Below are positions 1-64,000 of a DNA stretch of 64,000 nt, piece by piece. Every line of letters begins with the position of its first letter. The stretch's first letter is position 1. The DNA comes from Acidimicrobiia bacterium (GTDB lineage: Bacteria; Actinomycetota; Acidimicrobiia; Spongiisociales; UBA11373). The DNA lies in the NCBI GenBank assembly GCA_035464675.1, contig DATHSA010000081.1:32100-96099 (forward strand), read 5' to 3'. The notes beneath the pieces are model-generated. The model had not been told where the DNA came from, made no database searches, and was given only the letters and a program-made list of their open reading frames with translations. A program made the position numbers and the translations under genes.

Positions 1-248
1 GCGCTGTTGACGCGGGCCACGGTGCCCGCCATCGGCGCGTAGACCTCGGCGAGCGACTTGGTCGACTCGACCTCGGCGACGGTCGTTCCGGCCTCGACAT
101 GATTCCCCTCGGCGGGCAGATCGACGAAGACGACGTCTCCCAAGGCGTCCTGGGCGTAGTCGGTGATCCCGATGCGGACCAGGCCGTCGTCCTCGAGGAG
201 TCCCCACTCGTGCTGGTCGGTGTAGCGGCGGTCGGAGGGGACGTTCAC
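1..248 (-). CDS. gcvH: glycine cleavage system H protein, N-terminal ~82 aa (C-terminus lies beyond window start)
   Basis: Not in ORF track (truncated). Revcomp of 1-248 reads [82 protein letters not shown], a typical GcvH lipoyl domain (HEW, ESTK lipoyl-Lys). GTG start at 246-248 overlaps pgsA stop 245-247 (GTGA). Confidence 0.8.
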
Positions 249-820
249 CGGGCAACTCCTGGGTCGGCTTCCGGCCCGGAGGATACCGCTCGTGACGCAC
301 GCCACATGTCGCTCATGTACTGGGTGGCGACGACGTAGTAGAGGAGCAGCGACGGCACGACGAGGATCCATCCCGCCGCGCCCCAGAACCCGGAGCCGGT
401 TCCCTCGTACACGTAGAAGGAGGGGATCGCGAAGTAGAGCCCGAACGTGGCGATCTTCCCCATCCGTCGCACCGGGATCTGGGCGCGGAAGCGGATCGCG
501 AGTGCCAGCGCGCCCAGCCCCACCACGGACTCCCGGACGACGAGCAATGCGGCGACGACCCAGGGAAGAGTCCCAGTGATCCATCCGACGATCACTGCGG
601 CGGCCACGGCGAACCGGTCGGCGAGCGGGTCGAGCATCTTGCCGAGATTCGACACCTGGCCGAGACGCCGGGCCAGGTAGCCGTCGATCCAGTCGGTGGC
701 GCCGATGAAGCCGAGCAGCAGGCCGGCTGACGTGGCGTCGTCCCGGCCCACCGCCAGCCACACGAACAGCGGAACGAGCAGGATCCGCGCGAAGGAGATC
801 AGATTGGGGATGGTGAGCAT
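245..820 (-). CDS. pgsA: CDP-alcohol phosphatidyltransferase (CDP-diacylglycerol--glycerol-3-phosphate 3-phosphatidyltransferase)
   Basis: 191 aa; [10 protein letters not shown]...G..LDPLAD motif of the CDP-OH phosphotransferase family; multiple TM segments. Confidence 0.88.
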
Positions 821-1227
821 CAGGTCGCGGCTCGCACCCTGAACGGAATGCGGGCGAGCTCCGTCCCCTCGTGCTCGACGAGGAACACGTAACCCCCCGG
901 CTTGGGGAACCGGACATTCCCGAAGGCGCCGACGAGAGGCACCACCGTCGATGCTCCCGCCGGGAGTGACGACGGGGCTCCGACCCGGAGGTTCCCCTGT
1001 GACTCGATCCCCATCTCGCTGCCGTCCTCGTCGAGCAGCACGATCCTGAGGGGAAGATCCCGGTTGCGATCACCGGGTCCGACCTCGGCGACGAGGACCA
1101 CCGCAAGGCTTCGGTAGACCACCGGGAAGGACTTGGCGGTGATCATGTCGAAGGCGCCGCCGAGCACGTACAGCTTGCCGGCGGTGACCTGCGCGGCGTC
1201 GGCCAGCATCGCCGATGTGAGCCTCAT
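820..1227 (-). CDS. hypothetical protein
   Basis: ORF 820..1287. Preferred start is M21 (MRLTSAML) at 1225-1227, which overlaps the stop of the upstream VOC gene (ATGA). No recognisable family. Confidence 0.55.
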
Positions 1228-1565
1228 GACCCGGCCGGCTCCTCCAGGGCGTAGACGCGCCCGTCGGGATCCCGCACCCGGAGCCACCGGGTGCCCCAGT
1301 GGGTGGCTTCGGCCGGAGTGATCACCTCGACGCCAGGGCCGGGTTCGAACGAATCCGCCGACTCGACATCGAAGAACACGTTGGCGGCCGGATCGTCCTG
1401 CACCTCCGCGAGCACCACGACCGCCTCGTTGCAGCGGAGGCGGCCGGCCCGATGGCCCTCACTTCCCCAGCGCTCCTCGAAAGAGAATCCGAGTCCCTCC
1501 CAGAAGGCGACGCTCCGCTCCCAGTGGCGTGTCTCGGCATAGAGGTGGTCGATCCCCCGAAGCAT
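1224..1565 (-). CDS. VOC/glyoxalase-bleomycin resistance family protein
   Basis: 113 aa, small beta-alpha-beta-beta-beta VOC-like sequence (GIDHLY..E..FW.GLGF..). Confidence 0.7.
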   Translation of the reverse strand: MLRGIDHLYAETRHWERSVAFWEGLGFSFEERWGSEGHRAGRLRCNEAVVVLAEVQDDPAANVFFDVESADSFEPGPGVEVITPAEATHWGTRWLRVRDPDGRVYALEEPAGS

Positions 1566-1636
1566 GGGCCGACTGTAGTTGGCGCCCGTGGCGCGTCTGA
1601 TGGCATCGGCTGGGGACGCCGGATGAGAGGAGCCGG

Positions 1637-2287
1637 TCAGCCGCCTGCAGCGGCGATCCAGGTGGCGGTCTCCCTGATCTGCTGCTGGGCGTGGATGTCG
1701 AGCCCCGCCAGGGCGGCATCCGCGGCGATCAGTCCCGCGAGGTCGGCCGATCCCCAGTCGATCTCATCGGCGGCGTCGCGATAGATGTCGAAGATCGTCA
1801 GCCCGGGTGGCGGGGTCGAGCCCTCCCACTCGAACGGCTCCTGGCAGACGTCGAAGGAGACCAGGTCCGGCCACGCGTCGAACACCCCCGGAACGAACGT
1901 CTTTGCCAGGGGAACGAAGTCTGCGACATAGTCCTCGGACGTCTTGGCGACCAACGGGGTGAGATAGAGGGCGAGGTGGTTGCCCTCGGGGGTCTCCCGA
2001 TAGGTGGCTCGATCGATGAGCGCGGCGCGGCCGACCCGGTAGCCCAGCGGCTCGACCAGCGGGTCGAAGATCGCCGCCAGGGCGTCGAAGTCCGCCGGTG
2101 GCAGAGCCTCTCCGCTCGGGACGATCAGGGGGCTCGTGGTGGTCGCGTGTGGCTCGCTGGTCGTGGTGGCGGTTGTCGCCGTCGACGTCGTGGCGGGGGC
2201 GGCGGTCGTCGAGCTGGGTGCAGCGTCGTCGGTGCACGCCGCGACGACGAGCAGGACCGCGGTCATCGCGATGATTCGGTTGGTCAT
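1637..2287 (-). CDS. secreted lipoprotein with Thr/Ala-rich linker
   Basis: ORF 1637..2485. Start at internal M (MTNRIIAMTAVLLVVAAC) gives signal peptide plus lipobox LVVAAC, followed by TTAAPATTSTATTATTT linker. Confidence 0.65.
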   Translation of the reverse strand: MTNRIIAMTAVLLVVAACTDDAAPSSTTAAPATTSTATTATTTSEPHATTTSPLIVPSGEALPPADFDALAAIFDPLVEPLGYRVGRAALIDRATYRETPEGNHLALYLTPLVAKTSEDYVADFVPLAKTFVPGVFDAWPDLVSFDVCQEPFEWEGSTPPPGLTIFDIYRDAADEIDWGSADLAGLIAADAALAGLDIHAQQQIRETATWIAAAGG

Positions 2288-2342
2288 GGCGGTCGATGGT
2301 ACGGGCCCTTCGCCGATAACCTCTCCCGCAGAGAGGAGCCAT

Positions 2343-2813
2343 GTGAGACGGTCGACCGCTGCCCTGATGCTCGTCCTCGCAATCGCCGCGTGTGGAGGCG
2401 GCGGATTGGCCCGCGACGACACCGGCAGGGTCATCCGGCCGCAGGACGCGGCGGTGCCCGAGCTGCAGACCGGGGACTGCTTCAACGATCCCGAGCCCGA
2501 CGAGCTCGACGAGATCGAGGCGGTCGAGGTGGTGCCGTGTGACCTGGCTCACGACAACGAGATCTTCCACTCCTTCACCCTGGCGGAAGGGGCAATGCCC
2601 ACCCAGGAGGAGATCTTCGAGTTGTCGGCGGGCCAGTGCCTCCCCGCATTCGACGCATTCGTGGGAATCCGATTCGAGCTGTCCGAGATGGACGTGTTCC
2701 CCCTGACGCCGACCCCCGAGCAATGGGAGGAAGGGCACCGGACCATCCACTGCGTTCTCTTCAACCTCGATCTGAGCGATCTGGTGGGATCGGCCCGGGG
2801 CGCTGCCCGCTAA
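2343..2813 (+). CDS. Cys-containing lipoprotein (paralog of 7668..8096; possibly septum-formation-like family)
   Basis: GTG/ATG start giving MLVLAIAAC lipobox; conserved GDCFND, VVPC..HDNE, CLPAFDAFVG, HC motifs shared with the 7668..8096 product. Confidence 0.7.
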   Translation: MRRSTAALMLVLAIAACGGGGLARDDTGRVIRPQDAAVPELQTGDCFNDPEPDELDEIEAVEVVPCDLAHDNEIFHSFTLAEGAMPTQEEIFELSAGQCLPAFDAFVGIRFELSEMDVFPLTPTPEQWEEGHRTIHCVLFNLDLSDLVGSARGAAR

Positions 2814-2818
2814 ATCTC

Positions 2819-4006
2819 CTACACGACGCCGAGCGATCTCCCGACGGTCGCGAATGCATCGATGCAGCGGTCGAGGTCTGCATCCGAGTGCGCAGCCGAC
2901 ACCATCGCCCGGATCCGCGCAGTGCCCCGTGGCACGGTCGGGTAGGCGATCGCCTGGGCGAACACCGCAGCGTCGTCGAACAGGCGCCGGGAGAACTCCT
3001 GGGCCAGTGCCTCCTCCCCGAGGATCACCGGGGTGATGGGGGTCTGGGTGTGGCCGGTGTCGAAGCCGAGTGCGTTCATGCCGTCCCGGAAACGCTCGGC
3101 GTTCGACCAGAGGCGATCGACCAGCGTCGTCGACTCCTCGAGCACGTCGACCGCAGCGATGCACGCCGCGGCATCGGCGGGCGTGACCGCAGACGAGAAG
3201 AGGAACGGGCGGGCGCGCTGCCTCAGCCACTCGACGAGAACGGCCGGTCCGGCGACATAGCCACCCATCACGCCGAAGGCCTTCGACATGGTCCCCACCT
3301 CGACATGGACGCGGCCGTGGAGGCCGAAGTGGTCGACGATCCCTCGCCCGCCTTCCCCGAGGACACCCTCGCCGTGGGCGTCGTCGACCATGACGATCGC
3401 GTCGCGTCGTTCCGCAACGTCGACGATCGCGTCGAGGGGGGCGATGTCGCCGTCCATCGAGAAGACACCGTCGGTGATCACGAGCACCCGGTCGGCGCCC
3501 TCGCTCCGAGCCTCCCCGAGCACGGTGTCGAGGTGATCGGCATCCCCGTGCCGATACACGTACCGCGTCGCCTTGCAGAGGCGCACTCCGTCGACGATCG
3601 ATGCATGGTTGAGGGCGTCCGACACCACCGCGTCGCCCTCTCCGACGAGTGCTGGAATCGTGCCGAGGTTCGCCACGAACCCCGACTGCAGCGAAATGGC
3701 GGCTTCGACACCCTTGAAGGCTGCCAGCCGTGTTTCCAGCTCCGTGTGGATGGTCATGGTTCCGGCGATGGTCCGGACAGCCCCCGGCCCGACGCCATGG
3801 TCGTCCAGCGCCTTCTTTGCGGCGGTGATCAGCCGCGGATCGTTGGCCAGGCCGAGGTAGTTGTTGGAGCAGAAGTTCAGAACCTCGCGCCCGTCGATCT
3901 CCAGCTCTGCACCCTGCGGACCGGCTATCTGGCGGATCGTCGTGAACAGGCCCTGGCCGCGCAGGTCTGCCAGTTCACCCTCGAGGAATTCGAGCGGATC
4001 GCTCAC
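2819..4006 (-). CDS. kbl: glycine C-acetyltransferase (2-amino-3-ketobutyrate CoA ligase)
   Basis: Class II aminotransferase / alpha-oxoamine synthase motifs (TMSKAFG PLP-lysine region). Directly downstream of tdh. GTG start (VSDPLEF) overlaps tdh stop (GTGA). Confidence 0.85.
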
Positions 4007-5067
4007 ACGGTCTCCAGAGGTCCGTCGGCGTCCTCCGGATCGAAGAACATCACGACCTTGCCGCACTCACCCGACGCCATGAGATCGAAGGCCGCGTCGA
4101 AGTCCTCGATCCGAAAGCGGTGGGTGACCAGCGGCGCCAGGTCCACTCCCCCGCCTCGGAGCAGTGCCTTGCCCTCGTACCAGGTCTCCCACAGCCGTCG
4201 CCCGACGATGCCGTGGACCGTGGCTCCTTTGAAGACGACGGCGTCGTCGAGGTCGAACTGGATCGGCTTCGAGGACAACCCGAGGAGCGCAGCGTGCCCG
4301 CCGGGCTTCAGCACCTCGAATCCCTCGGTGATCGCGCTCTCTGCGCCACTCATCTCGAGCAGGACGTCGACTCCCTCCCCGTCGGTCGCCTCGCGTACGG
4401 CCGCCGCGACGTCGTCGCGGCGGGGGTTGATCGTCAGAGTCGCGCCCAACGTTCGTGCCAGATCGAGTCGGTAGTCGCTGACGTCGGTGGAGATCACACT
4501 CCGCGCACCGAGTGCCCGAGCGACTGCGACCGCCATCACGCCCACCGGGCCGGCACCGGTGACCAGAACCTTCCGCCCCGCCACGGGCGGGGTCGATGCC
4601 GTATGAACGGCATTCCCGAAGTTCTCGAGGAGCGAGGCGATCGAATATTGCGTGCCCGGGGTGTTGGGCCACGCGTTGATCGCCGGGATGGTCACGTACT
4701 CGGCGAAGGCACCGTCCCGATGCACTCCCAGGATCCTCGTCTGCGGGCACAGGTGGCCCCTTCCGGTGCGGCACCACGCACAGGTCCCGTCGACGACGTG
4801 GGACTCGACCGAGACGAGGGATCCGACGGGGGGCCCGGTGACGCCCGGGCCGTGTGCCTCCACGATGCCGCACATCTCGTGGCCGATGACGAGGGGTGGC
4901 AGGACATGCTCAGCGGCCCAGGGGTCCCATGAGCGGATGTGCAGATCGGTGCCGCAGATCGACGCCGCCTTGACCTTGATGAGGACCTCCCCCTCACGCG
5001 GTTCCGGGATCGGTTGATCGGCCCACTCGAGGCCAGGCCCTGGACCTGTCTTGACGACGGCGCGCAT
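4003..5067 (-). CDS. tdh: L-threonine 3-dehydrogenase
   Basis: Zn-dependent MDR fold (CGTDLH, GHE..G, GxGxxG). Start at [10 protein letters not shown] rather than the ORF's upstream M. Operon with kbl. Confidence 0.88.
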
Positions 5068-5117
5068 CGCGACGGAGGGTAATAGGCGCCACGGGCCCGG
5101 TTCGAGCGGGGAAGCCC

Positions 5118-6386
5118 GTGGGGCGGGGGGCGCGGAGCGGGTCACGACACGAACTCCTCCGATACCATCCGAGGGTGACACTGACGGCCGACGAGCTCGC
5201 CGCCAGGTCGGGGGTGGCCCCCGCGGATGTACGACGCCTCGTGGATCTCGGGCTTCTCTCCGAGCGGGACCCGGGTCGCTACGACGAGGCAGTGATCCCG
5301 CGCGTCAGGCTGGCGGCGGCGCTCGAAGGCTCGGGTATCTCGCTCGCAGATGTTGCCGATGCGGTCCGGAAGACGAACCTCTCGCTCTCCTTCGCGGATC
5401 GCCTCTTCGGACGACCGAGCGGGGTCCTCTCGATCAGCGGCCGGCAGCTTGCCTCGGAGCTGGCCGTCTCCGGTGATCTCGTCGACGAGATTCAGACATC
5501 GTTGGGCATCGACCCCGAAGAGCCGGCGCTCGAGCAGGATGCCGAGATCTTGCGCACCCTCGACCGGCTCATCTCACTGGGGCTCGACGAGCAGGTGGCG
5601 GCTCGGTTCTTCTATGTGATCGTCGAGAACATGCGAAGAGTGGCCCAGGCCGGTCGCGAGATGTGGAGGGTCGGCGTGGAGGAGCCGCTCCTCGCCGCCG
5701 GGCTCTCTCACGCCGAGATGCTCGAGGCGGAGGCGGGCCCTGCCCCGGAGTCCCAGCTGCTCGGAGAGCGCCTCGTGACGCTCTTGTGGAACCGGTTCAT
5801 CGGTGACGAGATCTATCAGGCGGCGGTGGTGCTGCTCGAGAAGGCACTCACCGAAGCGGGTGTGACACGCGATCGGGAGGCGACGCCGCCGGCGATCGCC
5901 TTCCTCGATCTCACCGGATTCACCGGTCTCACCGAGCGATCCGGCGACGAGGCGGCGTCCCACTTCGCCCGCAGACTGGTGGATGTCCTCCGTCCGTCGG
6001 CGGGCCGGCATCGGGGACGCCTCGTGAAGATGCTCGGCGACGGTGCCATGGTCCACTTCGCGGCGTCGGGAGACGCTGTGCGCTTCGCTCTCGAAGTCGT
6101 CGAGTCGGTGGCCGCTGCGGGGCTCGCTCCCGCCCGCGTGGCCATCAACTCGGGCCCAGTGCTCCTGCGAGATGCCGACTTCTTCGGCGGAACGGTGAAC
6201 GTCGCCGCGCGCCTACTCGACTACGCCCGACCGCGCGAGGTCCTGGTCGCCGCCACGGTTGCGGAACAGGTCGACGACCCAGGAGTGGAGTTCCGGGAGG
6301 TTGGGCCGGCGTCGCTCAAGGGTGTGCAGGCGCCGGTTCTCGTGTACAGCGCCCATCACGTCCCCTCGGCATCGCAGTCGCGCTAG
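5118..6386 (+). CDS. class III adenylate/guanylate cyclase with N-terminal MerR-type HTH-like region
   Basis: C-terminal cyclase core (FLDLTGFTGLTE, MLGDGAMVHF, GGTVNVAARL). N-terminal LTADELAARSGVAPADVRRLVDLGLL resembles a MerR HTH. Start uncertain (5118 or GTG at 5175). Confidence 0.78.
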   Translation: MGRGARSGSRHELLRYHPRVTLTADELAARSGVAPADVRRLVDLGLLSERDPGRYDEAVIPRVRLAAALEGSGISLADVADAVRKTNLSLSFADRLFGRPSGVLSISGRQLASELAVSGDLVDEIQTSLGIDPEEPALEQDAEILRTLDRLISLGLDEQVAARFFYVIVENMRRVAQAGREMWRVGVEEPLLAAGLSHAEMLEAEAGPAPESQLLGERLVTLLWNRFIGDEIYQAAVVLLEKALTEAGVTRDREATPPAIAFLDLTGFTGLTERSGDEAASHFARRLVDVLRPSAGRHRGRLVKMLGDGAMVHFAASGDAVRFALEVVESVAAAGLAPARVAINSGPVLLRDADFFGGTVNVAARLLDYARPREVLVAATVAEQVDDPGVEFREVGPASLKGVQAPVLVYSAHHVPSASQSR

Positions 6387-6441
6387 TGGCCCCGAGCGCC
6401 GACCTCTCGTACCATCATCCACCCGACCCGAGTCCATCGCG

Positions 6442-6831
6442 ATGGCCCAAGAACCCATAGAGATCATCCTGCTTCGCCAGCTCTCGAGCTACCTGATGCT
6501 TCCGATATGGATAACGGATGACCAGGGCAACCTCATCTACTACAACGAGCCGGCGGAGGACCTCCTGGGGCGGCGGTTCGACATCGCCGGTGAGATCCCT
6601 GCCGAGGAGCTGGCCGAACTGTTCGTCACCTCCCACCTCGACGGATCTCCCATCCCGAACGAGGAGCTGCCCCTCATGGTTGCCCTCACCGAACATCATC
6701 CGGCCCACCAGGCGATGCGGATCAAGAGATTCGACGGAGCGCTCCGGACCATCGAAGTGACCTCGGTGCCGGTCGTCGGGCAGGGAGACCGCTTCCTGGG
6801 GACCTTCAACACCTTCTGGGAGAAACGTTGA
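6442..6831 (+). CDS. PAS domain-containing protein
   Basis: Internal M of ORF 6259..6831; about 130 aa with a PAS-like fold (ITDDQGNLIYYNEPAEDLLG). Confidence 0.65.
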   Translation: MAQEPIEIILLRQLSSYLMLPIWITDDQGNLIYYNEPAEDLLGRRFDIAGEIPAEELAELFVTSHLDGSPIPNEELPLMVALTEHHPAHQAMRIKRFDGALRTIEVTSVPVVGQGDRFLGTFNTFWEKR

Positions 6832-7655
6832 AGTTGCGCCTCTGGGGAACCCGCGGATCGGTGGCACGCGCCGGAGAGGAGACGATCCGGTACGGAGGCG
6901 ATACGGCATCGGTCGAAGTCCAGGGCCGCGATGGGAGCATCCTGCTGCTCGACGCAGGCTCGGGCCTGCTCAGGGCCTCGGCCGGGATGGCCTCCGCAGA
7001 GCGGATCGACCTGTTGATCACGCACCTGCACATGGACCATGTCCAGGGTCTCGGGTTCTTCCCGCCCCTGCGACGCGCCGAGGTGGAGACCCATATCTGG
7101 GGACCGATCTCCACCACCGAGTCGTTGGAGGAGCGGCTCCGCCGTTATCTGTCTCCGCCATTGTTCCCGGTGAGGGTGCGTGACCTGCAAGAGGTCCATC
7201 TCCACGATGTCGGGCCGGGCACCTACGAGATTGGCCCATTTCGAGTGACCGCAGACCTCATCATCCATCCCGGGCCCACCCTCGGGTTTCGGATCGAGGA
7301 GAATGGCGGTGGGACACTCGCCTACCTGCCCGATCACGAGCCGGCACTCGGTCACGTGGAGCTCGAAGCAGACCCGAGGTGGACGTCGGGATTCGACCTG
7401 GCGCGCGGCGCCGACGTGCTCATCCACGATGCCCAGTACACGGAGGAGGAATACCTGGATCGCATCGGGTGGGGCCACAGCACGCTCCAGCATGCGATCG
7501 CACTCGCAACACTGGCAGAGGTCGCGACCCTCGTGCCGTTCCACCACGACCCCGAGCACTCCGACGACATGCTCGACGAGATGATGGCGCAGGCCGAGAT
7601 GCCTTCAGGGACAGATCTGGTCCCGGGGAAGTTCGGTCTCGAGCTGGAGGTCTGA
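6828..7655 (+). CDS. MBL-fold metallo-hydrolase (possibly class II cyclic-nucleotide phosphodiesterase-like)
   Basis: THLHMDHVQG HxHxDH motif with downstream His/Asp ligands. TTG start at 6828 overlaps the PAS gene stop (TTGA). Confidence 0.72.
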   Translation: MKLRLWGTRGSVARAGEETIRYGGDTASVEVQGRDGSILLLDAGSGLLRASAGMASAERIDLLITHLHMDHVQGLGFFPPLRRAEVETHIWGPISTTESLEERLRRYLSPPLFPVRVRDLQEVHLHDVGPGTYEIGPFRVTADLIIHPGPTLGFRIEENGGGTLAYLPDHEPALGHVELEADPRWTSGFDLARGADVLIHDAQYTEEEYLDRIGWGHSTLQHAIALATLAEVATLVPFHHDPEHSDDMLDEMMAQAEMPSGTDLVPGKFGLELEV

Positions 7656-7667
7656 CCCGCCCGACCG

Positions 7668-8096
7668 TCAGCGCTGGGCGTTGCGCATCGACCCGGTGAG
7701 CTTGGATTGATCGATCGCATAGACCGAGCAGAGCACTTCGCGGTCGCCCTGGTCCCATGACTGCTGCGTCGGCACCATCGAGAAGAAGTCGAGCTCGCTC
7801 TCGAAGTAGTCCAATCCGACGAACGGCTCGAACTCCTCGAAGCACTCCTGGGTGGCTGCGTTCAGGGCTGCATCGAGACCGGGATAGACGGAGTTGGTCA
7901 TCGAGTACGCGAAGTACACCTCGAGGTCGTGGGGCTCGCTGCAGGCGACCGTGGGGACGACGGTGATCTCGTCCTCGAGGCCCTCGTCGTTGAAGCAATC
8001 GCCGACGCCCAGTTCGAGAACCGAGGTCCGGCCGCTGTCGCACCCGGCGGTGACGACACCGAGAACGATCAGGAGGGCGATGAGACTGCGACGCAT
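7668..8096 (-). CDS. Cys-containing lipoprotein (paralog of 2343..2813)
   Basis: Start at MRRSLIALLIVLGVVTAGC (lipobox); shares GDCFND / VVP.V.C.EPHD.E / ECFEEFEPFVG motifs with the 2343..2813 product. Confidence 0.7.
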   Translation of the reverse strand: MRRSLIALLIVLGVVTAGCDSGRTSVLELGVGDCFNDEGLEDEITVVPTVACSEPHDLEVYFAYSMTNSVYPGLDAALNAATQECFEEFEPFVGLDYFESELDFFSMVPTQQSWDQGDREVLCSVYAIDQSKLTGSMRNAQR

Positions 8097-8176
8097 TGGA
8101 CTCCTTCCGACCGAGCGATGGTAGCGAGGGGGTGCGGTCGACCGGGAGAATGGCAGTGAACCCGGCTGGGTGCGGG

Positions 8177-8398
8177 TCAGTCCTGCGAGAGATCCCGGAT
8201 CATCACCACCATCTCCCGGTGACCCTGAGGTGCGAATCTCGATCGCTCCACGAAGCCCCGGCGACTCAGATCGGAGAGGATCGCGGCGTCGTCGACATAC
8301 TCGCGGGCCCACACGAGGTTGGCTTCGAATCCCGCGAGATCCGCGATCAATCGTGAGAAGAGAGCGTCACCGACACCCCGGAGGTTCTCCGGCGCCAT
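8177..8398 (-). pseudogene. GNAT family N-acetyltransferase, C-terminal half only (truncated remnant)
   Basis: Only GNAT motif A onward is present (LRGVGDALFSRLIADLA...). The upstream in-frame region is low-complexity and not GNAT-like. Lies between a lipoprotein gene and tRNA-Pro. Confidence 0.45.
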
Positions 8399-8697
8399 CA
8401 CCAGGAAGACACGAAAGGAGCCCTCGATGTCGCTCCCCTCCGGCCCCGTAGCCGCGAACGGTTCCGGTGCCATCCTCGGCGACGTAGTGCGACCGGCGCC
8501 CCTCGAATGTCGTGCGCCTCTCGAGCCACCCTCGGTTCCCATCACGATCGAACGGAACCGCCAGGTCCGTGAGTTCGAGGACCCGGGGCCAATCGTCGTG
8601 GGCCGGCGGCCTCAGCGACAGATCCACGACACCGTTCTGGTGGAAACGGGGAACAGCGGACTGGCAGTGGCGCCGGTCAGAGGCGCCTGTCCGTCCG

Positions 8698-8771
8698 TCG
8701 GGCTGGCCGGATTTGAACCGGCGACCTCTTGGCCCCCAGCCAAGCGCGCTGCCAAGCTGCGCCACAGCCCG
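8698..8771 (-). tRNA. tRNA-Pro (anticodon GGG)
   Basis: Minus-strand sequence CGGGCUG UG GCGC AGCUUGGCA GCGC G CUUGG CUGGGGG CCAAG AGGUC GCCGG UUCAAAU CCGGC CAGCCCG A. Cloverleaf with C1:G72 and discriminator A73 typical of tRNA-Pro; CCA not encoded. ORFs 8367..8765 and 8319..8978 overlapping it are spurious. Confidence 0.85.
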
Positions 8772-8801
8772 TGTGGACGAGCATCGTACCCGCCCCGGTT
8801 C

Positions 8802-8921
8802 TCAGAGAAGCCGGTCGACGACCCATGCCCCGATCTGGATCAACCGGACGAGAAGATACGCGGCCGCCGCTCCCACGAAGATCTTGAAGCCGAGCGGGGC
8901 GCGTTCCTCTCGAGTCGTCAT
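8802..8921 (-). CDS. candidate 39-aa hydrophobic peptide translationally coupled to pccB
   Basis: MTTREERAPLGFKIFVGAAAAYLLVRLIQIGAWVVDRLL. ATG 8919-8921 overlaps pccB stop 8918-8920 (ATGA). Position resembles acyl-CoA carboxylase epsilon subunits, but the sequence is not clearly AccE-like. Confidence 0.3.
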   Translation of the reverse strand: MTTREERAPLGFKIFVGAAAAYLLVRLIQIGAWVVDRLL

Positions 8922-10444
8922 ACCGGGGGCACCCCGTGGCGCCGATCTGAGAACCCGCGTTCCTTGTTCGACGCGTAGGCCAGCCTGGCGATCAATTGGT
9001 CGCGCAGTTCGCCGGGCTCGACGACGGCATCGACCACGAGGTCGGACGCGAGCCGGAGCAGGTCGACGTCCTCCTCGTACTCCGCCCGTTTGTCGGCCAC
9101 GAATCGGTCCCTCTCGGCCGGGTCCTCGATCGACTGGATCGTGTTGAAGTAGACGGCATTGATGGCGGCCTCCGGCCCCATGACCGCGATCTCGGCCGTC
9201 GGCAGGGCGATGGTGGCGTCCGGGCGGAAACCCGGCCCCGAGAAGGCGTACAGACCCGCTCCGTAGGCCTTGCGTACGATCACCGACACCTTCGGGACGG
9301 TGGCCTCGGCGATGGCCGTCAGCATCTTGGCCCCGGCCCGGATGATTCCCTGGCGTTCGACCTCGGTACCGATCATGAACCCGGGAACGTCGGCGAAGAA
9401 GACGAGGGGGATGTTGAAGGCATCGCACAGCCAGATGAACCTCGCCGCCTTGTCGGCGGAGTCGACGAAGAGCACTCCACCGAGGTGGTTGGGCTGCGAC
9501 GCCACGATGCCCACCGGCCGCCCACCCAGCCGAGCGAGGCTGGTGATGACCTCCGTGGCATAGAGTTCCTTCACCTCGAGCAGGCTGTCCTCGTCGAACA
9601 CCCCCTCGAGGAACCGCATCATGTCGTACCCCTGGCGTGCGTCGTCGGGGACCACTTCTGCGGGGTCGACATCACCTGGACCCTCGAACTCGTACAGGGG
9701 AGGGTCGACGGTGAAGTCCGACGGGAAGTAGGAGAAGTACGTGCGCGCCCAGGCGATGGCCTCCTCGTCGCTGGACACGAGCGCGTCGCCGCAGCCGCTC
9801 ACGGTGCAGTGCATCCGGGCGCCGCCGAGTTCCTCGAGGTCGGTGTGCTCACCGATGACCATCTCGGCCATCCGCGGCGAGCCGAGGTACATCGACGCGC
9901 GGCCCTCGACCATGATCACGACGTCACAGAATGACGGGATGTAGGCGCCGCCGGCCGCAGACGGGCCGAAAAGGCAGCAGATCTGGGGCACGCGGCCGCT
10001 CAGGCGCACCTGGTTCCAGAAGATCTTTCCCGCGCCGCGCCGCCCGGGGAACAGCTCGACCTGGTCCGTGATGCGCGCCCCGGCCGAGTCCACGAGATAG
10101 AACACGGGCAGGCGCTCGTCATAGGCCGATTCGAGTGAGCGGATGATCTTCTCGACCGTGCGCGCCCCCCACGAGCCGGCCTTCACGGTGGGGTCGTTGG
10201 CAATGACCACGACGGCCCGACCGTCGACGGACCCCCTGCCCGTCACGACGGCGTCTGCGGCGAGGTCGTCACCCAGGGCATTGGCGAGGAGGCCGTCCTC
10301 CACGAACGAACCCGGGTCGCACAAGAGATCGACGCGATCGCGGACGAAGAGCTTCCCCTGCTCGGCGATCTTCTCGTGGTACTTCTCGGGGCCTCCGCTG
10401 AGGGCCTGCTCGGCCGACTTGCGGAGCCGTTCGTGCTCGGTCAA
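8918..10444 (-). CDS. pccB: acyl-CoA (propionyl-CoA) carboxylase carboxyltransferase beta subunit
   Basis: Carboxyltransferase N- and C-domains (GGPEKYHEK..., GGARMHCTVSG, VVGEGGSGGALA-like). TTG start at 10442-10444 chosen to match the PccB N-terminus (TEHERLRK); it overlaps the der stop. Confidence 0.85.
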   Translation of the reverse strand: MTEHERLRKSAEQALSGGPEKYHEKIAEQGKLFVRDRVDLLCDPGSFVEDGLLANALGDDLAADAVVTGRGSVDGRAVVVIANDPTVKAGSWGARTVEKIIRSLESAYDERLPVFYLVDSAGARITDQVELFPGRRGAGKIFWNQVRLSGRVPQICCLFGPSAAGGAYIPSFCDVVIMVEGRASMYLGSPRMAEMVIGEHTDLEELGGARMHCTVSGCGDALVSSDEEAIAWARTYFSYFPSDFTVDPPLYEFEGPGDVDPAEVVPDDARQGYDMMRFLEGVFDEDSLLEVKELYATEVITSLARLGGRPVGIVASQPNHLGGVLFVDSADKAARFIWLCDAFNIPLVFFADVPGFMIGTEVERQGIIRAGAKMLTAIAEATVPKVSVIVRKAYGAGLYAFSGPGFRPDATIALPTAEIAVMGPEAAINAVYFNTIQSIEDPAERDRFVADKRAEYEEDVDLLRLASDLVVDAVVEPGELRDQLIARLAYASNKERGFSDRRHGVPPV

Positions 10445-11757
10445 TCGAGATCTCTCCGGGGTCGCCTGCGAGGCACCAAGCGTATCGGTGTGCCCAGGAA
10501 GTCGTAGGCGTTTCGCAGGCGGCCCTCCAGGAACCGCAGGTAGTCCGGGCCCAGCTCGCCTCCCCGCACGAACAGGACGATGGTCGGGGGTTCGGTACCC
10601 GCCTGGACCGCATACATGATTCGGGCTCTGCGCCCCCGACGCACCGGGGGTGGGTGCGCCTCCTGCCATTCGAGCACCCGCCGGTTCAACTCGGGGGTGG
10701 GGATCCTCCCGGCCCGAGCCTCCAGGACGGCGAGGATCGCGGCACCGAGACGGTGGAGGCGCGCGCCGGTGAGAGCCGACAGGCGCAGCACCGGCGCCCA
10801 TGAGACGAAGGCCAGGCGATCACCCACCCCGTCCTCGGTGACAGCCTTCTGTTCGGTGTCGGTGACGTCCCACTTGTTGAGAAGGACGATCAGCCCGCTC
10901 CCGCTCTCGACGATCTCCTCGGCGAGGCGCTGCTCCTGATGCGTCACACCTTCGGTGCCGTCGATCACCAGGAGTGCCACGTCGGCCTGGGCGAGCGATT
11001 CCCGCGCCCGCAGCACCGAGTAGAACTCACTCGACTCGTCGACCCGCGACCGGCGGCGGATCCCCGCGGTGTCCACGATCCGGTATCGCTGCCCGTCGAT
11101 CTCGGCCTCGGCGTCGATCGGATCACGGGTGGTGCCGGGCTCGGGGCTCACCACCACGCGCTCCTCCCCCACCAGCCGGTTGAGGAGGGTGGATTTGCCG
11201 ACATTGGGCCGGCCGAGGATCGCGATCGTGGGCGCCGCGTCCTCCGGTTCAGCCACGACGGCCGGCAACATGTCGACGATCCCGTCGAGCAGGTCACCCA
11301 CGTTGCGCCCGTGGAGGGCGCTCACCGGGTGGGGCTCGCCCAGTCCCAGGGCCCACAGGTGCCCGAGGTCGAGTTCGCCCTTCGGGCCATCGACCTTGTT
11401 GGCGACCAGTGCGACCGGGACCGACGACTTCTGGACGACGCGGGCGATTGCCAGATCGTCGTCTCCGAGCGGGCTGGTCGCGTCGGCGACGAAGAGCACC
11501 AGGTCGGCGCTCCGTACGGCTGCCTCTGCCTGCCCGCGGATGTCGGCGGTGAGCGCGCCCGTCCCGGTCTCCCACCCGCCGGTGTCGACGACGAGGAACG
11601 GGATGCCGTTCCACTCGGCGGTGAACTCTCGCCGGTCACGGGTGACCCCCGGGCGTTCCTCGACGACGGCGGCCCGTCGTTTGAGGACCCGGTTCACGAG
11701 AGTCGACTTGCCGACATTCGGGCGGCCGACGACGGCGACTACGGGGAGGCGGGGCAC
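10441..11757 (-). CDS. der: ribosome biogenesis GTPase Der (EngA)
   Basis: Two tandem GTPase domains (GRPNVGKSTL twice, DTAG/DTGG, NKxD) plus a C-terminal KH-like domain. Confidence 0.92.
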   Translation of the reverse strand: MPRLPVVAVVGRPNVGKSTLVNRVLKRRAAVVEERPGVTRDRREFTAEWNGIPFLVVDTGGWETGTGALTADIRGQAEAAVRSADLVLFVADATSPLGDDDLAIARVVQKSSVPVALVANKVDGPKGELDLGHLWALGLGEPHPVSALHGRNVGDLLDGIVDMLPAVVAEPEDAAPTIAILGRPNVGKSTLLNRLVGEERVVVSPEPGTTRDPIDAEAEIDGQRYRIVDTAGIRRRSRVDESSEFYSVLRARESLAQADVALLVIDGTEGVTHQEQRLAEEIVESGSGLIVLLNKWDVTDTEQKAVTEDGVGDRLAFVSWAPVLRLSALTGARLHRLGAAILAVLEARAGRIPTPELNRRVLEWQEAHPPPVRRGRRARIMYAVQAGTEPPTIVLFVRGGELGPDYLRFLEGRLRNAYDFLGTPIRLVPRRRPRRDLD

Positions 11758-11844
11758 CGGACAAGGATATGCCCGAGGCAGAGGGGAGCAGAGCCCCGAC
11801 CGGATCCGACGGCATTCCCTCGGGGTCGCCGTACCATCCGGGCC

Positions 11845-12900
11845 GTGGTCGACTCAGTTCTTCTCGCCGAGCCCCGCGGTTTCTGCGCCGGTGTCGAGAT
11901 GGCGATCAAGGCCCTCACATGGATGGTCCGTGTCTTCGACCCGCCCGTCTACTGCTACCACGAGATCGTTCACAACGCCTCCGTGGTCGGCGTGTTCGAG
12001 CGCGCCGGGGTGGTCTTCGTCGAATCCATCGACGAGGTGCCGGCCGGTGCCCCGATCATGCTCTCGGCTCATGGCTCGGCGCCCGAGATCGTCGACGCGG
12101 CGACCAAGAGAAGCGCCGTCATGGTCGATGCGGTCTGCCCGCTGGTGACCAAGGTGCATCACGAGGTCAAGTCGCGCGCCGGTGCCGGGTACGACATCAT
12201 CTACGTCGGGCACGAGGGCCACGACGAGGCGATCGGCACGGTCGCCGAGGCACCCCATGCAGTCACCCTGGTCGACCCCGAGGACGGCCTCGGCTCCTTC
12301 GAGCCGGCCGATTCCGGCCGTGTGGCGCTCGTGGCCCAGACGACGCTCGGACTCTTCGAATGGGAGAAGGTGCTGGAGGATGCAGGGGCGCGCTTCCCCG
12401 ATCTGTGGACGGCCCGTCGGAGCGACCTCTGCTACGCCACCACGAACCGCCAGGAGGCGGTTCAGGAACTGGCGCGGAGATCCGACCTCGTACTGGTCGT
12501 CGGCTCCGAGAACTCGTCGAACACGAGGGCTCTGGTGCGCGTCGCCCGCTCGGAGGGTGTGGCCGCCCATCGGGTGGACGGGCCGGAGTCCATCGACCCG
12601 GCGTGGCTGGAAGATGCCTCCGTCGTGGGTGTCACCGCCGGGGCGTCGGCCCCCGATCGCTCGGTGCGCGAGGTGATCGCCGCAGTCGGTGCGAAGCAGG
12701 GCGTGGAACCGGTTCGCGTCACCGAGGAGGGTGAGTACTTCCCGCCCCCGCCTCAGTTGCGGGCCTTCCTCAAGGCGCTGCAGGGCGCGGTCGAGGCAGG
12801 GGTGACCGCGCGGATGCCCGGCCGACCGGGCCTCCTCGATCAGGACCGGTCATGGGGCGCCACCGAGGCCCTGGAGATGCTGTCGGGCGTTCCGGTCTGA
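11845..12900 (+). CDS. ispH: 4-hydroxy-3-methylbut-2-enyl diphosphate reductase
   Basis: LytB family (LAEPRGFCAGVE, SAHG, VAQTT motifs, three conserved Cys). GTG start at 11845. The 300-codon upstream extension of ORF 10939..12900 is antisense to der and rejected. Confidence 0.85.
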   Translation: MVDSVLLAEPRGFCAGVEMAIKALTWMVRVFDPPVYCYHEIVHNASVVGVFERAGVVFVESIDEVPAGAPIMLSAHGSAPEIVDAATKRSAVMVDAVCPLVTKVHHEVKSRAGAGYDIIYVGHEGHDEAIGTVAEAPHAVTLVDPEDGLGSFEPADSGRVALVAQTTLGLFEWEKVLEDAGARFPDLWTARRSDLCYATTNRQEAVQELARRSDLVLVVGSENSSNTRALVRVARSEGVAAHRVDGPESIDPAWLEDASVVGVTAGASAPDRSVREVIAAVGAKQGVEPVRVTEEGEYFPPPPQLRAFLKALQGAVEAGVTARMPGRPGLLDQDRSWGATEALEMLSGVPV

Positions 12901-12901
12901 C

Positions 12902-13546
12902 TCAGACCGTCTCCACGAGGTCGAGGATCCGGCCAACCACATCTGCGATCGTGAGGTCGGATGTGTCGATGGTCACGGCATCGTCGGCGGCTCTCAGCGG
13001 GGATGCCGCTCGCGACGTGTCGGCTTCGTCGCGGCGAGCGATCTGCTCGAGGATGCCTTCGACCGTGTGGCCCTCTGCTTCCGGGTCGGCGGCTCGCCGG
13101 CGGGCTCGCACGTCGGGATCCGCCGTCAGGAACACCTTGACCGGTGCGTCGGGGAAGACCACCGTCCCGATATCCCTGCCTTCCACGACCGCTTCGCCTC
13201 CATGGCGGGCCACCCACAGCCGCTGGAGCTCGACCACGGCCCGCCTCACCCGGGCATGCGCGGCCACGACACTCACGGCCGCCGTGACCGCAGGCGACCT
13301 GAGGTCCAGGGAGACGTCGGCGCCGTTCAGCAGGAGCCGGCCCTCCTGGAAGTCGATCTCGATCCCGTGCAACGCGTCGAGCACGTCTCCGGCGTCGGCG
13401 GGATCCCCGCCGGCTCGGAGCGTGACCAACGTCGCCAACCTGTAGTAGGCACCCGTGTCGAGGTACGGGATACCCAGCGCGGCGGCGACCGCGCGCGACA
13501 CCGTGCTCTTACCGACCCCACTGGGGCCATCTATCGCGACGACCAC
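12902..13546 (-). CDS. cmk: cytidylate kinase
   Basis: VVAIDGPSGVGKST P-loop and the rest of a Cmk sequence. GTG start overlaps the aroA 3' end by about 16 nt. The long ORF 12902..14572 is a read-through artefact. Confidence 0.85.
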   Translation of the reverse strand: MVVAIDGPSGVGKSTVSRAVAAALGIPYLDTGAYYRLATLVTLRAGGDPADAGDVLDALHGIEIDFQEGRLLLNGADVSLDLRSPAVTAAVSVVAAHARVRRAVVELQRLWVARHGGEAVVEGRDIGTVVFPDAPVKVFLTADPDVRARRRAADPEAEGHTVEGILEQIARRDEADTSRAASPLRAADDAVTIDTSDLTIADVVGRILDLVETV

Positions 13547-14793
13547 ATGGCCTCCAACACTGCGGCGAAGCCGGGCCACGATACGCGGACGGCGTCGAAC
13601 CCATCGATCTCGACCTCTGCCCCGGCGGACGCGGCCACGGCGGCGGCCATCGCGATGCGGTGGTCTCCCCGGGCGTCGACGGCTCCACCGCGGAGGCGCC
13701 CGCCGTCGATGGTGAACCCGTCCTCCCATTCCTCGGCTGTGCCGTCCAGGGCGCGGATCATGGCGACGGTGGCGCTGACCCGGTCGGACTCCTTCGTTCT
13801 GAGCTCGCCGGCGTCGCGGACGATCGTGGGGCCGTGGGCGTGGGCGGCGGCGATCGCCAGCACGGGGAGTTCGTCGAGGGAACGCGTCGAGGAGACTCCT
13901 GTGACCTCGATCCCCCTGAGCGCGGCGCCGCCGACGGTCACATCTCCCACCGGATCGCCGAGGATCTCTCCTGTGACCACGGCGGTCACATCGGCCCCCA
14001 TGGCTCCGAGCGCCTCGAGAATCCCGGTACGGCCCGGGTTCAGCGACACCCCGGGGGTCTCGACGCGGGCACCGGGGACGATCGCCGCCGCCACCCACAG
14101 GAACGCGGCCGCCGAGGGGTCTCCGGGGAGTGCCAGTTCGAGGGCCGGCACCGGTCCCGGACGGATCTCGAACCGGCCGTCGGGAAGCGCCGTGCCAAGG
14201 CCGAGATGCGCGAGCCAGCGCTCCGTGTGATCCCGGTAGCCCGGCGGCGAGTCCAGGGTCGTCACCCCCTCCGCCTGGATCGCCGCGAGGACAGAGGCGG
14301 TCCTCACCTGGGCACTCGGGATCGGGATCTCGAGGGCCGTGCCGATCAGCGGGCCCCCGATCACCGAGATCGGGGGCGTGCCGGACGGAGACACCTCGAC
14401 CGTGGCGCCGAGTTCTCGCAGCGGCTCGACGAGGCGCTGCATCGGGCGAACCATCAGTGAGGCATCTCCTGTGATCGTCGTGGTGAACTCCTGCCCCGCG
14501 ACCGCGCCGGCGAGCAGGCGCATCGTCGTCGCCGAATTGGCCGTGTCGATCGCAGCGACCGGCGGCCTCCATCGATCGACGCCCGGCGACCTCACCGCCT
14601 CCCCATCGATGTCGACGCCCACGGCACGCAGGGCCGAGCGCGTCGCAGAGACATCCCTTCCCCGCCCGAGGCCGGAGATCCGGGAGGTTCCGGAGGCCAT
14701 TGCCGCCAGGAAGAGGGCTCGGTGGGACAGGGACTTGTCGCCGGGTGCCTCCACCCTTGCCGCGAAGGGCTCGCCGGGACCGATGAACTTCAC
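13531..14793 (-). CDS. aroA: 3-phosphoshikimate 1-carboxyvinyltransferase (EPSP synthase)
   Basis: Full-length EPSP synthase similarity (PGDKSLSHR, LGAT...). GTG start 14791-14793 overlaps the rluB stop (GTGA). Alternative ATG at 14856. Confidence 0.85.
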   Translation of the reverse strand: MKFIGPGEPFAARVEAPGDKSLSHRALFLAAMASGTSRISGLGRGRDVSATRSALRAVGVDIDGEAVRSPGVDRWRPPVAAIDTANSATTMRLLAGAVAGQEFTTTITGDASLMVRPMQRLVEPLRELGATVEVSPSGTPPISVIGGPLIGTALEIPIPSAQVRTASVLAAIQAEGVTTLDSPPGYRDHTERWLAHLGLGTALPDGRFEIRPGPVPALELALPGDPSAAAFLWVAAAIVPGARVETPGVSLNPGRTGILEALGAMGADVTAVVTGEILGDPVGDVTVGGAALRGIEVTGVSSTRSLDELPVLAIAAAHAHGPTIVRDAGELRTKESDRVSATVAMIRALDGTAEEWEDGFTIDGGRLRGGAVDARGDHRIAMAAAVAASAGAEVEIDGFDAVRVSWPGFAAVLEAMWSSR

Positions 14794-15527
14794 GAGCCCT
14801 CCATCCCGGCCGCGCGGTACAGCGAGCGAACCTCCTCGGTCGAGAGTGGCCGCCACTCTCCCGGCTTCAGAGAGGTGTCGCGTACCGGCCCGATGGCGGT
14901 TCTGACGAGGGCGAGCACCCGGTGACCCACCGCGTCGAACATACGGCGCACCTCCCGGTTGCGCCCCTCCCCCATCACCACCTCGACGAGTGTCTCGCCA
15001 CCGAATCGGTCCACGACGCGGGCCGACACGGCCGCCGCCGGCCCGTCGTCGAGGTCCACTCCCGTGGTGAGGGCGTCGAGGGCCGCCCGTCCCGGATCTC
15101 CGGCTACACGCGCCAGGTAGGTCTTGGTCACGCCGTGGCTCGGGTGGGTCACCACGGCGGTCAGATCGCCGTCGTTGGTGACGATGAGGAGGCCCTCGGA
15201 GTCGGCATCGAGTCGTCCCACCGGATACACCCTGGTATCGGCCGGCACCAGGTCCACGACCGTCCTCCGACCATGAGGGTCGTCGGCGGTGCTCACGACG
15301 CCGACGGGTTTGTTGAGGAGGTAGTGGACGAGGTCCGGCCGGATGGGAAGTGGCACCTCATCGACGAGCACCCGTGCGGTGGAAGGATCGACCTTCTGCC
15401 CGAGATGAGCCGGCTCACCGTCGACGGTCACCCTTCCGTCCCGGATCATGTCCTCTGCCGTGCGACGCGACGCGATGCCGGTGTGGGCGATCAGCTTCTG
15501 GAGTCGTTCGATGGGTCCTCCGGACGG
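14790..15527 (-). CDS. rluB: 23S rRNA pseudouridine synthase (RluB/RsuA family), start unresolved
   Basis: S4 domain (ERLQKLIAHTGIASRR) plus pseudouridine synthase core (VGRLDADSEGLL). No canonical start between the scpB stop and the S4 domain. In-frame Arg-rich extension overlaps scpB; 5' boundary approximate. Confidence 0.7.
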   Translation of the reverse strand, partial: PSGGPIERLQKLIAHTGIASRRTAEDMIRDGRVTVDGEPAHLGQKVDPSTARVLVDEVPLPIRPDLVHYLLNKPVGVVSTADDPHGRRTVVDLVPADTRVYPVGRLDADSEGLLIVTNDGDLTAVVTHPSHGVTKTYLARVAGDPGRAALDALTTGVDLDDGPAAAVSARVVDRFGGETLVEVVMGEGRNREVRRMFDAVGHRVLALVRTAIGPVRDTSLKPGEWRPLSTEEVRSLYRAAGMEGS

Positions 15528-16069
15528 AACGGCCGCTCGAGCGCCTCGACGACGTCGGGTGGGGGAACGTGGTCGGCAAGAGGCGGAAGGTCGGAAAGCG
15601 CGTTGAGTCCCATCTTCTCCAGGAACAGCTCCGTGGTTCCGTAGAGGAACGCCTGTCCCGAACCCGGCGCCGTGCCCACCACCTCGATCAGGCCGCGGCG
15701 CTCGAGGGTCCGGAGGGCCTGTTCGGAGTCGACGCCCCTGATGTCGCCCACCTGCCCCCTGGACACCGGCTGGCGATAGGCGACGACCGCCAGCGACTCC
15801 AGCGCGGCGCGTGACACCCGGGTCGCGGTCGGCGAGGCCGCAAAGCGCTCCAGGTAGGGCCGCAGGTCGGGGCGGGTGTAGAGGCGCCACCCACCCCCCG
15901 ACTCGCGCAGTACGAGACCACTGCCGGATTCCGAGAGCCGGTCGGCCAGCCTGGTGAGGGCCTGCTCGATCTCACTGGGCGGGAGCTCCAGCACCTCGGA
16001 CAGTTCGGCCGCGGGCACCGGTGACTCGGCGACGAAGAGAATCGCCTCCAGTGCGGCGTTCGCATCCAT
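15491..16069 (-). CDS. scpB: segregation and condensation protein B
   Basis: Start at MDANAALEAILFVAESPV; two winged-helix ScpB repeats. Confidence 0.85.
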   Translation of the reverse strand: MDANAALEAILFVAESPVPAAELSEVLELPPSEIEQALTRLADRLSESGSGLVLRESGGGWRLYTRPDLRPYLERFAASPTATRVSRAALESLAVVAYRQPVSRGQVGDIRGVDSEQALRTLERRGLIEVVGTAPGSGQAFLYGTTELFLEKMGLNALSDLPPLADHVPPPDVVEALERPFRPEDPSNDSRS

Positions 16070-16845
16070 CAGCCGGCCTCCCGGGGACGGTCCCACTCCG
16101 ACACGAGGTCTCCTCCGGCCCCGTCCATGCGGCGCAGTGTGATCCGGGCAGACGGCTCCGACTGGCGCGCCTGGACGAGCCCCCACCGGGCCAACTCCAG
16201 TACGGCGAGGAAATAGGCCACCACCTCCACCGGCCGCCCGAGATGGGCGGTGACGCGCTCGAAATCGGTTTCGATCTCGGTGTCGAGCCTACGCCTGAGA
16301 TCGGTCATGGCCTCGGTGACGGAGGGCAGGTCGAGGTCCAGGTGGTCGAGGTCGGGCTCCGCCACGGGGCGAGCCAGGACCCGTTGTGCCAGGTCGGAGA
16401 ACTCGGCGACGCCGAGACTCAGGCGCACCTCGGAGGGCGGAGGGTCGATCGTGTCGTCCAGACCGGCGTATCGGGGAACCAGGAGCTCCGTCGATTCGAG
16501 GCGATGCGCCAGGACGGCGGCGACGTCCTTGAAGGTGAGGTTGGCGAGAAGCCGCGAGAGGAGGCGGTCGCGTTCCTCGGCGAGGAGGAGGTCTTCGTCG
16601 AGGTCGACCTCGGTGTCGCCAGGCAGGAGACTGCGCGCCTTCAGCTGGACGAGGGTCGCCGCGATCACCAGGAATTCCGACGTCACTTCGAGATCAAGGG
16701 TCTTCATCACCTCGACGTGGGCGAGGTACTCGGCAACCAGGTCGGAGAGGCTGAGATCGGTCACCTCGAGGCGGTGGGAGGTGATCAGCTGCAACAGCAG
16801 GTCGAGGGGACCCTCGTAGATGGGGGTGCGCACTTCGAACGTCAT
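16069..16845 (-). CDS. scpA: segregation and condensation protein A
   Basis: 258 aa kleisin ScpA; stop overlaps the scpB start. Confidence 0.85.
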   Translation of the reverse strand: MTFEVRTPIYEGPLDLLLQLITSHRLEVTDLSLSDLVAEYLAHVEVMKTLDLEVTSEFLVIAATLVQLKARSLLPGDTEVDLDEDLLLAEERDRLLSRLLANLTFKDVAAVLAHRLESTELLVPRYAGLDDTIDPPPSEVRLSLGVAEFSDLAQRVLARPVAEPDLDHLDLDLPSVTEAMTDLRRRLDTEIETDFERVTAHLGRPVEVVAYFLAVLELARWGLVQARQSEPSARITLRRMDGAGGDLVSEWDRPREAG

Positions 16846-16939
16846 CGGGATGATGGTATTCGGCCCGGCCGCTCACCACGTGGTTCTCCGAAACCGTCTC
16901 CTGGTGCCCGCGGCACCCCTCCCACCGCCGTCTGCCCGG

Positions 16940-17425
16940 TCACTCGTCGTCGGCGCGAACCAGTGCGTCCCAATCGGCAGCGGCCACTCCCCGGGGCTTC
17001 TGGCCGTGATGATGGCGGGCGAAGGCCACCACCAGCGGCTCGGCTCCGACCGACTCCAACTCGGCGGCCCCGGCCTCGCCGTGTTCGATGTATGCAGCGA
17101 ACCTGCCCCGGAGCGGCAGTCGGAGCGTCGCGACGACCGATGCCACCGAGCGGCCGATGACCCCGAGCCGGGCATGCCGCTTGCCGATGTCATGGAGCAG
17201 GGCTGCCCTGACCAGTTCGGGGCGATCCGTAGCCAGCTCTGCGACATGCCGCGCCGAGGTGACCGCGTGGGCCTGATCTGCCACCGGCTGAGACCAGAAG
17301 AGCCGGGCAAGGTCCTCTGACAGCACGGTGGCGATCCAGAGCTGGTCCCCCGGTGGCGGGCGGCGCGATCTCAGGGTTCCGAAGAATCTCCGGATGAGGT
17401 GGGCCGGTCGGCCCGGAGCGCTCAT
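16940..17425 (-). CDS. HD domain-containing phosphohydrolase
   Basis: H...HDIGK motif (ALLHDIGKRH) plus downstream His/Asp residues. Confidence 0.6.
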   Translation of the reverse strand: MSAPGRPAHLIRRFFGTLRSRRPPPGDQLWIATVLSEDLARLFWSQPVADQAHAVTSARHVAELATDRPELVRAALLHDIGKRHARLGVIGRSVASVVATLRLPLRGRFAAYIEHGEAGAAELESVGAEPLVVAFARHHHGQKPRGVAAADWDALVRADDE

Positions 17426-18063
17426 ATGGCGACCCTGACGACCCAGCCGATCACGTCTCCGAGGAAGGACAGGGAGTCCTCGAACACGAACAACAGGACG
17501 ATCAGGATGATGAAGCCGTATTGCGATATCTGGGCGAATATCCGTCGTCCCTCGGGTCCGAGGACAAGGGGCACGAGGCGGCTCCCATCGAGGGGCGGGA
17601 TGGGGAGCATGTTGAACACGGCAAGGGCGGCGTTGACGACCAGGACGCCGATGAGCACGTCGGTCAGGAGCCCGTCGGCCGTCCTGAACACCTGCCCCTC
17701 GACCTCGATGAACGGTCCGAACCGCCCCACCGCGAACGCGATCAGCAGGTTCGTGGCGGGTCCGGCCAGAGCAGTGATCGCCATGCCGCCGACGGGCCGG
17801 TCGAAGTGGTGTGGCTGCACCGGCACCGGCTTCGCCCAGCCGAACACGTTCTGGCGGGCAAGCGCGAGCATCGCGGGAAGGAGGATGGAGCCGAAGGGGT
17901 CGATGTGCTTGACGGGGTTGAGGGTCAGCCTCCCGCGGTCACGTGCCGTGGGGTCGCCGAGCCGATAGGCGACGTACCCGTGCGCCACCTCGTGGAGGAT
18001 CACCGACGGAATGAGGATCGCGATGAAGAGGAGCGCGTCGATGAGGGCGTTGTCGTGGATCAA
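17422..18063 (-). CDS. site-2 protease family (M50) intramembrane metalloprotease
   Basis: HEVAHG HExxH motif inside a TM helix plus a downstream LDG motif; TTG start. Confidence 0.75.
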   Translation of the reverse strand: MIHDNALIDALLFIAILIPSVILHEVAHGYVAYRLGDPTARDRGRLTLNPVKHIDPFGSILLPAMLALARQNVFGWAKPVPVQPHHFDRPVGGMAITALAGPATNLLIAFAVGRFGPFIEVEGQVFRTADGLLTDVLIGVLVVNAALAVFNMLPIPPLDGSRLVPLVLGPEGRRIFAQISQYGFIILIVLLFVFEDSLSFLGDVIGWVVRVAI

Positions 18064-18064
18064 G

Positions 18065-18166
18065 CCCGTCTCCCGTCGCCGGTCTCCCGTCTCCCGTCAA
18101 CGGTGCCGGAGATGGCTGGCGGCGGTCCTGCGGGCGACGGGCGACGGGCGACGGGCGACCGGGCCG
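18065..18166 (-). repeat. heptad-hairpin element A (tandem CCCGTCN x4 ... GACGGGC x4 inverted arms)
   Basis: cccgtctcccgtcgccggtctcccgtctcccgtc [loop] gacgggcgacgggcgacgggcgacc. Ends 16 nt after the dksA-like stop and abuts the S2P start. Confidence 0.7.
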
Positions 18167-18181
18167 GGATCAAGTGAGGCC

Positions 18182-18529
18182 TCAGAGTGCTTTCGCGGCC
18201 TTGCAGTCCACGCAGTGGATCGAAGATGGGCGGAACTCCAGCCGGGCACTGCCGATGTCCTTCCCGCAGTTGGCGCAGGTTCCGTAGGTTCCGTCCTCGA
18301 TGCGCGCCAGCGCCTGGTCGATCTCGTCGAGGGAACGCTTGAGGCTCTCGACGAGGCCGAGAACCTCAGTGCGTTCCGCCGTTGCTGCGGCCGCATCCGC
18401 GAAGCCCTCGCCGAAGTCCAGGTCGTCACGCAGCTCACCGGACTCGCCCGCGCCGAGTTCCGAGAGCTGGTGAACGACCTGCTCCCTCTCTTCGCGAAGT
18501 CGAGTCTCGATGGCGTCGTAGGCGCCCAT
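18182..18529 (-). CDS. DksA/TraR family C4-type zinc-finger protein
   Basis: C-terminal CANCGKDIGSARLEFRPSSIHCVDC (CxxC-N17-CxxC) plus N-terminal coiled-coil region. Confidence 0.8.
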   Translation of the reverse strand: MGAYDAIETRLREEREQVVHQLSELGAGESGELRDDLDFGEGFADAAAATAERTEVLGLVESLKRSLDEIDQALARIEDGTYGTCANCGKDIGSARLEFRPSSIHCVDCKAAKAL

Positions 18530-18538
18530 GGATACCTC

Positions 18539-19428
18539 TCAGCTGCGGGGATGCGACGTCGCGTAGACCTCGAGGAGGTGACGCGGTGACACCCGGGTGT
18601 AGATCTGGGTTGTCGAGATGCTAGCGTGCCCCAGGATCTCCTGGACGGTGCGGAGATCCGCTCCCCCTTCCACCATATGGGTGGCCGCACTGTGTCGCAA
18701 CACGTGGGGTGACACGGCGTCGGGTCTCAAACCGGCCCTGGCGGCGTGTGATCGCACCAGGTTCCACACTGCCTGACGGCTCAGCCGCGTGCCCCGGAGG
18801 CTGAGGAACAGGGCCGCACCCGAACCTGCCTTTCGCACCCGGGCACGGTCGGGCAGCCAGTCCGCGATCGCGTGCCGCGCGGCCCTCCCGACCGGCACCA
18901 ACCGCTGCTTGTCGCCCTTCCCGGTGACGAGTGCCGTGCCCTCGTCCAGATCGAGATCCAGTTCGTCGAGCGCGACGGTCTCGGCCACCCGCGCGCCGGT
19001 GGCGTACATGAACTCCAGCACCGCGCGATCCCGTCTCCCCGCCGGTGTCGCGGGATCCGGGGCATCGAGAAGCCGGGTCATCTCGTCGACGGTCAGCGCC
19101 TTCGGCAGTGAGCGTGGCCGTTTCGGCGAGTCGAGGAGCAGGGTCGGGTCGGTCTCCGACATGCCTTCCGCGACGAGGAAGCGATGGAATCCCCTGATCG
19201 CAGCCACCCTGCGGGCGATCGTGGTGGGTGCCAGACCGGCCTGCTGGAGTTGGAGCACGAAGCCGGACGCCAGCTCGGCAGACGGCTCGCGTCCATCGAG
19301 GAACTCCGAATAGCGCTCGAGGTCTCTGCGGTAGGCGGCGATGGTCGCCGGGGCCAGTCCCCGCTCGGACGCCAGCGAGCCGAGGAACTCGGCGATCTGG
19401 TCGCCCTGCGACGCCCCGGTGAGGGGCA

Positions 19429-19429
<1 letters not shown>
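18539..19429 (-). CDS. xerD: site-specific tyrosine recombinase XerD
   Basis: Phage-integrase family catalytic R..HxxR..Y (LRHSAATHM, TQIYT) plus N-terminal SAM-like domain. Adjacent to pyrG as in mycobacteria. Confidence 0.85.
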
Positions 19430-21126
<1,697 letters not shown>

Positions 21127-21258
21127 TCACCCTATATGCCCGGGCGAAACAGACGCTGTGGAGTGAGTGGTTCGATTGGTCCTCAGATGTCCGACCGATC
21201 CGACCCACGTGGGCCCTCCTCCACGAAGCGGGGCCCCAACGCCGCCGTGGCCGTGATG

Positions 21259-21280
21259 CCCGGGCCGAATTCGGCCCGGG
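21259..21280 (-). terminator. perfect palindrome cccgggccgaattcggcccggg 8 nt downstream of recN stop
   Basis: 22-nt perfect inverted repeat (9-bp GC stem around GAATTC). Intrinsic terminator-like hairpin without a U-tract. Confidence 0.55.
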
Positions 21281-21287
21281 AGCGAGG

Positions 21288-22898
21288 TCACGCGCCCTTC
21301 CGAGCCCCTGCCAGCGCGAGCAGGTCCTCGGCGTGGTCCTGGCCGCGCTCGCTGTCTTCGATGCCGCTCAGCATCCTGGCCAGCTCGGCCAGGCGGTCGG
21401 CGCCCTCGACCCGCCTCACCACCGCGCTGGTCCCCTCCCGGTCGACGACGAAGTGTGCGTCGGCGAACGCCGCGATCTGTGGGAGGTGGGTGACGACCAG
21501 CACCTGACGCCCCTCGGCGAGGCCGGCGAGCAGTTCCCCCATCGCCAGCGCGGTCGTTCCTCCCACACCGGAGTCGATCTCGTCGAAGGCGACGACATCG
21601 GCGTCGGCAACCCCGGCAGCCACCCGCACCGAGAGGACGAGCCTGCTCAACTCGCCGCCGGACGCGACCCTGGAGACCGGGCCGGGAGTCAGGCCGGCGT
21701 CGGAGGCAAAGGACAGCGAGATGGTGTCGGCGCCGCTGGGAGCGGGATCCGCATCGGTCACCTCGATCTCGAGCACGGGCGAGCGGAACCCAAGGCTTCC
21801 GAGCAACTCGAGCGCTCGCCGCTCCAGTGACACCCCCGCCCGTCTGCGGCCATCCGCCAGAAGCGCGCCCGCCTTGGTGGCGGCCTCCTCGGCGCCGGTG
21901 ATCTCGTCGTCGATCGTCTCGGCACGGGTTGCGAGCGCCGCCAGGCGGTCGGCGCGTTCGCGCGCGGAGATGCCGTAGGCGACGACCTCCTCGACGGTCG
22001 TGCCGTACTTCCGCTTCAGTCCGGTGATCACCGCGACGCGCTCCTCCATCCGGTGCAGCGCATCGGGATCGTGCTCCACTGACTCCGCGGCTCCGCGAAG
22101 TTCGAGACCGATGTCATCGAGTTCGGCCACGAGTGCCTCGATGCGGCCCGAAAGGGGCTCGAGGGCGGGATCGAGCGTTGCGGCGTCGCGCACCAGGGCG
22201 AGTGACGAGCGAAGCGAGTCTGCGGCACCGCCCTCGTCGTCGACGCGCGCGAATGCCTCGGCCAGCGACTCGGTGATCTCCGCGGAATGGCGTACCCGGG
22301 ACAGGGCGGACCTGAGCTCGTCGTCCTCTCCCGGGGTGAGGTTCGCCTCTTCGATCTCGCGGGCCTCGTGCGACGCGATCTCGAGTTCGCGCGCCAGAGC
22401 CCGGGCATCGCCGCCAAGAGAGTCGCGGTCTGCTCGGAGCCTCCTCAAACGATCCCAGGCGACCCGGTAGGCGTCCCGGGCTGCCAGACCGGCGTCGTCG
22501 AGAACGCCGTCGACGAGGCGGCGCAGGGCCGACTCGCGCCCCAGGGAGAGATGCTCGTGCTGGGCGACGATCTCCACGAGGTGCTCGAGACGATCGGAGA
22601 GAGTGCGAGCGGGGACCATTGAGCCATCGACGTAGGCCCGCGAGGTGCCTTCGGTGATCCGGCGGGCCACGACGACCTCTTCGTCGCCGATGGTGAAGCG
22701 TCCCTCGACGCGTGCTTCGGTGCCGGCGGGGCCGATGCGATCGCTGCCGGCGGTGTCACCACGGAGGAGTCGCAGCGCCCCGAGGAGAAGGGTCTTCCCC
22801 GCACCGGTCTCTCCGGTGACGGCGACCAGCCCCTGTCCCGGTTCGACGCGGGACGCGGCGATGATGCCGAGGTTCTCGACGTAGAGCTCTTCAAGCAT
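21288..22898 (-). CDS. recN: DNA repair protein RecN
   Basis: SMC-like; N-terminal Walker A (GETGAGKT), coiled coil, C-terminal signature/Walker B. Start at MLEELYVENLGII. Confidence 0.9.
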   Translation of the reverse strand: MLEELYVENLGIIAASRVEPGQGLVAVTGETGAGKTLLLGALRLLRGDTAGSDRIGPAGTEARVEGRFTIGDEEVVVARRITEGTSRAYVDGSMVPARTLSDRLEHLVEIVAQHEHLSLGRESALRRLVDGVLDDAGLAARDAYRVAWDRLRRLRADRDSLGGDARALARELEIASHEAREIEEANLTPGEDDELRSALSRVRHSAEITESLAEAFARVDDEGGAADSLRSSLALVRDAATLDPALEPLSGRIEALVAELDDIGLELRGAAESVEHDPDALHRMEERVAVITGLKRKYGTTVEEVVAYGISARERADRLAALATRAETIDDEITGAEEAATKAGALLADGRRRAGVSLERRALELLGSLGFRSPVLEIEVTDADPAPSGADTISLSFASDAGLTPGPVSRVASGGELSRLVLSVRVAAGVADADVVAFDEIDSGVGGTTALAMGELLAGLAEGRQVLVVTHLPQIAAFADAHFVVDREGTSAVVRRVEGADRLAELARMLSGIEDSERGQDHAEDLLALAGARKGA

Positions 22899-23724
22899 CG
22901 TGGAGGTGGAACTTCTCCTTGACCGTTCGGGCGAAGTTGCCCGAGCGGAGACGGACGAGAGGCACCGGCTGATCGCCCCGCGAGACCCGAACGACATCTC
23001 CGGGCGAGAGGTCGGCCTGGGCCCGGCCGTCGACATTGACACGGGCGGGCCGGTCCGACGACACGGTCAGCTCCAGGGTGATGTCGGGGCGAAACACGAT
23101 TGCCCGGCCGAACAGGTTGTGCGGGGCGACCGCAGTCATGATGAGCGAGTCGAGCTCCGGGTCGACGAGCGGGCCCCCGGCCGAGAAGGTGTAGGCGGTC
23201 GATCCGGTCGGGGTGGCGACGATGATCGCGTCCGCTCGGTACTCGGCGAGCCGCTCGCCCTCGACCGACACCTGTATCCCGACGACGTGCTGTGACACGA
23301 CCTTCTCGACGACCACGTCGTTGAGCCCGTCCGCGTGGGTCCCATCCGGCAACTCGGCGCTCAGCGTCATCCGGGAGGAGATGCGGAAGTCCCCGGACGC
23401 CAGGGCATCGAGCGCATCGCCTGCGCGCGCCGGGTCCACCTCCGCGAGAAACCCGACGGTGCCGGCGTTCACGCCGAGAATGGGCGATTCGGCTGCGCGG
23501 GCGATTCTTGCCGCCTGGAGGACTGTTCCGTCTCCGCCGACGGCGATGATGAAGTCCGCGTCGAGCGAAGGGTCGAATGGGTGGGGAGACGCCGCCGGGA
23601 CCCTGCCGGCGTCGGACTCGGCGATGACCACCTCGAAACCGCGCTCGATGGCGGCCAGAGCCACCTTTCCGGCGATCTCGGCCGACGACTCACGGCTCGG
23701 GTGGAGAACCAGTGCGAGCCTCAC
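22891..23724 (-). CDS. nadK: NAD kinase
   Basis: GGDGT motif (AVGGDGTVL), NE/D and conserved C-terminal region. GTG start overlaps the tlyA stop (GTGA). The upstream part of ORF 22891..24324 is a read-through artefact. Confidence 0.85.
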   Translation of the reverse strand: MRLALVLHPSRESSAEIAGKVALAAIERGFEVVIAESDAGRVPAASPHPFDPSLDADFIIAVGGDGTVLQAARIARAAESPILGVNAGTVGFLAEVDPARAGDALDALASGDFRISSRMTLSAELPDGTHADGLNDVVVEKVVSQHVVGIQVSVEGERLAEYRADAIIVATPTGSTAYTFSAGGPLVDPELDSLIMTAVAPHNLFGRAIVFRPDITLELTVSSDRPARVNVDGRAQADLSPGDVVRVSRGDQPVPLVRLRSGNFARTVKEKFHLHDA

Positions 23725-24563
23725 GTCAGGGCCCCCTCCAGCAGTCCGACGTGATCGGCCTCGGGTACGCCGATTCGGCCGTGAACCAGGAACTCGCGAT
23801 TGCCCTTGGAGCCGAGGATGGGAGATGCCATTGCGCCGATCGGAGCGATCCCGACCCCGGCCAGCGCACGGATGACGGTCGCGAGCGCGTCCCGGTGATC
23901 CTCGGGGTCGCGGACGATGCCTCCTCGCCCCACGCGGTGGCGACCCACCTCGAACTGCGGCTTCACGAGGACAACGTAGTCGGTGGAGTCCGTGCCGCAC
24001 TCCTTCAGATTCTTCGCGAGGGACGCCACCGAGATGAAGGACACGTCCATCGTCACGATCCCGAACGGTGCTCCTATCTCGCCGGGATCGATGGTGCGGA
24101 AGTTGGTGCGGTCCACCACCTCCACGCGCTCGTCGGTGGCGAGGCGCGTGAGCAACTGGCCGTAGCCGACATCGAGTGCGACGACCAGCGCGGCCCCGCG
24201 CTCGAGGAGCACGTCGGTGAAACCCCCCGTGGACGCCCCCACGTCGAGCGCGCGTCGGTCGGTGGGATCGATACCGAACCGATCCAGGGCTGCTGCGAGC
24301 TTGTCTCCGGCGCGGCTCGCCCACGAGTCGCCGGCGTCGATCTGGATCGGCTCGTCTGCGGCGACCAGCGTCGCCGGCTTGGGAGTGGGGCGACCCGCCA
24401 CAACGACAGAACCCTCTTCGATCAGACGCCGGGCCTCGGTACGGGAGCCCGCAAGCCCGCGCTGGACCAGCTCCGTGTCAAGCCTCCGCCGCAGAGTCGT
24501 CCTCCTCGGACTCGAGCAGGGTCGAGAGATCCGCGGCGAGATCGTCGGCCACGTCGGGCGCAT
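23721..24563 (-). CDS. tlyA: TlyA family rRNA 2'-O-methyltransferase (hemolysin A-like)
   Basis: S4 domain (RRRLDTELVQRGLAGSRTEARRLI) plus FtsJ-like MTase (LDVGASTGGFTD). No canonical start just before the S4 domain. M at 24561-24563 used; alternatives are CTG or ATG 24617. Confidence 0.78.
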   Translation of the reverse strand: MRPTWPTISPRISRPCSSPRRTTLRRRLDTELVQRGLAGSRTEARRLIEEGSVVVAGRPTPKPATLVAADEPIQIDAGDSWASRAGDKLAAALDRFGIDPTDRRALDVGASTGGFTDVLLERGAALVVALDVGYGQLLTRLATDERVEVVDRTNFRTIDPGEIGAPFGIVTMDVSFISVASLAKNLKECGTDSTDYVVLVKPQFEVGRHRVGRGGIVRDPEDHRDALATVIRALAGVGIAPIGAMASPILGSKGNREFLVHGRIGVPEADHVGLLEGALT

Positions 24564-24630
24564 CGGCGGGGTCTGCCTGCTCCAGGGCCGCAAGCTTCTC
24601 GTCCATGGGCGTATCATCCATCGGGGTCAT
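24478..24630 (-). CDS. candidate 50-aa acidic protein upstream of tlyA
   Basis: MTPMDDTPMDEKLAALEQADPADAPDVADDLAADLSTLLESEEDDSAAEA. Position corresponds to the small conserved ORF (Rv1693-like) upstream of tlyA in mycobacterial synteny. Overlaps the chosen tlyA N-terminus out of frame. Confidence 0.3.
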   Translation of the reverse strand: MTPMDDTPMDEKLAALEQADPADAPDVADDLAADLSTLLESEEDDSAAEA

Positions 24631-24660
24631 TATCCCTGCGCCCGACGACAGGAAGCGCCA

Positions 24661-25401
24661 TTGCTGCCGATCCGTGACGTCAACCCCACGAGGATCCGGC
24701 CCCTGATCACCTGGGCGATCATCGCGATCAACGTATTCGTGTACTTCGTCGTGCAACCCGACGAGGTGGGGGAAGCCACCGAGTTCGTCTACCAGCGGGC
24801 GGCGATCGCCTGTGAGCTGACGACCGGGGAGCCGCTGAGCCTCGAGGAGATCAACCGGGAGACATGCACCGACGGCTCCGAGGTCCCGCTCTTCCCCGAC
24901 AAGAACGTCTGGGTGGCGGGTTTCGTCTCCATGTTCCTGCACGGCAGCGTCGCTCACATCCTCTTCAACATGTGGAGCCTCTGGATCTTCGGCAACAATG
25001 TCGAAGAGGCGTTCGGGCACGTCGGCTACCTGCTCTTCTACGTCGCCGCCGGCGTCGCAGCCACCATCGGTTTTGTTGCTCTGAATACCGACCTCACGGT
25101 GCCGCTGATCGGCGCTTCGGGGGCGATCGCAGGGGTCATGGGCGCCTACCTGGTGCTCTTCCCGCGCCACCTCGTGTTGACGCTGATCATCTTCCGCGTG
25201 GTGGCGATCCCCGCCATCGCCTTCTTGGGGTTCTGGTTCTTCAGCCAGTTCTTCTTCGCGACCGAGGGGGTGGCCTGGGAGGCCCACGTCGCCGGATTCC
25301 TCTTCGGTGCGCTGGCGGCGCTTCCGTTCCGTGAGTCCCTCCTGGGACGAACCCTGGCCGGCGAAGAGCAGGTCGGCACCGACCGGTCCTCCATCTTCTA
25401 G
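24661..25401 (+). CDS. rhomboid family intramembrane serine protease
   Basis: GASGAIAG (GxSG) and AHVAGFLFG catalytic His in TM helices. TTG start at 24661; the upstream part of ORF 24217..25401 overlaps tlyA and is rejected. Confidence 0.75.
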   Translation: MLPIRDVNPTRIRPLITWAIIAINVFVYFVVQPDEVGEATEFVYQRAAIACELTTGEPLSLEEINRETCTDGSEVPLFPDKNVWVAGFVSMFLHGSVAHILFNMWSLWIFGNNVEEAFGHVGYLLFYVAAGVAATIGFVALNTDLTVPLIGASGAIAGVMGAYLVLFPRHLVLTLIIFRVVAIPAIAFLGFWFFSQFFFATEGVAWEAHVAGFLFGALAALPFRESLLGRTLAGEEQVGTDRSSIF

Positions 25402-26195
25402 ATCCCGAGGAGCCCGGGCAGCCCGGCAACGGTCGGGAGCAGGTGATCGGGCTTCTCCTCCCCCGACAGACTCTTCGGATCCGGTGCGACCCCCGTCTGC
25501 ACCAGCACCGTCGTCCAGCCGGCGCGGCGGCCGAAGGCGATGTCGCTGTCGGGTCGGTCTCCGACCATCCAGGTCGGACCCGGCCCGAGGTGTTGCTCGA
25601 CTGCAAGCCGCATCGGGGGATGGGGTTTGCCGGCGTACTCGGCGCCGCGGCCGCCGGCGCGTTCGACGGCGGCGATGATCGACCCCGCACCGGGAGCCGG
25701 GACCGATGACGTCGGGAAGGTGGGATCGTGGTTCGTGCCGATGAATCGCGCGCCATTGATGACCGCGTGTGACGCCCGTCGGATCCGGTCGTACGAGATG
25801 GCCCGGTCGAGGCCCACGATCACGGTGTTCGCCGCGCCGGGAGCTTCGGTCACCTCCAGGTTGGCGTCCACGACTGCGGCCACGAGGCCTGCCTCGCCGA
25901 TCGGAAGCACCGGTGCGTCCCCTTCACGCAACATCAGTACGGCCGCCAGCGCAGAGGTCACCACTCGATGCGGCTCGATCCCGAAGCCCGTGATCTCCTC
26001 CAGGCGTCCGGCGACCGCCTCCGGGGTCCTTGTCGAGTTGTTGGTGGCGAAGACGACCGAGAAGCCGGCGTCTCGTATCGCTTCGAGAGCGTCTCGGGCC
26101 CCCGCGACGGGCTCCGATCCGACGTAGACGCAGCCGTCGAGATCGAGGACGACATTGCCCGGGGCACCATCCCCCGCTAGAACTCGTCGAGCCAA
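25398..26195 (-). CDS. HAD-IIA family hydrolase (NagD-like sugar phosphatase)
   Basis: VLDLDGCVY motif I, GKP..., MVGDRPDSDI motif IV. Apparent TTG start whose codon overlaps the divergent DUF1015 ATG. Confidence 0.72.
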   Translation of the reverse strand: MARRVLAGDGAPGNVVLDLDGCVYVGSEPVAGARDALEAIRDAGFSVVFATNNSTRTPEAVAGRLEEITGFGIEPHRVVTSALAAVLMLREGDAPVLPIGEAGLVAAVVDANLEVTEAPGAANTVIVGLDRAISYDRIRRASHAVINGARFIGTNHDPTFPTSSVPAPGAGSIIAAVERAGGRGAEYAGKPHPPMRLAVEQHLGPGPTWMVGDRPDSDIAFGRRAGWTTVLVQTGVAPDPKSLSGEEKPDHLLPTVAGLPGLLGI

Positions 26196-27208
26196 TGCTC
26201 TCCCCGTTTCGAGGCTACGTACCGGCCGGCCGCGGACCGTTCGCGAGCGACGACACGACCGCGCGTTCCCGCCAGATCCGGGATGCGGCCGGACGCTACC
26301 ACCCGGGCGCGGTGCTGGAACGGGCCGTCTCGGAGGGGCTCCTCACCCGGACCGGCGACGCCTCCCTGTATGGCTACCGCATCGAGACCGGGGACGAGAC
26401 CATCACCGGGCTGGTTGGAGTGTGCCGCGCCGCGGATCTGGTGCCGCACGAAGGGACGATCGCCTCGGCTCCCGACGAGCCGGCTCCGAGCATCGAGATT
26501 CGTCCGATTCTCGCTCTCATCGAGGATCCGCTTCCGCGCCTCGAAGCCGTCGGAGACGCCGTGGAGTCGGTGGAGCCCGGCGGGGCCCGGCACTCGCTGA
26601 CAGCGGTCGATCGCACGACCCCTCTGGAGCTGGTGGCCCCGGTCGTGGCCGATGGCCATCATCGCCGGCGTGCCGCGTTGGCCTCGCGCGGTGTCGACGC
26701 CACCGTGCTCACGATGGTCGTGGGCGACAGCGGCTCTGGCCTCGAGGCAGGGACGTTCCATCGGGTGTTTCCGCACTCCGGGTCGCTGCCGCTCGGCGCC
26801 TCCGATGTCTTCGATCTGGAGCCCTTGCCTTCGCCGGAGATCATCCCTGGCTCCCTTGTCTGGCTGGAGGGGCGCAGCGGACGGGCATTCGCGCTGACCC
26901 CAACACCTGCTGCCCTCGGCTCGATTCACGGCCCGCTGCGCGAATCACCGGCTGCGGTGGCGCAGGCGCTCCTGTATCCGCTGCTCGGCCTCCTGGAGCA
27001 CGAGGCCGAGCATGCGGGGTCTCTGGAGGAGGCCGTGGCGGCCCTCCCCGCCGCCGGGGGTGCCCTTCTGCTGCCTCCGGTCGAGATCCGCGCTGTGATG
27101 GCGGCGGCGCGTTCGCGGACGCTCCTGCCACCCAAGGCAAGCCGCTTTCGCCCGAAGCCACTCCGGGGCATGGTGTTGAGGGGTGTCGACATGAAGCCCG
27201 ACGCCTAG
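26195..27208 (+). CDS. DUF1015 domain-containing protein
   Basis: Start MLSPFRGYVPA (PFRAL-type N-terminus); conserved ADGHHR motif. Confidence 0.7.
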   Translation: MLSPFRGYVPAGRGPFASDDTTARSRQIRDAAGRYHPGAVLERAVSEGLLTRTGDASLYGYRIETGDETITGLVGVCRAADLVPHEGTIASAPDEPAPSIEIRPILALIEDPLPRLEAVGDAVESVEPGGARHSLTAVDRTTPLELVAPVVADGHHRRRAALASRGVDATVLTMVVGDSGSGLEAGTFHRVFPHSGSLPLGASDVFDLEPLPSPEIIPGSLVWLEGRSGRAFALTPTPAALGSIHGPLRESPAAVAQALLYPLLGLLEHEAEHAGSLEEAVAALPAAGGALLLPPVEIRAVMAAARSRTLLPPKASRFRPKPLRGMVLRGVDMKPDA

Positions 27209-28545
27209 GCAGAGAGGCTCCCGAAGCGCTCGACCGTGAGTCGGGTGAGTTCCGTCGTGAGCCGTAGCGACTCTTCGCTGACCCGTTCGTCGTGCCCGTG
27301 AAACATCTTGAGGAAGTCGCCGAACCCCACCTGGCGATCGAACAGCGACACGCCATATGCGACCGTTCCCCTCCGGCGGAAGAAGCGGGCGTCGGTCCCG
27401 ACCGGGATCATCGCCGGAACGGGATGGGCCCCCGGTTCCAGCCCGGCCAGGGCCTCGGTGATCGCCTGCCAGAGCGGACCTTCGGGTGCCGATCCGTTGG
27501 CCCGGGTCGCCTCTATGGTCTCCACCTCGATCTCCTCGAACCCCGGTCCGATCGCCTTCCGGAAGTGATCGAGCACATCTGCTTCGTCCTGGCCGGGCAG
27601 CGAACGGATGTCGATCTCAGCCACCGCGCGATCGGGGACGACGTTCGCCTTGACGCCGGCGCGCAGCGTGTTCGGGCTGATCGTCAGATGAGTGCACGCG
27701 TGGATCCATCGGGCCAGCCCGGTGTCACTGATGGCGATGCGATCGATGGCGTCGTCGATACGATCGACGTCGAGGAGCTCCTCGGCGAGCCCGTCGGGTG
27801 GGTCCCACGCCTCGACGAATCGCCGCCACTCGTCGGTGATCGCCGCCGGGGGCGGTGTCGCGGCCAGACGGGAGATGGCGTCGGCCATCGGCACCAGGGC
27901 GTTGTGGGTGCCATACGGCTGACTGCCGTGACCGGGCACACCAGAAGAGCGCAGGACCCGCCACTGCGGACCCTTCTCGGCCACCGTCACCGGCAGGCAG
28001 GGACCGGCGCTGCCCTCCAGCAGGGGCGTCCCTATCTCGGTGAGCAGGTAGTCGCACGCCACCTGGTCCCAATGCTCCTCGACCAGGGGACGGGCGCCAA
28101 GGCGCCCACCCGACTCCTCGTCTGCGACAGCGAGAAACATCAGTTCGCCAGGCAGGCGGGGAGCCTCCCCCAGCCGGTGCCGGGAGAACACGGCAGCCAT
28201 GGCGGCCGTCTGGTTGAGCATGTCGACTGCTCCTCTCCCCCAGATGAAGCCATCGCGACGCTCCCCGGCGAACGGATCGACCGACCAGCCGTCGCGTGCG
28301 GCCGGGACGACATCGGTGTGGCCCATGAGCATGAGTGACGGAGCATCGGCATCCCTACCGGGCACGCTCCACACTGCGCTGGCCCGGGTGGGGTGGGGCT
28401 CGAAGACCCAATCGGGCTCACCCAGGTATTCGGTGAGCGTGGCGACCGAGCGCTCCTCTCCGCCGGAGTCGGGCGTACCGTCGTTGACACATGCGTTCTG
28501 GATCAGGGAGACGAGAAGGTCGGAGACTTCGGCCCCCGGGATCAC
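27205..28545 (-). CDS. M20 family metallopeptidase (ArgE/DapE/CPG2-like)
   Basis: HTDVV, GAVDM, ADEESGG metal-binding motifs and dimerisation domain. Confidence 0.8.
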   Translation of the reverse strand: MIPGAEVSDLLVSLIQNACVNDGTPDSGGEERSVATLTEYLGEPDWVFEPHPTRASAVWSVPGRDADAPSLMLMGHTDVVPAARDGWSVDPFAGERRDGFIWGRGAVDMLNQTAAMAAVFSRHRLGEAPRLPGELMFLAVADEESGGRLGARPLVEEHWDQVACDYLLTEIGTPLLEGSAGPCLPVTVAEKGPQWRVLRSSGVPGHGSQPYGTHNALVPMADAISRLAATPPPAAITDEWRRFVEAWDPPDGLAEELLDVDRIDDAIDRIAISDTGLARWIHACTHLTISPNTLRAGVKANVVPDRAVAEIDIRSLPGQDEADVLDHFRKAIGPGFEEIEVETIEATRANGSAPEGPLWQAITEALAGLEPGAHPVPAMIPVGTDARFFRRRGTVAYGVSLFDRQVGFGDFLKMFHGHDERVSEESLRLTTELTRLTVERFGSLSA

Positions 28546-29015
28546 CGGTCGCTCCGGTGCATGACGATCGACCTCGCCTTGAAGCCGTTCGACTCGAAGA
28601 AGTTCTTCGACTCGCGATGTCCCGGTGAGACGTGGGCATCGAACTCCACGATGCCGCGAGAGGTCGCCTCGTCCAGGAACAGGTCGATCATCGCCTCCCC
28701 GACTCCGACGCCTCGCGCTCCCGAGAGCGTGAAGATGAGGCGCACCGCGGCGACCCTTCGCCCATCGGCGTGTGGGAGGAGATCCTCATCACGGGCCATC
28801 AGAAATCCGACCGGCACCCCGTCGATCTCACCGATGTACATCCGGGCGTCCAGGTCGTCGAGGAGGCCGGTGAACGCCTCGTCGACCGGAACCGGCAGTC
28901 CGTCGGCGACCGACCAGATCGGCTTGATCGCATCCATCTCGGCCGCCAGGGCGACATACAGCTCGGTCAGCACCGGGACGTCCTCCGGGCCTGCAGCGCG
29001 GGCAGTGACGGTCAT
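28542..29015 (-). CDS. GNAT family N-acetyltransferase
   Basis: Start at MTVTARAAGPEDV; motif A region RGVGVGEAMI. Confidence 0.72.
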   Translation of the reverse strand: MTVTARAAGPEDVPVLTELYVALAAEMDAIKPIWSVADGLPVPVDEAFTGLLDDLDARMYIGEIDGVPVGFLMARDEDLLPHADGRRVAAVRLIFTLSGARGVGVGEAMIDLFLDEATSRGIVEFDAHVSPGHRESKNFFESNGFKARSIVMHRSDR

Positions 29016-29073
29016 CGCGTTGGAGGGTATACGGGACGAGTCAAGCATCCGGTGTCGACAGTCGATATCCGGT

Positions 29074-29136
29074 GCCGTCACCCGTCACCCGGGCGCGACC
29101 GACTTCTTGACGGGCAACGGGCAACGGGTGACGGGG
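29074..29136 (-). repeat. heptad-hairpin element B
   Basis: gccgtcacccgtcacccggg [17-nt loop] gacgggcaacgggcaacgggtgacgggg; ends 6 nt after the stop of the acidic Zn-ribbon gene. Confidence 0.7.
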
Positions 29137-29143
29137 AACCGTC

Positions 29144-29584
29144 CTACGCGCAGTCCCGGCAGAGCTTCTTGCGCTTGTCCGCGAGTTGGCTGGCGCGCTT
29201 CACGAGGAAACAGGACGAACAGACGAACTCACCCTGACCGGCGGACTCGGCGGGGGTATCCAGTTCGATCGCCTCCCGCCGGAGCTTGCGAAGCTCCTCT
29301 GCCTCGTCGACAGGGAGGCTCTCGGCCTCCTCGTCCTCCGTGAGCATCTCCAGCTCTTCGGCTTCGAGCTCATCGAGAGCTTCGCTCTCTTCGTCCTCGT
29401 CCGACTCGTCGTCGCCTTCGTCCTCGTCGACATCCTCGTCGTCGAGGTCGATCTCATCGATCTCCTCGGCGTCCACATCGTCGAGGTCGATGTCGTCGAT
29501 GTCGTCGAGGTCCTCTTCGGGTTCCTCGTCCTCGGTCCACTCCTCGTCGGGCTCGAGGTCGTCGTCGTTGTCGGGAGGCGCCAT
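29144..29584 (-). CDS. highly acidic protein with C-terminal 4-Cys zinc ribbon (DUF4193-like)
   Basis: 146 aa, about 50% Asp/Glu, C-terminal FVCSSCFLVKRASQLADKRKKLCRDCA. Strong SD (GGAGAA) 4 nt upstream of ATG 29582-29584. The rest of ORF 29144..30550 is an artefact. Confidence 0.75.
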   Translation of the reverse strand: MAPPDNDDDLEPDEEWTEDEEPEEDLDDIDDIDLDDVDAEEIDEIDLDDEDVDEDEGDDESDEDEESEALDELEAEELEMLTEDEEAESLPVDEAEELRKLRREAIELDTPAESAGQGEFVCSSCFLVKRASQLADKRKKLCRDCA

Positions 29585-29658
29585 CGTTCTCCAAGGGGGG
29601 TCGAAGCGGGCGGAGTATATCGCCGGCTCCCGTGTGCTCGCCGATGGAACCTGCCCGA

Positions 29659-30468
29659 TCAGATCGCCAGGCGAACGGCACCGGGCAGGCAGGTCACACG
29701 GAACGCGCCCTTGCCGATTCGTATTCCGTCGACGGATACCCGCCAGGCGGCCGGAGCGTCGATGAAGGCCCCGGCCAGCGATCGCCGTCGCACGTGATGT
29801 GACCGCACATGCATTCCCGTGCGCATGGTCCGGCGGAGCCGGGACAGCGCGATCCGGTGCCCGTTGTACATCTGTATGTCCAGCATCCCGTCGACCGTGG
29901 TCGATCGGGGGGCAACGACGCGATCTCCCCAGAACTGCCCGTTCAGGACCAATGCTCCCGATGCGACCGCCTCTGTCGCCGAATCCCCACTGGCCACGGC
30001 GACCCCCCGCACCGGCAGCAGCGGCCACGGCCACCATGGGAACCACCCGGGACCTCCGGCCAGGACCCCGGCGGCCACGGAGTTGACGAACACCATCTGC
30101 CCGAAGTCTCCCTCGATGTGGCCGGCGTCGACGAGGTATGGGGTGTGATTGACCATTCGGTCCACGGCGCCGGCGACGGTCTGGTCGGCGGCGAAGGTCC
30201 GCATCAGATCGGACGTGCGGGAGACGACCACCAGATCCGTCTGACGGCCGACGCCTCGTGCCCGAATCTCCTCGATGGTGGCTGCGAGGATGGGATCCTC
30301 GCCCTCGACGCCTATCCGTCGAAACCCACGGTCCAGGGCGTCGCCCACCACCGCCGGGAGGTCCCCTGCATCCACGACGATGCACTTGTGGGCAACGGTT
30401 CCCTTGGTGAGTCCTTCGGTGAGGCCCTCGGCGGTGGCGGGCCGGGTGGCGAAGATCTGCCAGGTCAC
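29659..30468 (-). CDS. conserved hypothetical protein downstream of helY
   Basis: 269 aa (VTWQIFATRPATAEGL...), GTG start overlapping the helY stop (GTGA). No confident family assignment. Confidence 0.5.
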   Translation of the reverse strand: MTWQIFATRPATAEGLTEGLTKGTVAHKCIVVDAGDLPAVVGDALDRGFRRIGVEGEDPILAATIEEIRARGVGRQTDLVVVSRTSDLMRTFAADQTVAGAVDRMVNHTPYLVDAGHIEGDFGQMVFVNSVAAGVLAGGPGWFPWWPWPLLPVRGVAVASGDSATEAVASGALVLNGQFWGDRVVAPRSTTVDGMLDIQMYNGHRIALSRLRRTMRTGMHVRSHHVRRRSLAGAFIDAPAAWRVSVDGIRIGKGAFRVTCLPGAVRLAI

Positions 30469-32960
30469 AGCGCACCCTGTGCGGCCACGACTCCGCGGTC
30501 GAGGCCCCGCAGCGCCTCGCGGACGCCCCGAGGGGCGTCTTCCGCGACATCCTCGATCTGCCGGAGGAGGTCTATCAGCTGGCGGCAGTTTCGCACGAAG
30601 TCCCCGACCGGAGCCTCCTCGTCCTCGAAGAGCTCGGCCAGGCCTTCGCCGTCCACCCAGCGCAGTGCCAGTCCTGCGAATCCGGCGTCCGGTGGCCGCG
30701 TCTGCTGGAGGCCGGCGCTTCGCTCCATGGCGGCGATCTCGCCCCACAGTTCTTCGACACGGGCAGCCCGGTTCTCGATCCCCGGTGGCCAACCTCCCAC
30801 GGTTTCGGTTCGACGGGGTTCGTAGGTGAATGCCGAGGCAAGGGCCGCCGTCTCCGCTCCATCGAGCCCATCGAATAGACCCCGATCGAGGGCCTCGGCG
30901 AGCACCAGGTCCATCTCGTTGTAGACCCGGCGCAGTCGTTCTCCCTTGTCGGTCAACGACCAACCTCGGACATAGCCCCGACTCTCGAGAAGCCCGAGCA
31001 AGGCCCGGAACTCGCCGACGAGCCCGGGGCCGAGGGCACCCGCCTGGCGGCGCCGTGCCTCGAGCCGGGACTCGACCCTGCGTGCGGTGCGGGCCGCCTC
31101 GATGTGGCGCTGTAGCGCAGGGTCGGCCTCTGCCGCGGCCTCCAGGACCAGGACCCGCTCGGTGGGATCGAAGGCGTCGATGGCCGCGGCAACCTGCCGG
31201 CGGTAACCGGCGTCGCGGGGCCGAAAGGGTCTGGGGAGATCGATTCGGCCGAGCCGGGCAACGGTCTCGGGAAGGCGGCCCGAGGCGATGCGCCTTATCT
31301 GTCCCTCCTCGGAGACGGTGAGCAGGCGCGGCCGTTTCCCGGTGCCCCTGGACACCACGGCATGCCGGACGGTGGCACCCCGGTCCTCCCACTCGAGGAC
31401 ATCCCCTGGGCTGGTCGTCGCCGCGAACTCGGTCAACGCTCGATCCCGGGACACCGGCCCTTCGTCGACGATCGCCCAGATGTCGACATCGGGATGTTCG
31501 GCCTGGGGGCGGAGCTCTGCGAGGCGCCTCTCGTCGGCCTCGATCTCCTCGGCGAGCTCGGCGCGGTGTCGTCCCTCCCGGAACTGGGCGAAGGAGGAGC
31601 CGAGGAGTTCCTCGGCACGGTCCCGCTCGTACCGCGCCACGAGGTTCACCGTCATGTTGTAGGTGGGGCGAAACGACGACCGCAAGGGATGGCTTCCCCG
31701 CGCGGCGATCCCGGCGGCGCGGTCGAATGGCACATACGGCGAGTGGAGGACGACCGCGGTGCCCGCCTCGTCGATGCCCCGCCGACCTGCTCGTCCGGTC
31801 AGCTGCGTGTAGTCGCCAGGCTGAAGCAACTCGTGCGTCTCACCCGTGAACTTCGAGAGATTCTCGAGTACGACCGTTCTCGCCGGCATGTTGATGCCCA
31901 GCGCGAGGGTCTCGGTGGCGAACACCAGGCGCACCCTCCCTCGGGCGAAGAGGTACTCGACGGTCTCCTTCATCGCGGGGACGAGCCCGGCATGGTGCGA
32001 TGCGATACCTGCCTCCAGCGCGTGAAGCCATCGGTCGTACCCGAGCACTCCCAGGTCTTCCGGCCGGAGGTGCGAGGTGTTCGCCTCGGCGACCGAACGA
32101 ATCTCGGCGGCCTCCTCGGAGGATGTCAGCCTGAGCCCGCGAGCCACGACGCCCGACGCGGCGCTGTCACAACCGGCACGAGAGAAGATGAAGTAGATCG
32201 CCGGCAGAAGTCGACGGCGCCGGAGCAATTCGCAGGTCTCGTGACGTCGGGGTGAGGCGTACCGCCGTGCCGCCTGCGGCCCGCGGAGCGTCTTTGCCAC
32301 GCGTTCGTTGGGGCGATTGCCCTGGAAGATCGGGAAGAGTCGCAGGGATCCCTTCTCCCATCGATCCCGGATCAGATAGGTCGACTCCAGGGGCACCGGG
32401 CGCTCGGTCTCCACCACCAGCTCGGTGTCGCCCCTCCTCTCCCGCACCCAGGCGGCGAACTCGTCGGCGTTGGCGACGGTCGCCGAGAGGCAGACCAGGG
32501 GGATCCGGCGGTCCAGATGGACGATGATCTCCTCCCAGACGCCGCCTCTGGCCGGATCCTGGAGGTAATGGACCTCGTCGAGGATCACGACACCCACATC
32601 CTCGAGATCGGGGCTGCCGGCGTACATCATGTTTCGCAGCACCTCGGTGGTCATCACCACGATCGGGGCGGACCCTTTGATCGAGTTGTCGCCCGTGAGG
32701 AGGCCCACCGCGGCATCGCCATGCGACTCCCGGAAGTCGCCGAACTTCTGGTTGGACAGAGCCTTGAGGGGTGTGGTGTAGACGGCGCGTTCACCGCGCT
32801 CGAGTGCCCGGGCGATGGCGGCTTCGGCGACCACCGTCTTGCCAGACCCGGTTGGCGCGGTCACGACGACCGACGCGCTCCGGTCGATCGCCCTGGCGGC
32901 GTCGATCTGGAATCGGTCCGCAGGGAACGGCAGGCCGTCGACGTAACGGAGGGCGCTCAC
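30465..32960 (-). CDS. helY: Ski2-like ATP-dependent RNA helicase HelY
   Basis: DEAD/DEAH helicase motifs (APTGSGKT, DEVH, SAT), rRNA-processing arch and DSHCT-like C-terminus. GTG start (VSALRYVDGLPF) overlaps the tatC stop (GTGA). Confidence 0.85.
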   Translation of the reverse strand: MSALRYVDGLPFPADRFQIDAARAIDRSASVVVTAPTGSGKTVVAEAAIARALERGERAVYTTPLKALSNQKFGDFRESHGDAAVGLLTGDNSIKGSAPIVVMTTEVLRNMMYAGSPDLEDVGVVILDEVHYLQDPARGGVWEEIIVHLDRRIPLVCLSATVANADEFAAWVRERRGDTELVVETERPVPLESTYLIRDRWEKGSLRLFPIFQGNRPNERVAKTLRGPQAARRYASPRRHETCELLRRRRLLPAIYFIFSRAGCDSAASGVVARGLRLTSSEEAAEIRSVAEANTSHLRPEDLGVLGYDRWLHALEAGIASHHAGLVPAMKETVEYLFARGRVRLVFATETLALGINMPARTVVLENLSKFTGETHELLQPGDYTQLTGRAGRRGIDEAGTAVVLHSPYVPFDRAAGIAARGSHPLRSSFRPTYNMTVNLVARYERDRAEELLGSSFAQFREGRHRAELAEEIEADERRLAELRPQAEHPDVDIWAIVDEGPVSRDRALTEFAATTSPGDVLEWEDRGATVRHAVVSRGTGKRPRLLTVSEEGQIRRIASGRLPETVARLGRIDLPRPFRPRDAGYRRQVAAAIDAFDPTERVLVLEAAAEADPALQRHIEAARTARRVESRLEARRRQAGALGPGLVGEFRALLGLLESRGYVRGWSLTDKGERLRRVYNEMDLVLAEALDRGLFDGLDGAETAALASAFTYEPRRTETVGGWPPGIENRAARVEELWGEIAAMERSAGLQQTRPPDAGFAGLALRWVDGEGLAELFEDEEAPVGDFVRNCRQLIDLLRQIEDVAEDAPRGVREALRGLDRGVVAAQGAL

Positions 32961-33673
32961 CGTCGGAGGGTGAAGCGCACGATCCAGATCGTCGCCTCGT
33001 ACAGGAGGTAGAGGGGGATCGAGAGGAGCAGCAGGGTCAGAGGATCGCCGCTGGGGGTGATCACGGCACCGACGGTCACGATCAGGAGCACCGCCCACCT
33101 GCGACCCGATGCGAGCCTTCGCCACGTGACCGCCCCGACCGCGGCTGCTGCGTACAGGAAGACCGGGAACTCGAACGAGAGCCCGAAGACCAGGAGAAAA
33201 CGCATGGCAAACGACAGGTAGTCGTTTCCGCCGATGACCGGGTCCAGGTCGTCTCCTCCGAAGTCGATCAGGAACTCGAGACCGCGCCCCAGCGACCAGT
33301 AACCGACGGCGAGCCCGGCGAGGAAGAGGATCACGAGCACCATGACGATCGGCACCACGACTCGCTTCTCCCGCTTCGTCAAGGCGGGGGCGATGAAGGC
33401 CCATACCTGCCAGATCACAACCGGGCTGGCGATGACGAAGCCGCCGAAGAGCGAGAGACGCATGAAGAGGCTGAACGCCTCCGTGGGCCGGAAGAACACG
33501 AGGTCGTTCCCGGCGGCGATGTCCTCGTAGGGGGCGACGATCAGGTCGAAGATCCAGTGGCGGAACACGAAGGCCACGATGGCTCCGGCGACCACGGCGA
33601 TCGATGCCTTGATGAGGCGGTTGCGCAACTCCTCGAGATGGCTCGTCAGGGGCTGCGCCGGGTGCGCCGTCAT
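32957..33673 (-). CDS. tatC: twin-arginine translocase subunit TatC
   Basis: 238 aa, six TM helices, typical TatC N-terminus (LTSHLEELRNRLIKA). Confidence 0.9.
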   Translation of the reverse strand: MTAHPAQPLTSHLEELRNRLIKASIAVVAGAIVAFVFRHWIFDLIVAPYEDIAAGNDLVFFRPTEAFSLFMRLSLFGGFVIASPVVIWQVWAFIAPALTKREKRVVVPIVMVLVILFLAGLAVGYWSLGRGLEFLIDFGGDDLDPVIGGNDYLSFAMRFLLVFGLSFEFPVFLYAAAAVGAVTWRRLASGRRWAVLLIVTVGAVITPSGDPLTLLLLSIPLYLLYEATIWIVRFTLRR

Positions 33674-33921
33674 GCCCCCGGGCCGGCGTCGTCGGCCTTC
33701 GGGTCGAGTGTCGAACCCATCGAACGCCTCACCTCGCTCAGAGACTCGGCTGCCTCCTGATATTCGCTCTCGATGCCACGGCGCAGGTCTGCCGCGGTGT
33801 CACGGAGGTCTCGGATCACGCTGCCGGCCCTGCGAGCGATCTCGGGCAGCCGCTTGGGGCCGAACACGATGAGAGCGATGGCGCCGATCGTCAGGATCTC
33901 CGCCGGGCTGACGCTGAACAC
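33670..33921 (-). CDS. tatA: twin-arginine translocase subunit TatA
   Basis: GTG start; TM helix plus hinge and amphipathic helix (ILTIGAIALIVFGPKRLPEIARRAG). Confidence 0.8.
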   Translation of the reverse strand: MFSVSPAEILTIGAIALIVFGPKRLPEIARRAGSVIRDLRDTAADLRRGIESEYQEAAESLSEVRRSMGSTLDPKADDAGPGA

Positions 33922-34003
33922 GGTGTGATGGTAGGTGCGGAAGAGCGTTGCCCGTTGCCCGTCACCCGGCCCTGTGGGAGGGGGCGACGGGAGCGGTCTT
34001 TGT

Positions 34004-34300
34004 TCAGCCTTCGGCGGTGAGCCGGTCGGCCCACTCGCCGGAGTCGAGGGCGCTGATGAAACGCCGGATCTCTGACTCCGTGATCGGCCCGCCGTCGTCG
34101 ACGACCTCATAGGCGACACCCGTGGCGAGCAGGATGCTGACCACGCGATGGTTTGCGGGGCGGCGCTGCGGGTCGCCGCACGTCGGGCACGAGAAGAGGT
34201 ACGAACCGGTTCCGTTCAGGGCGGTCAATTCGAGAGTGAGCTCCGCGGGGATCAGTTCCACCTCGCCGCACACGGCGCAGGTCGTCCGGATCTGGGTCAT
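34004..34300 (-). CDS. small zinc-ribbon protein (DUF3039-like)
   Basis: 98 aa, CAVCG...CPTCG (CxxC-N23-CxxC). SD GGAGACC 5 nt upstream of ATG. C-terminal region of ORF 34004..35341; the rest is an artefact. Confidence 0.6.
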   Translation of the reverse strand: MTQIRTTCAVCGEVELIPAELTLELTALNGTGSYLFSCPTCGDPQRRPANHRVVSILLATGVAYEVVDDGGPITESEIRRFISALDSGEWADRLTAEG

Positions 34301-34380
34301 CGGTGGTCTCCAATGCGATGCAACATCTCCCGTCGTATCGGAGAGGATCTGGGGCCCCTGAATGACCATTTGACACCTAG

Positions 34381-35307
34381 TCACCCGTACCGCTCCAGAA
34401 TTCGCCGTCGAAGGTCGCGAGCCGCCTCGGCGACCTCGGAACCCTCCACGATGGACCCGGCACCTCCCAGACGAAGCACCAGGCGGGCGGGCGTGGCCGT
34501 ATCCCCGGAGGAGAAGTCGATCACCTTCCGTCCGTTCTCCTCGGACACCACGGAGACCGGGTAGTAGTCGGCGACCCATGTGGCCTCGGGCGCCAGATCC
34601 AGGCGCACCGTCACGTCGTCGACGCCAGGCGTGTACCGGATCTCGGGCGCCGGCGGCACGTCGGGAGGGCTGAAGCGCTCCCCTGTCGGCCGCGCGGCGC
34701 GGATGCGATCGATACGGAAGACCCGTTCGGCGCCCGCGAGGCGACAGTGGCCGGTCACGTACCAGTTCCCGAGTGTCGCCGACACCGCCCAGGGTTCGAT
34801 GTCCCGGTCGGTGGTCTCGCCCGATCCGATGGCGGTGTAGGTGATGGCGACCACTTCGCCGGCCGCGGCGGCGCGCCGGAAGAGGTCGAGAGTGTCGGGT
34901 TCGGCCGCAAGGTCGACCTCCACCGCACCTTCGTCCGGCACCACGACCTGCTGCAACTTCGCCACCGCGCTCTCCAGAGCGGGAGGCGCCGCCCCCGACG
35001 ACATCACCGCGAGTCCTGAGGCCAGCAGCATCAGAGCTTCGGTGGCGGTGAGGCGCACAGGGCGAGCGAAGTAGTCGGCCATGTCGACGATCACCTCGTC
35101 TTCGTCGACGAACGCCTCCATGAGATCGCCGGGGCCGTAGCCAGGGAGGCCGCAGACGAAGACGAGGTTGAGATCCTTCATCAAGTCGTCGCGTGAGTAG
35201 CCGAACCGTTTGCAGACCTCTTCGATCGTGGCCCCGGGGTTGGCGATCACCCAGGGGAGCATCGAAAGGATCCGGGTGAGGCGCTCGGCGGTGCGAGGGC
35301 TGCTCAC
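34381..35307 (-). CDS. pafC: proteasome accessory factor PafC (HTH plus WYL domain)
   Basis: N-terminal wHTH, central WYL-like domain; overlaps pafB by 4 nt. Confidence 0.8.
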   Translation of the reverse strand: MSSPRTAERLTRILSMLPWVIANPGATIEEVCKRFGYSRDDLMKDLNLVFVCGLPGYGPGDLMEAFVDEDEVIVDMADYFARPVRLTATEALMLLASGLAVMSSGAAPPALESAVAKLQQVVVPDEGAVEVDLAAEPDTLDLFRRAAAAGEVVAITYTAIGSGETTDRDIEPWAVSATLGNWYVTGHCRLAGAERVFRIDRIRAARPTGERFSPPDVPPAPEIRYTPGVDDVTVRLDLAPEATWVADYYPVSVVSEENGRKVIDFSSGDTATPARLVLRLGGAGSIVEGSEVAEAARDLRRRILERYG

Positions 35308-36248
35308 AGGGCTCCCTCGACGTGCGTGACGAACCGATCACGCAGCTCCTGAGGCTCCAGGATCTCTGCGGCGTCCTCGAAGCCGATCATCCAGCCCACG
35401 AACGCGTCGGGACTCGCCACCGGGAAGGTCGCTTCGATCGAACCATCAGGGGATTCCTCGATGGTCGCCGACGACGACAGTTGGCGTCTGGCCCACCACG
35501 CGATGTCCGCGTCGAAGTGCACCTTTGCCATGATGTCCTGCTCTCCGGCCTCCCAGGGAGCGTCGGGGAAGTCGTCCGATGCCCGGAAGCCCGGTGGGCG
35601 CTCGAAGGCGCCGGGGTCGCCGGCCGAGATCGCCGACATGCGGTCGACTCGAAAGGTACGGCGCTCCCTGCCGATCTGCCCGACCACGTACCAATGCCCC
35701 ATGCGGTGCACGAGGCCCCAAGGGCGCAACTCACGCTTCAGGTCGCGGTACTGGAAGCGCAGGACCCGGCGCTCGGTGACGCCGCGGAACACCTCTGCGA
35801 GAGCCTCGGCTCCGGCGCCCAGGTCGGCGGCCAGCGGATCCCCCGTGGCGGCGATCGAGACACCACCGAGTTTGAAGAGCGCTCCTGGGCCAGGGGCCTG
35901 GCCACCGAGCCGGACCATGCGCGTCGCCAGCCACAGGGCCGCTCTCTCCTCGTCGGTCAGCCCCGGATCGGGTAGGGAGTATTGATCGGGGGAGACGACA
36001 TAGCCCTGCTCCACCTCCCAGGCGTCGGTGTGTTCGAGATGGAGCGGCACCCCCAGTTGCCGCAGCAGGTCCTTGTCGCGCTCGAACGTGCGCCGGAATG
36101 CCTCGTCCGTCTCCTGGTCGTATCCGGCCACCGTGTTGCGGATCTCCTCCGCGGTCACCGGCCGACCCACCGTGAGGAGGAATGCCAGAAGGTTCAGGAT
36201 GCGCTCGATCACCCGGTGCATTGCCCTGGACTGTATCGACGCGGCCAC
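35304..36248 (-). CDS. pafB: proteasome accessory factor PafB (HTH plus WYL domain)
   Basis: Paralogous to PafC; located between pafA and pafC. Confidence 0.8.
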   Translation of the reverse strand: MAASIQSRAMHRVIERILNLLAFLLTVGRPVTAEEIRNTVAGYDQETDEAFRRTFERDKDLLRQLGVPLHLEHTDAWEVEQGYVVSPDQYSLPDPGLTDEERAALWLATRMVRLGGQAPGPGALFKLGGVSIAATGDPLAADLGAGAEALAEVFRGVTERRVLRFQYRDLKRELRPWGLVHRMGHWYVVGQIGRERRTFRVDRMSAISAGDPGAFERPPGFRASDDFPDAPWEAGEQDIMAKVHFDADIAWWARRQLSSSATIEESPDGSIEATFPVASPDAFVGWMIGFEDAAEILEPQELRDRFVTHVEGAL

Positions 36249-36297
36249 AACGGCGGAAGGAGCCGGGTCCGGCCCTACCGGTGGCGATCGTCGCGTC

Positions 36298-37653
36298 CTA
36301 CAGGCTGGCGATCAGCTTCTCGACCCGCTCGTCGACGGCGCGGAACGGGTCCTTGCAGAGGACCGTGCGTTGGGCCTGGTCGTTGAGTTTGAGGTGGACC
36401 CAGTCGACGGTGAAGTCACGGTTGCGGGCCTTGGCCGCCTTGATGAAGTCGCCGCGTAGGCGGGCCCGCGTCGTCTGTGGGGGGTCCAGCAGAGCGCGGT
36501 CGATGTCCTGGTCCGTGACGATCCGTTCCATCAGCCCCTTGCGCTCCAGGAGGTAGTAGAGGCCGCGCTCCCGGGTGACGTCGTGATAGGCGAGGTCGAG
36601 AAGCGACAGGCGCGGATCGCTCAGGGCAAGCCCTCTGCTGGCACCGTACTCCTCGATGAGGTGGTATTTCGCCACCCAGTCGCACTCCCGCCGGAGCGTG
36701 AGCGGGTCCTTCTCGAGCCCGGTGAGGAGGTGCTCCCACATCTGGACGGCGCTCTGCACCTGTGGCGGGAATCCGGTCGTACGGGCATACCGGATGACCC
36801 GTTCGAGGTACTCCCATTGCATGTCGAGCGCCGACAGTTCCCGGCCATTGGCGAGGCGGACCTTTCGACGGCAGGTGATGTCGTGGCTGATCTCGCGGAT
36901 GGCGCGGATCGGGTTCTCGAGCGTGAGGTCACGGAACACGACATCGTTCTCGAGCATCTGGAGGATCGCCACGGTGGCGCCGACCTTCACGTACGAGACG
37001 TACTCGGACATGTTCGAATCGCCGGCGATGACGTGGAGCCGCCGGTACCTCTCGGCGTCGGCGTGGGGCTCGTCACGGGTGTTGATGATCGGACGGCTGC
37101 GGGTGGTCGCCGAGGACACTCCTTCCCAGATGTGCTCGGCGCGCTGCGCCAATGAGAACACGGTCCCCCGCGCGGTCTGCAGCAACTTGCCGGCGCCGCT
37201 GAAGATCTGGCGGCTCACGAAGAACGGGATCAGGGTGTCGATCATGCGCTGGAAGTCCGCCTGTCTGCTGACCAGGTAGTTCTCGTGGCAGCCGTAGGAA
37301 TTGCCGGCCGAGTCGGTGTTGTTCTTGAAGAGGTAGACCGTGCCCCGGATGCCCTCCTCCTCGAGCCGCTGCTCGGCCGAGTGGAGCAGCCCTTCGAGCA
37401 CCCGCTCCCCCGCCTTGTCGTGGGCGATCAGGTCGTACAGCGAGTCGCACTCCGGGGTGGCGTACTCCGGGTGGCTTCCCACATCGAGGTAGAGCCGGGC
37501 TCCGTTTTCGAGGAACACGTTCGATGAGCGGCCCCACGAGACGACCCGGCGGAACAGGTACCGGGCGACCTCGTCTGGAGACAGGCGGCGTTGGCCGCGC
37601 AGGGTGCAGGTGACCCCGTACTCGTTCTCCATGCCGAAGATGCGCCGTTCCAT
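36298..37653 (-). CDS. pafA: Pup--protein ligase
   Basis: 451 aa; FGMENEYG N-terminus; glutamine-synthetase-like fold paralogous to Dop. Confidence 0.9.
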
Positions 37654-37680
37654 CGCGGGCGAGGGTACCCGGGAAGAGGG

Positions 37681-37756
37681 TTTCCCGTTACCCGTTACCC
37701 GTTGCCCGACCGCGTCGAACGGACACGGGAAACGGGTAACGGGAAACGGGTAACGG
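37681..37756 (-). repeat. heptad-hairpin element C
   Basis: tttcccgttacccgttacccgttgccc [loop] cgggaaacgggtaacgggaaacgggtaacgg; ends 5 nt after the stop of 37761..38120. Confidence 0.75.
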
Positions 37757-37760
37757 ATCC

Positions 37761-38120
37761 TCAGAACACGCGCATCAGTGCGCGGATCACCGCTGCGGCG
37801 AGGACCAGGGCCATGATCCCGGCGATGACCCGCATCGGGAGGTTGAGCGGGTTGGCGACGGCACCGCCTCTGACGGCCGGACTGAGCGTGTGGTCGATCT
37901 CCGAGATGGTGAGGATCTGGGCGGCGTCCTCGAGGTCCTCGACGTCGACCCAGATCTCGGTCACCGCCATCTCGCCGATCGTCATCTTGTAGGGCCCGAG
38001 GGCCTCACCGTGAAGACGGGTCGAAATGCCCGACGACTCGAGCAACGCCGCAGCGACACGCGCCGCAGCTGCGTCGCCAAAGCGAGCGAGCGAGACCATG
38101 CGGGTGGCCCGGGGTTCCAC
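37761..38120 (-). CDS. DUF2007-like small protein with C-terminal TM helix
   Basis: N-terminal 70 aa resemble the putative signal-transducing DUF2007 fold; C-terminal hydrophobic helix. Start may be M8. Confidence 0.45.
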
Positions 38121-38166
38121 GGGAGAAGGGTATCGCCGATCCCGATCAGTGAGGTCCCCTCAGAAT

Positions 38167-38280
38167 CGTCGCCCGACGCCAGTTGCCCGGCGCCCGTCGA
38201 GTCACGGCGTGCCCGCCCGGGGGTCCATGGTGGGGGTCATCCTTCGGCCCGGTGGAGTTCAGACGGGCGGCGGGCGACCG
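38167..38280 (-). repeat. heptad-hairpin element E (degenerate copy)
   Basis: gtcgcccgacgcc...gcgcccgtcgag [loop] cagacgggcggcgggcgaccg; right arm ends 1 nt before the prcA stop. Confidence 0.5.
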
Positions 38281-38281
38281 A

Positions 38282-38950
38282 TCAGGCGGCCTCGATCTCC
38301 TCGTCCGTGAGCCTGCGGAAGGCGCGTCGGCCCAGGCTGCGGTCGAGGACTGCCGCCTCCCATCCCGTGACGCCGTTCTCGGCGACGGCCGTGCAAGCGG
38401 CCTTCGCCCACCCGAGCGCATCGGCAAGAGAGCCACCCTCCGAGTACGAGGAGTCGAGATGCGCCACCAGGTCATCGGCGGAGCCGCCGATCGCAGAGAG
38501 GCGCGTCTCCTCGTAGAGGGTGCCGTCGTAGGTGACGCGGTAGATGTGGCTCTGTTCATCCGCGTCGCCGATTTCGACGACCATCACCTCCACCTCGAAG
38601 GGCTTCACATCCTGCGTGAAGACGTGTCCGAGGGTCTGGGCATAGGCATTCGCGAGGCTCTTGGCCGTGACATCGTCGCGGGAATACGCGTACCCGGTCA
38701 GGTCGGCGCGGCGGATGCCGCCGACTCTGAGCTGTTCGAACTCCGTGTACTTCCCGACGCCGGCAAACGCGATGTGGTCGTAGATCTCCGAGATCTTCTG
38801 GAGGGTCCCGCTGGGGTTCTCGCCGAGCAACACGACCCCGTCGGCGAACTCCACGGCAACGATCGACTTGCCTCGGGCGATCCCCTTCCGCGCGTACTCT
38901 GCCCGGTCCTTCATCAGCTGCTCGGGCGGTACATAGAACGGGATGGTCAC
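38282..38950 (-). CDS. prcA: proteasome subunit alpha
   Basis: Alpha-subunit N-terminus (TIPFYVPPEQLMKDRAEYARKGIARGKS) and 20S fold. Confidence 0.9.
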   Translation of the reverse strand: MTIPFYVPPEQLMKDRAEYARKGIARGKSIVAVEFADGVVLLGENPSGTLQKISEIYDHIAFAGVGKYTEFEQLRVGGIRRADLTGYAYSRDDVTAKSLANAYAQTLGHVFTQDVKPFEVEVMVVEIGDADEQSHIYRVTYDGTLYEETRLSAIGGSADDLVAHLDSSYSEGGSLADALGWAKAACTAVAENGVTGWEAAVLDRSLGRRAFRRLTDEEIEAA

Positions 38951-39729
38951 GGGGCCTCCACCACGTCCCGGGCGGTCTCGGCAACCTGCTCCTCAGGGAG
39001 CTCTGAATAGCCCTCCGATGAGACGGTGACGATGTTCGGGTAGATGCCGCGCTTGAGGTCCGGGCCGCCGGTCGCGGTGTCGTCCTCGGCGACGGCCACC
39101 AGTGCCTCGACGGCGAGCTTCAGCGCGGCCTCCTGGGTCATCCCGTCCGTGAATTTGGTGCGCAGGTAGAGACGGGCGTCGCGGCCTCCGGACCCGGTGG
39201 CGGCGTAGTCCATCTCCTCGTACGAGCCTCCGACGACGTCGTAGGAGTAGAGGCGACCCTGCTCCTCCTGCTCGTCGTAGCCGCAGAAGAGCGGGATGAC
39301 GACGAGGCCCTGGAACGCCATGGGAAGGTGGCGGCGCACCATCGAGGCGAGATGATTGGCTTTTCCCTGAAGGCTGAGGCGCCGCCCCTCGATCTTCTCG
39401 TAGTGCTCCAACTCGGTCTGGAAGAGGCGGACCAGCTCGATGGCGATTCCCGCCGTCCCCGAGATCGCCACTGCCGAGTGGGAGTCCGCCGCGTAGACCT
39501 TCTGGATTCGACGATGGGCCACGTAGTTGCCCGCGGTGGCTCGTCGATCTCCAGCCATGAGGACGCCGTGGGCGTACCGGAAGGCCAGGACGGTGGTGCC
39601 TTCGGGTGCCTCGATCTCTCCGTTCGCCTCCCAGCGCGGGTCGAGATCACGGACGCGGAGCAGCGCAGAGAACGAGTTGGCCGGCGTCCCCGCTTCGAGG
39701 ACCAGGCCGTCGTCGCTCGGCTGGGTCAC
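38947..39729 (-). CDS. prcB: proteasome subunit beta (with propeptide)
   Basis: Propeptide followed by catalytic Thr (EGTTVLAF). Confidence 0.9.
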   Translation of the reverse strand: MTQPSDDGLVLEAGTPANSFSALLRVRDLDPRWEANGEIEAPEGTTVLAFRYAHGVLMAGDRRATAGNYVAHRRIQKVYAADSHSAVAISGTAGIAIELVRLFQTELEHYEKIEGRRLSLQGKANHLASMVRRHLPMAFQGLVVIPLFCGYDEQEEQGRLYSYDVVGGSYEEMDYAATGSGGRDARLYLRTKFTDGMTQEAALKLAVEALVAVAEDDTATGGPDLKRGIYPNIVTVSSEGYSELPEEQVAETARDVVEAP

Positions 39730-39920
39730 TGGCCGCCCTTCTGGACGTAGTTCTTGACGAACTCCTCGGCGTTCTCCTCGAGGACGGAGTCGATCTCGTC
39801 GAGAAGATCGTCGATCTTGTCGGTCAGCTCGTCACCGACCTCGGTCGCAACGTCCTGATCCTCGTCGACCTCACGGTCGGAGTCGTCACGACGGGTCTTC
39901 TTCCGTTCCTGATCGGCCAT
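39726..39920 (-). CDS. pup: prokaryotic ubiquitin-like protein Pup
   Basis: 64 aa from MADQERKK, ending ...FVKNYVQKGGQ (C-terminal GGQ). Confidence 0.85.
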   Translation of the reverse strand: MADQERKKTRRDDSDREVDEDQDVATEVGDELTDKIDDLLDEIDSVLEENAEEFVKNYVQKGGQ

Positions 39921-41400
39921 CTTCACCTCCGAGTGCCCGGACGAGATCGGCGGGGGTGGGTGATCCATCGAGGAGGTCGGCCACCCGGTCCTTGTCCCCG
40001 CGCAGGGGCTCCATCATAGGCACCCGTTTCAGGGCCTCCTCCCCCACGTCGAATATGAGGGAGTCCCAGTTCGCGGCGACGATCGCGTCGCCGAATCGCT
40101 CGACACACGACCCCCGGAAGTACGCCCTGGTTCGCTCCGGCGGAGCGACGGCAGCATGGTCGACCTCGTCGTCTGTGAAGAGACGCTGCATCCGGCCCGC
40201 CGACACCAGCCGGTGATACAGGCCACGGCTGCGATCGACGTCGTGATACTGCAGGTCGAGGAGCCGGAGCTTGGGGGCGTTCCACGGGAGTCCGTCGCGA
40301 CCCCGGTATCCCTCGAGCAGCGCCAGCTTGGCGGTCCAGTCCAGGCGATCGGCGGTCGACAACGGCTCGCGTTCCAGGTCGGTGAGCACCTGCTCCCAGG
40401 TCTCGAGAACCAGGCGGCCAGTGTCGTCCACCCCGTGGACCTCGGCGTACTTCGACACCCAGTCGAGGTAGTGCCACTGGAGCTCCAGGGCGGTCGCGTG
40501 TGACCCGTCGCCGAGTTCGACGGTTGCCTGGAGTGTCGGATCATGGCTCACCCGCCAGACCGAGTCGACGGGATGGGCGAGTTCGATCGGATCCCCGAGG
40601 GCGCCTGCCTCTATCGCCGACAGCAGCAGCGCCGTCGTGCCGACCTTGAGGAACGTCTGGGTCTCGCTGAGGTTGGCGTCTCCGATGATGACGTGGAGCC
40701 GGCGGTAGAGACCAGCATCGGCGTGGGGCTCGTCCCGGGTGTTGACGATGGGACGCTTGAGGGTGGTCTCGAGGCCGACCTCCTCCTCGAAGAAGTCGGC
40801 TCGCTGGGTGATCTGATAGTCGACGGCAGGGCGGCCGTTCTCGCTGCCGACCTTCCCCGATCCAGTGAAGATCTGGCGAGACACGAAGAATGGGATCAGG
40901 TGCCGTACCAGCTCGCCGAACGGCAGCCTGCGATCGACCAGGTAGTTCTCGTGGGCCCCATAGGAGTTGCCCTTGCCGTCGCTGTTGTTCTTGTGGATGT
41001 GGAGCCGCTGACCTTCGAGAAGGGAGCGTGAGGCGCTGCGGGCAGCCCGCTCCAACACGAACTCGCCGGCCTTGTCATAGAGCGCCGCCTCCAACGGGTC
41101 GTAGCACTCCGGCGTCGAGTATTCCGGGTGCGCATGGTCGACGTAGAGGCGGGCACCGTTGGTGAGCACCACGTTGACCAGGCCCGTCTCGAAATCCGCG
41201 GTCGGTGGCGGCTCGTAGCCGAAGCCCCGGGCGTCGCGACCGGGCGACTCCTCCTCGTACGACCACTGGATCCGTGTCGATGTGCCGGCGTAGGAGTTGA
41301 TGACGAGGCTCGAAGCCACGACCGGGTTGAAGTCGGGGTGATTGCTGATCGTGATTCCGAACTCGGTCTCCGTACCGACGACCTTGTGGATCTCGCTCAC
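39886..41400 (-). CDS. dop: Pup deamidase/depupylase
   Basis: 504 aa PafA paralog (GTETEFG N-terminus, Dop-specific insert); its 3' end overlaps the pup start by 35 nt. Confidence 0.9.
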
Positions 41401-43112
41401 AGGTACTGGCCGGTGGTGATGGCCTCGATGCTGCGACTCTCGCCGTCACCCTCGATCAGGGTTCGGACGTACACGATCCTTTCGCCCTTCTTGCCCGAGA
41501 TGCGGGCCCAGTCGTCCGGGTTCGTCGTGTTGGGCAGGTCCTCGTGCTCCCGGAACTCCTGCTTGATGGCGGCCAGGAGGTCGGCGGTGCGCACCCCGCG
41601 CTCCCCGGTCTCGATCTCGCGCTTGATCGCCTCCTTCTTGGCGCGGCGGACGACGTTCTCGATCATCGCCCCGGAGGCGAAGTCCTTGAAGAAGAGGACC
41701 TCCTTGTCCCCATTGGCGTACGTCACCTCGAGGAACCGGTTGTGCTCCGACGTCGAGTACATGTCGGTGACGACTTCTTCGATCATGGACTCGACCAGGG
41801 CGGATGCGTCCCCTCCGTGGCGTTCGACCTCGCCGACGTCCAGGGGGATGTCGGCGCCGAGATAGATGCGATAGACCTCCTTGGCGGCGTCCTGGTTGGG
41901 TCGCTCGATCTTGATCTTCACGTCGAGGCGGCCCGGGCGCAGGATGGCCGGGTCGATGAGGTCCTCGCGGTTGGATGCGCCGATCACGATCACGTTCTTG
42001 AGCGTCTCGACGCCGTCGAGCTCGGAGAGCAGCTGGGGAACGATCGTCGACTCGACGTCCGAGGAGATCCCACTTCCCCGGGTGCGGAACAGTGAATCCA
42101 TCTCGTCGAAGAAGACGATGACCGGCACACCCTCCTCCGACTTCTCCTTGGCGCGGGCGAAGATCAGCCGGATCTGGCGCTCGGTCTCACCGACGTACTT
42201 GTTGAGAAGCTCCGGGCCCTTGATGTTGAGGAAGTACGACCTCGAGTCCTCCTGGCCCGTCTTGGCCGCAACGGCCTTGGCCAGGGAGTTGGCGACGGCC
42301 TTGGCGATGAGGGTCTTCCCGCACCCGGGCGGGCCGTACAGGAGGACGCCTTTCGGCGCCGCGAGCCCGTACTCGTCGAAGAGCGCCTTGTGGACGTAGG
42401 GCAACTCGACGGCGTCGCGGATCGACTCGATCTGCTCGGTGAGTCCGCCGATGTTGTCGTAGGAGACATCGGGAACCTCCTCCAGGACCAGTTCTTCGAC
42501 CTCGGGGCGCACGAGTCGCTCATGGAGCAGGCCGGTCCTGGTGTCGAGGCGGACGTGGTCGCCGACTCGAATGAAGGTGTCGCTCATGGGACCGGCGAGT
42601 TCGACGACGCGCTCCTCGTCGGCGCGAGCCAGGACGATCACACGGCCGTCGCCGAGCACCTCCTTGACCGTGACGACCTCTCCGCCCTGCTCGAAGGCAC
42701 GGACGTCGATGACGTTCATGGCCTCATTGAGGAGTACCTCCTGGCCGGGCTCCAGCTCTTTGACCTCGATCGTCGGCTCGACGTTGACCCGGAGCTTGCG
42801 GCCGCCGGTGAGGACGTCCAGGGTGCCGTCCGCGTTGACTCCCTGCACGATTCCGAATGGATTGGGGGGCGCGGTGAGCTTCTCCACCTCGTCGCGGAGC
42901 ACCGCCAGTTGCTCGCGGGTCTCCTCGAGGGCAACGGACAGCTTCTCGTTCTGCGACATGGCCTGATTGACCCGGCCCTTGGCCTCGAGGAGCCTTTCTT
43001 CGAGCACGCGAACGCGACGCGGGGCGTCCTGGAGGCGCCGGCGGAGGATGGCTATCTCCTCCTCCAGCATCTTGATGGTGCCTCGGAGCTCGTCGACCGT
43101 GGGGTCGCTCAT
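41397..43112 (-). CDS. mpa: proteasome-associated AAA ATPase (Mpa/ARC)
   Basis: Coiled-coil N-terminus, OB domains, AAA+ core ([12 protein letters not shown]), C-terminal GQYL proteasome-docking motif. Confidence 0.92.
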
Positions 43113-43343
43113 GGCTCTTCGTCTCCCCGGCCGGGATCACCCGGCCTCTGACGACCTCGGACCGGGCGTACCCCGGTCCTTGCGCGGAGTATACGACGGG
43201 TTGCCCGAGAGACGGTTGCACAGGGCAGAAGGTCGACGGCCGCACCCCTGCGCGCTCTGCGGGTCTGGCCTTCGCCTGCTGCGGTCTCCATCTGCCTTGG
43301 CTGGAGTACCATCCCGTGGTCGGCTGCCACGGAGCATCACATC

Positions 43344-43589
43344 ATGAAGGTTTGGATCGACCAGGATCTCTGCACAGGCGACGGCCTCTGCGAGGAGATC
43401 GCCCCGGACGTGTTCGTGCTGCTCGACGACGGCCTTGCGTACGTCCGCGAGGGCGAGAAGGTGTTCGCCGCCGCCAAGGGCAATCCCGAGGGCGCAGCGG
43501 GCGTGGCCGCGGTGCCGGCCGGCCAGGAAGAGATCACCATCGAGGCCGCCGAGGAGTGCCCCGGCGAGTGCATCTTCATCGAGCCGTAG
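43344..43589 (+). CDS. ferredoxin (single-cluster 3Fe-4S/4Fe-4S type)
   Basis: 81 aa; CTGDGLCE...CPGEC cluster-binding motifs. Confidence 0.8.
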   Translation: MKVWIDQDLCTGDGLCEEIAPDVFVLLDDGLAYVREGEKVFAAAKGNPEGAAGVAAVPAGQEEITIEAAEECPGECIFIEP

Positions 43590-43675
43590 TTCCGTCGCCA
43601 GATACCCGACTCCGTCCGATGGTCGGGTCCGGTCGACGAGTGACGGGAGACCCGCAACGGGTTGGGGAGCAGTGA

Positions 43676-44479
43676 TCAGGCCGGATCGCGATCCAAACGC
43701 TCAACCGTGACATGGGCCACCGTGATGAAGCCGGTGTGCCCGACCATCTGGCTCATCGGACGCACCGACCGGCCGTCCACCTGCCACTCGCGCAGCATGA
43801 TCTCGAACGACTCGACGCCCACGAAGCGCCGGCTGATCCGGAGCTCCTCGTGGAGCTTCTGCAGTTGGGGCACGGTGGGCAGATAGGTGCATAGGAGCCC
43901 GCCGGCTGCGAGGGCGTCTGCGGCGGGCTCGACGGCGGACCACGGCTCGGGGAGGTCGAGGAGGACCCGGTCCGGAGTGTGAGCCGGGAGCACGTCCTCG
44001 ACGATTCCTTCTATCACGTCGAGGTTCCCCGGGATCTCGCCGAGGAACCGGGTGATGGTCTTCCGGGCGTGCTCGAGGTGGTCACTGCGACGGTCGACAC
44101 TCACGACCCGGCCCTCGGGCCCGACGGCCCGCCACAGGGCCATGGTCAGGGCCCCCGATCCCGTGCCGGCCTCGACCACGGTGTGGCCCGGGGCGACGTC
44201 CGCCCAGTGGATAATCGGACCCAGGTCCTTGGGATACACCACCTGGGCGCCACGATCCATCTTCAGGACGTAGTCGGCGAGGCGAGGGCGCAGCGCAACG
44301 AGCCGCGCGCCGGCTTCGGTCCAGACCACGGTTCCGGCAGGCGAGCCGATCAAGTCGTCATGTGCCACGGCCCCGGCATGGAACTGGAACGACCCCCCGG
44401 GACGGAGATCGATCAGATAGCGCCGGCCCCGATTGTCGACAAGGAGGCAGGGCTCGCCTTCGGTGAGTGGTCCTCTCAA
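43676..44479 (-). CDS. trmI: tRNA (adenine58-N1)-methyltransferase
   Basis: SAM-MTase motif VVEAGTGSGALT; N-terminal beta-barrel; TTG start. Rv2118c-like position next to the mpa region. Confidence 0.8.
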   Translation of the reverse strand: MRGPLTEGEPCLLVDNRGRRYLIDLRPGGSFQFHAGAVAHDDLIGSPAGTVVWTEAGARLVALRPRLADYVLKMDRGAQVVYPKDLGPIIHWADVAPGHTVVEAGTGSGALTMALWRAVGPEGRVVSVDRRSDHLEHARKTITRFLGEIPGNLDVIEGIVEDVLPAHTPDRVLLDLPEPWSAVEPAADALAAGGLLCTYLPTVPQLQKLHEELRISRRFVGVESFEIMLREWQVDGRSVRPMSQMVGHTGFITVAHVTVERLDRDPA

Positions 44480-44897
44480 TTGCCCAGCAGAGCCAGGAAG
44501 GGCAGGACGAGGGCGAGCACCATCGCAGCCGACACCACGATGACCATCACCTTCACCATGCGGTCGCGGTTGCGAAACATGGGTCGGACTCTAGGTCCCC
44601 GTCCACCAACGAAGGCCATCCGCGGGGCCGCTCTCTGACAGGCGCCCGAGACACGGGAGCCTGTCAGATCGCAGCCATGTTCGTCCGCAGTCGATTCCGT
44701 GCCACTGCGATACCCTTGCGCGATGGACATCCTGGGCTCCGGGCTTCGACGCATGCTCGGGGCAATTCGCGAGCAGAACATCCCCCTCGTATTCATGGGT
44801 GCGGCGCTCGTCGCCATCGGATTGGCCAGACGGCTCGATCCCCCCGGCGACGAGTTGGTCTATTCGAAGAGACTGAAGCCCGGGGAGTCCATCCGGG

Positions 44898-45024
44898 TCG
44901 TCGCCCGTCGCCCGTCACCCGACGCCCGAAACTCCGACTGATGGGTGGGGGAACCCCCGAGAGCAGGTCGACGCGGTCGAAACGGAGCCGAGACGGGAGA
45001 CGGGCGACCGGAGTCGGGTGACCC
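44898..45024 (-). repeat. heptad-hairpin element D (long-range arms with nested GGGGGAACCCCC hairpin)
   Basis: gtcgcccgtcgcccgtcacccgac [60-nt loop containing tgggggaacccccga] gagacgggagacgggcgacc...gtcgggtgaccc; ends 2 nt before the stop of 45026..45220. Confidence 0.65.
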
Positions 45025-45025
45025 T

Positions 45026-45220
45026 CTACGTCCGGTAGACCTCGATGCGGGCCCCACCCTTCTTGCCCTTGCGGCGCCCGATCAGGTAGACGACGAACAA
45101 CACCACCACCACTCCGACTGCCGCAAGGACCCCGGCATTGCGGGCACCCTGGGTCGTCTCGTCGATGGCCCCCTGGATCTCACGCAGCTTGGCTTCGAGA
45201 TCGGCTTTCTGAACACTCAT
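45026..45220 (-). CDS. small membrane protein (DUF3618-like: coiled coil plus C-terminal TM)
   Basis: Start at M6 (MSVQKADLEAKLREIQ...), which overlaps the stop of the upstream gene (ATGA). Single TM helix VLAAVGVVVVLFVVYLI followed by a basic tail. Confidence 0.5.
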   Translation of the reverse strand: MSVQKADLEAKLREIQGAIDETTQGARNAGVLAAVGVVVVLFVVYLIGRRKGKKGGARIEVYRT

Positions 45221-45510
45221 CGGGTTGCCCTCCACATCACGAGGCCGGTCACGGCCAGCAGGGCCAGCGATGCCGCCATGTAGCCGAGACCACTCCAGAT
45301 CATGCCGTCCGGCATGACCGAGACGACCAGGCGCATGCCGCTCACGGCCAGGAACAGGCCGGCGAGGACGAAAAGGATCGACGCGGCGAAGCTCATCCCG
45401 GCGAGGCGGCCCAGTGCCTTTGCACGCTCGATCGTGTGTTCGCGCAGGTACTGCTTGGCGAGCGCGAAGAACTCTCCGATCAGATCGGGCAGTTCACGCG
45501 GTGATGCCAT
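45217..45510 (-). CDS. Holin-X-like (actinobacterial holin superfamily III) two-TM membrane protein
   Basis: 97 aa; N-terminal amphipathic helix then two TM helices, the typical PF07332 layout. No phage context. Confidence 0.5.
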   Translation of the reverse strand: MASPRELPDLIGEFFALAKQYLREHTIERAKALGRLAGMSFAASILFVLAGLFLAVSGMRLVVSVMPDGMIWSGLGYMAASLALLAVTGLVMWRATR

Positions 45511-46068
45511 CTACTCGCTCCTTCCGAGCACCGCCTGCAGCAATGCGGTCTCCCGCCGCAGGACCTGGATCTCGCGTTCGAGTCGTTCGCCGGCGTTCCC
45601 GGCCTCGAAGATTTCCTGCACCTCGGGCCACGAGATCTCCAGGTCCGAGGCTACCTGATGCGACGCGGTCACCGGATTCGGGTCGAGTGTGATGTGAACG
45701 TCGCCTCCGAGCCCGGCTTCGGCACGCGCCGCCATATAGGTTCGCAGTGCGACCTGTGCGCGCGACACGACGTCACCGGTGGCGGCCGTCGGGTCCCCAT
45801 CCACGGGACTCACCATCGCGTCCTCATCCCTCGGGCGCACCGTGACCAGCGACTCTCCGACGAGGTCGAGCACCAAGTCGTCCCCGCGCCGGCCGACCCC
45901 GTGCACCCGCGACGCGGTGCCCACGTCGCCGATGGTCCCATCCGGGAGCTGGAGGACGACGACGACGCGGGCGCCGACGCCGAGATCGTCACGCTGGGTT
46001 CGCACTGCGTGCCTTGTCCCCGGGATCAGCGCCCGGCCGAACCGCAGCAGCGGAAGGTGCTCGCTCAT
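45511..46068 (-). CDS. LON substrate-binding (N-terminal) domain protein
   Basis: LPLLRFGRALIPGTRHAVRTQRDDL resembles the Lon N-domain start (LPL.P.....FP.......). 185 aa with no protease or ATPase part. Confidence 0.6.
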   Translation of the reverse strand: MSEHLPLLRFGRALIPGTRHAVRTQRDDLGVGARVVVVLQLPDGTIGDVGTASRVHGVGRRGDDLVLDLVGESLVTVRPRDEDAMVSPVDGDPTAATGDVVSRAQVALRTYMAARAEAGLGGDVHITLDPNPVTASHQVASDLEISWPEVQEIFEAGNAGERLEREIQVLRRETALLQAVLGRSE

Positions 46069-46547
46069 TGCTCTTCCTCGAGTCGAGCGCCGGCCGTCTC
46101 GAGCACCTTCAGTGCGTCGTCGGGGCCCTTCCAGCCGAGGGCGGCGGTCTTCATGTCCTCGAGGTCCTTGTAGACGCTGAAGAAGTGCTCGAACTCCCGA
46201 AGGAGGTGAGACGGGAGCTCATCGATGCTGCGAATCGTGCCCCACATCGGATCCCGCACCGGAACCCCGAGCACCTTGTGATCGGGCAATCCCTGATCCT
46301 CCATCAGGAACAGGCCGACAGGGCGGATGTGGATGCGGCATCCCGGGAATGTCGGTTCAGTCACGAGCGCCATGGCGTCGAGGGGGTCGCCGTCGTCGGC
46401 CACCGTGTCGGGGACGAATCCGTAGTCCGCGGGATACCTGGTGGCGGTGAACAGCATCCGATCGAGATGGACCGGCCCGGTGTCGGGGTCCATCTCGTAC
46501 TTGTTCCGGCTTCCCCGGGGGATCTCGACCGCCATCGTGACGAGCAT
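46065..46547 (-). CDS. ppa: inorganic pyrophosphatase
   Basis: VEIPRGSRNKYEMD signature and downstream D-rich metal site. Start at MLVTMAVEIP. Confidence 0.9.
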   Translation of the reverse strand: MLVTMAVEIPRGSRNKYEMDPDTGPVHLDRMLFTATRYPADYGFVPDTVADDGDPLDAMALVTEPTFPGCRIHIRPVGLFLMEDQGLPDHKVLGVPVRDPMWGTIRSIDELPSHLLREFEHFFSVYKDLEDMKTAALGWKGPDDALKVLETAGARLEEEQ

Positions 46548-46627
46548 GCGCGGCACGGTAGCGGTGCGCCATGCATGCGAGTCGCGGGTCCCGGGTGAGC
46601 GACCGCTCCGCTTGTATCCTCGCCGGA

Positions 46628-47938
46628 ATGGCGCGTACGCCCGTCGATCCCCGGCGGAATCTGTGGCCGTTGGTCGGCGGTCAGTCGATATCCCTGTTCG
46701 GGGACTATCTCGCGTTCTTCTTCGCACTGCCCATCTTCGTGCGGGATCAGACCGGCTCGGCCACCCAGCTCGGCCTGCTGGGCCTCTTCGAGACCGTCGC
46801 GGTCCTCGGTTTCGGGTTTCTCGCCGGAGTGCTCCTCGACAGGGTTCGGCTGCGTCGGGCCTTGATCCTTGCCGACATCGCCCGGATGCTCGCCCTCGGG
46901 CTGTTGGCCCTGGCGGTCACTCTCGACGTCGGGGAGACCTGGATGGCGTTCGCCGTGGCGTTCATCGTCGGCTCCATGGGAACGGTCTTCGACTCCGGAC
47001 TGGAGAGCTACATCCCGTCGGTGCTGAACGACGAGCTGCTGGTCCGGGCCAACACGATGCTCTCGATGGGTCGCAACCTCGCGCAGACTCTCGGATTCGT
47101 GGCGGGTGGCGCGGTGATCATCGCGACCGGGGGCGTCGCCGGCGCATTTGCCCTCGACGCCCTCTCGTATGGGGTGTCGATCATCGGGATCTTGCTGCTC
47201 CGCGAGGCCCGACCCCGCCGACCCGCGGAGAAGGAGGCCATCTGGACCTCTCTTCGGCTCGGCATCTCGACGCTGTGGAACATCGGACCCGTGCGCTGGG
47301 CCACCGCCGCGGCAGCTCTCGCCAATCTCGCGTTCGCACCTCTCGCAGCGGTCATGACGTTGTACGCCGAGCAGGAGCTCGGAATCCTCTCCGAGAGCAA
47401 TCTCGGGCTCTTTTTCGCCGGGTTCTCCCTGATCGGTGTGGTCGGTGTCTCCCTGGCCCCCGGGATCGTCGCGAGGGTGGGACTGGGGCGGTCGGTGGTG
47501 GTCGGAGGGCTCGTCTTCGGTGTCGGCGCCATCGGGGCCGGGCTGGCCGACGGAGCCTGGGCGGTGATCCCCTTCGGCATCGCCATGGGAGGCGTGTCGC
47601 TCAATCAGGTGGCCTTTGTGACCCTCCGGCAGCGACTGACCCCGCCGCATCTGCTCGGAAGGGTGATCGCGGCGTCACGAACCATCGCGTGGGGCGGCAT
47701 ACCGGTGGGCCTCATGATCGGCACCCCGATCGGCGACGCGGTCGGTCTGCGTCCGCTCTTCGTCGGAAGCGGCATCCTGATCGCGGTGATCGCGGTGCTG
47801 CTGGTCACCGGCCCGTTGTGGAGGGTCGCGCCGACCACGCCTTCGGCGGCCGGGCCGGACGACGACCTGGACGCCCCCGACGGGCATCGCACCGGCACCG
47901 GGCCGTGGGGCCGGCTGCCGGATCGACGCGGACCGTGA
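46628..47938 (+). CDS. MFS transporter
   Basis: 12 predicted TM helices; start at MARTPVDPRRNLWPLVGGQS (internal M of ORF 46571..). Confidence 0.75.
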   Translation: MARTPVDPRRNLWPLVGGQSISLFGDYLAFFFALPIFVRDQTGSATQLGLLGLFETVAVLGFGFLAGVLLDRVRLRRALILADIARMLALGLLALAVTLDVGETWMAFAVAFIVGSMGTVFDSGLESYIPSVLNDELLVRANTMLSMGRNLAQTLGFVAGGAVIIATGGVAGAFALDALSYGVSIIGILLLREARPRRPAEKEAIWTSLRLGISTLWNIGPVRWATAAAALANLAFAPLAAVMTLYAEQELGILSESNLGLFFAGFSLIGVVGVSLAPGIVARVGLGRSVVVGGLVFGVGAIGAGLADGAWAVIPFGIAMGGVSLNQVAFVTLRQRLTPPHLLGRVIAASRTIAWGGIPVGLMIGTPIGDAVGLRPLFVGSGILIAVIAVLLVTGPLWRVAPTTPSAAGPDDDLDAPDGHRTGTGPWGRLPDRRGP

Positions 47939-47975
47939 TGCAACATTTCCGGCCGTTTCGGGGTTCTGGGCTCAG

Positions 47976-48881
47976 ATGACCACGCGCTCCCGCCTGATCA
48001 CCACCGCGCCGGGGACCCGTACCGAGGCCTTCGGTGCGCTGGAGTGGGGTCTGCTCGCTTCGACCTCCCTCATGTGGGGGTCGTCGTTCCTCTGGATCGC
48101 AGAGGGTCTCGAAGCGTTCCCGCCCGCCGTCGTCACCCTCGCCCGCTTGGCGCTCGGGGCGGCGACGCTCGCCCTGTTCCCGAAGACGCGCCAACCGGTG
48201 GAGCGCGCCGACCTGCCACGCGTCGCTCTCCTCGGGCTGGTGTGGATGGCGATCCCTCTGACTCTCTTCCCGATCGCCCAGCAATGGGTCGACTCGTCGA
48301 TCGCCGGCATGGTCAATGGGGGCGTTCCGATCTTCGCCGCCGTGATCGCGGCGCTCCTCCTGAAGCGCCGGCCGGGGCGTGCCCAGATCGCCGGGATCGT
48401 CACCGGCTTCGCCGGGGTGGTGCTGATCTCTGCATCATCGGCGTCGCGGGTCTCGGGCAGCCTGGGAGGGGTGCTCCTCATCGTCCTGGCGACGGCGATG
48501 TACGGCCTGGCGGTGAACCTCTCCGTGCCGCTGGCACAGCGCTACGGCTCGCTCCCCATCCTCCTGAGGGCCCAGATCGTCGCTCTGGTCGCGGCGATGC
48601 CATTCGGGCTCCTGGACATCGGCGACGCCACCTGGTCTTGGAGCGCCGCCGGTGCGATGGTGGTGCTCGGAGCCTTCAGCACCGGGATCGCCTTCGTGGC
48701 GATGACCGAGCTCGGAAAGCGAGTCGGAGCCACCAGGGGCTCGATCGGCATCTACTTCATCCCGATCGTCGCCACGATCCTCGGAATGGTGTTTCGGGAC
48801 GAGCGTCCGGCATGGCCGGCCTTTGCCGGCATGGCGCTCGTGGTCCTCGGAGCCTGGTGGAGCAGCCGACGCGAAGCGTGA
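47976..48881 (+). CDS. EamA/DMT family transporter
   Basis: 10 TM helices in two EamA repeats. Confidence 0.78.
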   Translation: MTTRSRLITTAPGTRTEAFGALEWGLLASTSLMWGSSFLWIAEGLEAFPPAVVTLARLALGAATLALFPKTRQPVERADLPRVALLGLVWMAIPLTLFPIAQQWVDSSIAGMVNGGVPIFAAVIAALLLKRRPGRAQIAGIVTGFAGVVLISASSASRVSGSLGGVLLIVLATAMYGLAVNLSVPLAQRYGSLPILLRAQIVALVAAMPFGLLDIGDATWSWSAAGAMVVLGAFSTGIAFVAMTELGKRVGATRGSIGIYFIPIVATILGMVFRDERPAWPAFAGMALVVLGAWWSSRREA

Positions 48882-49136
48882 TCGGCGGCGGCGGTGCCTC
48901 GGATGACGAGAACAACGAAGGCGGCGGCGTCGGCGCCGGGGGTGGCGGAGCCGCCCACGCACGGCCGGTCGCCGTCATCGAGATCGACGAATCGAGCGTT
49001 CGGGTCCGGCGAATCTTCGATTACACCCGCATCACGCTCGCGGCAATCGCCGCACTGCTCATGATCCGCCGCCTGCGACGCAGGGGCTGACCGGGAGGGC
49101 CCCCCGGCCGATCGGCTGGAACCATCGGACCCTCCG

Positions 49137-50756
49137 TCACGCCTCCTCACGCAGAGCAGCCAGGACCAGTCGGGCGATGGCCTCGTGGCCGAGCTCGTTC
49201 GGATGGAGGGTGCCCTTCGTCATGTAGCGGGCCCCGGGGCCCTGGAGTGCGGCCGACTGGGCTGCCGTCCGGTACCACGTCACCAGTCCATCACCCATGA
49301 GCATCGGGCCACCCGAGCGCCCGGGATTGCGGAACCAGCGGTCGGGATCGTCCAGGGAGGGACTCCCCCGCCCGGAACCTCCGGGTTGGGACGGCGAGCC
49401 GTAGTCCGGCCACGGCGCGCAATACCCGTGCCCGGCGGCGAATGCCTCGGCGATCCCGTCGACGTACCGCCAGCCATGGGCGCGGGCCGACGCTTCGAGG
49501 GCGGCGTTGAGGGGCCGAAGGATCCGCGCGACCCCCATCTGCTGCTCGTTCCGGTCGATCTCGTGGAATCCGAGGGGTGAGGCCGTGTCGCCGACGATCT
49601 CCCGACACGTCCCCCCGGCGGCGTCGCCACCGGTCGGATCGGGATACCCGACGAGCACCACCTCCCCGATCTCGAAGCCTTCCAGCGCCGTCGCCAGACG
49701 GGAGAACTGCTCGGGCAGGCCGTCGAGCCCCGCGACCGACTCCCAGCCGCGACGGCTCTCTGCCGGGCGGCATACGACAGAGAGCGGCGCGTCATACCCG
49801 AGGCTGACCCCCCGACTCCAATCGCCGTCGGCCACCGACGCGAAGGTGTTCTCGACCAGAAGGTCGTAGCAGACCGGATCGAACAGAGGGTCGGCTTCGA
49901 CGAGGGCCTGCACGGCATGGGCGAACCCCACATCGTTGCCCCCGGCCTGGATGAGCAACAGGTCGATCTCCCGCTCCCCGACGAGCGCTCGAAGCTGATC
50001 GACCTGCGGGGCCGCACCTCCCCGGGAGCCCAGGAGGCCGCGTTCGATCCCCGCGCCCGAGGCAGCCACCGACACGAATGTGACAGAGGCATGGGGGTCG
50101 GATCGCTCCATGGCGAGAGCCAGCCGTGCAGGCCAGGCGAGTGAGGAACGGTGCGCAGCGGCATGGGCTGCGGCGGCATCGGGGTCGGCGGAGTCGGCCC
50201 AGCGCGCCTCGGAGCCGTCCCGGCGCCGCACCTCGGGGTTCCCCTCCCCGGACGCGTACGAGTCGCCAATCGCGACGACGAGGACATCTTCCACCGCGAA
50301 CCGCTCCGAGACGGAGGCCGATAGGGTCGCCCAACCGACGGTCACGGGGGTCGACACGGTCACCTCGAACTCGCCCTCCGGGAGGGTCACCAGCAGCTCC
50401 GGGTAGGCCGATGAGTAGAGCAACGGCCGAACCAGGCCGGGCCCCCTGATCTCCCACCGGTACTCGCGCGGGGCGATCCGGGCAGGGTCGATCGCCAGAC
50501 CCTCGATCGCCGCGTCGAGGAGGACGTCGAATCGGGCCTCTGTGCAGTCTCCAGTGCACGAACCCTGTACGTAGTCGAAGGTGTTCGGCATGTCGATGAA
50601 GCCGTCTCGGTCCGCGTCCACCCCGAATCGCTCACCCACGGAAGAGATCACATGGGGTCGGATCACCGGGGGCGCCTCGGCGGCGTCGGATCGCGCTGCA
50701 GGGAGGGCAGCGAGCAGGGCGAAGGCGGTGGCGAGGGTGATTCGGGACACGCTCAT
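49137..50756 (-). CDS. secreted SGNH/GDSL-like hydrolase
   Basis: Start at MSVSRITLATAFALLAALPAARS (signal peptide); GDSYASGEG block I, GGND block, C-terminal DxxH-like (HPNELGH). The upstream part of ORF 49137..51074 is rejected. Confidence 0.72.
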   Translation of the reverse strand: MSVSRITLATAFALLAALPAARSDAAEAPPVIRPHVISSVGERFGVDADRDGFIDMPNTFDYVQGSCTGDCTEARFDVLLDAAIEGLAIDPARIAPREYRWEIRGPGLVRPLLYSSAYPELLVTLPEGEFEVTVSTPVTVGWATLSASVSERFAVEDVLVVAIGDSYASGEGNPEVRRRDGSEARWADSADPDAAAAHAAAHRSSLAWPARLALAMERSDPHASVTFVSVAASGAGIERGLLGSRGGAAPQVDQLRALVGEREIDLLLIQAGGNDVGFAHAVQALVEADPLFDPVCYDLLVENTFASVADGDWSRGVSLGYDAPLSVVCRPAESRRGWESVAGLDGLPEQFSRLATALEGFEIGEVVLVGYPDPTGGDAAGGTCREIVGDTASPLGFHEIDRNEQQMGVARILRPLNAALEASARAHGWRYVDGIAEAFAAGHGYCAPWPDYGSPSQPGGSGRGSPSLDDPDRWFRNPGRSGGPMLMGDGLVTWYRTAAQSAALQGPGARYMTKGTLHPNELGHEAIARLVLAALREEA

Positions 50757-50829
50757 CAAACACCGTAGATCCTCTGGGGGTTTCTGCGGTCGAATCGGCC
50801 GGCTGACGGCCGTCGTCCCGGGGGCGCCG

Positions 50830-52182
50830 CTAGAGCCGGAAGCCGACCACCGCTCCGCCGCCCTCGGCTTCGTCCGCAAAGACGGTGCCGCCGTGATCAG
50901 CCACGACCGCCGCCACGATCGACAGCCCGAGGCCGGATCCCGGGGTGGTGCGGGCGGAGGACGAGCGATAGAACCTGTCGAAGACACGTGGCCGATCTTC
51001 CGCGGCGATGCCCGGGCCGCGGTCGCGAACCGCCAGCCGCCGACCGAGGAGCTCGACGTCGATCGGGCCCGCATCGCCGCCCCATTTGACGGCGTTGTCG
51101 ACGAGATTCCCGATGGCGCGCGACATGGCCCCGACTCGTGCCTCGATCGGCGTCGCTTCGAGGTTCATCGTGATGTCCGTGGTCGCCCGGCGACGGGCTC
51201 GGTCCACGACGCGGGTCACGAGGTCTGCGAGATCGATGGGTTCCATCGGCTCGTCCGACCTGCCGACCATCGCCAGTTCGACCAGTTCATCGACGATCGT
51301 CGACAACTCGATCAATTCGGCACGGGCGTCTTCGAGCACGCCCGGAAGCTCATCCCCCGGGATGGCGCCACGGGCCACGAGTTCGATGTTCGTGCGCAAG
51401 GCGGTCAGGGGTGTGCGGAGCTCATGGGACGCGTCGGCGACGAGGCGTCGTTGGCTCGCCCGCGCCTCCTCGAGCCCGGCCAGCATCGCGTTGAATGCCA
51501 TGGCCAACCTGCCGATCTCGTCGTCTCGATCCACCGGGATAGAGGCACGGAGGTCGTGCGTCTCCGATACGTTCTCCGCGGCTTCAGTGAGGGCTGCGAC
51601 CGGCTGCATCGCGCGCCGAGCAACCCACCATCCTGCGGACGCGGCAAGGAGGACCCCGGCGAGTCCCAGCAGTATCAGACGCGTGCGGAGTCCGGCCAGG
51701 AAGGTGGCGGTCTCGCCGAGGTCGCGAGCCACTTGCATTGCCACCCCGGGTGCGACCCGGGTGGTGAGCATCCGGTAGGACTGCCCTTCGACGTCGGCAT
51801 CGCGGAGAACCTCGCTGCGAACGCCCTGAGCCACGTCGCGATCGACGTCCTCCACCGGAAGGGCGATGTCGGAGTCGCCGACCCGGAGGACGGCCCCGGG
51901 GAGCACGAACTGAACGACGACGTCCTCTTCGATCAGCTGCCTGCCTGGCCCTGGCTCCTGCCCCTGCCTCCCGCCTGGCATCCTGCCCGGGAAGCGCCGG
52001 TTGATCTCCTCGATGTCGAGCACCTGCACGAAGCCGGCCGCAGCCCCCCGCCGCCGGAGGAACTCGTCGACCTCGCCACGCGCCCCATCTCGGGCCAGGG
52101 CATACGCCGCAATCGACACGACTGCGACGCCGATGGCAACGGCAGTCGCCACGAGCAGCGTGATCCGGGTGCGAAGACTCAT
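50830..52182 (-). CDS. sensor histidine kinase (HAMP-HisKA-HATPase; MprB/MtrB-like)
   Basis: Two TMs flanking a periplasmic loop, HAMP, H-box ASHELRTPL, and N/G1/G2 boxes ([25 protein letters not shown]). Confidence 0.85.
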
Positions 52183-52913
52183 GGCTCTCGAGCCACGTAC
52201 CCCACCCCGCGCACCGTGTGGATCAGCCGGGGCTCACCGCCCTCCTCGGTCTTTCGCCGCAGATAGCCGATATAGACGTCGAGGGAATTCGACGTCGTCT
52301 CGAAGTCGATGCCCCAGATCCTCTCGTAGATGAGGCCGCGCTCCAGCACGATCCGACGGTTCATCACCAGGAGCTCGAGGAGATCGAATTCGGTCTTGGT
52401 GAGGTCGATCCTTCGCTCGCCGCGGTAGGCGACCCTCGCGGCGGGGTCGATGGTCAGGTCGGCGAGAGTCAGCCGGTCGTGGTCGCCCTCGTCGAAGGTC
52501 GCCCGACGTAGCAGGGCGCGCACGCGTGCCAGCAGCTCCTCGAGGGCGAACGGCTTGACGAGGTAGTCGTCAGCCCCGGCGTCGAGCCCTGCGACCCTGT
52601 CGGACAGCTCATGACGGGCTGTCAGCATCAGGACAGGAGTCCGATCACCGCCTTCGCGCAGACGGCGACACACCTCCAGGCCGTCCATCACGGGCATCAT
52701 CACGTCCAAGACCAGGGCATCTGGTTGATCGCCGGCCATCGTCAGCAGGGTGGCTTGCCCGTCGCCGACGGTCTGCACCCGATAGCCCTCGAATCGAAGA
52801 GCCCGCTCGACTGCTCTTCGAACGGATTCGTCGTCCTCCGCAACCAGGATGCGCTCGCCCGTCACGCTGCGGAGCGTACCCCCACGCCCATGAAGGGACG
52901 ATGAGCCGCTCAT
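52179..52913 (-). CDS. OmpR-family response regulator
   Basis: Receiver domain (ILVAEDD, DVMMP, K) plus winged-helix trans_reg_C. ATGA overlap with the kinase gene. Alternative GTG start at 52865. Confidence 0.85.
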
Positions 52914-53089
52914 GAGAGGGGGATGAGGGCGATCAGGCTGTGTCGCCGACGCCCCGTTCGCGGAACCACTACGGCGGGGTCCATGTGCGGGCGGACGACC
53001 TCGGCGGGCGATTCGTCGACATCCGGTGCGGTCGGTCCGCCTGGGAGTTGGCCCGGTCCCTCTGGGAGGGCTAGCCGGCCATACCGCCC

Positions 53090-53482
53090 CTAGGCCTCGG
53101 TGAGCCGGCGGGCGAGCTCTCGCAGCATCGACAGCGCGATCGTCGGCTCCTCCTCGAGGAGGGCGAGCAAGTCGGTGCGGCGGATCGCCAGGGCGGTCAG
53201 CGGCTCGTCCACGACCACACGCGCCACCCGCGGGCTGTCGGTGAGCACGGCGAGTTCCCCGAAGAAGGTGCCCGGGCCCCGCACCCGGCTCCCCCCCTCG
53301 GGCAGGTCCACCCGCACCGATCCCTCCTCGATGAGAAAGATGCCGGTGCCGGCTTGCCCGGTCTCGATGAGGACCTGACCCTCGGGCGCGGTGAACTCGG
53401 TGGCAAGGGCGGAGATACGCTCCAGGACCGCCTCGTCGAGCCCGGCGAAGAGATGGACCTGGCGGAGCTTGTCGGTCGTCAT
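53090..53482 (-). CDS. cyclic nucleotide-binding domain protein (no DNA-binding domain)
   Basis: 130 aa; cNMP-binding fold with FGELA motif and phosphate-binding cassette-like region. Confidence 0.72.
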
Positions 53483-53543
53483 GAGCGGAGCGTACCCGTG
53501 ATCGGCGGGGGTCCCGACCGATCATCCGTGCCAATATTCGAGT

Positions 53544-53975
53544 ATGGAGCCGCGCGTGAGCCTGGTGACCCTCGGGGTGGCCGACCTCACGCGCTCGCGG
53601 CGCTTCTACGAGGAACTCGGCTGGACGACCGATGCGGGTCCGGACGACGATGTCGTCTTCTTCCAGGCGGGCGCGATGGTGCTCGGTCTGTGGGATCGAG
53701 CCAGGCTCGCCGATGACAGCGGTGTGGCCGACAACGGCGGGTGGGGCGGTATCACCCTCGCCCACAATGTCCGCTCTCCCGAAGCGGTGGATCAGGTGAT
53801 GGCCGAGGCGCAAGCGGCAGGTGCCTCGACGGTGCGCACTCCCGCAAAGACGTTCTGGGGTGGCTACTCGGGCGTCTTTGCCGACCCCGACGGCCATCCC
53901 TGGGAGGTGGCGCACAACCCCTTCTGGCGAATCGGCCCTGACGGCGCCATCGAGTTGACGCCGGACTCCGACTGA
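53544..53975 (+). CDS. VOC/glyoxalase family protein
   Basis: 143 aa, paired beta-alpha-beta-beta-beta modules ([20 protein letters not shown]). Confidence 0.7.
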
Positions 53976-54069
53976 GTCGATGGTTTTCGCAGGTCGGCAC
54001 AGGCGCCCCCGAAGCATCGGTGATACCGAGTCGAATCAGGCTTCAGTGCCGGCATCCTCGGCCAAGGCG

Positions 54070-56139
54070 ATGGGTCTCGGACCGCTCGCTCGCATCCTCC
54101 TGGTCCTCGCACTGGCGGTGCCCGTCGTTTCTCTCGGCCCAGGGGAGGCGCGCGCCGAAGGCGACCTGGAGGTCGCCGCCAAGGTCACCTATACGGTCGA
54201 GGCCGAGTCTGGGGTGCTTCGCGTCGCCATCGAGTACACCCTCACGAACCTGAAGCCGAGCACCACCAGCGGGAACGTCACCACCCGCTACTACTACGAC
54301 CGCTACGCCCTGGTGATCCCCGACGAGGCGACCGATCTGATCGCAACCGGCCAATCCGGCTCGCTGCGCGTCACCGACGAGGTCGCCGAACTGGAGGATG
54401 GCTCCGAAGGCCGCGTGGCGACGATCCACATGGGGTCGATCTTCTACCGGCAGTCGCGAACCTTCACCTTCTCCTTCGGCATCCCCGGCGGGGAGCCGCG
54501 TTCGGCGGCCGGGGTGCGCGTCAACCCCGCGTACACGGCCTTCTGGGCCGGTGCATTCGGGGATCCAGACAAGTCCCAGGTCGAGATCCGCCTGCCGGCA
54601 GGCTTCGAGGTCAGCACGTACGGCGACTTCGTCGAGCGCACCGACACCGATGCGGAGATCATCCTCTCCGAGGACGACATCGCGGACCCGTACGAGTGGG
54701 GCGTCTTCGTCACCGGCCGTCGGGACGACGCTCTGGATGCGACGACCGTCGACCTAGGCGGTCTCGAGATCGAGGTGAAGGCCTGGCCCGGAGACACTCT
54801 CTGGTCGGATCGTGTCGCGGACGTCGCGGCGAGGGGCATGCCCGAGCTCCAGTCCATGGTCGGGCTGGAGTATCACGTCGACCAGCTGGCCTTCCTCGAG
54901 ACACTGGATCCGGCACTGGTCGGGTATGCCGGGTGGTATCTCGTCGGCGAGCACCGCATCGAAATGAGCGAGCATCTGGACGACCATGTGATCCTGCACG
55001 AACTCGCGCACCTCTGGTTCAACGAGGACCTGTTCATCGACCGGTGGATCAACGAGGGCCTGGCCGACACCTTCGCCGCCGAGGCGGTGATCGCGATCGA
55101 CGGCGAGTCGGATGATGCGTACTCGCGGGCGCTCATACCGGTCACCTCGCTGAGCATCGCCGTTCCTCTCAATGATTGGGACCTACCCGCCTCGTCCGAC
55201 GCGGACGACGACGAGATCCGGCGCCGTGAGGACTACGGGTACAACGCGTCGTTCTTCGTCGTGCGCGCTTTGTTCGAGGAGATCGGCCCGGAAGGACTCA
55301 GCGTCGTGCTGAAGACTGCCTCGGCCGACGAGATCGCATATCAGGGCAACGGCACCCCGGAGTCCGTCGATCCGCTCGACAGTTGGCGTCGCCTCCTCGA
55401 CATCCTCCAGGAGGTCGCGGGCTCCGACGAAGCAGAAGAGCTCTTCCGCACGTACGTCGTCGCCGAGCGGGACTTCGATCGTCTGGACGACCGGGCTGAG
55501 GCGAGAGATGCCTATCACGCCCATCGGGCAGCCGCCGGGGGTTGGGACACCCCTCTCGCGCTCCGGGAGCCCCTTGCAGAGTGGGAGTTCGACGACGCCC
55601 TCGCCGCGATCGATGCGGCGTCCGCCGTCCTCGAACTCAGCAGCCGGCTCCAGGCTCTGGCCGCAGGGCTGGGTCTGGATGCCCCCGACTCGGTCGAGCT
55701 CGCCTACGAGGCCGCCACCGATCTCGGCGGCCTCGACGACGCGTCTGCCCTGGCAGGCCTGCAGTTGGAGGCGTTGGAGCTGGTCTCGGAGGCACGAGCG
55801 GCCGTCGACGGGCAGAGGGGGTTCTTCGACAGGATCGGGTTGATCGGCCAGAACCCCGAGCTGGAGTGGTCGGAGGCGGCGGAGGCCTTCGAGGCAGAGG
55901 ACCTGGAGGGAGCGCGCGTCGAGGCCCGGGAGGCGATCGACATGCTGGCGAATGCGGCAGGCGTGGGGCGCCGCCGAGTGCTCTTCGCCGGCGCCGGTTT
56001 CGTCGGTTTCGCCCTGGTGACGACCGGTGGGGTCTGGCTCATTGCTCGCCGGCGGCGACCGCGTAGCGAGGGTGGGGATGCCGGGAGCGGGCTCAAAGTG
56101 GACGCCTCGGATGGCGACGGATCGGCCCCACTCCCCTGA
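54070..56139 (+). CDS. secreted/membrane-anchored putative zinc metallopeptidase (gluzincin-like, HELAH...NEGLA)
   Basis: Signal peptide MGLGPLARILLVLALAVPVVSLGPGEARA; HExxH at HVILHELAHLWF plus downstream NEGLAD Glu ligand (M1-like spacing); C-terminal TM VLFAGAGFVGFALVTTGGVWLIA. Confidence 0.6.
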   Translation: MGLGPLARILLVLALAVPVVSLGPGEARAEGDLEVAAKVTYTVEAESGVLRVAIEYTLTNLKPSTTSGNVTTRYYYDRYALVIPDEATDLIATGQSGSLRVTDEVAELEDGSEGRVATIHMGSIFYRQSRTFTFSFGIPGGEPRSAAGVRVNPAYTAFWAGAFGDPDKSQVEIRLPAGFEVSTYGDFVERTDTDAEIILSEDDIADPYEWGVFVTGRRDDALDATTVDLGGLEIEVKAWPGDTLWSDRVADVAARGMPELQSMVGLEYHVDQLAFLETLDPALVGYAGWYLVGEHRIEMSEHLDDHVILHELAHLWFNEDLFIDRWINEGLADTFAAEAVIAIDGESDDAYSRALIPVTSLSIAVPLNDWDLPASSDADDDEIRRREDYGYNASFFVVRALFEEIGPEGLSVVLKTASADEIAYQGNGTPESVDPLDSWRRLLDILQEVAGSDEAEELFRTYVVAERDFDRLDDRAEARDAYHAHRAAAGGWDTPLALREPLAEWEFDDALAAIDAASAVLELSSRLQALAAGLGLDAPDSVELAYEAATDLGGLDDASALAGLQLEALELVSEARAAVDGQRGFFDRIGLIGQNPELEWSEAAEAFEAEDLEGARVEAREAIDMLANAAGVGRRRVLFAGAGFVGFALVTTGGVWLIARRRRPRSEGGDAGSGLKVDASDGDGSAPLP

Positions 56140-56160
56140 GTCCCTGCCCTGTCCCGGCTG

Positions 56161-56220
56161 TCAGGTCAGGATGATGAGCAGGATGATGATGAGAATCAGC
56201 GTTCCGACTCCGATGTACAT
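56161..56220 (-). CDS. candidate 19-aa hydrophobic mini-protein
   Basis: MYIGVGTLILIIILLIILT; GGGAGA Shine-Dalgarno 4 nt upstream of the ATG. Lies in the divergent intergenic region with the PRC-barrel gene. Confidence 0.3.
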   Translation of the reverse strand: MYIGVGTLILIIILLIILT

Positions 56221-56286
56221 CGAGTCTCCCTTCGTGGTGGCGGCGCCCCGGGCCTTCCTCGATCGGCACCGGCGTAAACCTTCCAC

Positions 56287-56355
56287 GTTTGGCCCGTACC
56301 CCTCGCCGGGAACACTGAACATGTTTGGCCCGTACCCATCGCCGGGAACACTGAA
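56287..56355 (+). repeat. tandem direct repeat, two 33-nt units with 36-nt period (gtttggcccgtaccc[c/a]tcgccgggaacactgaa)
   Basis: Units at 56287-56319 and 56323-56355 differ at one position. Unit contains GGAAC and, 17 nt downstream, CGTACC (ECF-sigma -35/-10-like). Located 32 nt upstream of the PRC-barrel start. Confidence 0.7.
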
Positions 56356-56386
56356 GGGGACCGACCGCGACCAGGAGACCATTCAC

Positions 56387-56734
56387 ATGCAACCCAAGGT
56401 TCTCTCCGCACACACCCTCATGGGCGACTCCGTCCGCGATACGAAGGGTGAGCGCATGGGCGACCTCAAGGAACTCATGATCGACCTCGACAGCGGACGC
56501 ATTTCATATGCCGTTGTTTCGTTCGGGGGATTCCTCGGCCTGGGCGACAAGCTGTTCGCCATGCCATGGAATGTCCTTCGAGTCGACACCGAGAACCGCC
56601 AGATCGTGCTGGACGTCCCCAAGGAGACGCTCGAGAGCGCGCCGGGCTTCGACAAGTCCGACTGGCCGGACTCGGCCGAGCACTGGGGCCTCGTCGACAC
56701 CCATTGGGCCGACTACGGACGGCAGGCCGTCTGA
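56387..56734 (+). CDS. PRC-barrel domain protein
   Basis: 115 aa; AGGAGA SD 7 nt upstream; PRC barrel (GERMGDLKELMIDLDSGRISYAVVSFGG). Confidence 0.72.
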   Translation: MQPKVLSAHTLMGDSVRDTKGERMGDLKELMIDLDSGRISYAVVSFGGFLGLGDKLFAMPWNVLRVDTENRQIVLDVPKETLESAPGFDKSDWPDSAEHWGLVDTHWADYGRQAV

Positions 56735-56750
56735 ATCAGCCCATCCCATC

Positions 56751-56777
56751 GAGCCGCCCCGGACTCCGGGGCGGCTC
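56751..56777. terminator. bidirectional GC hairpin gagccgccccgg-act-ccggggcggctc between convergent genes
   Basis: 12-bp perfect stem, 3-nt loop; 17 nt after the PRC-barrel stop and 13 nt after the DEAD-box helicase stop. Confidence 0.6.
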
Positions 56778-56789
56778 GGCGCGGCAGAT

Positions 56790-58040
56790 TTAGCGGCGAC
56801 GGCGTCCCCGCCGGAACCGCCGTGAGATGTCGACGTCGGAGGTCGTCTTGGGTTCGACCTCGTCGGGCTCGAAGCCGACGAGGTCATCGAGGCGGTCGTC
56901 GTTGGAGAACATCTTCACGATCTCGTAGTTGAGGCCCGATGCCCTCTGAAGTCGTTCGACGTCCTCCACCTGGTCCCATTCGACGAGGGTGACCACCAGA
57001 CCGGTCTCGCCGGCCCTCGCGGTGCGTCCGGACCGATGGACGAAGCTCTTGTAGTCCTGCGGGGGGTCGAAGTGCAGGACCACGTCGACGTCGTCGATGT
57101 GGAGTCCGCGGGCAGCGATGTTCGTTGCCACGAGGGCCGGGAGCTTCCCTTCGGCGAAGTCGCCGAGCACACGCTCCCGGTCACGCTGCTGCTTGTCGCC
57201 GTGGATGGCGCGGGCGTCGACTCCCTCATCGTGGAGCTGGCGGGCCACCCGATCGGCGTTGGCCTTGGTCCCCACGAACACCAGCGTTCGCTCGACGCTG
57301 CCGATCACACGGGCGGCGACCTTTGCCTTGTCGCGGTAGTGGACCGAGATGAAGCGATGCGTCTGTTCCTCGACGATGTCGCTCTCGGTGATGACCTCGT
57401 GGCGGACAGGATCCCGCAGATAGGCATTGACCAGAGACCGGACCGCGCCGTCGAGGGTGGCCGAGAACAGCATCACCTGGGGTGTGCCCCCGACCGAGCG
57501 CATGATGGATCGGACCTGCGGGAGGAAGCCCATGTCGGCCATCTGATCGGCCTCGTCGAGGACGACGCAGTCGACCTGCCCGACGTCGACCGTCTTCCGC
57601 CGGATCAGGTCGATCAGGCGCCCGGGTGTGGCGACGACGATGTCTACGCCGTCGCGCAAGGCATCGATCTGGGGACCCATTGGCGCACCCCCATACACGG
57701 CGATGAGCGACCGGTCGGAGGCGACGGCCAGCGGCTGCAATTCCTCGGCGACCTGAAGGCACAGCTCGCGGGTCGGCACCAGGACGAGGGAGGCCGGCTG
57801 CCTGGAGACCGCCTTCCGGGTCCGCTGGATCAGCGGGATGCCGAACGCGAGGGACTTCCCCGAGCCCGTCTGGGCCTTCCCGCAGACATCGCGGCCTGCG
57901 AGACCGTCGGGGATCGTCATCGTCTGGATCGGGAATGGGGCGGTTATGCCCCGGTCGGCGAGTTGCCGGGTGATCTCGTCCGACACCCCGAGGTCTGTGA
58001 ACAGGGTGGTGGTGGTGGTGGTGATGGCAGTCTCCGTCAT
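56790..58040 (-). CDS. DEAD-box ATP-dependent RNA helicase
   Basis: Q motif, AQTGSGKS, PTRELC, DEAD, SAT, HRSGRTAR; basic C-terminal tail; N-terminal TTTTTT from (ACC)6. Confidence 0.9.
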   Translation of the reverse strand: MTETAITTTTTTLFTDLGVSDEITRQLADRGITAPFPIQTMTIPDGLAGRDVCGKAQTGSGKSLAFGIPLIQRTRKAVSRQPASLVLVPTRELCLQVAEELQPLAVASDRSLIAVYGGAPMGPQIDALRDGVDIVVATPGRLIDLIRRKTVDVGQVDCVVLDEADQMADMGFLPQVRSIMRSVGGTPQVMLFSATLDGAVRSLVNAYLRDPVRHEVITESDIVEEQTHRFISVHYRDKAKVAARVIGSVERTLVFVGTKANADRVARQLHDEGVDARAIHGDKQQRDRERVLGDFAEGKLPALVATNIAARGLHIDDVDVVLHFDPPQDYKSFVHRSGRTARAGETGLVVTLVEWDQVEDVERLQRASGLNYEIVKMFSNDDRLDDLVGFEPDEVEPKTTSDVDISRRFRRGRRRR

Positions 58041-58410
58041 GTCGGTGTGGCGCGTCGCGGCGAAGGCATGTCATCTGACGCAGGGGTCGAAGACGGGCGG
58101 CGACCGCCGGAATGCCACTCTAGCCGTCGGCCGTTCGCTGCCCGGCATTGAGCCAATCGTCGATCTGTGAGCGGTAGCCTGCGGCGATCCGACAGGGAGC
58201 GCCACGATGGTCGATGTTCGGATCTACGGACAGGTCGAAGGGCTCCAGCAGCGCTCGGCTGGCGACACCAGATCCTCCCCAACGGTGACCACTCTGGACC
58301 AGCCCCCTCGGCCACCACCACACCAAGAGCTGACTGCCCCCCTGACCAGCCGTGCTCGGGCCGTGGACCCCGGTGTGGAAAGATGCATCTGAATCTCGAG
58401 CGAGCGATTC

Positions 58411-59436
58411 ATGGCTCAGACGATGAAGGCGGCGGTTGCCCTGAGATACGGGCCACCCGACGTGGTCCAGATCGCCGACGTTCCGCGTCCCGTCCCGGCC
58501 GCCGACGAGCTCCTCGTTCGCGTCAGGGCGACCACGGTCAATCGCACCGACTGCGGGTACCGCGGCGGCAAGCCGTTCATCATCCGGTTCTTCGGCGGCC
58601 TCAGGCGGCCCAAGTTCCCGATATGGGGTACCGAGTTCTCCGGTGTCGTCGAGGCGATCGGCACGGCGGTCACTGCCTTCGACGTCGGCGATCGCGTTCT
58701 CGGTTGGTGTGAGGGCACGTTCGGCTCGCACGCCGGGTACATGACGGTGAGGGCCGATCGACCTCTCGTGATGAAGGTCCCTGACGGAGCAACGTTCGCC
58801 GAGGTGGCGCCGAGCACAGAGGGTGCCCATTATGCGATGGGGTTCCTTCGCCGCACCGGCGTCGGGCCCGGAGACGACGTCATGGTCTACGGGGCCAGCG
58901 GCACGATCGGCACTGCGGCCGTGAGCTTCGCCAAGATTCTGGGCGCCAGGGTGACCGCGGTGTGTGGCTCCGATGCGGTCGAGTTGGTCGGCGGCCTGGG
59001 GGCAGATCGTGTCGTCGATTACCAGACGGAGAACGTCTACGCCGACGAACAACGCTACGACGTGATCGTCGATGCGGTGGGCAAACGATCGTTCCTGCGG
59101 ATGCGCCGGCTGCTGAAGCCGAAGGGCATCTACACGGCATCCGAGCGACCGATGCTGTCCAAGCCGGGGCTGTTCGCTCCCGTCTTCATTGGATGGCTGC
59201 TCACATCCTGGATCACCGGGCTGTTGCGGGGGCGGCGCATGTTGTTCATCGCGCCGCAGAGCGATCCCGACGGTCTGCGAGTGATCCGGGAGGCGATCGC
59301 GAGCGGCGGGTATCGCCCCGTCATCGATCGCACCTATCCCCTCGACGAGATAGTCGAGGCCTATCGCTACGCCGAGAGCGGTCGGAAGCTGGGCAATCTC
59401 GTGATCGATGTCGACGGAGCGGGTGAGGTCGTCTGA
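58411..59436 (+). CDS. NAD(P)H quinone oxidoreductase / zinc-type alcohol dehydrogenase-like (MDR family)
   Basis: 341 aa; GroES-like N-domain and Rossmann GASGTIGTAAV. Confidence 0.78.
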   Translation: MAQTMKAAVALRYGPPDVVQIADVPRPVPAADELLVRVRATTVNRTDCGYRGGKPFIIRFFGGLRRPKFPIWGTEFSGVVEAIGTAVTAFDVGDRVLGWCEGTFGSHAGYMTVRADRPLVMKVPDGATFAEVAPSTEGAHYAMGFLRRTGVGPGDDVMVYGASGTIGTAAVSFAKILGARVTAVCGSDAVELVGGLGADRVVDYQTENVYADEQRYDVIVDAVGKRSFLRMRRLLKPKGIYTASERPMLSKPGLFAPVFIGWLLTSWITGLLRGRRMLFIAPQSDPDGLRVIREAIASGGYRPVIDRTYPLDEIVEAYRYAESGRKLGNLVIDVDGAGEVV

Positions 59437-59454
59437 TCTCGCCCGGCGCAGCCC

Positions 59455-60240
59455 CTAACCCGTCGAGATGTAGGCGGCGATCAGCGCGGAGGCATTGACC
59501 ATCGCGTGAAAGATCACGGGGGCGGCCAGGTGCCGGGTACGAATTCGCATCCACGCGAACACGACACCGACGAGGGCGGTCGACACCACTCCCCCGGGGA
59601 TCACCGCCCACATTGGAAGGCTCGATAGGGACTCGTTGGCGGTCTGGACGCTGATCGTGGGGAGAACGTGCCAGAACCCGAAAAGCAGGGCGCTCAGGGC
59701 GATGGCCGTCCACCTGCGTGATGTGGTCAGCAGGACCCCGAGGAGGGCTCCCCGGAAGAGGATCTCCTCTCCGAGCGCCGTGCCGAGCGGGATGCGAATC
59801 ACGGCGTGATACACCAGGCCTGCGACGCCGAGGCCGTCGGCGCGCGAGTCCTCATAGAGACCATCGAATGCCGGTACGCCCAGGTTCGTGAAGATGAGAA
59901 GCGCCGCCACGGTCCCGGCAGCGAGTCCGACGAGCGCAGATCTTCCCGCAGCGCCGCGGCCCAACCCCAGGTCTGTCATCGACGCGCCGCCGCGATGCGC
60001 GATGAGCAGGGCTGCGGCGCCGGCGACGATGAACGACGGGAGATACGCCCAGTCGGGGATGACCCGGTTGAGCACCACATTGGTGGCGACGAGAAGGATG
60101 ATCAATGCGCCTGGAGACCACCGGGTCGGGCGCTCGTCGCCGCGCCCCGCGTCGAGGGAGCGGATGTCGGTCGGTGCTCCACCTGGCGCGTCCATCGCAG
60201 GGTCGCGCTCGACGGCCTTGGTCGCGACGGGCGAGGTCAT
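59455..60240 (-). CDS. CPBP family intramembrane metalloprotease (CAAX protease/Abi)
   Basis: EEILFRG motif 1, FGFWH motif 2, HAMVN motif 3, within TM helices. Confidence 0.75.
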   Translation of the reverse strand: MTSPVATKAVERDPAMDAPGGAPTDIRSLDAGRGDERPTRWSPGALIILLVATNVVLNRVIPDWAYLPSFIVAGAAALLIAHRGGASMTDLGLGRGAAGRSALVGLAAGTVAALLIFTNLGVPAFDGLYEDSRADGLGVAGLVYHAVIRIPLGTALGEEILFRGALLGVLLTTSRRWTAIALSALLFGFWHVLPTISVQTANESLSSLPMWAVIPGGVVSTALVGVVFAWMRIRTRHLAAPVIFHAMVNASALIAAYISTG

Positions 60241-60281
60241 ATGCTCAGGCTATTCCCGGATCGGCCCGACTTGAACCCCTG

Positions 60282-61223
60282 CTATCCCCTGTCCCACCAC
60301 TTCAGGACCCGCACGGCCCGCAGGGTGTTCCAGCGGCTGGGCGCTCCCACCGGGGACTCGATGTCGAAGAAGACCCTGCCGGTATGGATTCGGTCGAGGA
60401 GCCACCGGCCATCCGGTTGTCGCTTCGATCGCACCACCTCGACCGCCTCTTTCATTCGCGGATCGCGATCCGCCCCGGCTCGGCGGAAGTAGTCGAGGGC
60501 GCGGAGGATGTCGTAGTGCCAGTAGTACGGGAAGGCGAAGTCCAGGTAGGCAGGGTCGACGACCTCTCCGGTGCTCTTGCGCCTGAATAGCCGCCTTTCG
60601 AGCAGATACTCTTCGCCGCCACGGCGAGCCTTATGAACCCGGTCTGTGCCCAGACCGGCGTGCTCCAGTCCGATCAACCCCTCGAGCACGTTGATGGTCG
60701 TGTCGAACGAGGAGCGGACGGAGCCCCGCTCCGCCTCGCAGTTCCAGCCGCCGTCATCGAGACCCTCCTCCAGGATCCGGTCGACGATGCCCCCGACATC
60801 GGCCCCCAGGTACGCGCCGGTTTCGATGGTCCGGCCATTGATACAGGGTTCGACCTCGCCGTCGAAGTAACGCTGGCCCTCGTGCTCCCACCGCCCGTTC
60901 GCGGCGACCAGACTGACGGCACGCTGCGCCGAAGGGCTGTTCCGGTCCAGTCCGAGAATCTGAAGCGTCTGGAGAGTGTGCATGGTCGCCGTCCACGGCT
61001 GCATCGGCTCGTCGCCGCCCCATACGAAGTCGGCAGGAAAACAGGCGCCGCCCGCCCACAATCCGTCGGGGTCCTCGAGCGCGAGCAGACGGGCGCCCCA
61101 TCCCTCGGTCTCGATCCTGGCGCGTTCTGGGGCCCAATCCGATTCCGGGAGGTCCAGCAGGTCGCGCATCACCTGCCAGCGAACGGACGGATCGGAGTCG
61201 AGGAGCCAATCGATGATGTCCAT
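60282..61223 (-). CDS. prenyltransferase/terpene-cyclase-like alpha/alpha-toroid repeat protein
   Basis: 313 aa with three Q..DG.W-like repeats (EDPDGLWAGG, LDDGGWNCE, RQPDGRWLL). No partner biosynthetic genes nearby. Confidence 0.45.
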   Translation of the reverse strand: MDIIDWLLDSDPSVRWQVMRDLLDLPESDWAPERARIETEGWGARLLALEDPDGLWAGGACFPADFVWGGDEPMQPWTATMHTLQTLQILGLDRNSPSAQRAVSLVAANGRWEHEGQRYFDGEVEPCINGRTIETGAYLGADVGGIVDRILEEGLDDGGWNCEAERGSVRSSFDTTINVLEGLIGLEHAGLGTDRVHKARRGGEEYLLERRLFRRKSTGEVVDPAYLDFAFPYYWHYDILRALDYFRRAGADRDPRMKEAVEVVRSKRQPDGRWLLDRIHTGRVFFDIESPVGAPSRWNTLRAVRVLKWWDRG

Positions 61224-61246
61224 GCGCCGATCAGGCTAGGCACGGC

Positions 61247-61518
61247 TCAGATGTCGACGGGGCCGTCGCGAGTGATCAGGAAGTCGTCGGTCACGGGGCT
61301 GAAGGCCCCACGGAACGTTGCATCGTCGATCGAACCGAGCACCCGCAGGACCCCGTTGGACTCGTCGTCCCACATGGCCTCGACCTCGATCTGATACTCG
61401 ACTCCGGAGTGGCCCAGGGCCGGAGTGACCCGGGGATTGCCGACCATGCTCGAGAGCGAATCGAACGGCTCGCGCCCGACGCGTTCGAGATGCCTGCCCA
61501 GGAGCTTGGCGGCTTCGT
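61247..61518 (-). CDS. hypothetical small protein
   Basis: 90 aa from GTG (VDRDEAAKLLGRHLERV...); C-terminal region of ORF 61247..61762. Confidence 0.3.
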
Positions 61519-61530
61519 CGCGATCCACGC

Positions 61531-61920
61531 TCAGGCGAGGTCGTAGGTGAGGATCTCGATCATGTGGCCGTTGGGATCCGCGAAGTAGACGGACTCCGTC
61601 GGTCCGTGCACCCCCGTCGATCGACCGGGGCCGGTCATGCTCTTCATCCGGCTCGGGCCGTCGCCGTATGTGATCCCCGCCTCGCGGATGCGCTCGAAGG
61701 TGGCATCGAAAGTGGCACGGTCCACACAGAACGCCAGGTGGCGCGACCCGGACACCGGCCACCCGTCATGGAGGTCGAGCGCGGTGTCCGGGGTGATGAG
61801 GAGGGCTTCGAATGGACCCGATCTGCCCTTGTGCTCGAGGCCGACGATGTCCCGATAGAAGGCAAGTGACTCCGCGAGATCGTGGACCTCGAGAATGGTG
61901 TGATCCAGGTGAATCGCCAT
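61531..61920 (-). CDS. VOC/glyoxalase family protein
   Basis: 129 aa from MAIHLDHTILEVHDLAESLAFYRDIVGL. Confidence 0.7.
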   Translation of the reverse strand: MAIHLDHTILEVHDLAESLAFYRDIVGLEHKGRSGPFEALLITPDTALDLHDGWPVSGSRHLAFCVDRATFDATFERIREAGITYGDGPSRMKSMTGPGRSTGVHGPTESVYFADPNGHMIEILTYDLA

Positions 61921-62187
61921 GCCATCGACCCTACGCAAGTCGCGGCCAGTACCCCGGGCATTCCGGGAGACCAGGGTGCGACCAGTGGGGACCGCGACAT
62001 CGTGAAGACGCGTGGCGGGAGGAGCACCGAGCACTCTGGACGGTCGGCGCGGCAGCAGAGCCCCCAGCGGATGAAGTCGGAGACCAGGTGTGGCCGTCGG
62101 GCGTGAAGACCGTTTCGACCCTCCGGCCGGAGACCGGCAACCATGCCTGCGCAGACGAGAGCCCGCCCGTACCATGACCGAAACCCC

Positions 62188-63483
62188 ATGGCCTCAGACG
62201 ACCTCGCTCCCCAGATCAACCTCAATCTCAACGTCCGGGGCCTCGGGCACTCGGCGACGCTCGCCATCAACGAGAAGAGCAAACGGCTGCAATCGGAGGG
62301 ACGGCACGTCTATCGGCTCGGCCTGGGCCAGTCTCCCTTCCCGGTACCCCGGCCCGTGGTCGACGAGCTCCGCGCCAACGCACACCAGAAGGACTACCTC
62401 GACGTCGTCGGTCTACCCGTGCTCCGGGATGCGGTGGCGAACTACTACCTCCGCCGGTACGGGGTCTCGCGCACTGCCGACGAGGTGCTCATCGGGCCAG
62501 GATCCAAGGAACTCATGTTTCTCGTCCAGCTCGTCTACTACGGCGAGCTGGTGATCCCGACGCCGAGCTGGGTCTCGTACGCGCCACAGGCGCACATCAT
62601 CGGACGCAAGGTGCACTGGGTGCCGACGACCGTCGAACACGGCTGGCCCCTGCGGCCGGAGGAACTGGACGCCGTGTGCCGGGAGGACCCCTCGCGCCCG
62701 CGACTCGTCATCCTCAACTACCCGTCGAATCCCACCGGACAGACCTACGACATCGACGCCCTCCAGAAGCTCGCCGAAGTCGCACGCCGCTATCGAGTGA
62801 TCCTTCTCTCCGACGAGATCTACGGCGAACTGGATCATCAGGGGCGACACGCCTCGATCGCGACCTTCTATCCCGAGGGCACCATCATCAGTGGCGGTCT
62901 GAGCAAATGGTGCGGCGCAGGGGGATGGCGCCTCGGGACCTTCACGTTCCCCTCAGAGCTCACCTGGCTCCGCGACGCGGTCGCGGCCGTCGCCAGTGAG
63001 ACCTACACGTCCACGAGTGCGCCGATCCAGTTCGCAGCGGTCAAGGCCTTCGACGGTGGAAATGAACTCGAGGGGTACCTGGTCAACGCGCGTCGCATCC
63101 TGCGGGCGCTGGGTGTTGCCTTCGCCGAGCGGCTTCGCTCGGCCGGCGTGTTCGTTCCCGACCCGCAGGGGGCGTTCTACCTCTTCCCCGACTTCTCCGC
63201 GCTGGGCGCGGGCCTTGCCGAACGGGGGGTGCAAACCTCCACCGATCTCTGCGAGCGACTGCTGGGCGACACGGGCGTGGCTCTGCTGCCGGGATCGGCG
63301 TTCGGGCGAAGCCCCCATGAGTTGACCGCGAGGCTCGCCTATGTCGACTTCGACGGTGCCCAGGCGCTGGCTGCTGCCGAGGCCATTCCGCGCGACCAGG
63401 AGCTGGACGCGGCCTTCCTCGACCAGTACTGCGCCAACACGATTCGTGCGGCGGAGGTCATCGCGGATTGGATCGCAGACTGA
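62188..63483 (+). CDS. pyridoxal phosphate-dependent aminotransferase (class I/II)
   Basis: Aspartate-aminotransferase-like fold; SKWCGAGGWRLG PLP-lysine region; start at MASDDLAPQ (internal M of ORF 62143..). Confidence 0.8.
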   Translation: MASDDLAPQINLNLNVRGLGHSATLAINEKSKRLQSEGRHVYRLGLGQSPFPVPRPVVDELRANAHQKDYLDVVGLPVLRDAVANYYLRRYGVSRTADEVLIGPGSKELMFLVQLVYYGELVIPTPSWVSYAPQAHIIGRKVHWVPTTVEHGWPLRPEELDAVCREDPSRPRLVILNYPSNPTGQTYDIDALQKLAEVARRYRVILLSDEIYGELDHQGRHASIATFYPEGTIISGGLSKWCGAGGWRLGTFTFPSELTWLRDAVAAVASETYTSTSAPIQFAAVKAFDGGNELEGYLVNARRILRALGVAFAERLRSAGVFVPDPQGAFYLFPDFSALGAGLAERGVQTSTDLCERLLGDTGVALLPGSAFGRSPHELTARLAYVDFDGAQALAAAEAIPRDQELDAAFLDQYCANTIRAAEVIADWIAD

Positions 63484-63600
63484 GGGTCGAGTCGCGGGTC
63501 CGAGTCTCGCCGATGTGAGAAAGCCGTCGGTGTGTGGAACCTCAGGTGGCGCCTCGGCCCGTGGGGGCTGCGTCTATGGGACCCGACACCACGGCCGGCC

Positions 63601-63831
63601 TCAGCGGCCTGGCATGTGGCGCCAGATGATTCGGCCCCGCGACGGATCGTAGAGCGACACCTCGAGATCGACCTCGTCGCCAGGAAGAATGCGGATCTTG
63701 CGACCCCGTCGCATCCGTCCCGCAGCCCGAGCGATGACGTCGATGCCCTGCTCGGTCTCCACCAGGAACTTCGCATCCCGTAGCACGGTCTTCACCGTGC
63801 CGCGGGTGCGGTAGGTCTGTTCTTCAGTCAC
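63601..63831 (-). CDS. infA: translation initiation factor IF-1 family (S1-like OB fold)
   Basis: 76 aa aligning with IF-1 (GTVKTVLRDAKFLVETEQG...RKIRILPGDEVDLEVSLYDPSRGRIIWR). GTG start; atypical N-terminus and no adjacent rpmJ/rpsM. Confidence 0.72.
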   Translation of the reverse strand: MTEEQTYRTRGTVKTVLRDAKFLVETEQGIDVIARAAGRMRRGRKIRILPGDEVDLEVSLYDPSRGRIIWRHMPGR

Positions 63832-63837
63832 TTCCGG

Positions 63838-63915
63838 CTAGGAACGGGGCGCGAAGAGGCGCTGTAGATCGTCCGAGTCGAAGCTGAAGGGAAGATTCCC
63901 CACGTAGATGTTCAC
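63838..63915 (-). CDS. candidate 25-aa upstream ORF with RRM RNP-2-like N-terminus
   Basis: VNIYVGNLPFSFDSDDLQRLFAPRS; GAAAGG SD 7 nt upstream of GTG; stops 6 nt before the IF-1-like gene start. Confidence 0.25.
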   Translation of the reverse strand: MNIYVGNLPFSFDSDDLQRLFAPRS

Positions 63916-64000
63916 TGACTGCCTTTCGATTGTCGTCTCGACACCGTGACCACGTAGGAGGAACCGGATCACGGTCGATGCCGAAAGGCCGGGAAGCGTC

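Follow-up and report, generated by a model that had tools for sequence, protein, structure and literature searches.

Heptad hairpins behind stop codons in an Acidimicrobiia Pup-proteasome region are best interpreted as rapidly evolving relatives of the Xanthomonas heptamer repeats, not as conserved terminators

The Pup-proteasome region of an uncultured Acidimicrobiia bacterium (the window, which here means the whole 64,000-nt stretch of DNA that was analysed) was found to contain six intergenic inverted heptad arrays, elements A to F, which are best viewed as rapidly evolving relatives of the heptamer repeats of Xanthomonas and not as conserved terminators. The arrays are built and remodelled by 7-nt steps, as whole-unit insertions and deletions separate near-identical strains. 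They occupy the DNA from a stop codon to the start region of the next gene, and they have been gained, lost, resized or swapped for other heptads between relatives whose proteins differ by a few per cent, period 7 being the only one to have expanded in this clade. The elements are probably slippage-driven, hairpin-forming heptanucleotide microsatellites in dispensable DNA, with a generic REP-like effect at most.

The heptad unit reads GT[C/T]NCCC on the 5′ arm and GGGN[G/A]AC on the 3′ arm, typically with four units per arm, and a logo of 171 units gave the consensus CCCGT[T/C/G]N on the other strand. The motif CCCGTNNCCCGT was matched 15 times in the window, compared with 0.52 ± 0.70 times in shuffled sequence (0 of 100 shuffles reached 15), and is strongly over-represented. 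Every match was located either inside one of the five elements listed in a preliminary description of this DNA (A to E), the existence of which was thereby confirmed, or inside an additional array that it had missed (F). The elements, each downstream of a minus-strand gene, and the sites related to them are as follows:

Element A, 18065-18166, between the stop of a dksA/TraR-like gene (18182-18184) and an M50 peptidase start (18063): inverted-repeat arms 18065-18096 and 18131-18162, 32 nt, 84 % complementary; C-rich arm 18065-18098, five units of the GTCTCCC type, one degenerate; G-rich arm 18131-18162, (GGGCGAC)x4; 34 nt between the arms.
Element B, 29074-29136, about 5 nt past a DUF4193 stop (29144-29146): inverted-repeat arms 29075-29091 and 29118-29134; 2-3 C-rich units at 29075-29091, four G-rich units at 29110-29136.
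Element F, 33951-33996, flanked by the stop of a 98-aa ORF (34004-34006) and the start of tatA (33921): CCCGTTG CCCGTCA CCCGG ... GGGCGACGGG; inverted-repeat arms 33958-33967 and 33982-33991.
Element C, 37680-37756, 4 nt from a DUF2007 stop (37761-37763) and 26 nt from the pafA start (37653): (GTTNCCC)x4, a 17-nt loop and (GGGNAAC)x4; inverted-repeat arms 37680-37708 and 37726-37754, 29 nt, 90 % complementary.
Element D, 38167-38280, 2 nt past the prcA stop (38282-38284): inverted-repeat arms 38182-38198 and 38262-38278, 63 nt apart; arms degenerate, CCCG/CGGG at period 7 with two clean units per arm.
Element E, 44898-45024, 1 nt past the stop of a 64-aa ORF (45026-45028): inverted-repeat arms 44899-44921 and 44994-45016, 72 nt apart; four C-rich units at 44904-44928, 3-4 G-rich units at 44992-45022.
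Probable decayed element, 43590-43675, convergent spacer between ferredoxin and trmI: scattered CCG/ACGGG left at period 7.
recN site, 21259-21280, 7 nt past the recN stop (21288-21290): in the window allele, a plain perfect palindrome, CCCGGGCCGAATTCGGCCCGGG.
Plain hairpin without a U-tract, 56735-56789, between convergent genes.

With real gene calls, all six elements were seen to start 1-16 nt past the stop codon of a minus-strand gene, and neither a U-tract nor a T-run was found after any of them (0/6). Both features had been described previously and were borne out, as was the presence in element A of a (GACGGGC)x4 tandem direct repeat. Conserved hexamers (TACCCT/TACCAT/TACGCT) were located 6-8 nt ahead of the pafA, tatA and GNAT start codons, and the elements thus lie past a stop codon but ahead of the next promoter-like sequence. 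Element A alone directly adjoins the start codon that follows, B to F ending 26-168 nt ahead of it, and translational coupling or sequestration of the ribosome-binding site was therefore rejected as a general mechanism. The spacer at 43590-43675, which had been put forward as a possible degenerate sixth copy, contained no inverted repeat in the window (fold z = -0.9). However, the orthologous spacer of L200, a 98 % relative, was found to hold a full 4+5-unit CCCGTCN element (z = -5.9), and this comparison of sequences suggests that the site in the window is probably a decayed copy.

The hairpins formed by A, B and C were very stable (-44 to -69 kcal/mol, with -68.8 kcal/mol for the RNA fold of A) and folded far better than shuffled controls (z = -4.3, -5.5 and -5.9, respectively), with z = -2.0 for F. 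Elements D and E (z = -0.8 and -0.7), however, folded no better than shuffled sequence owing to their loops of 63-72 nt, the inter-arm loops of the window elements ranging from 14 to 72 nt, so that the comparison with shuffles suggested in the preliminary description set apart only some of the copies. The arms of A, GTCTCCC against GTCGCCC, give one mismatch per 7 bp, and C likewise carries a mismatch at each 7 bp. Across 41 elements with 171 heptads, the share of Watson-Crick pairs was 79-91 % at positions 1-5 of the unit and 64 % at position 6, whereas position 7, the most variable, was Watson-Crick paired in 40 %, formed a G-U pair in 12 % and was unpaired in 49 %. The reported covariation between the arms therefore holds only in part and fails at the variable position 7. 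No asymmetry between sense and antisense folding was observed (mean difference +0.65 kcal/mol, 10 vs 15 elements, p = 0.31), nor was there an excess of G-U pairs on the sense strand (43 vs 48) among the 25 elements with an assigned upstream gene, and selection at the RNA level was rejected on these grounds. At the gathering score, a search of Rfam with the window returned only a tRNA and one with 18 heptad-hairpin loci of other phyla returned 0 matches; at E ≤ 1, only sub-threshold generic miRNA-hairpin matches were obtained, on both strands.

Remodelling by whole units was apparent from the comparison of near-identical strains. The window could be aligned to ENA contig k141_1081946 over 62.6 kb at 99.95 % identity and, outside a patch at recN and the contig end, the differences amounted to 20 scattered SNPs, a 1-nt indel in a homopolymer and one heptad indel. 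The last of these, a 7-nt ACGGGTG insertion at 29123 in the contig, gives the G-rich arm of element B five units as opposed to four and is the sole multi-base indel between the two within any element. In L202 and L204, 28-nt (4 x 7) and 7-nt indels were seen inside the orf98-tatA arrays; these indels directly support the slippable heptads that had been supposed. The recN allele of the contig is 51 nt longer, with (GTCGCCC)x3 GTCTCC and a small hairpin, and the two alleles represent a replaced patch in which some 17 substitutions cluster and extend into the last recN codons, without duplication. A hairpin directly past the recN stop is kept in both alleles, which may point to selection on the mere presence of a 3′ hairpin.

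Turnover was equally evident at the orthologous spacers of relatives with 95-98 % PafA identity, where the elements were present, reduced, absent or built of other heptads (TCAAGAG, GTCTCCA, TAGTCAG, GGTTGCC or CCCGCTT), and where heptads without G-tracts were also carried in the same inverted architecture. The spacer of F contains a 4+4-unit element in L199 and L200; that of C contains 2+1 units in these two relatives and none in L201; that of D has two C units only in L199 and no element in L201-L204; and E is absent in L199-L201. A (TAGTCAG)x3 array beginning at a stop codon was found in L201. Among relatives, the fold z of the same spacer swings from about -6 to about 0, and some orthologous spacers at the 95-98 % level are only 15 nt long. 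Significant hairpins are therefore not retained at orthologous sites, an outcome which the preliminary description itself had named as contrary to its reading. The DUF2007 gene is co-directional with prcA and pafA in the window, whereas the 95 % relatives and every more distant carrier have it inverted; an inversion mediated by C and D was rejected, since L201 shows the orientation of the window without a flanking array and the arrays are thus not needed to explain it.

Arrays of at least four units were counted in 121 kb of the clade, giving eight at period 7, one at period 6 and none at the other periods from 4 to 12, compared with two at period 7 in 787 kb of more distant relatives. The family had been proposed to be lineage-specific, which agrees with its being dense only in this clade but not with the occurrence of CCCGT-type heptad hairpins in Acidobacteriota, Myxococcota, Chloroflexota, Endozoicomonas and others; distant phyla share the CCCGT core, in arms of 3-7 units, and the heptad type is nearly uniform across the sites of this genome. 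In a sample of 42 elements, restricted to arrays with at least three perfect units, the C-rich arm had three units in 5, four in 27, five in 8 and six in 2, and the unit numbers of the two arms were similar. The C-rich arm was 5′ in all 10 elements counted, representing about 8 independent sites, with no G-first case. A wider scan yielded at least 39 C-first elements with at least 3+3 units, and both multi-heptad matches in viral contigs were C-first, these matches being too few for a test of polarity. In other genomes, 22 elements were assigned to co-directional, 8 to convergent and 3 to divergent spacers, which are rough counts only as they depend, beyond the window, on a crude ORF/GC3 gene finder that mislabels some of the window sites.

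Under the slippage explanation, replication slippage would grow arrays from ordinary GC-rich 3′ hairpins devoid of a U-tract, such as those at 21259-21280 and 56750-56778, and the arrays would be tolerated because the DNA that hosts them is dispensable. When transcribed, an array would form a stem of 25-35 bp, interrupted by a mismatch roughly once per 7 bp, at the extreme 3′ terminus of the upstream cistron. No more than a generic, REP-like effect would be expected, namely a barrier to 3′ exonucleases or a pause for RNA polymerase that modestly favours the upstream cistron. A selected, site-specific terminator or attenuator would not be expected, as no individual site needs its element.

It was considered unlikely that the elements are instead selected, factor-independent I-shaped terminators or attenuators, in which a GC-rich hairpin ends the transcription unit, perhaps with NusG or Rho, and the heptads serve to lengthen the stem. 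Such a role would fit the location of every element just past a stop codon and ahead of the promoter-like -10 hexamer of the next gene, the stability of A, B and C, the hairpin past the stop in both recN alleles and the plain hairpin without a U-tract between the convergent genes at 56735-56789, as well as the absence of canonical sites with a hairpin and U-tract at gene ends (no terminator-like site at a gene end was found by a scan of 17-37 kb). However, a scan for canonical L-shaped terminators (GC-rich stem, short loop, U-tract) found none at the element positions, no element having a U-tract; D and E do not outfold shuffled sequence; the sense strand shows neither a folding advantage nor a G-U excess; the hairpins are not retained at the same spacers in the 95-98 % relatives, some of which have just 15 nt there; and a significant hairpin is missing from most other 3′ spacers in the window. 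Czyz and colleagues reportedly found in 2014 that mycobacterial RNA polymerase needs a U-tract in vitro, and the termination activity of I-shaped hairpins is disputed. The elements resemble the putative I-shaped terminators of high-GC Actinobacteria in that these are GC-rich hairpins without a U-tract directly downstream of a stop codon, the structure and position of A, B, C and F being in agreement with this, but differ from that prediction class, which lacks heptad periodicity, in their 14-72 nt loops, periodic mismatches and lack of conservation at orthologous sites. In the available part of Rehm et al. 2015 (PMC4692102), the analogous repeat pairs of Xanthomonas are located between groES and groEL, atpA and atpG, and atpD and atpC, and pairs within the groESL and atp clusters are unlikely to be strong terminators there. 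Given the missing U-tract, the equal sense and antisense folds, the hairpins not kept in close relatives and these Xanthomonas analogues, terminator function, one of the readings offered in the preliminary description, is disfavoured.

Neutral slippage alone does not predict the near-single heptad type of this genome together with a CCCGT core in distant phyla, nor the fixed C-first polarity, the similar unit numbers of the arms with a C-arm mode of four, or the six kept heptad positions beside a free, pairing-breaking position 7. It is conceivable, albeit quite improbable, that inverted period-7 arrays are written or maintained by a specific process or factor and are not passive products of slippage. 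A polarity fixed per family (C-first here, G-first in Xanthomonas), six fixed positions and one free, a unit mode of four, equal arms, one dominant heptad type per genome and the presence of the CCCGT hairpin in Acidobacteriota, Actinomycetota, Myxococcota, Chloroflexota and one gammaproteobacterium would all fit this reading, which, if true, would make heptad hairpins a cross-phylum functional module at the ends of transcription units. Avoidance of R-loops or G-quadruplexes as the cause of C-first polarity is undermined by the G-first pairs of Xanthomonas.

Protein-binding arrays, in which a DNA- or RNA-binding factor would read six fixed bases and one free base per unit and the inverted arrays would act as paired platforms, are very doubtful. 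The six kept positions, the free position 7 (unpaired in 49 % of units), the fixed polarity, the mode of four units and a CCCGT core common to several phyla are consistent with binding, and binding in a heptamer register is known for cold-shock proteins (discussed in PMC4679880). Sister strains nevertheless use unrelated heptads (TCAAGAG, TAGTCAG, GTCTCCA, GGTTGCC) at the same spacers and in the same architecture, the sites are not conserved and no gene within about 72 kb could be connected with the elements as a candidate.

G-quadruplexes and i-motifs, as regulators of the neighbouring genes, are likewise very improbable here. The G-rich arm, (G3N4)x4, would form the former and the C-rich arm the latter, in DNA or RNA, as proposed for the GGGNATC repeats. 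In A, B and C, the G-rich arm matches G3-N4-G3-N4-G3-N4-G3 exactly, four is the modal unit number, isolated G-rich arms are predicted to form quadruplexes at -9 to -14 kcal/mol, and the Xanthomonas and Nostoc units were shown in vitro to form both structures. With both arms on one strand, however, the hairpin (-44 to -69 kcal/mol) was predicted to prevail in 11 of 12 folds in which quadruplexes were allowed, four clean G-tracts are missing from D, E and F, and the heptads without G-tracts in sister strains leave the architecture unchanged. The quadruplex was accordingly rejected as the main structure.

A mobile REP/RAYT- or MITE-like family inserting after genes, which had also been suggested and which would account for dispersed, palindromic, intergenic copies, for presence and absence between close strains at recN and several spacers, and for the REP-like distribution of the Xanthomonas heptad arrays, is highly improbable, since the copies differ in unit number and share only the 7-nt unit without a full-length consensus, no terminal inverted repeats were found beyond the arrays, the filled and empty recN sites are a replaced patch with clustered substitutions and not a clean insertion with target-site duplication, no Y1 transposase domain was among the recorded Pfam matches for about 72 kb of called genes, and the repeats studied by Rehm et al. 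were not associated with mobile elements.

With regard to annotation, these heptad hairpins should not be labelled terminators or conserved RNA motifs. REP and BIME elements, which are often located at gene 3′ ends or between cistrons, offer a functional parallel to a 3′ hairpin that lacks a U-tract. According to the available part of PMC3333891, those of enterobacteria and pseudomonads are dispersed, intergenic, imperfect palindromes. REPs, however, have a conserved 20-40 nt sequence, a 5′ GT[AG]G head and a RAYT, whereas the copies described here have only the heptad in common, without such a head, and no RAYT was found in about 72 kb.

As far as can be taken from the parts available of PMC4679880 and PMC4692102, which relay Mrazek et al. 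2007 and the cyanobacterial (Calothrix/Nostoc) STRR, heptanucleotide long SSRs are over-represented in prokaryotes, and since 2007 such repeats have been recognised as the favoured long microsatellite of many bacteria. The elements resemble these in favouring period 7, in being non-coding and lineage specific and in the slippage origin proposed, but the arrays in those sources are direct, and inverted hairpin pairs and a post-stop position are not defining there. Likewise, the TAACTGA heptamer direct repeats of marine Beggiatoaceae, cyanobacteria and Bacteroidetes (PMC4679880) and the GGGACCG x4 elements of Geobacter metallireducens (PMC2700814) are lineage-restricted, intergenic heptamers of 2-6 (or four) units. 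Unlike the post-stop inverted pairs seen here, they are direct repeats, found mostly upstream of start codons (Beggiatoaceae) or also inside genes (Geobacter).

The closest comparison is with the G-rich heptameric repeats of Rehm et al. 2015 (PMC4692102), GGGNATC in Xanthomonas (GGGAATC) and GGGGA(C/T)T in Nostoc, for which no function was found and the unit number varies between related genomes. Both families have a unit of G3 + 4 nt at period 7 (the G-rich arms of A, B and C being CGGG x4), a strong intergenic bias, four as the commonest number of units, frequent inverted pairs that could fold into stem-loops and unit-number variation between related genomes; in both, the flanking ORFs are mostly co-directional and rarely divergent, and the distance to the 5′ ORF lies between a few and about 30 nt, that to the following ORF being much larger. 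The family described here differs in its heptad (GGGN[G/A]AC), in its Acidimicrobiia host, in the use of heptads without G-tracts in the same architecture by sister strains and in its polarity, the C-rich arm being 5′ here and the G-rich arm being 5′ in 7/7 of the Xcc pairs listed in the part of that paper available. The CCCGT-type heptad hairpin is scattered across several phyla, and with cultured carriers including Anaeromyxobacter oryzisoli SG63, Endozoicomonas sp. YOMI1 and Xanthomonas, the question of heptad function has become more testable. The Acidimicrobiia thus add a third unrelated lineage with the same architecture and the opposite arm polarity, in which strain-level comparison reveals whole-unit change and, over a few per cent of divergence, turnover at orthologous sites.

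The heptad elements are real and highly non-random. The motif CCCGTNNCCCGT was matched 15 times in the 64-kb window against 0.52 ± 0.70 times in dinucleotide-preserving shuffles (n = 100), of which 0/100 reached 15, and every match fell within the five elements listed in the preliminary description (A to E) or within a sixth, F, which it had missed and whose matches lie at 33951-33991. A possible further copy it had placed at 43590-43675 proved to be without an inverted repeat. In each element CCCG recurs every 7 nt on the left side and CGGG does so on the right; the inverted arms are 10-32 nt long, 83-90% complementary and 14-72 nt apart. Folding as minus-strand RNA, compared with shuffled sequence, gave the following results:

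18065-18166, element A: -68.8 kcal/mol, z = -4.3
29074-29136, element B: -43.6 kcal/mol, z = -5.5
37681-37756, element C: -51.5 kcal/mol, z = -5.9
33951-33996, element F: marginal, z = -2.0
38167-38280 and 44898-45024, elements D and E: stability indistinguishable from shuffled sequence

Stability far beyond that of shuffles was thus found for A, B and C, but not for D and E. The claim that the arms co-vary, with pairing conserved rather than sequence, also held only in part. In a set of 41 multi-heptad elements with 171 C-arm units (CCCGTNN), drawn from the window as well as from other genomes, Watson-Crick pairs were formed by 79-91% of units at positions 1-5 and by 64% at position 6; at position 7, the most variable, the share was 40%, with 12% in G-U pairs and 49% unpaired. 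As position 7 is so often unpaired, and as the arms of element A (GTCTCCC against GTCGCCC) leave a mismatch every 7 bp, the variable position is not preserved by pairing; the heptad consists of six positions kept as sequence and one that is free. Selection at the RNA level predicts that the sense strand folds better and uses G-U pairs. No such advantage was seen in sense versus antisense folding (mean difference +0.65 kcal/mol, 10 versus 15 elements, p = 0.31) or in G-U pairs (43 versus 48), and sense-orientation selection was rejected. Sequestration of a ribosome-binding site was also rejected as a general mechanism, fitting element A only.

The DNA comes from an uncultured Acidimicrobiia bacterium, a lineage indicated by the source names of the closest PafA proteins, and represents its Pup-proteasome locus, with mpa, dop, pup, prcB, prcA, DUF2007, pafA, pafB, pafC, a 98-aa ORF, tatA, tatC and helY in this order, all on the minus strand. 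Real gene calls bore out the reported placement after stop codons: the elements start 1-16 nt past a stop and end 0-168 nt before the next start codon, the genes upstream being dksA/TraR-like, DUF4193, DUF2007, prcA, a 64-aa ORF and the 98-aa ORF. The reported lack of a U-tract was likewise confirmed, no T-run following any window element, and a consensus scan of 40 kb found no hairpin-plus-U-tract site at gene ends. Hexamers were seen 6-8 nt before three start codons:

29009-29035, TACCCT 5' of the GNAT start
33922-33945, TACCAT 5' of the tatA start
37654-37680, TACCCT 5' of the pafA start

Their retention in relatives as TACCCT, TACGCT or TACCAT suggests putative -10 boxes of leaderless promoters. 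As the hexamers precede these starts, the elements lie beyond the end of one gene but ahead of the following gene's promoter-like sequence. Other 3' spacers in the window are mostly without a significant hairpin. A plain perfect hairpin without a U-tract, CGAGCCGCCCCGG-ACTC-CGGGGCGGCTCG, lies at 56735-56789 between convergent genes for a PRC-domain protein and a DEAD-box helicase (z = -4.7 on one strand and -3.3 on the other); its C-rich arm also comes first.

The same spacers were compared in contigs of close relatives, ranked by PafA identity: 98% (L199, L200), 96% (L201) and 95% (L202-L204; L203, from GCA_030688105.1, is from the same MAG as L004, L037 and L043).

DUF2007-pafA: window, 4+4 units; L199/L200, 2+1; L201, none; L202-L204, gene inverted and not comparable
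pafA-pafB: window and L199/L200, none; L201, large CCCGTTN hairpin; L202-L204, hairpin of TCAAGAG units
orf98-tatA: window, small element; L199/L200, 4+4 units; L201, unrelated palindrome; L202-L204, long CCCGCTT/CGGGTAA arrays
trmI-ferredoxin: window, degenerate; L200, full 4+5 element; L201, (TAGTCAG)x3

Since fold z-scores for the same spacer varied between about -6 and about 0 in these 95-98% relatives, the hairpin is missing at several orthologous positions, an absence that the preliminary description had itself named as counting against its reading. Unlike all neighbouring spacers, that between pafC and orf98 (34301-34380) is nearly invariant at 80-83 nt (ctaggcgNcaaatggtcattcaggggcc...) and never carries an array in these relatives; a conserved regulatory region or a 5' UTR may lie here. 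DUF2007 (37761-38099; flanks 37680-38280) shares the direction of prcA and pafA in the window and L199-L201. In L202-L204, and in all more distant relatives with DUF2007 between these genes, it is on the other strand, so that a single-gene inversion of about 0.5 kb arose within the clade. Heptad arrays were not required for it, because L201 shows the same orientation as the window but no arrays at the flanks. Between L199 and L200, which are 99.8% identical, a difference of about 103 nt lies near the trmI-ferredoxin element: in L199 (4191-6434) mpa is called as a 747-aa product with no ferredoxin gene, and L200 (4091-6434) has a ferredoxin gene and a 571-aa Mpa.

Change at the level of the unit was seen between near-identical strains. 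The sole public contig encoding the window's proteins (ENA ERZ27272641, k141_1081946) aligned over 62.6 kb at 99.95% without being identical; apart from a patch at recN and clustered SNPs close to the end of the contig, the two differed by 20 SNPs at scattered positions, a single-base indel within a run of C and the 7-nt insertion ACGGGTG, by which the contig's G arm of element B is longer by exactly one unit. The five clustered SNPs (62349-62370) are probably an assembly-end artefact; window positions 62608-64000 extend 1.4 kb past the end of that contig, and the window accordingly derives from a different assembly of a near-identical strain. At the 3' end of recN (21259-21324; stop 21288-21290) a patch of about 60-110 nt, covering the last ~10 codons and the spacer, is replaced: the window has the plain palindrome CCCGGGCCGAATTCGGCCCGGG, and the other allele is 51 nt longer, contains (GTCGCCC)x3 and shows about 17 substitutions in a cluster. 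The patch resembles either a stretch imported by recombination or a hypervariable 3' end. In a second pair of relatives, L202 and L204, indels of 28 nt (4 x 7) and of 7 nt lie inside the heptad arrays.

Among arrays of at least four units in 121 kb (window, L199, L201 and L202), eight had period 7 and one period 6, with none at the other periods within 4-12. Only two period-7 arrays of this size were found in 787 kb around PafA genes of relatives at 72-90% identity; period 7 stands out, and its expansion is specific to the clade. The architecture is occasionally met in more distant relatives too, built from other heptads; arrays of other units were found there and in L201 at the following sites:

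L201 4230-4287, (TAGTCAG)x3 starting at the trmI stop codon, with stops in all three frames
L201 18661-18715, (GTCTCCA)x3 after DUF4193
L124 9781-10000, (GCTATCC)x6 and a long CTGNNGG-type array upstream of pafA
L115 1949-2036, GATNGCA inverted arrays after pafA
L121 11384-11615, TACGTNN inverted arrays after pafA

The CCCGT heptad hairpin recurs across phyla. A C-first scan of one genome per species (CCCGTNNCCCGT N10-40 ACGGGNNACGGG) returned at least 113 stretches. Among the matches listed, at least 39 elements had three or more units on both arms, their carriers being Acidobacteriota, Acidimicrobiia, other Actinomycetota, Anaeromyxobacter, Chloroflexota, Endozoicomonas and others, and Streptomyces matches were mostly plain 2+2 perfect hairpins; C-arm unit number had its mode at four (27/42 elements), and neighbouring genes, by a crude gene finder, were co-directional in 22 cases, convergent in 8 and divergent in 3. 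No Rfam family matched the heptad elements. The C-rich arm was 5' in 10/10 elements at about eight independent sites and in both multi-heptad matches from viral contigs (n = 2). The only G-first inverted pair among the matches listed, (CCGGGGA)x4 ... (TCCCCGG)-type arrays in an Acidobacteriota MAG (L042 7425-7511), shows that another heptad can have the reverse polarity; within a family the polarity is fixed, and in each genome a single type of heptad dominates.

These elements are heptanucleotide microsatellites of palindromic form; they turn over fast, and their changes come in whole units. It is considered fairly probable that they are slippage products: starting from ordinary 3' hairpins, arrays would have grown in the dispensable DNA that separates a stop codon from the promoter following it, and the transcript upstream would experience at most a REP-like effect of a generic kind. 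The readings as terminator, protein-binding array, G4 or mobile element are each less likely than slippage. That the elements are selected terminators is unlikely; the table of Rehm et al. 2015 (PMC4692102) places Xanthomonas heptamer pairs between groES-groEL, atpA-atpG and atpD-atpC, which argues against strong termination. An array of protein-binding sites is improbable. A G4 element, to which the canonical G3N4 x4 motifs on the G-rich side of A, B and C would correspond, is similarly improbable, since with both arms present the predicted hairpin (-44 to -69 kcal/mol) outcompetes the isolated-arm G4 (-9 to -14 kcal/mol) and sister strains carry heptads without G-tracts. A mobile REP/MITE origin is the most doubtful reading, with very little probability.

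The closest published kind are the GGGNATC repeats of Xanthomonas and GGGGA(C/T)T repeats of Nostoc (PMC4692102), which are 89-93% intergenic, have a unit mode of four, lie on average 28 nt from the 5' ORF and 160 nt from the next, are under-represented between divergent genes, differ in length between species and are transcribed; inverted pairing occurs in 70-75 cases per Xanthomonas genome, and the units form G4 and i-motif structures in vitro, with no function found (PMC4692102). Arrays of TAACTGA in Beggiatoaceae (PMC4679880) and of GGGACCG x4 in Geobacter (PMC2700814) differ in being direct repeats with other placement. Compared with the Xanthomonas and Nostoc units, the heptad here is GGGN[G/A]AC, and its polarity is reversed: the C-rich arm is 5' in the present elements, whereas the G-rich arm is 5' in 7/7 Xcc pairs in the part of that paper's table drawn on here (PMC4692102).

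Follow-up and report, generated by a model that had tools for sequence, protein, structure and literature searches.

A 36-nt tandem repeat lies upstream of a PRC-barrel gene in a 64,000-nt stretch of Acidimicrobiia bacterium DNA (the whole of the analysed stretch is referred to here as the window). It raises the question of what has been duplicated, which protein would read the two copies and whether the gene is affected by having both. The initial annotation had proposed that a stress sigma factor of the ECF class recognizes a site that spans the junction of the two units.

The tandem repeat and its flanking genes

The two units of the repeat are at 56287-56319 (unit 1) and 56323-56355 (unit 2), an offset of 36 nt. 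Both 33-nt units have the sequence GTTTGGCCCGTACCC[C/A]TCGCCGGGAACACTGAA, and the sole mismatch between these cores is a C at 56302 versus an A at 56338. Tandem Repeats Finder identified the repeat at 56287-56355 with a period of 36, 1.9 copies, 96% matches and a score of 131, so that the sequence and the program together confirmed the annotated arrangement of two units that differ at one base and are spaced 36 nt apart. When the preceding CA-initial triplets (CAC/CAT) are included, the repeat can alternatively be read as 2 × 36 nt (56284-56355) with two mismatches. No further copy of the unit with up to three mismatches was found in the 64 kb (0/100 shuffles matched), and the 23-nt core of the repeat had no exact match in the metagenome contigs. 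A dispersed repeat or mobile element was ruled out on these two results, in the window and in the contigs, respectively.

The gene downstream of the repeat (56387-56734, + strand) encodes a 115-aa PRC-barrel domain protein (PF05239, E=4.5e-18) and is preceded by a Shine-Dalgarno sequence, AGGAGA (56373-56378), 8 nt before the ATG; AGGAG is kept at this position in the alignment of relatives. The repeat is therefore in the promoter region of the PRC-barrel gene, as had been annotated. The same intergenic region is shared with a divergent 19-codon mini-ORF (56161-56220, − strand), also as described previously, which encodes the hydrophobic protein MYIGVGTLILIIILLIILT and has a Shine-Dalgarno sequence, AAGGGAG, at 56232-56226 as read from the sequence.

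Comparison of the mini-ORF among relatives identified 13 distinct DNA versions, every one of which has 19 codons and an upstream Shine-Dalgarno sequence. Codon positions 1, 2 and 3 had 16, 2 and 17 variable columns, respectively; T, the base at the near-invariant second position, specifies hydrophobic residues. All versions share the N-terminus MYIG(I/V/L)G(T/G)L, with the exceptions of one V and one S variant. In addition, the mini-ORF always adjoins the PRC-barrel gene. It is divergent in the window, L002 and L081-L100 (e.g., L002 2800-2858, − strand), and co-directional and just upstream of the PRC-barrel gene in L014 (2892-2951, + strand), L024 and L025 (both 2896-2955, + strand) and L041 (2914-2973, + strand). 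Judged from its pattern of codon conservation, the mini-ORF is a real conserved gene for a predicted small membrane protein. It is unannotated, has the consensus MYIGxGTLxLIIILLIxLT and is preceded by its own Shine-Dalgarno sequence and SigB/SigF-type promoter. In L097 (543-545) the ortholog has ATA in place of the ATG; the codon may be a non-canonical start or a sequencing error, or the ortholog may be a pseudogene.

A protein search with the PRC-barrel protein identified relatives at 90, 83, 82, 79, 79, 72, 71 and 67% identity. There was no database record of the exact protein, and the closest relative, at 90% identity, has a diverged intergenic region. In the metagenome contigs that encode orthologs of 67-90% identity, and in two MAG loci described below, the genes are arranged as in the window. 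The two closest relatives, L081 and L084, share the order of the window: genes for a cNMP-binding protein, a glyoxalase and a ~710-aa protein, the divergent mini-ORF, the PRC-barrel gene and a convergent DEAD-box helicase gene. The flanking genes vary in more distant relatives, as L098 is without the large protein and L099 has other neighbors.

Eight distinct orthologous intergenic regions, from metagenome contigs and the MAG loci L001 and L002 (labeled "Actinomycetota bacterium" and "Acidimicrobiia bacterium", respectively, in the genome scan), were compared with the window. In the MAFFT alignment of these regions all eight relatives aligned to unit 1, and unit 2 was a 36-nt insertion relative to every one of them. 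The intergenic region of the window is 166 nt (130 + 36), versus 116-143 nt in the relatives. The repeat has the features of a slippage-type tandem duplication, namely head-to-tail, near-identical copies that are absent from relatives, and it is most simply explained by replication slippage.

Predicted promoter boxes within the repeat and in orthologous regions

Each of the eight relatives has one + strand GTTT-N16-GG[G/A]TA[C/G] located 27-44 nt before the PRC-barrel ATG, and one − strand GTTT-N16/17 promoter located 29-35 nt before the mini-ORF start. The − strand −10 variants were GGGAAT, GGGAAG, GGGTAC and GGGTAT, and GGAAAT in L097. Mean column identity in the alignment of the nine distinct intergenic regions was 48%, and the invariant columns around the + strand promoter were exactly GTTT (56287-56290), G56308, G56309 and A56312. 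These last three correspond to G1, G2 and A5 of a −10 hexamer, whose G3 is an A in two of the eight relatives. The other invariant columns were toward the mini-ORF side, in the mirror-image promoter (the C in TTCC and the A in AAAC) and in the vicinity of the Shine-Dalgarno sequences and starts of the mini-ORF and the PRC-barrel gene.

The back-to-back −35 boxes could be viewed as the arms of a fixed palindromic operator, CAAAC-N7-GTTTG. This candidate was ruled out based on the distance between the arms (CAAAC...GTTTG), which is 4-14 nt among the orthologs, and on the constant spacing of each arm to its GGG. Since the separation of the −35 boxes is variable while the −35/−10 spacing is steady at 16-17 nt, the constraint lies within each promoter and not on an operator.

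Unit 1 of the window contains a GTTT at 56287-56290 and, after 17 nt, a GGGAAC at 56308-56313, and unit 2 contains the same boxes with the same spacing (GTTT at 56323-56326 and GGGAAC at 56344-56349). The only mismatch between the copies falls in the spacer, leaving the −35 and −10 boxes intact in both. We refer to these predicted + strand promoters as P1 (56287-56319) and P2 (56323-56355). GGGAAC was also found at the orthologous site in L001. A search of both strands of the 64 kb for GTTT-N15-17-GGGWAY matched only the two units, with 0.23 matches expected. We also trained a weight matrix, excluding the window, on a set of 35 promoters found in relatives (29 with N16 and 6 with N17). Among the 127,910 positions scored in the window, P2 ranked first (17.9 bits) and P1 second (17.8 bits), with the next best match at 14.2 bits.

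In Actinomycetota and Firmicutes, group 3 sigma factors such as SigB and SigF direct the general stress response and are under the control of partner switching. The following features of the window agree with promoters of this type: the −35 GTTT is present in both units and invariant in all nine regions; the −10 of both units, GGGAAC, conforms to GGG(A/T)A(N); and the N17 spacing is within the GTTT-N14-19 range, at its long end, as most such promoters have N15-16. The position of the units just upstream of a gene start and their association with a stress regulon (see below) are also typical of this class. Based on these data, our preferred interpretation, to which we assign a probability of about 0.78, is that each unit is a complete SigB/SigF-type promoter and that the 36-bp duplication gives the PRC-barrel gene two intact tandem promoters. 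Since both units hold a GTTT and a GGGAAC box, the duplication would create P1 and P2, and the window would have two promoters where all eight relatives have one. The earlier suggestion that the duplication produced two sigma factor sites is retained in this form, with a putative GTTT-N17-GGGAAC site in each unit. A general-stress, SigB/SigF-like holoenzyme is the probable reader of the sites, as judged from the promoter sequences.

The −10 box of P1 is 73 nt from the PRC-barrel ATG and that of P2 is 37 nt, compared to 27-44 nt in the relatives. P1 retains the upstream surroundings of the ancestral promoter, with the mini-ORF promoter at its back, and P2 has kept the ancestral distance to the ATG. 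In the proposed sequence of events, the ancestral region would have had two promoters back to back, one for the PRC-barrel gene and one for the 19-aa mini-protein, and the 36-bp duplication would have added a second complete core promoter on the PRC side, from the −35 to just past the −10. Transcription from P1 is predicted to start near 56321 (about 56319-56323), giving a leader of ~66 nt, and that from P2 near 56357 (about 56355-56359), giving a leader of ~30 nt. For these predictions the distance from the −10 to the start was set at 6-10 nt, after the S. coelicolor promoter table (PMC8346170).

The mini-ORF promoter of the window is a degenerate, mirror-image SigB/SigF-type promoter (56254-56279, − strand), with a −35 GTTT at 56279-56276, an N16 spacer and a −10 AGGAAG at 56259-56254, where relatives have GGGAAT, GGGAAG, GGGTAC or GGGTAT. 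It ranked 8th of the 127,910 positions in the weight matrix search, with 10.8 bits. Neither member of the promoter pair still matches the consensus of the lineage, as the mini-ORF −10 has lost one G and the PRC side has N17 and is duplicated. With N17 in place of N16 and an A in place of T at the fourth −10 position, the promoters of the window may be weaker than the consensus. A scan of the intergenic region for sigma-70-type promoters and intrinsic terminators found neither. Pfam searches of 24 ORFs of the window identified no sigma or anti-sigma gene, including any for a SigB/SigF-type sigma factor, RsbW or RsbV, and a regular expression search of the window for sigma region 2 found no cognate sigma gene.

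These box assignments differ from those of the initial annotation, in which an ECF-type promoter (SigE/SigH/EcfG-like) was placed across the junction, with a −35 GGAAC at 56309-56313, a −10 CGTACC at 56331-56336 and a start at 56340-56345. The pattern itself is present in the window, with 17 nt between GGAAC and the CGT at 56331-56333, and a PRC-barrel gene of the alphaproteobacterium Sphingomonas melonis is a direct target of EcfG through a GGAAC-N..-GTT promoter (PMC6599016). However, GGAAC-N17-CGT occurred five times in the window versus 3.24 expected, and 25 of 100 shuffles had five or more matches; since this is chance frequency, the motif match alone carries no weight. The proposed −10 would be CGTA, which is without the GTT core of the published GGAAC-N17-20-GTT (PMC6599016), and the pattern exists only through the duplication junction. 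None of the eight orthologous intergenic regions contained GGAAY-N15-19-CGT/GTT on the + strand. Further, the first A of GGAAC is a T in most relatives (GGGTAC, GGATAC and GGGTAG), and the conserved partner of the hexamer is the GTTT upstream of it, not the CGT downstream. We rejected the ECF promoter on the pattern statistics, the −10 sequence and the ortholog scan, and regard it as improbable.

An alternative stress sigma factor is still the most likely reader of the region, as had been proposed, but its class would be SigB/SigF-type and not ECF, with GGAAC being part of a −10 GGGAAC. As GGAAC is the 3′ part of a −10 that pairs with an upstream GTTT, the predicted start moves, and the single start near 56340-56345 is replaced by the two predicted above. 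The correction of the promoter class thereby corrects both the predicted starts and the candidate sigma factor.

The motif in stress gene clusters and in known sigma factor systems

The same motif was found in more distant Acidimicrobiia. GTTT-N16/17-GGGTAY is present in 6-10 copies per 6.3-kb locus in L014, L041, L024 and L025, with most copies 22-38 nt before a Shine-Dalgarno sequence and start codon. The genes behind the motif in L041 encode CsbD (E=8.6e-17), DUF2383 (8.7e-21) and a Dps-like ferritin-domain protein (5.3e-22), as well as a baeRF-family protein and small membrane proteins. The mini-ORF and the PRC-barrel gene sit inside these clusters, behind one such promoter. From the identities of its members, the gene set behind the motif is recognizable as a putative general-stress regulon. 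Among 80 loci from many phyla, the motif was found upstream of PRC homologs only at Actinomycetota/Acidimicrobiia loci, and the link between the two is therefore lineage-specific. In the stress gene clusters of these four loci, nearly every gene has a GTTT-N16/17-GGGTAY promoter of its own, and another gene behind the cluster promoters encodes a 54-aa basic protein (MPVHR..KDxxGPYYQWG).

Published promoters point the same way, as GTTT with GGG(A/T)A 15-17 nt further on is the consensus for stress sigma factors of the SigB/SigF family. In M. smegmatis, the SigF consensus is GTTT-N14-19-GGGTA, and many strongly SigF-dependent promoters have GTTT-N15/16-GGGAA (PMC4694148). SigB of B. subtilis has the consensus GTTTAA-N12-14-GGG(A/T)A(A/T); among the promoters of the nine SigB homologues of S. 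coelicolor, the GGG and A5 of the −10 are described as "almost invariant", and the SigB/SigF-dependent S. coelicolor promoter SCO5749p has the −10 GGGAAC (PMC8346170). The −10 positions that are invariant in our ortholog alignment (G1, G2 and A5) are among these published near-invariant positions.

The window promoters resemble the SigF promoters of M. smegmatis and M. tuberculosis in having a −35 GTTT, a GGG-initial −10 with A5 and a spacer of 15-17 nt. The targets of SigF in those species are general-stress and stationary-phase genes, including one for a Dps-like protein, and the GGGAA variant is common where SigF dependence is strong. Unlike the mycobacterial system, the host here is an uncultured relative of Acidimicrobiia, the promoter is tandemly duplicated and the sigma factor is a predicted one. 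The window promoters likewise share the bipartite consensus of B. subtilis SigB and the S. coelicolor SigB homologues, in which GGGAAC is a functional −10. CsbD-family genes belong to the SigB regulon, and the CsbD gene of L041 has the same motif. In contrast to these two species, the window has 15 nt between its hexamers (GTTTGG-N15-GGGAAC), among the longest of the published spacings, and its scanned ORFs included no partner-switching genes. The similarity to the EcfG/SigE/SigH systems (GGAAC-N16-20-(C)GTT; PMC6599016) consists of the PRC-barrel gene being a stress-sigma target in Sphingomonas and of GGAAC being present in the window; the differences are that GGAAC in the window is inside the −10 of another class, has no correctly spaced GTT and is neither conserved nor enriched as an ECF pattern.

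These comparisons suggest that uncultured Acidimicrobiia use a code, GTTT-N16-GGGTAY, that is like that of mycobacterial SigF or Bacillus SigB. The code precedes a general-stress set that comprises CsbD, Dps, DUF2383, PRC-barrel and the unannotated 19-aa membrane mini-protein, and it could be used for predicting stress regulons straight from metagenome-assembled genomes. In the literature collection searched, no paper dealt with sigma factors or the general stress response of Acidimicrobiia, nor did any address tandem promoter duplications. The locus is a new instance of two known kinds of element, the SigB/SigF-type promoter and the tandemly duplicated promoter. The more useful by-products of the analysis are the SigB-like code of the Acidimicrobiia with its stress clusters, and the pairing of the mini-protein with the PRC-barrel protein.

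Possible consequence of the duplication

Duplication of a promoter is an ordinary kind of cis-regulatory mutation and would not surprise a specialist. A familiar case is TR34, a 34-bp repeat in the cyp51A promoter of Aspergillus fumigatus, in which a tandem promoter duplication acts as a cis-regulatory mutation. The repeat in the window is similar in that a short head-to-tail promoter duplication provides one gene with twice as many upstream binding sites. It differs in that TR34 is eukaryotic and involves an enhancer-type site, whereas here the doubled element would be an entire core promoter, recognized by an alternative sigma factor of bacteria. The locus may thus serve as a clean natural example of the doubling of such a core promoter by a 36-bp slippage event.

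If P1 and P2 are both promoters, both copies would be expected to fire, and the stress-induced output of the PRC-barrel gene would be higher or altered. At a promoter spacing of 36 bp, RNA polymerase footprints overlap. As polymerases at P1 and P2 would therefore overlap, the effect need not be additive, and occlusion is as possible as addition. This consideration also bears on a different outcome, in which the duplication is neutral, recent slippage, with one copy functional (most likely P2), the other silent or occluded and no regulatory consequence. Such an outcome agrees with ours on the identity of the promoters and differs only on the consequence of doubling them. It is in keeping with the features of the repeat, whose 33-nt cores differ at a single base (2 of 36 when the flanking triplet is counted) and which is absent from all eight relatives. 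Set against this, both copies have an intact −35 and −10, their sole difference is in the spacer and, with the upstream context of P1 and the downstream context of P2 both ancestral, neither copy is obviously disabled. We consider a neutral outcome possible, but not the expected one. It is doubtful, at the other extreme, that the duplication is an adaptive cis-regulatory change that restored or raised stress-induced PRC-barrel expression and uncoupled it from that of the mini-protein. Given the drift of the PRC-side promoter (N17, GGGAAC) and the loss of one G from the GGG of the mini-ORF promoter, an adaptive doubling could compensate. A further possibility within the adaptive reading is that the junction hybrid, GGAAC-N17-CGT, adds a second, ECF-type input. 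Behind it there may be an undescribed, SigB-like general-stress regulon of the Acidimicrobiia with the 19-aa mini-protein and the PRC-barrel protein as its core.

Other explanations dispute that the units are promoters or that there are two of them. The units could be direct-repeat sites for a transcription factor, e.g., an OmpR-family response regulator or a cNMP-binding protein, as they are directly repeated between two divergent genes, with genes for both types of protein within 4 kb (the OmpR-family response regulator gene is at 52179-52901, − strand), and the cNMP-binding and glyoxalase genes are syntenic in relatives. OmpR-family sites, however, are typically direct repeats of 10-11 bp, unlike the 36-bp period here. 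Relatives also have just one copy of the unit, and conservation within it is limited to GTTT and GG.A and does not extend to the 16-17 nt between them. The occurrence of the bipartite motif before dozens of unrelated stress genes of Acidimicrobiia fits a sigma factor better than a local regulator, and we find factor sites very unlikely. A second copy created by an assembly or sequencing artefact is harder still to accept. Our comparison at the strain level found no relative in which the copy number of the repeat could be checked, yet the two copies are distinguished by one base, a tandem repeat of 72 nt is much shorter than a read and not the usual source of assembly errors, and the intergenic length minus 36 falls within that of the relatives, as it would for a genuine insertion. 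Least credible of all is that the repeat is a structured RNA of the 5′-UTR, such as a riboswitch, a thermometer or tandem hairpins. A weak hairpin (CCCG...CGGG) can be drawn by eye in each unit, but Rfam had no match at the repeat, either at the gathering score in the whole window or at E<=10 in 56000-56800, and both the unit pair and the P1 leader were predicted to fold less stably than shuffled sequences (z = +1.8 and +2.7). In addition, the spacer is unconserved in the alignment, with no sequence pattern suggesting a maintained stem, and unit 1 is upstream of any predicted start. A known cis-regulatory RNA family was rejected, as Rfam was without a match and the fold was not above chance stability.

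Several other features were observed in the window and its relatives. A hairpin at 56751-56777, between the convergent PRC-barrel and DEAD-box helicase genes, has a perfect 12-bp stem (GAGCCGCCCCGG-ACT-CCGGGGCGGCTC) and no T-run, and a similar one is present in L002 at ~3358-3387. The hairpin of the window is probably a bidirectional terminator, and weak chance Rfam matches at 56722-56800 arose because of this terminator-like structure downstream of the PRC-barrel gene. Just downstream of the mini-ORF in L086 (about 1451-1500) and L087-L095, there is a 7-nt microsatellite (GGTCGCA/AGTCGCA) of ~6 copies; its copy number differs between contigs (L086 vs. L087), and L093 has a point variant.

The fourth-best weight matrix match in the window, GTAT-N17-GGGTAC at 43164-43194 (− strand, 12.5 bits), is just upstream of an unannotated 579-aa ORF at 41397-43136 (− strand). 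The match may be due to chance, as its −35 is imperfect. Based on its position in a Pup-proteasome cluster, the 579-aa ORF may encode the proteasomal ATPase. The Pup-proteasome neighborhood spans 34381-43136, with genes for PafC-like HTH/WYL proteins, TatC and a TrmI methyltransferase nearby, and is consistent with an actinobacterial chromosome. The G+C content of the window is 67.8%.
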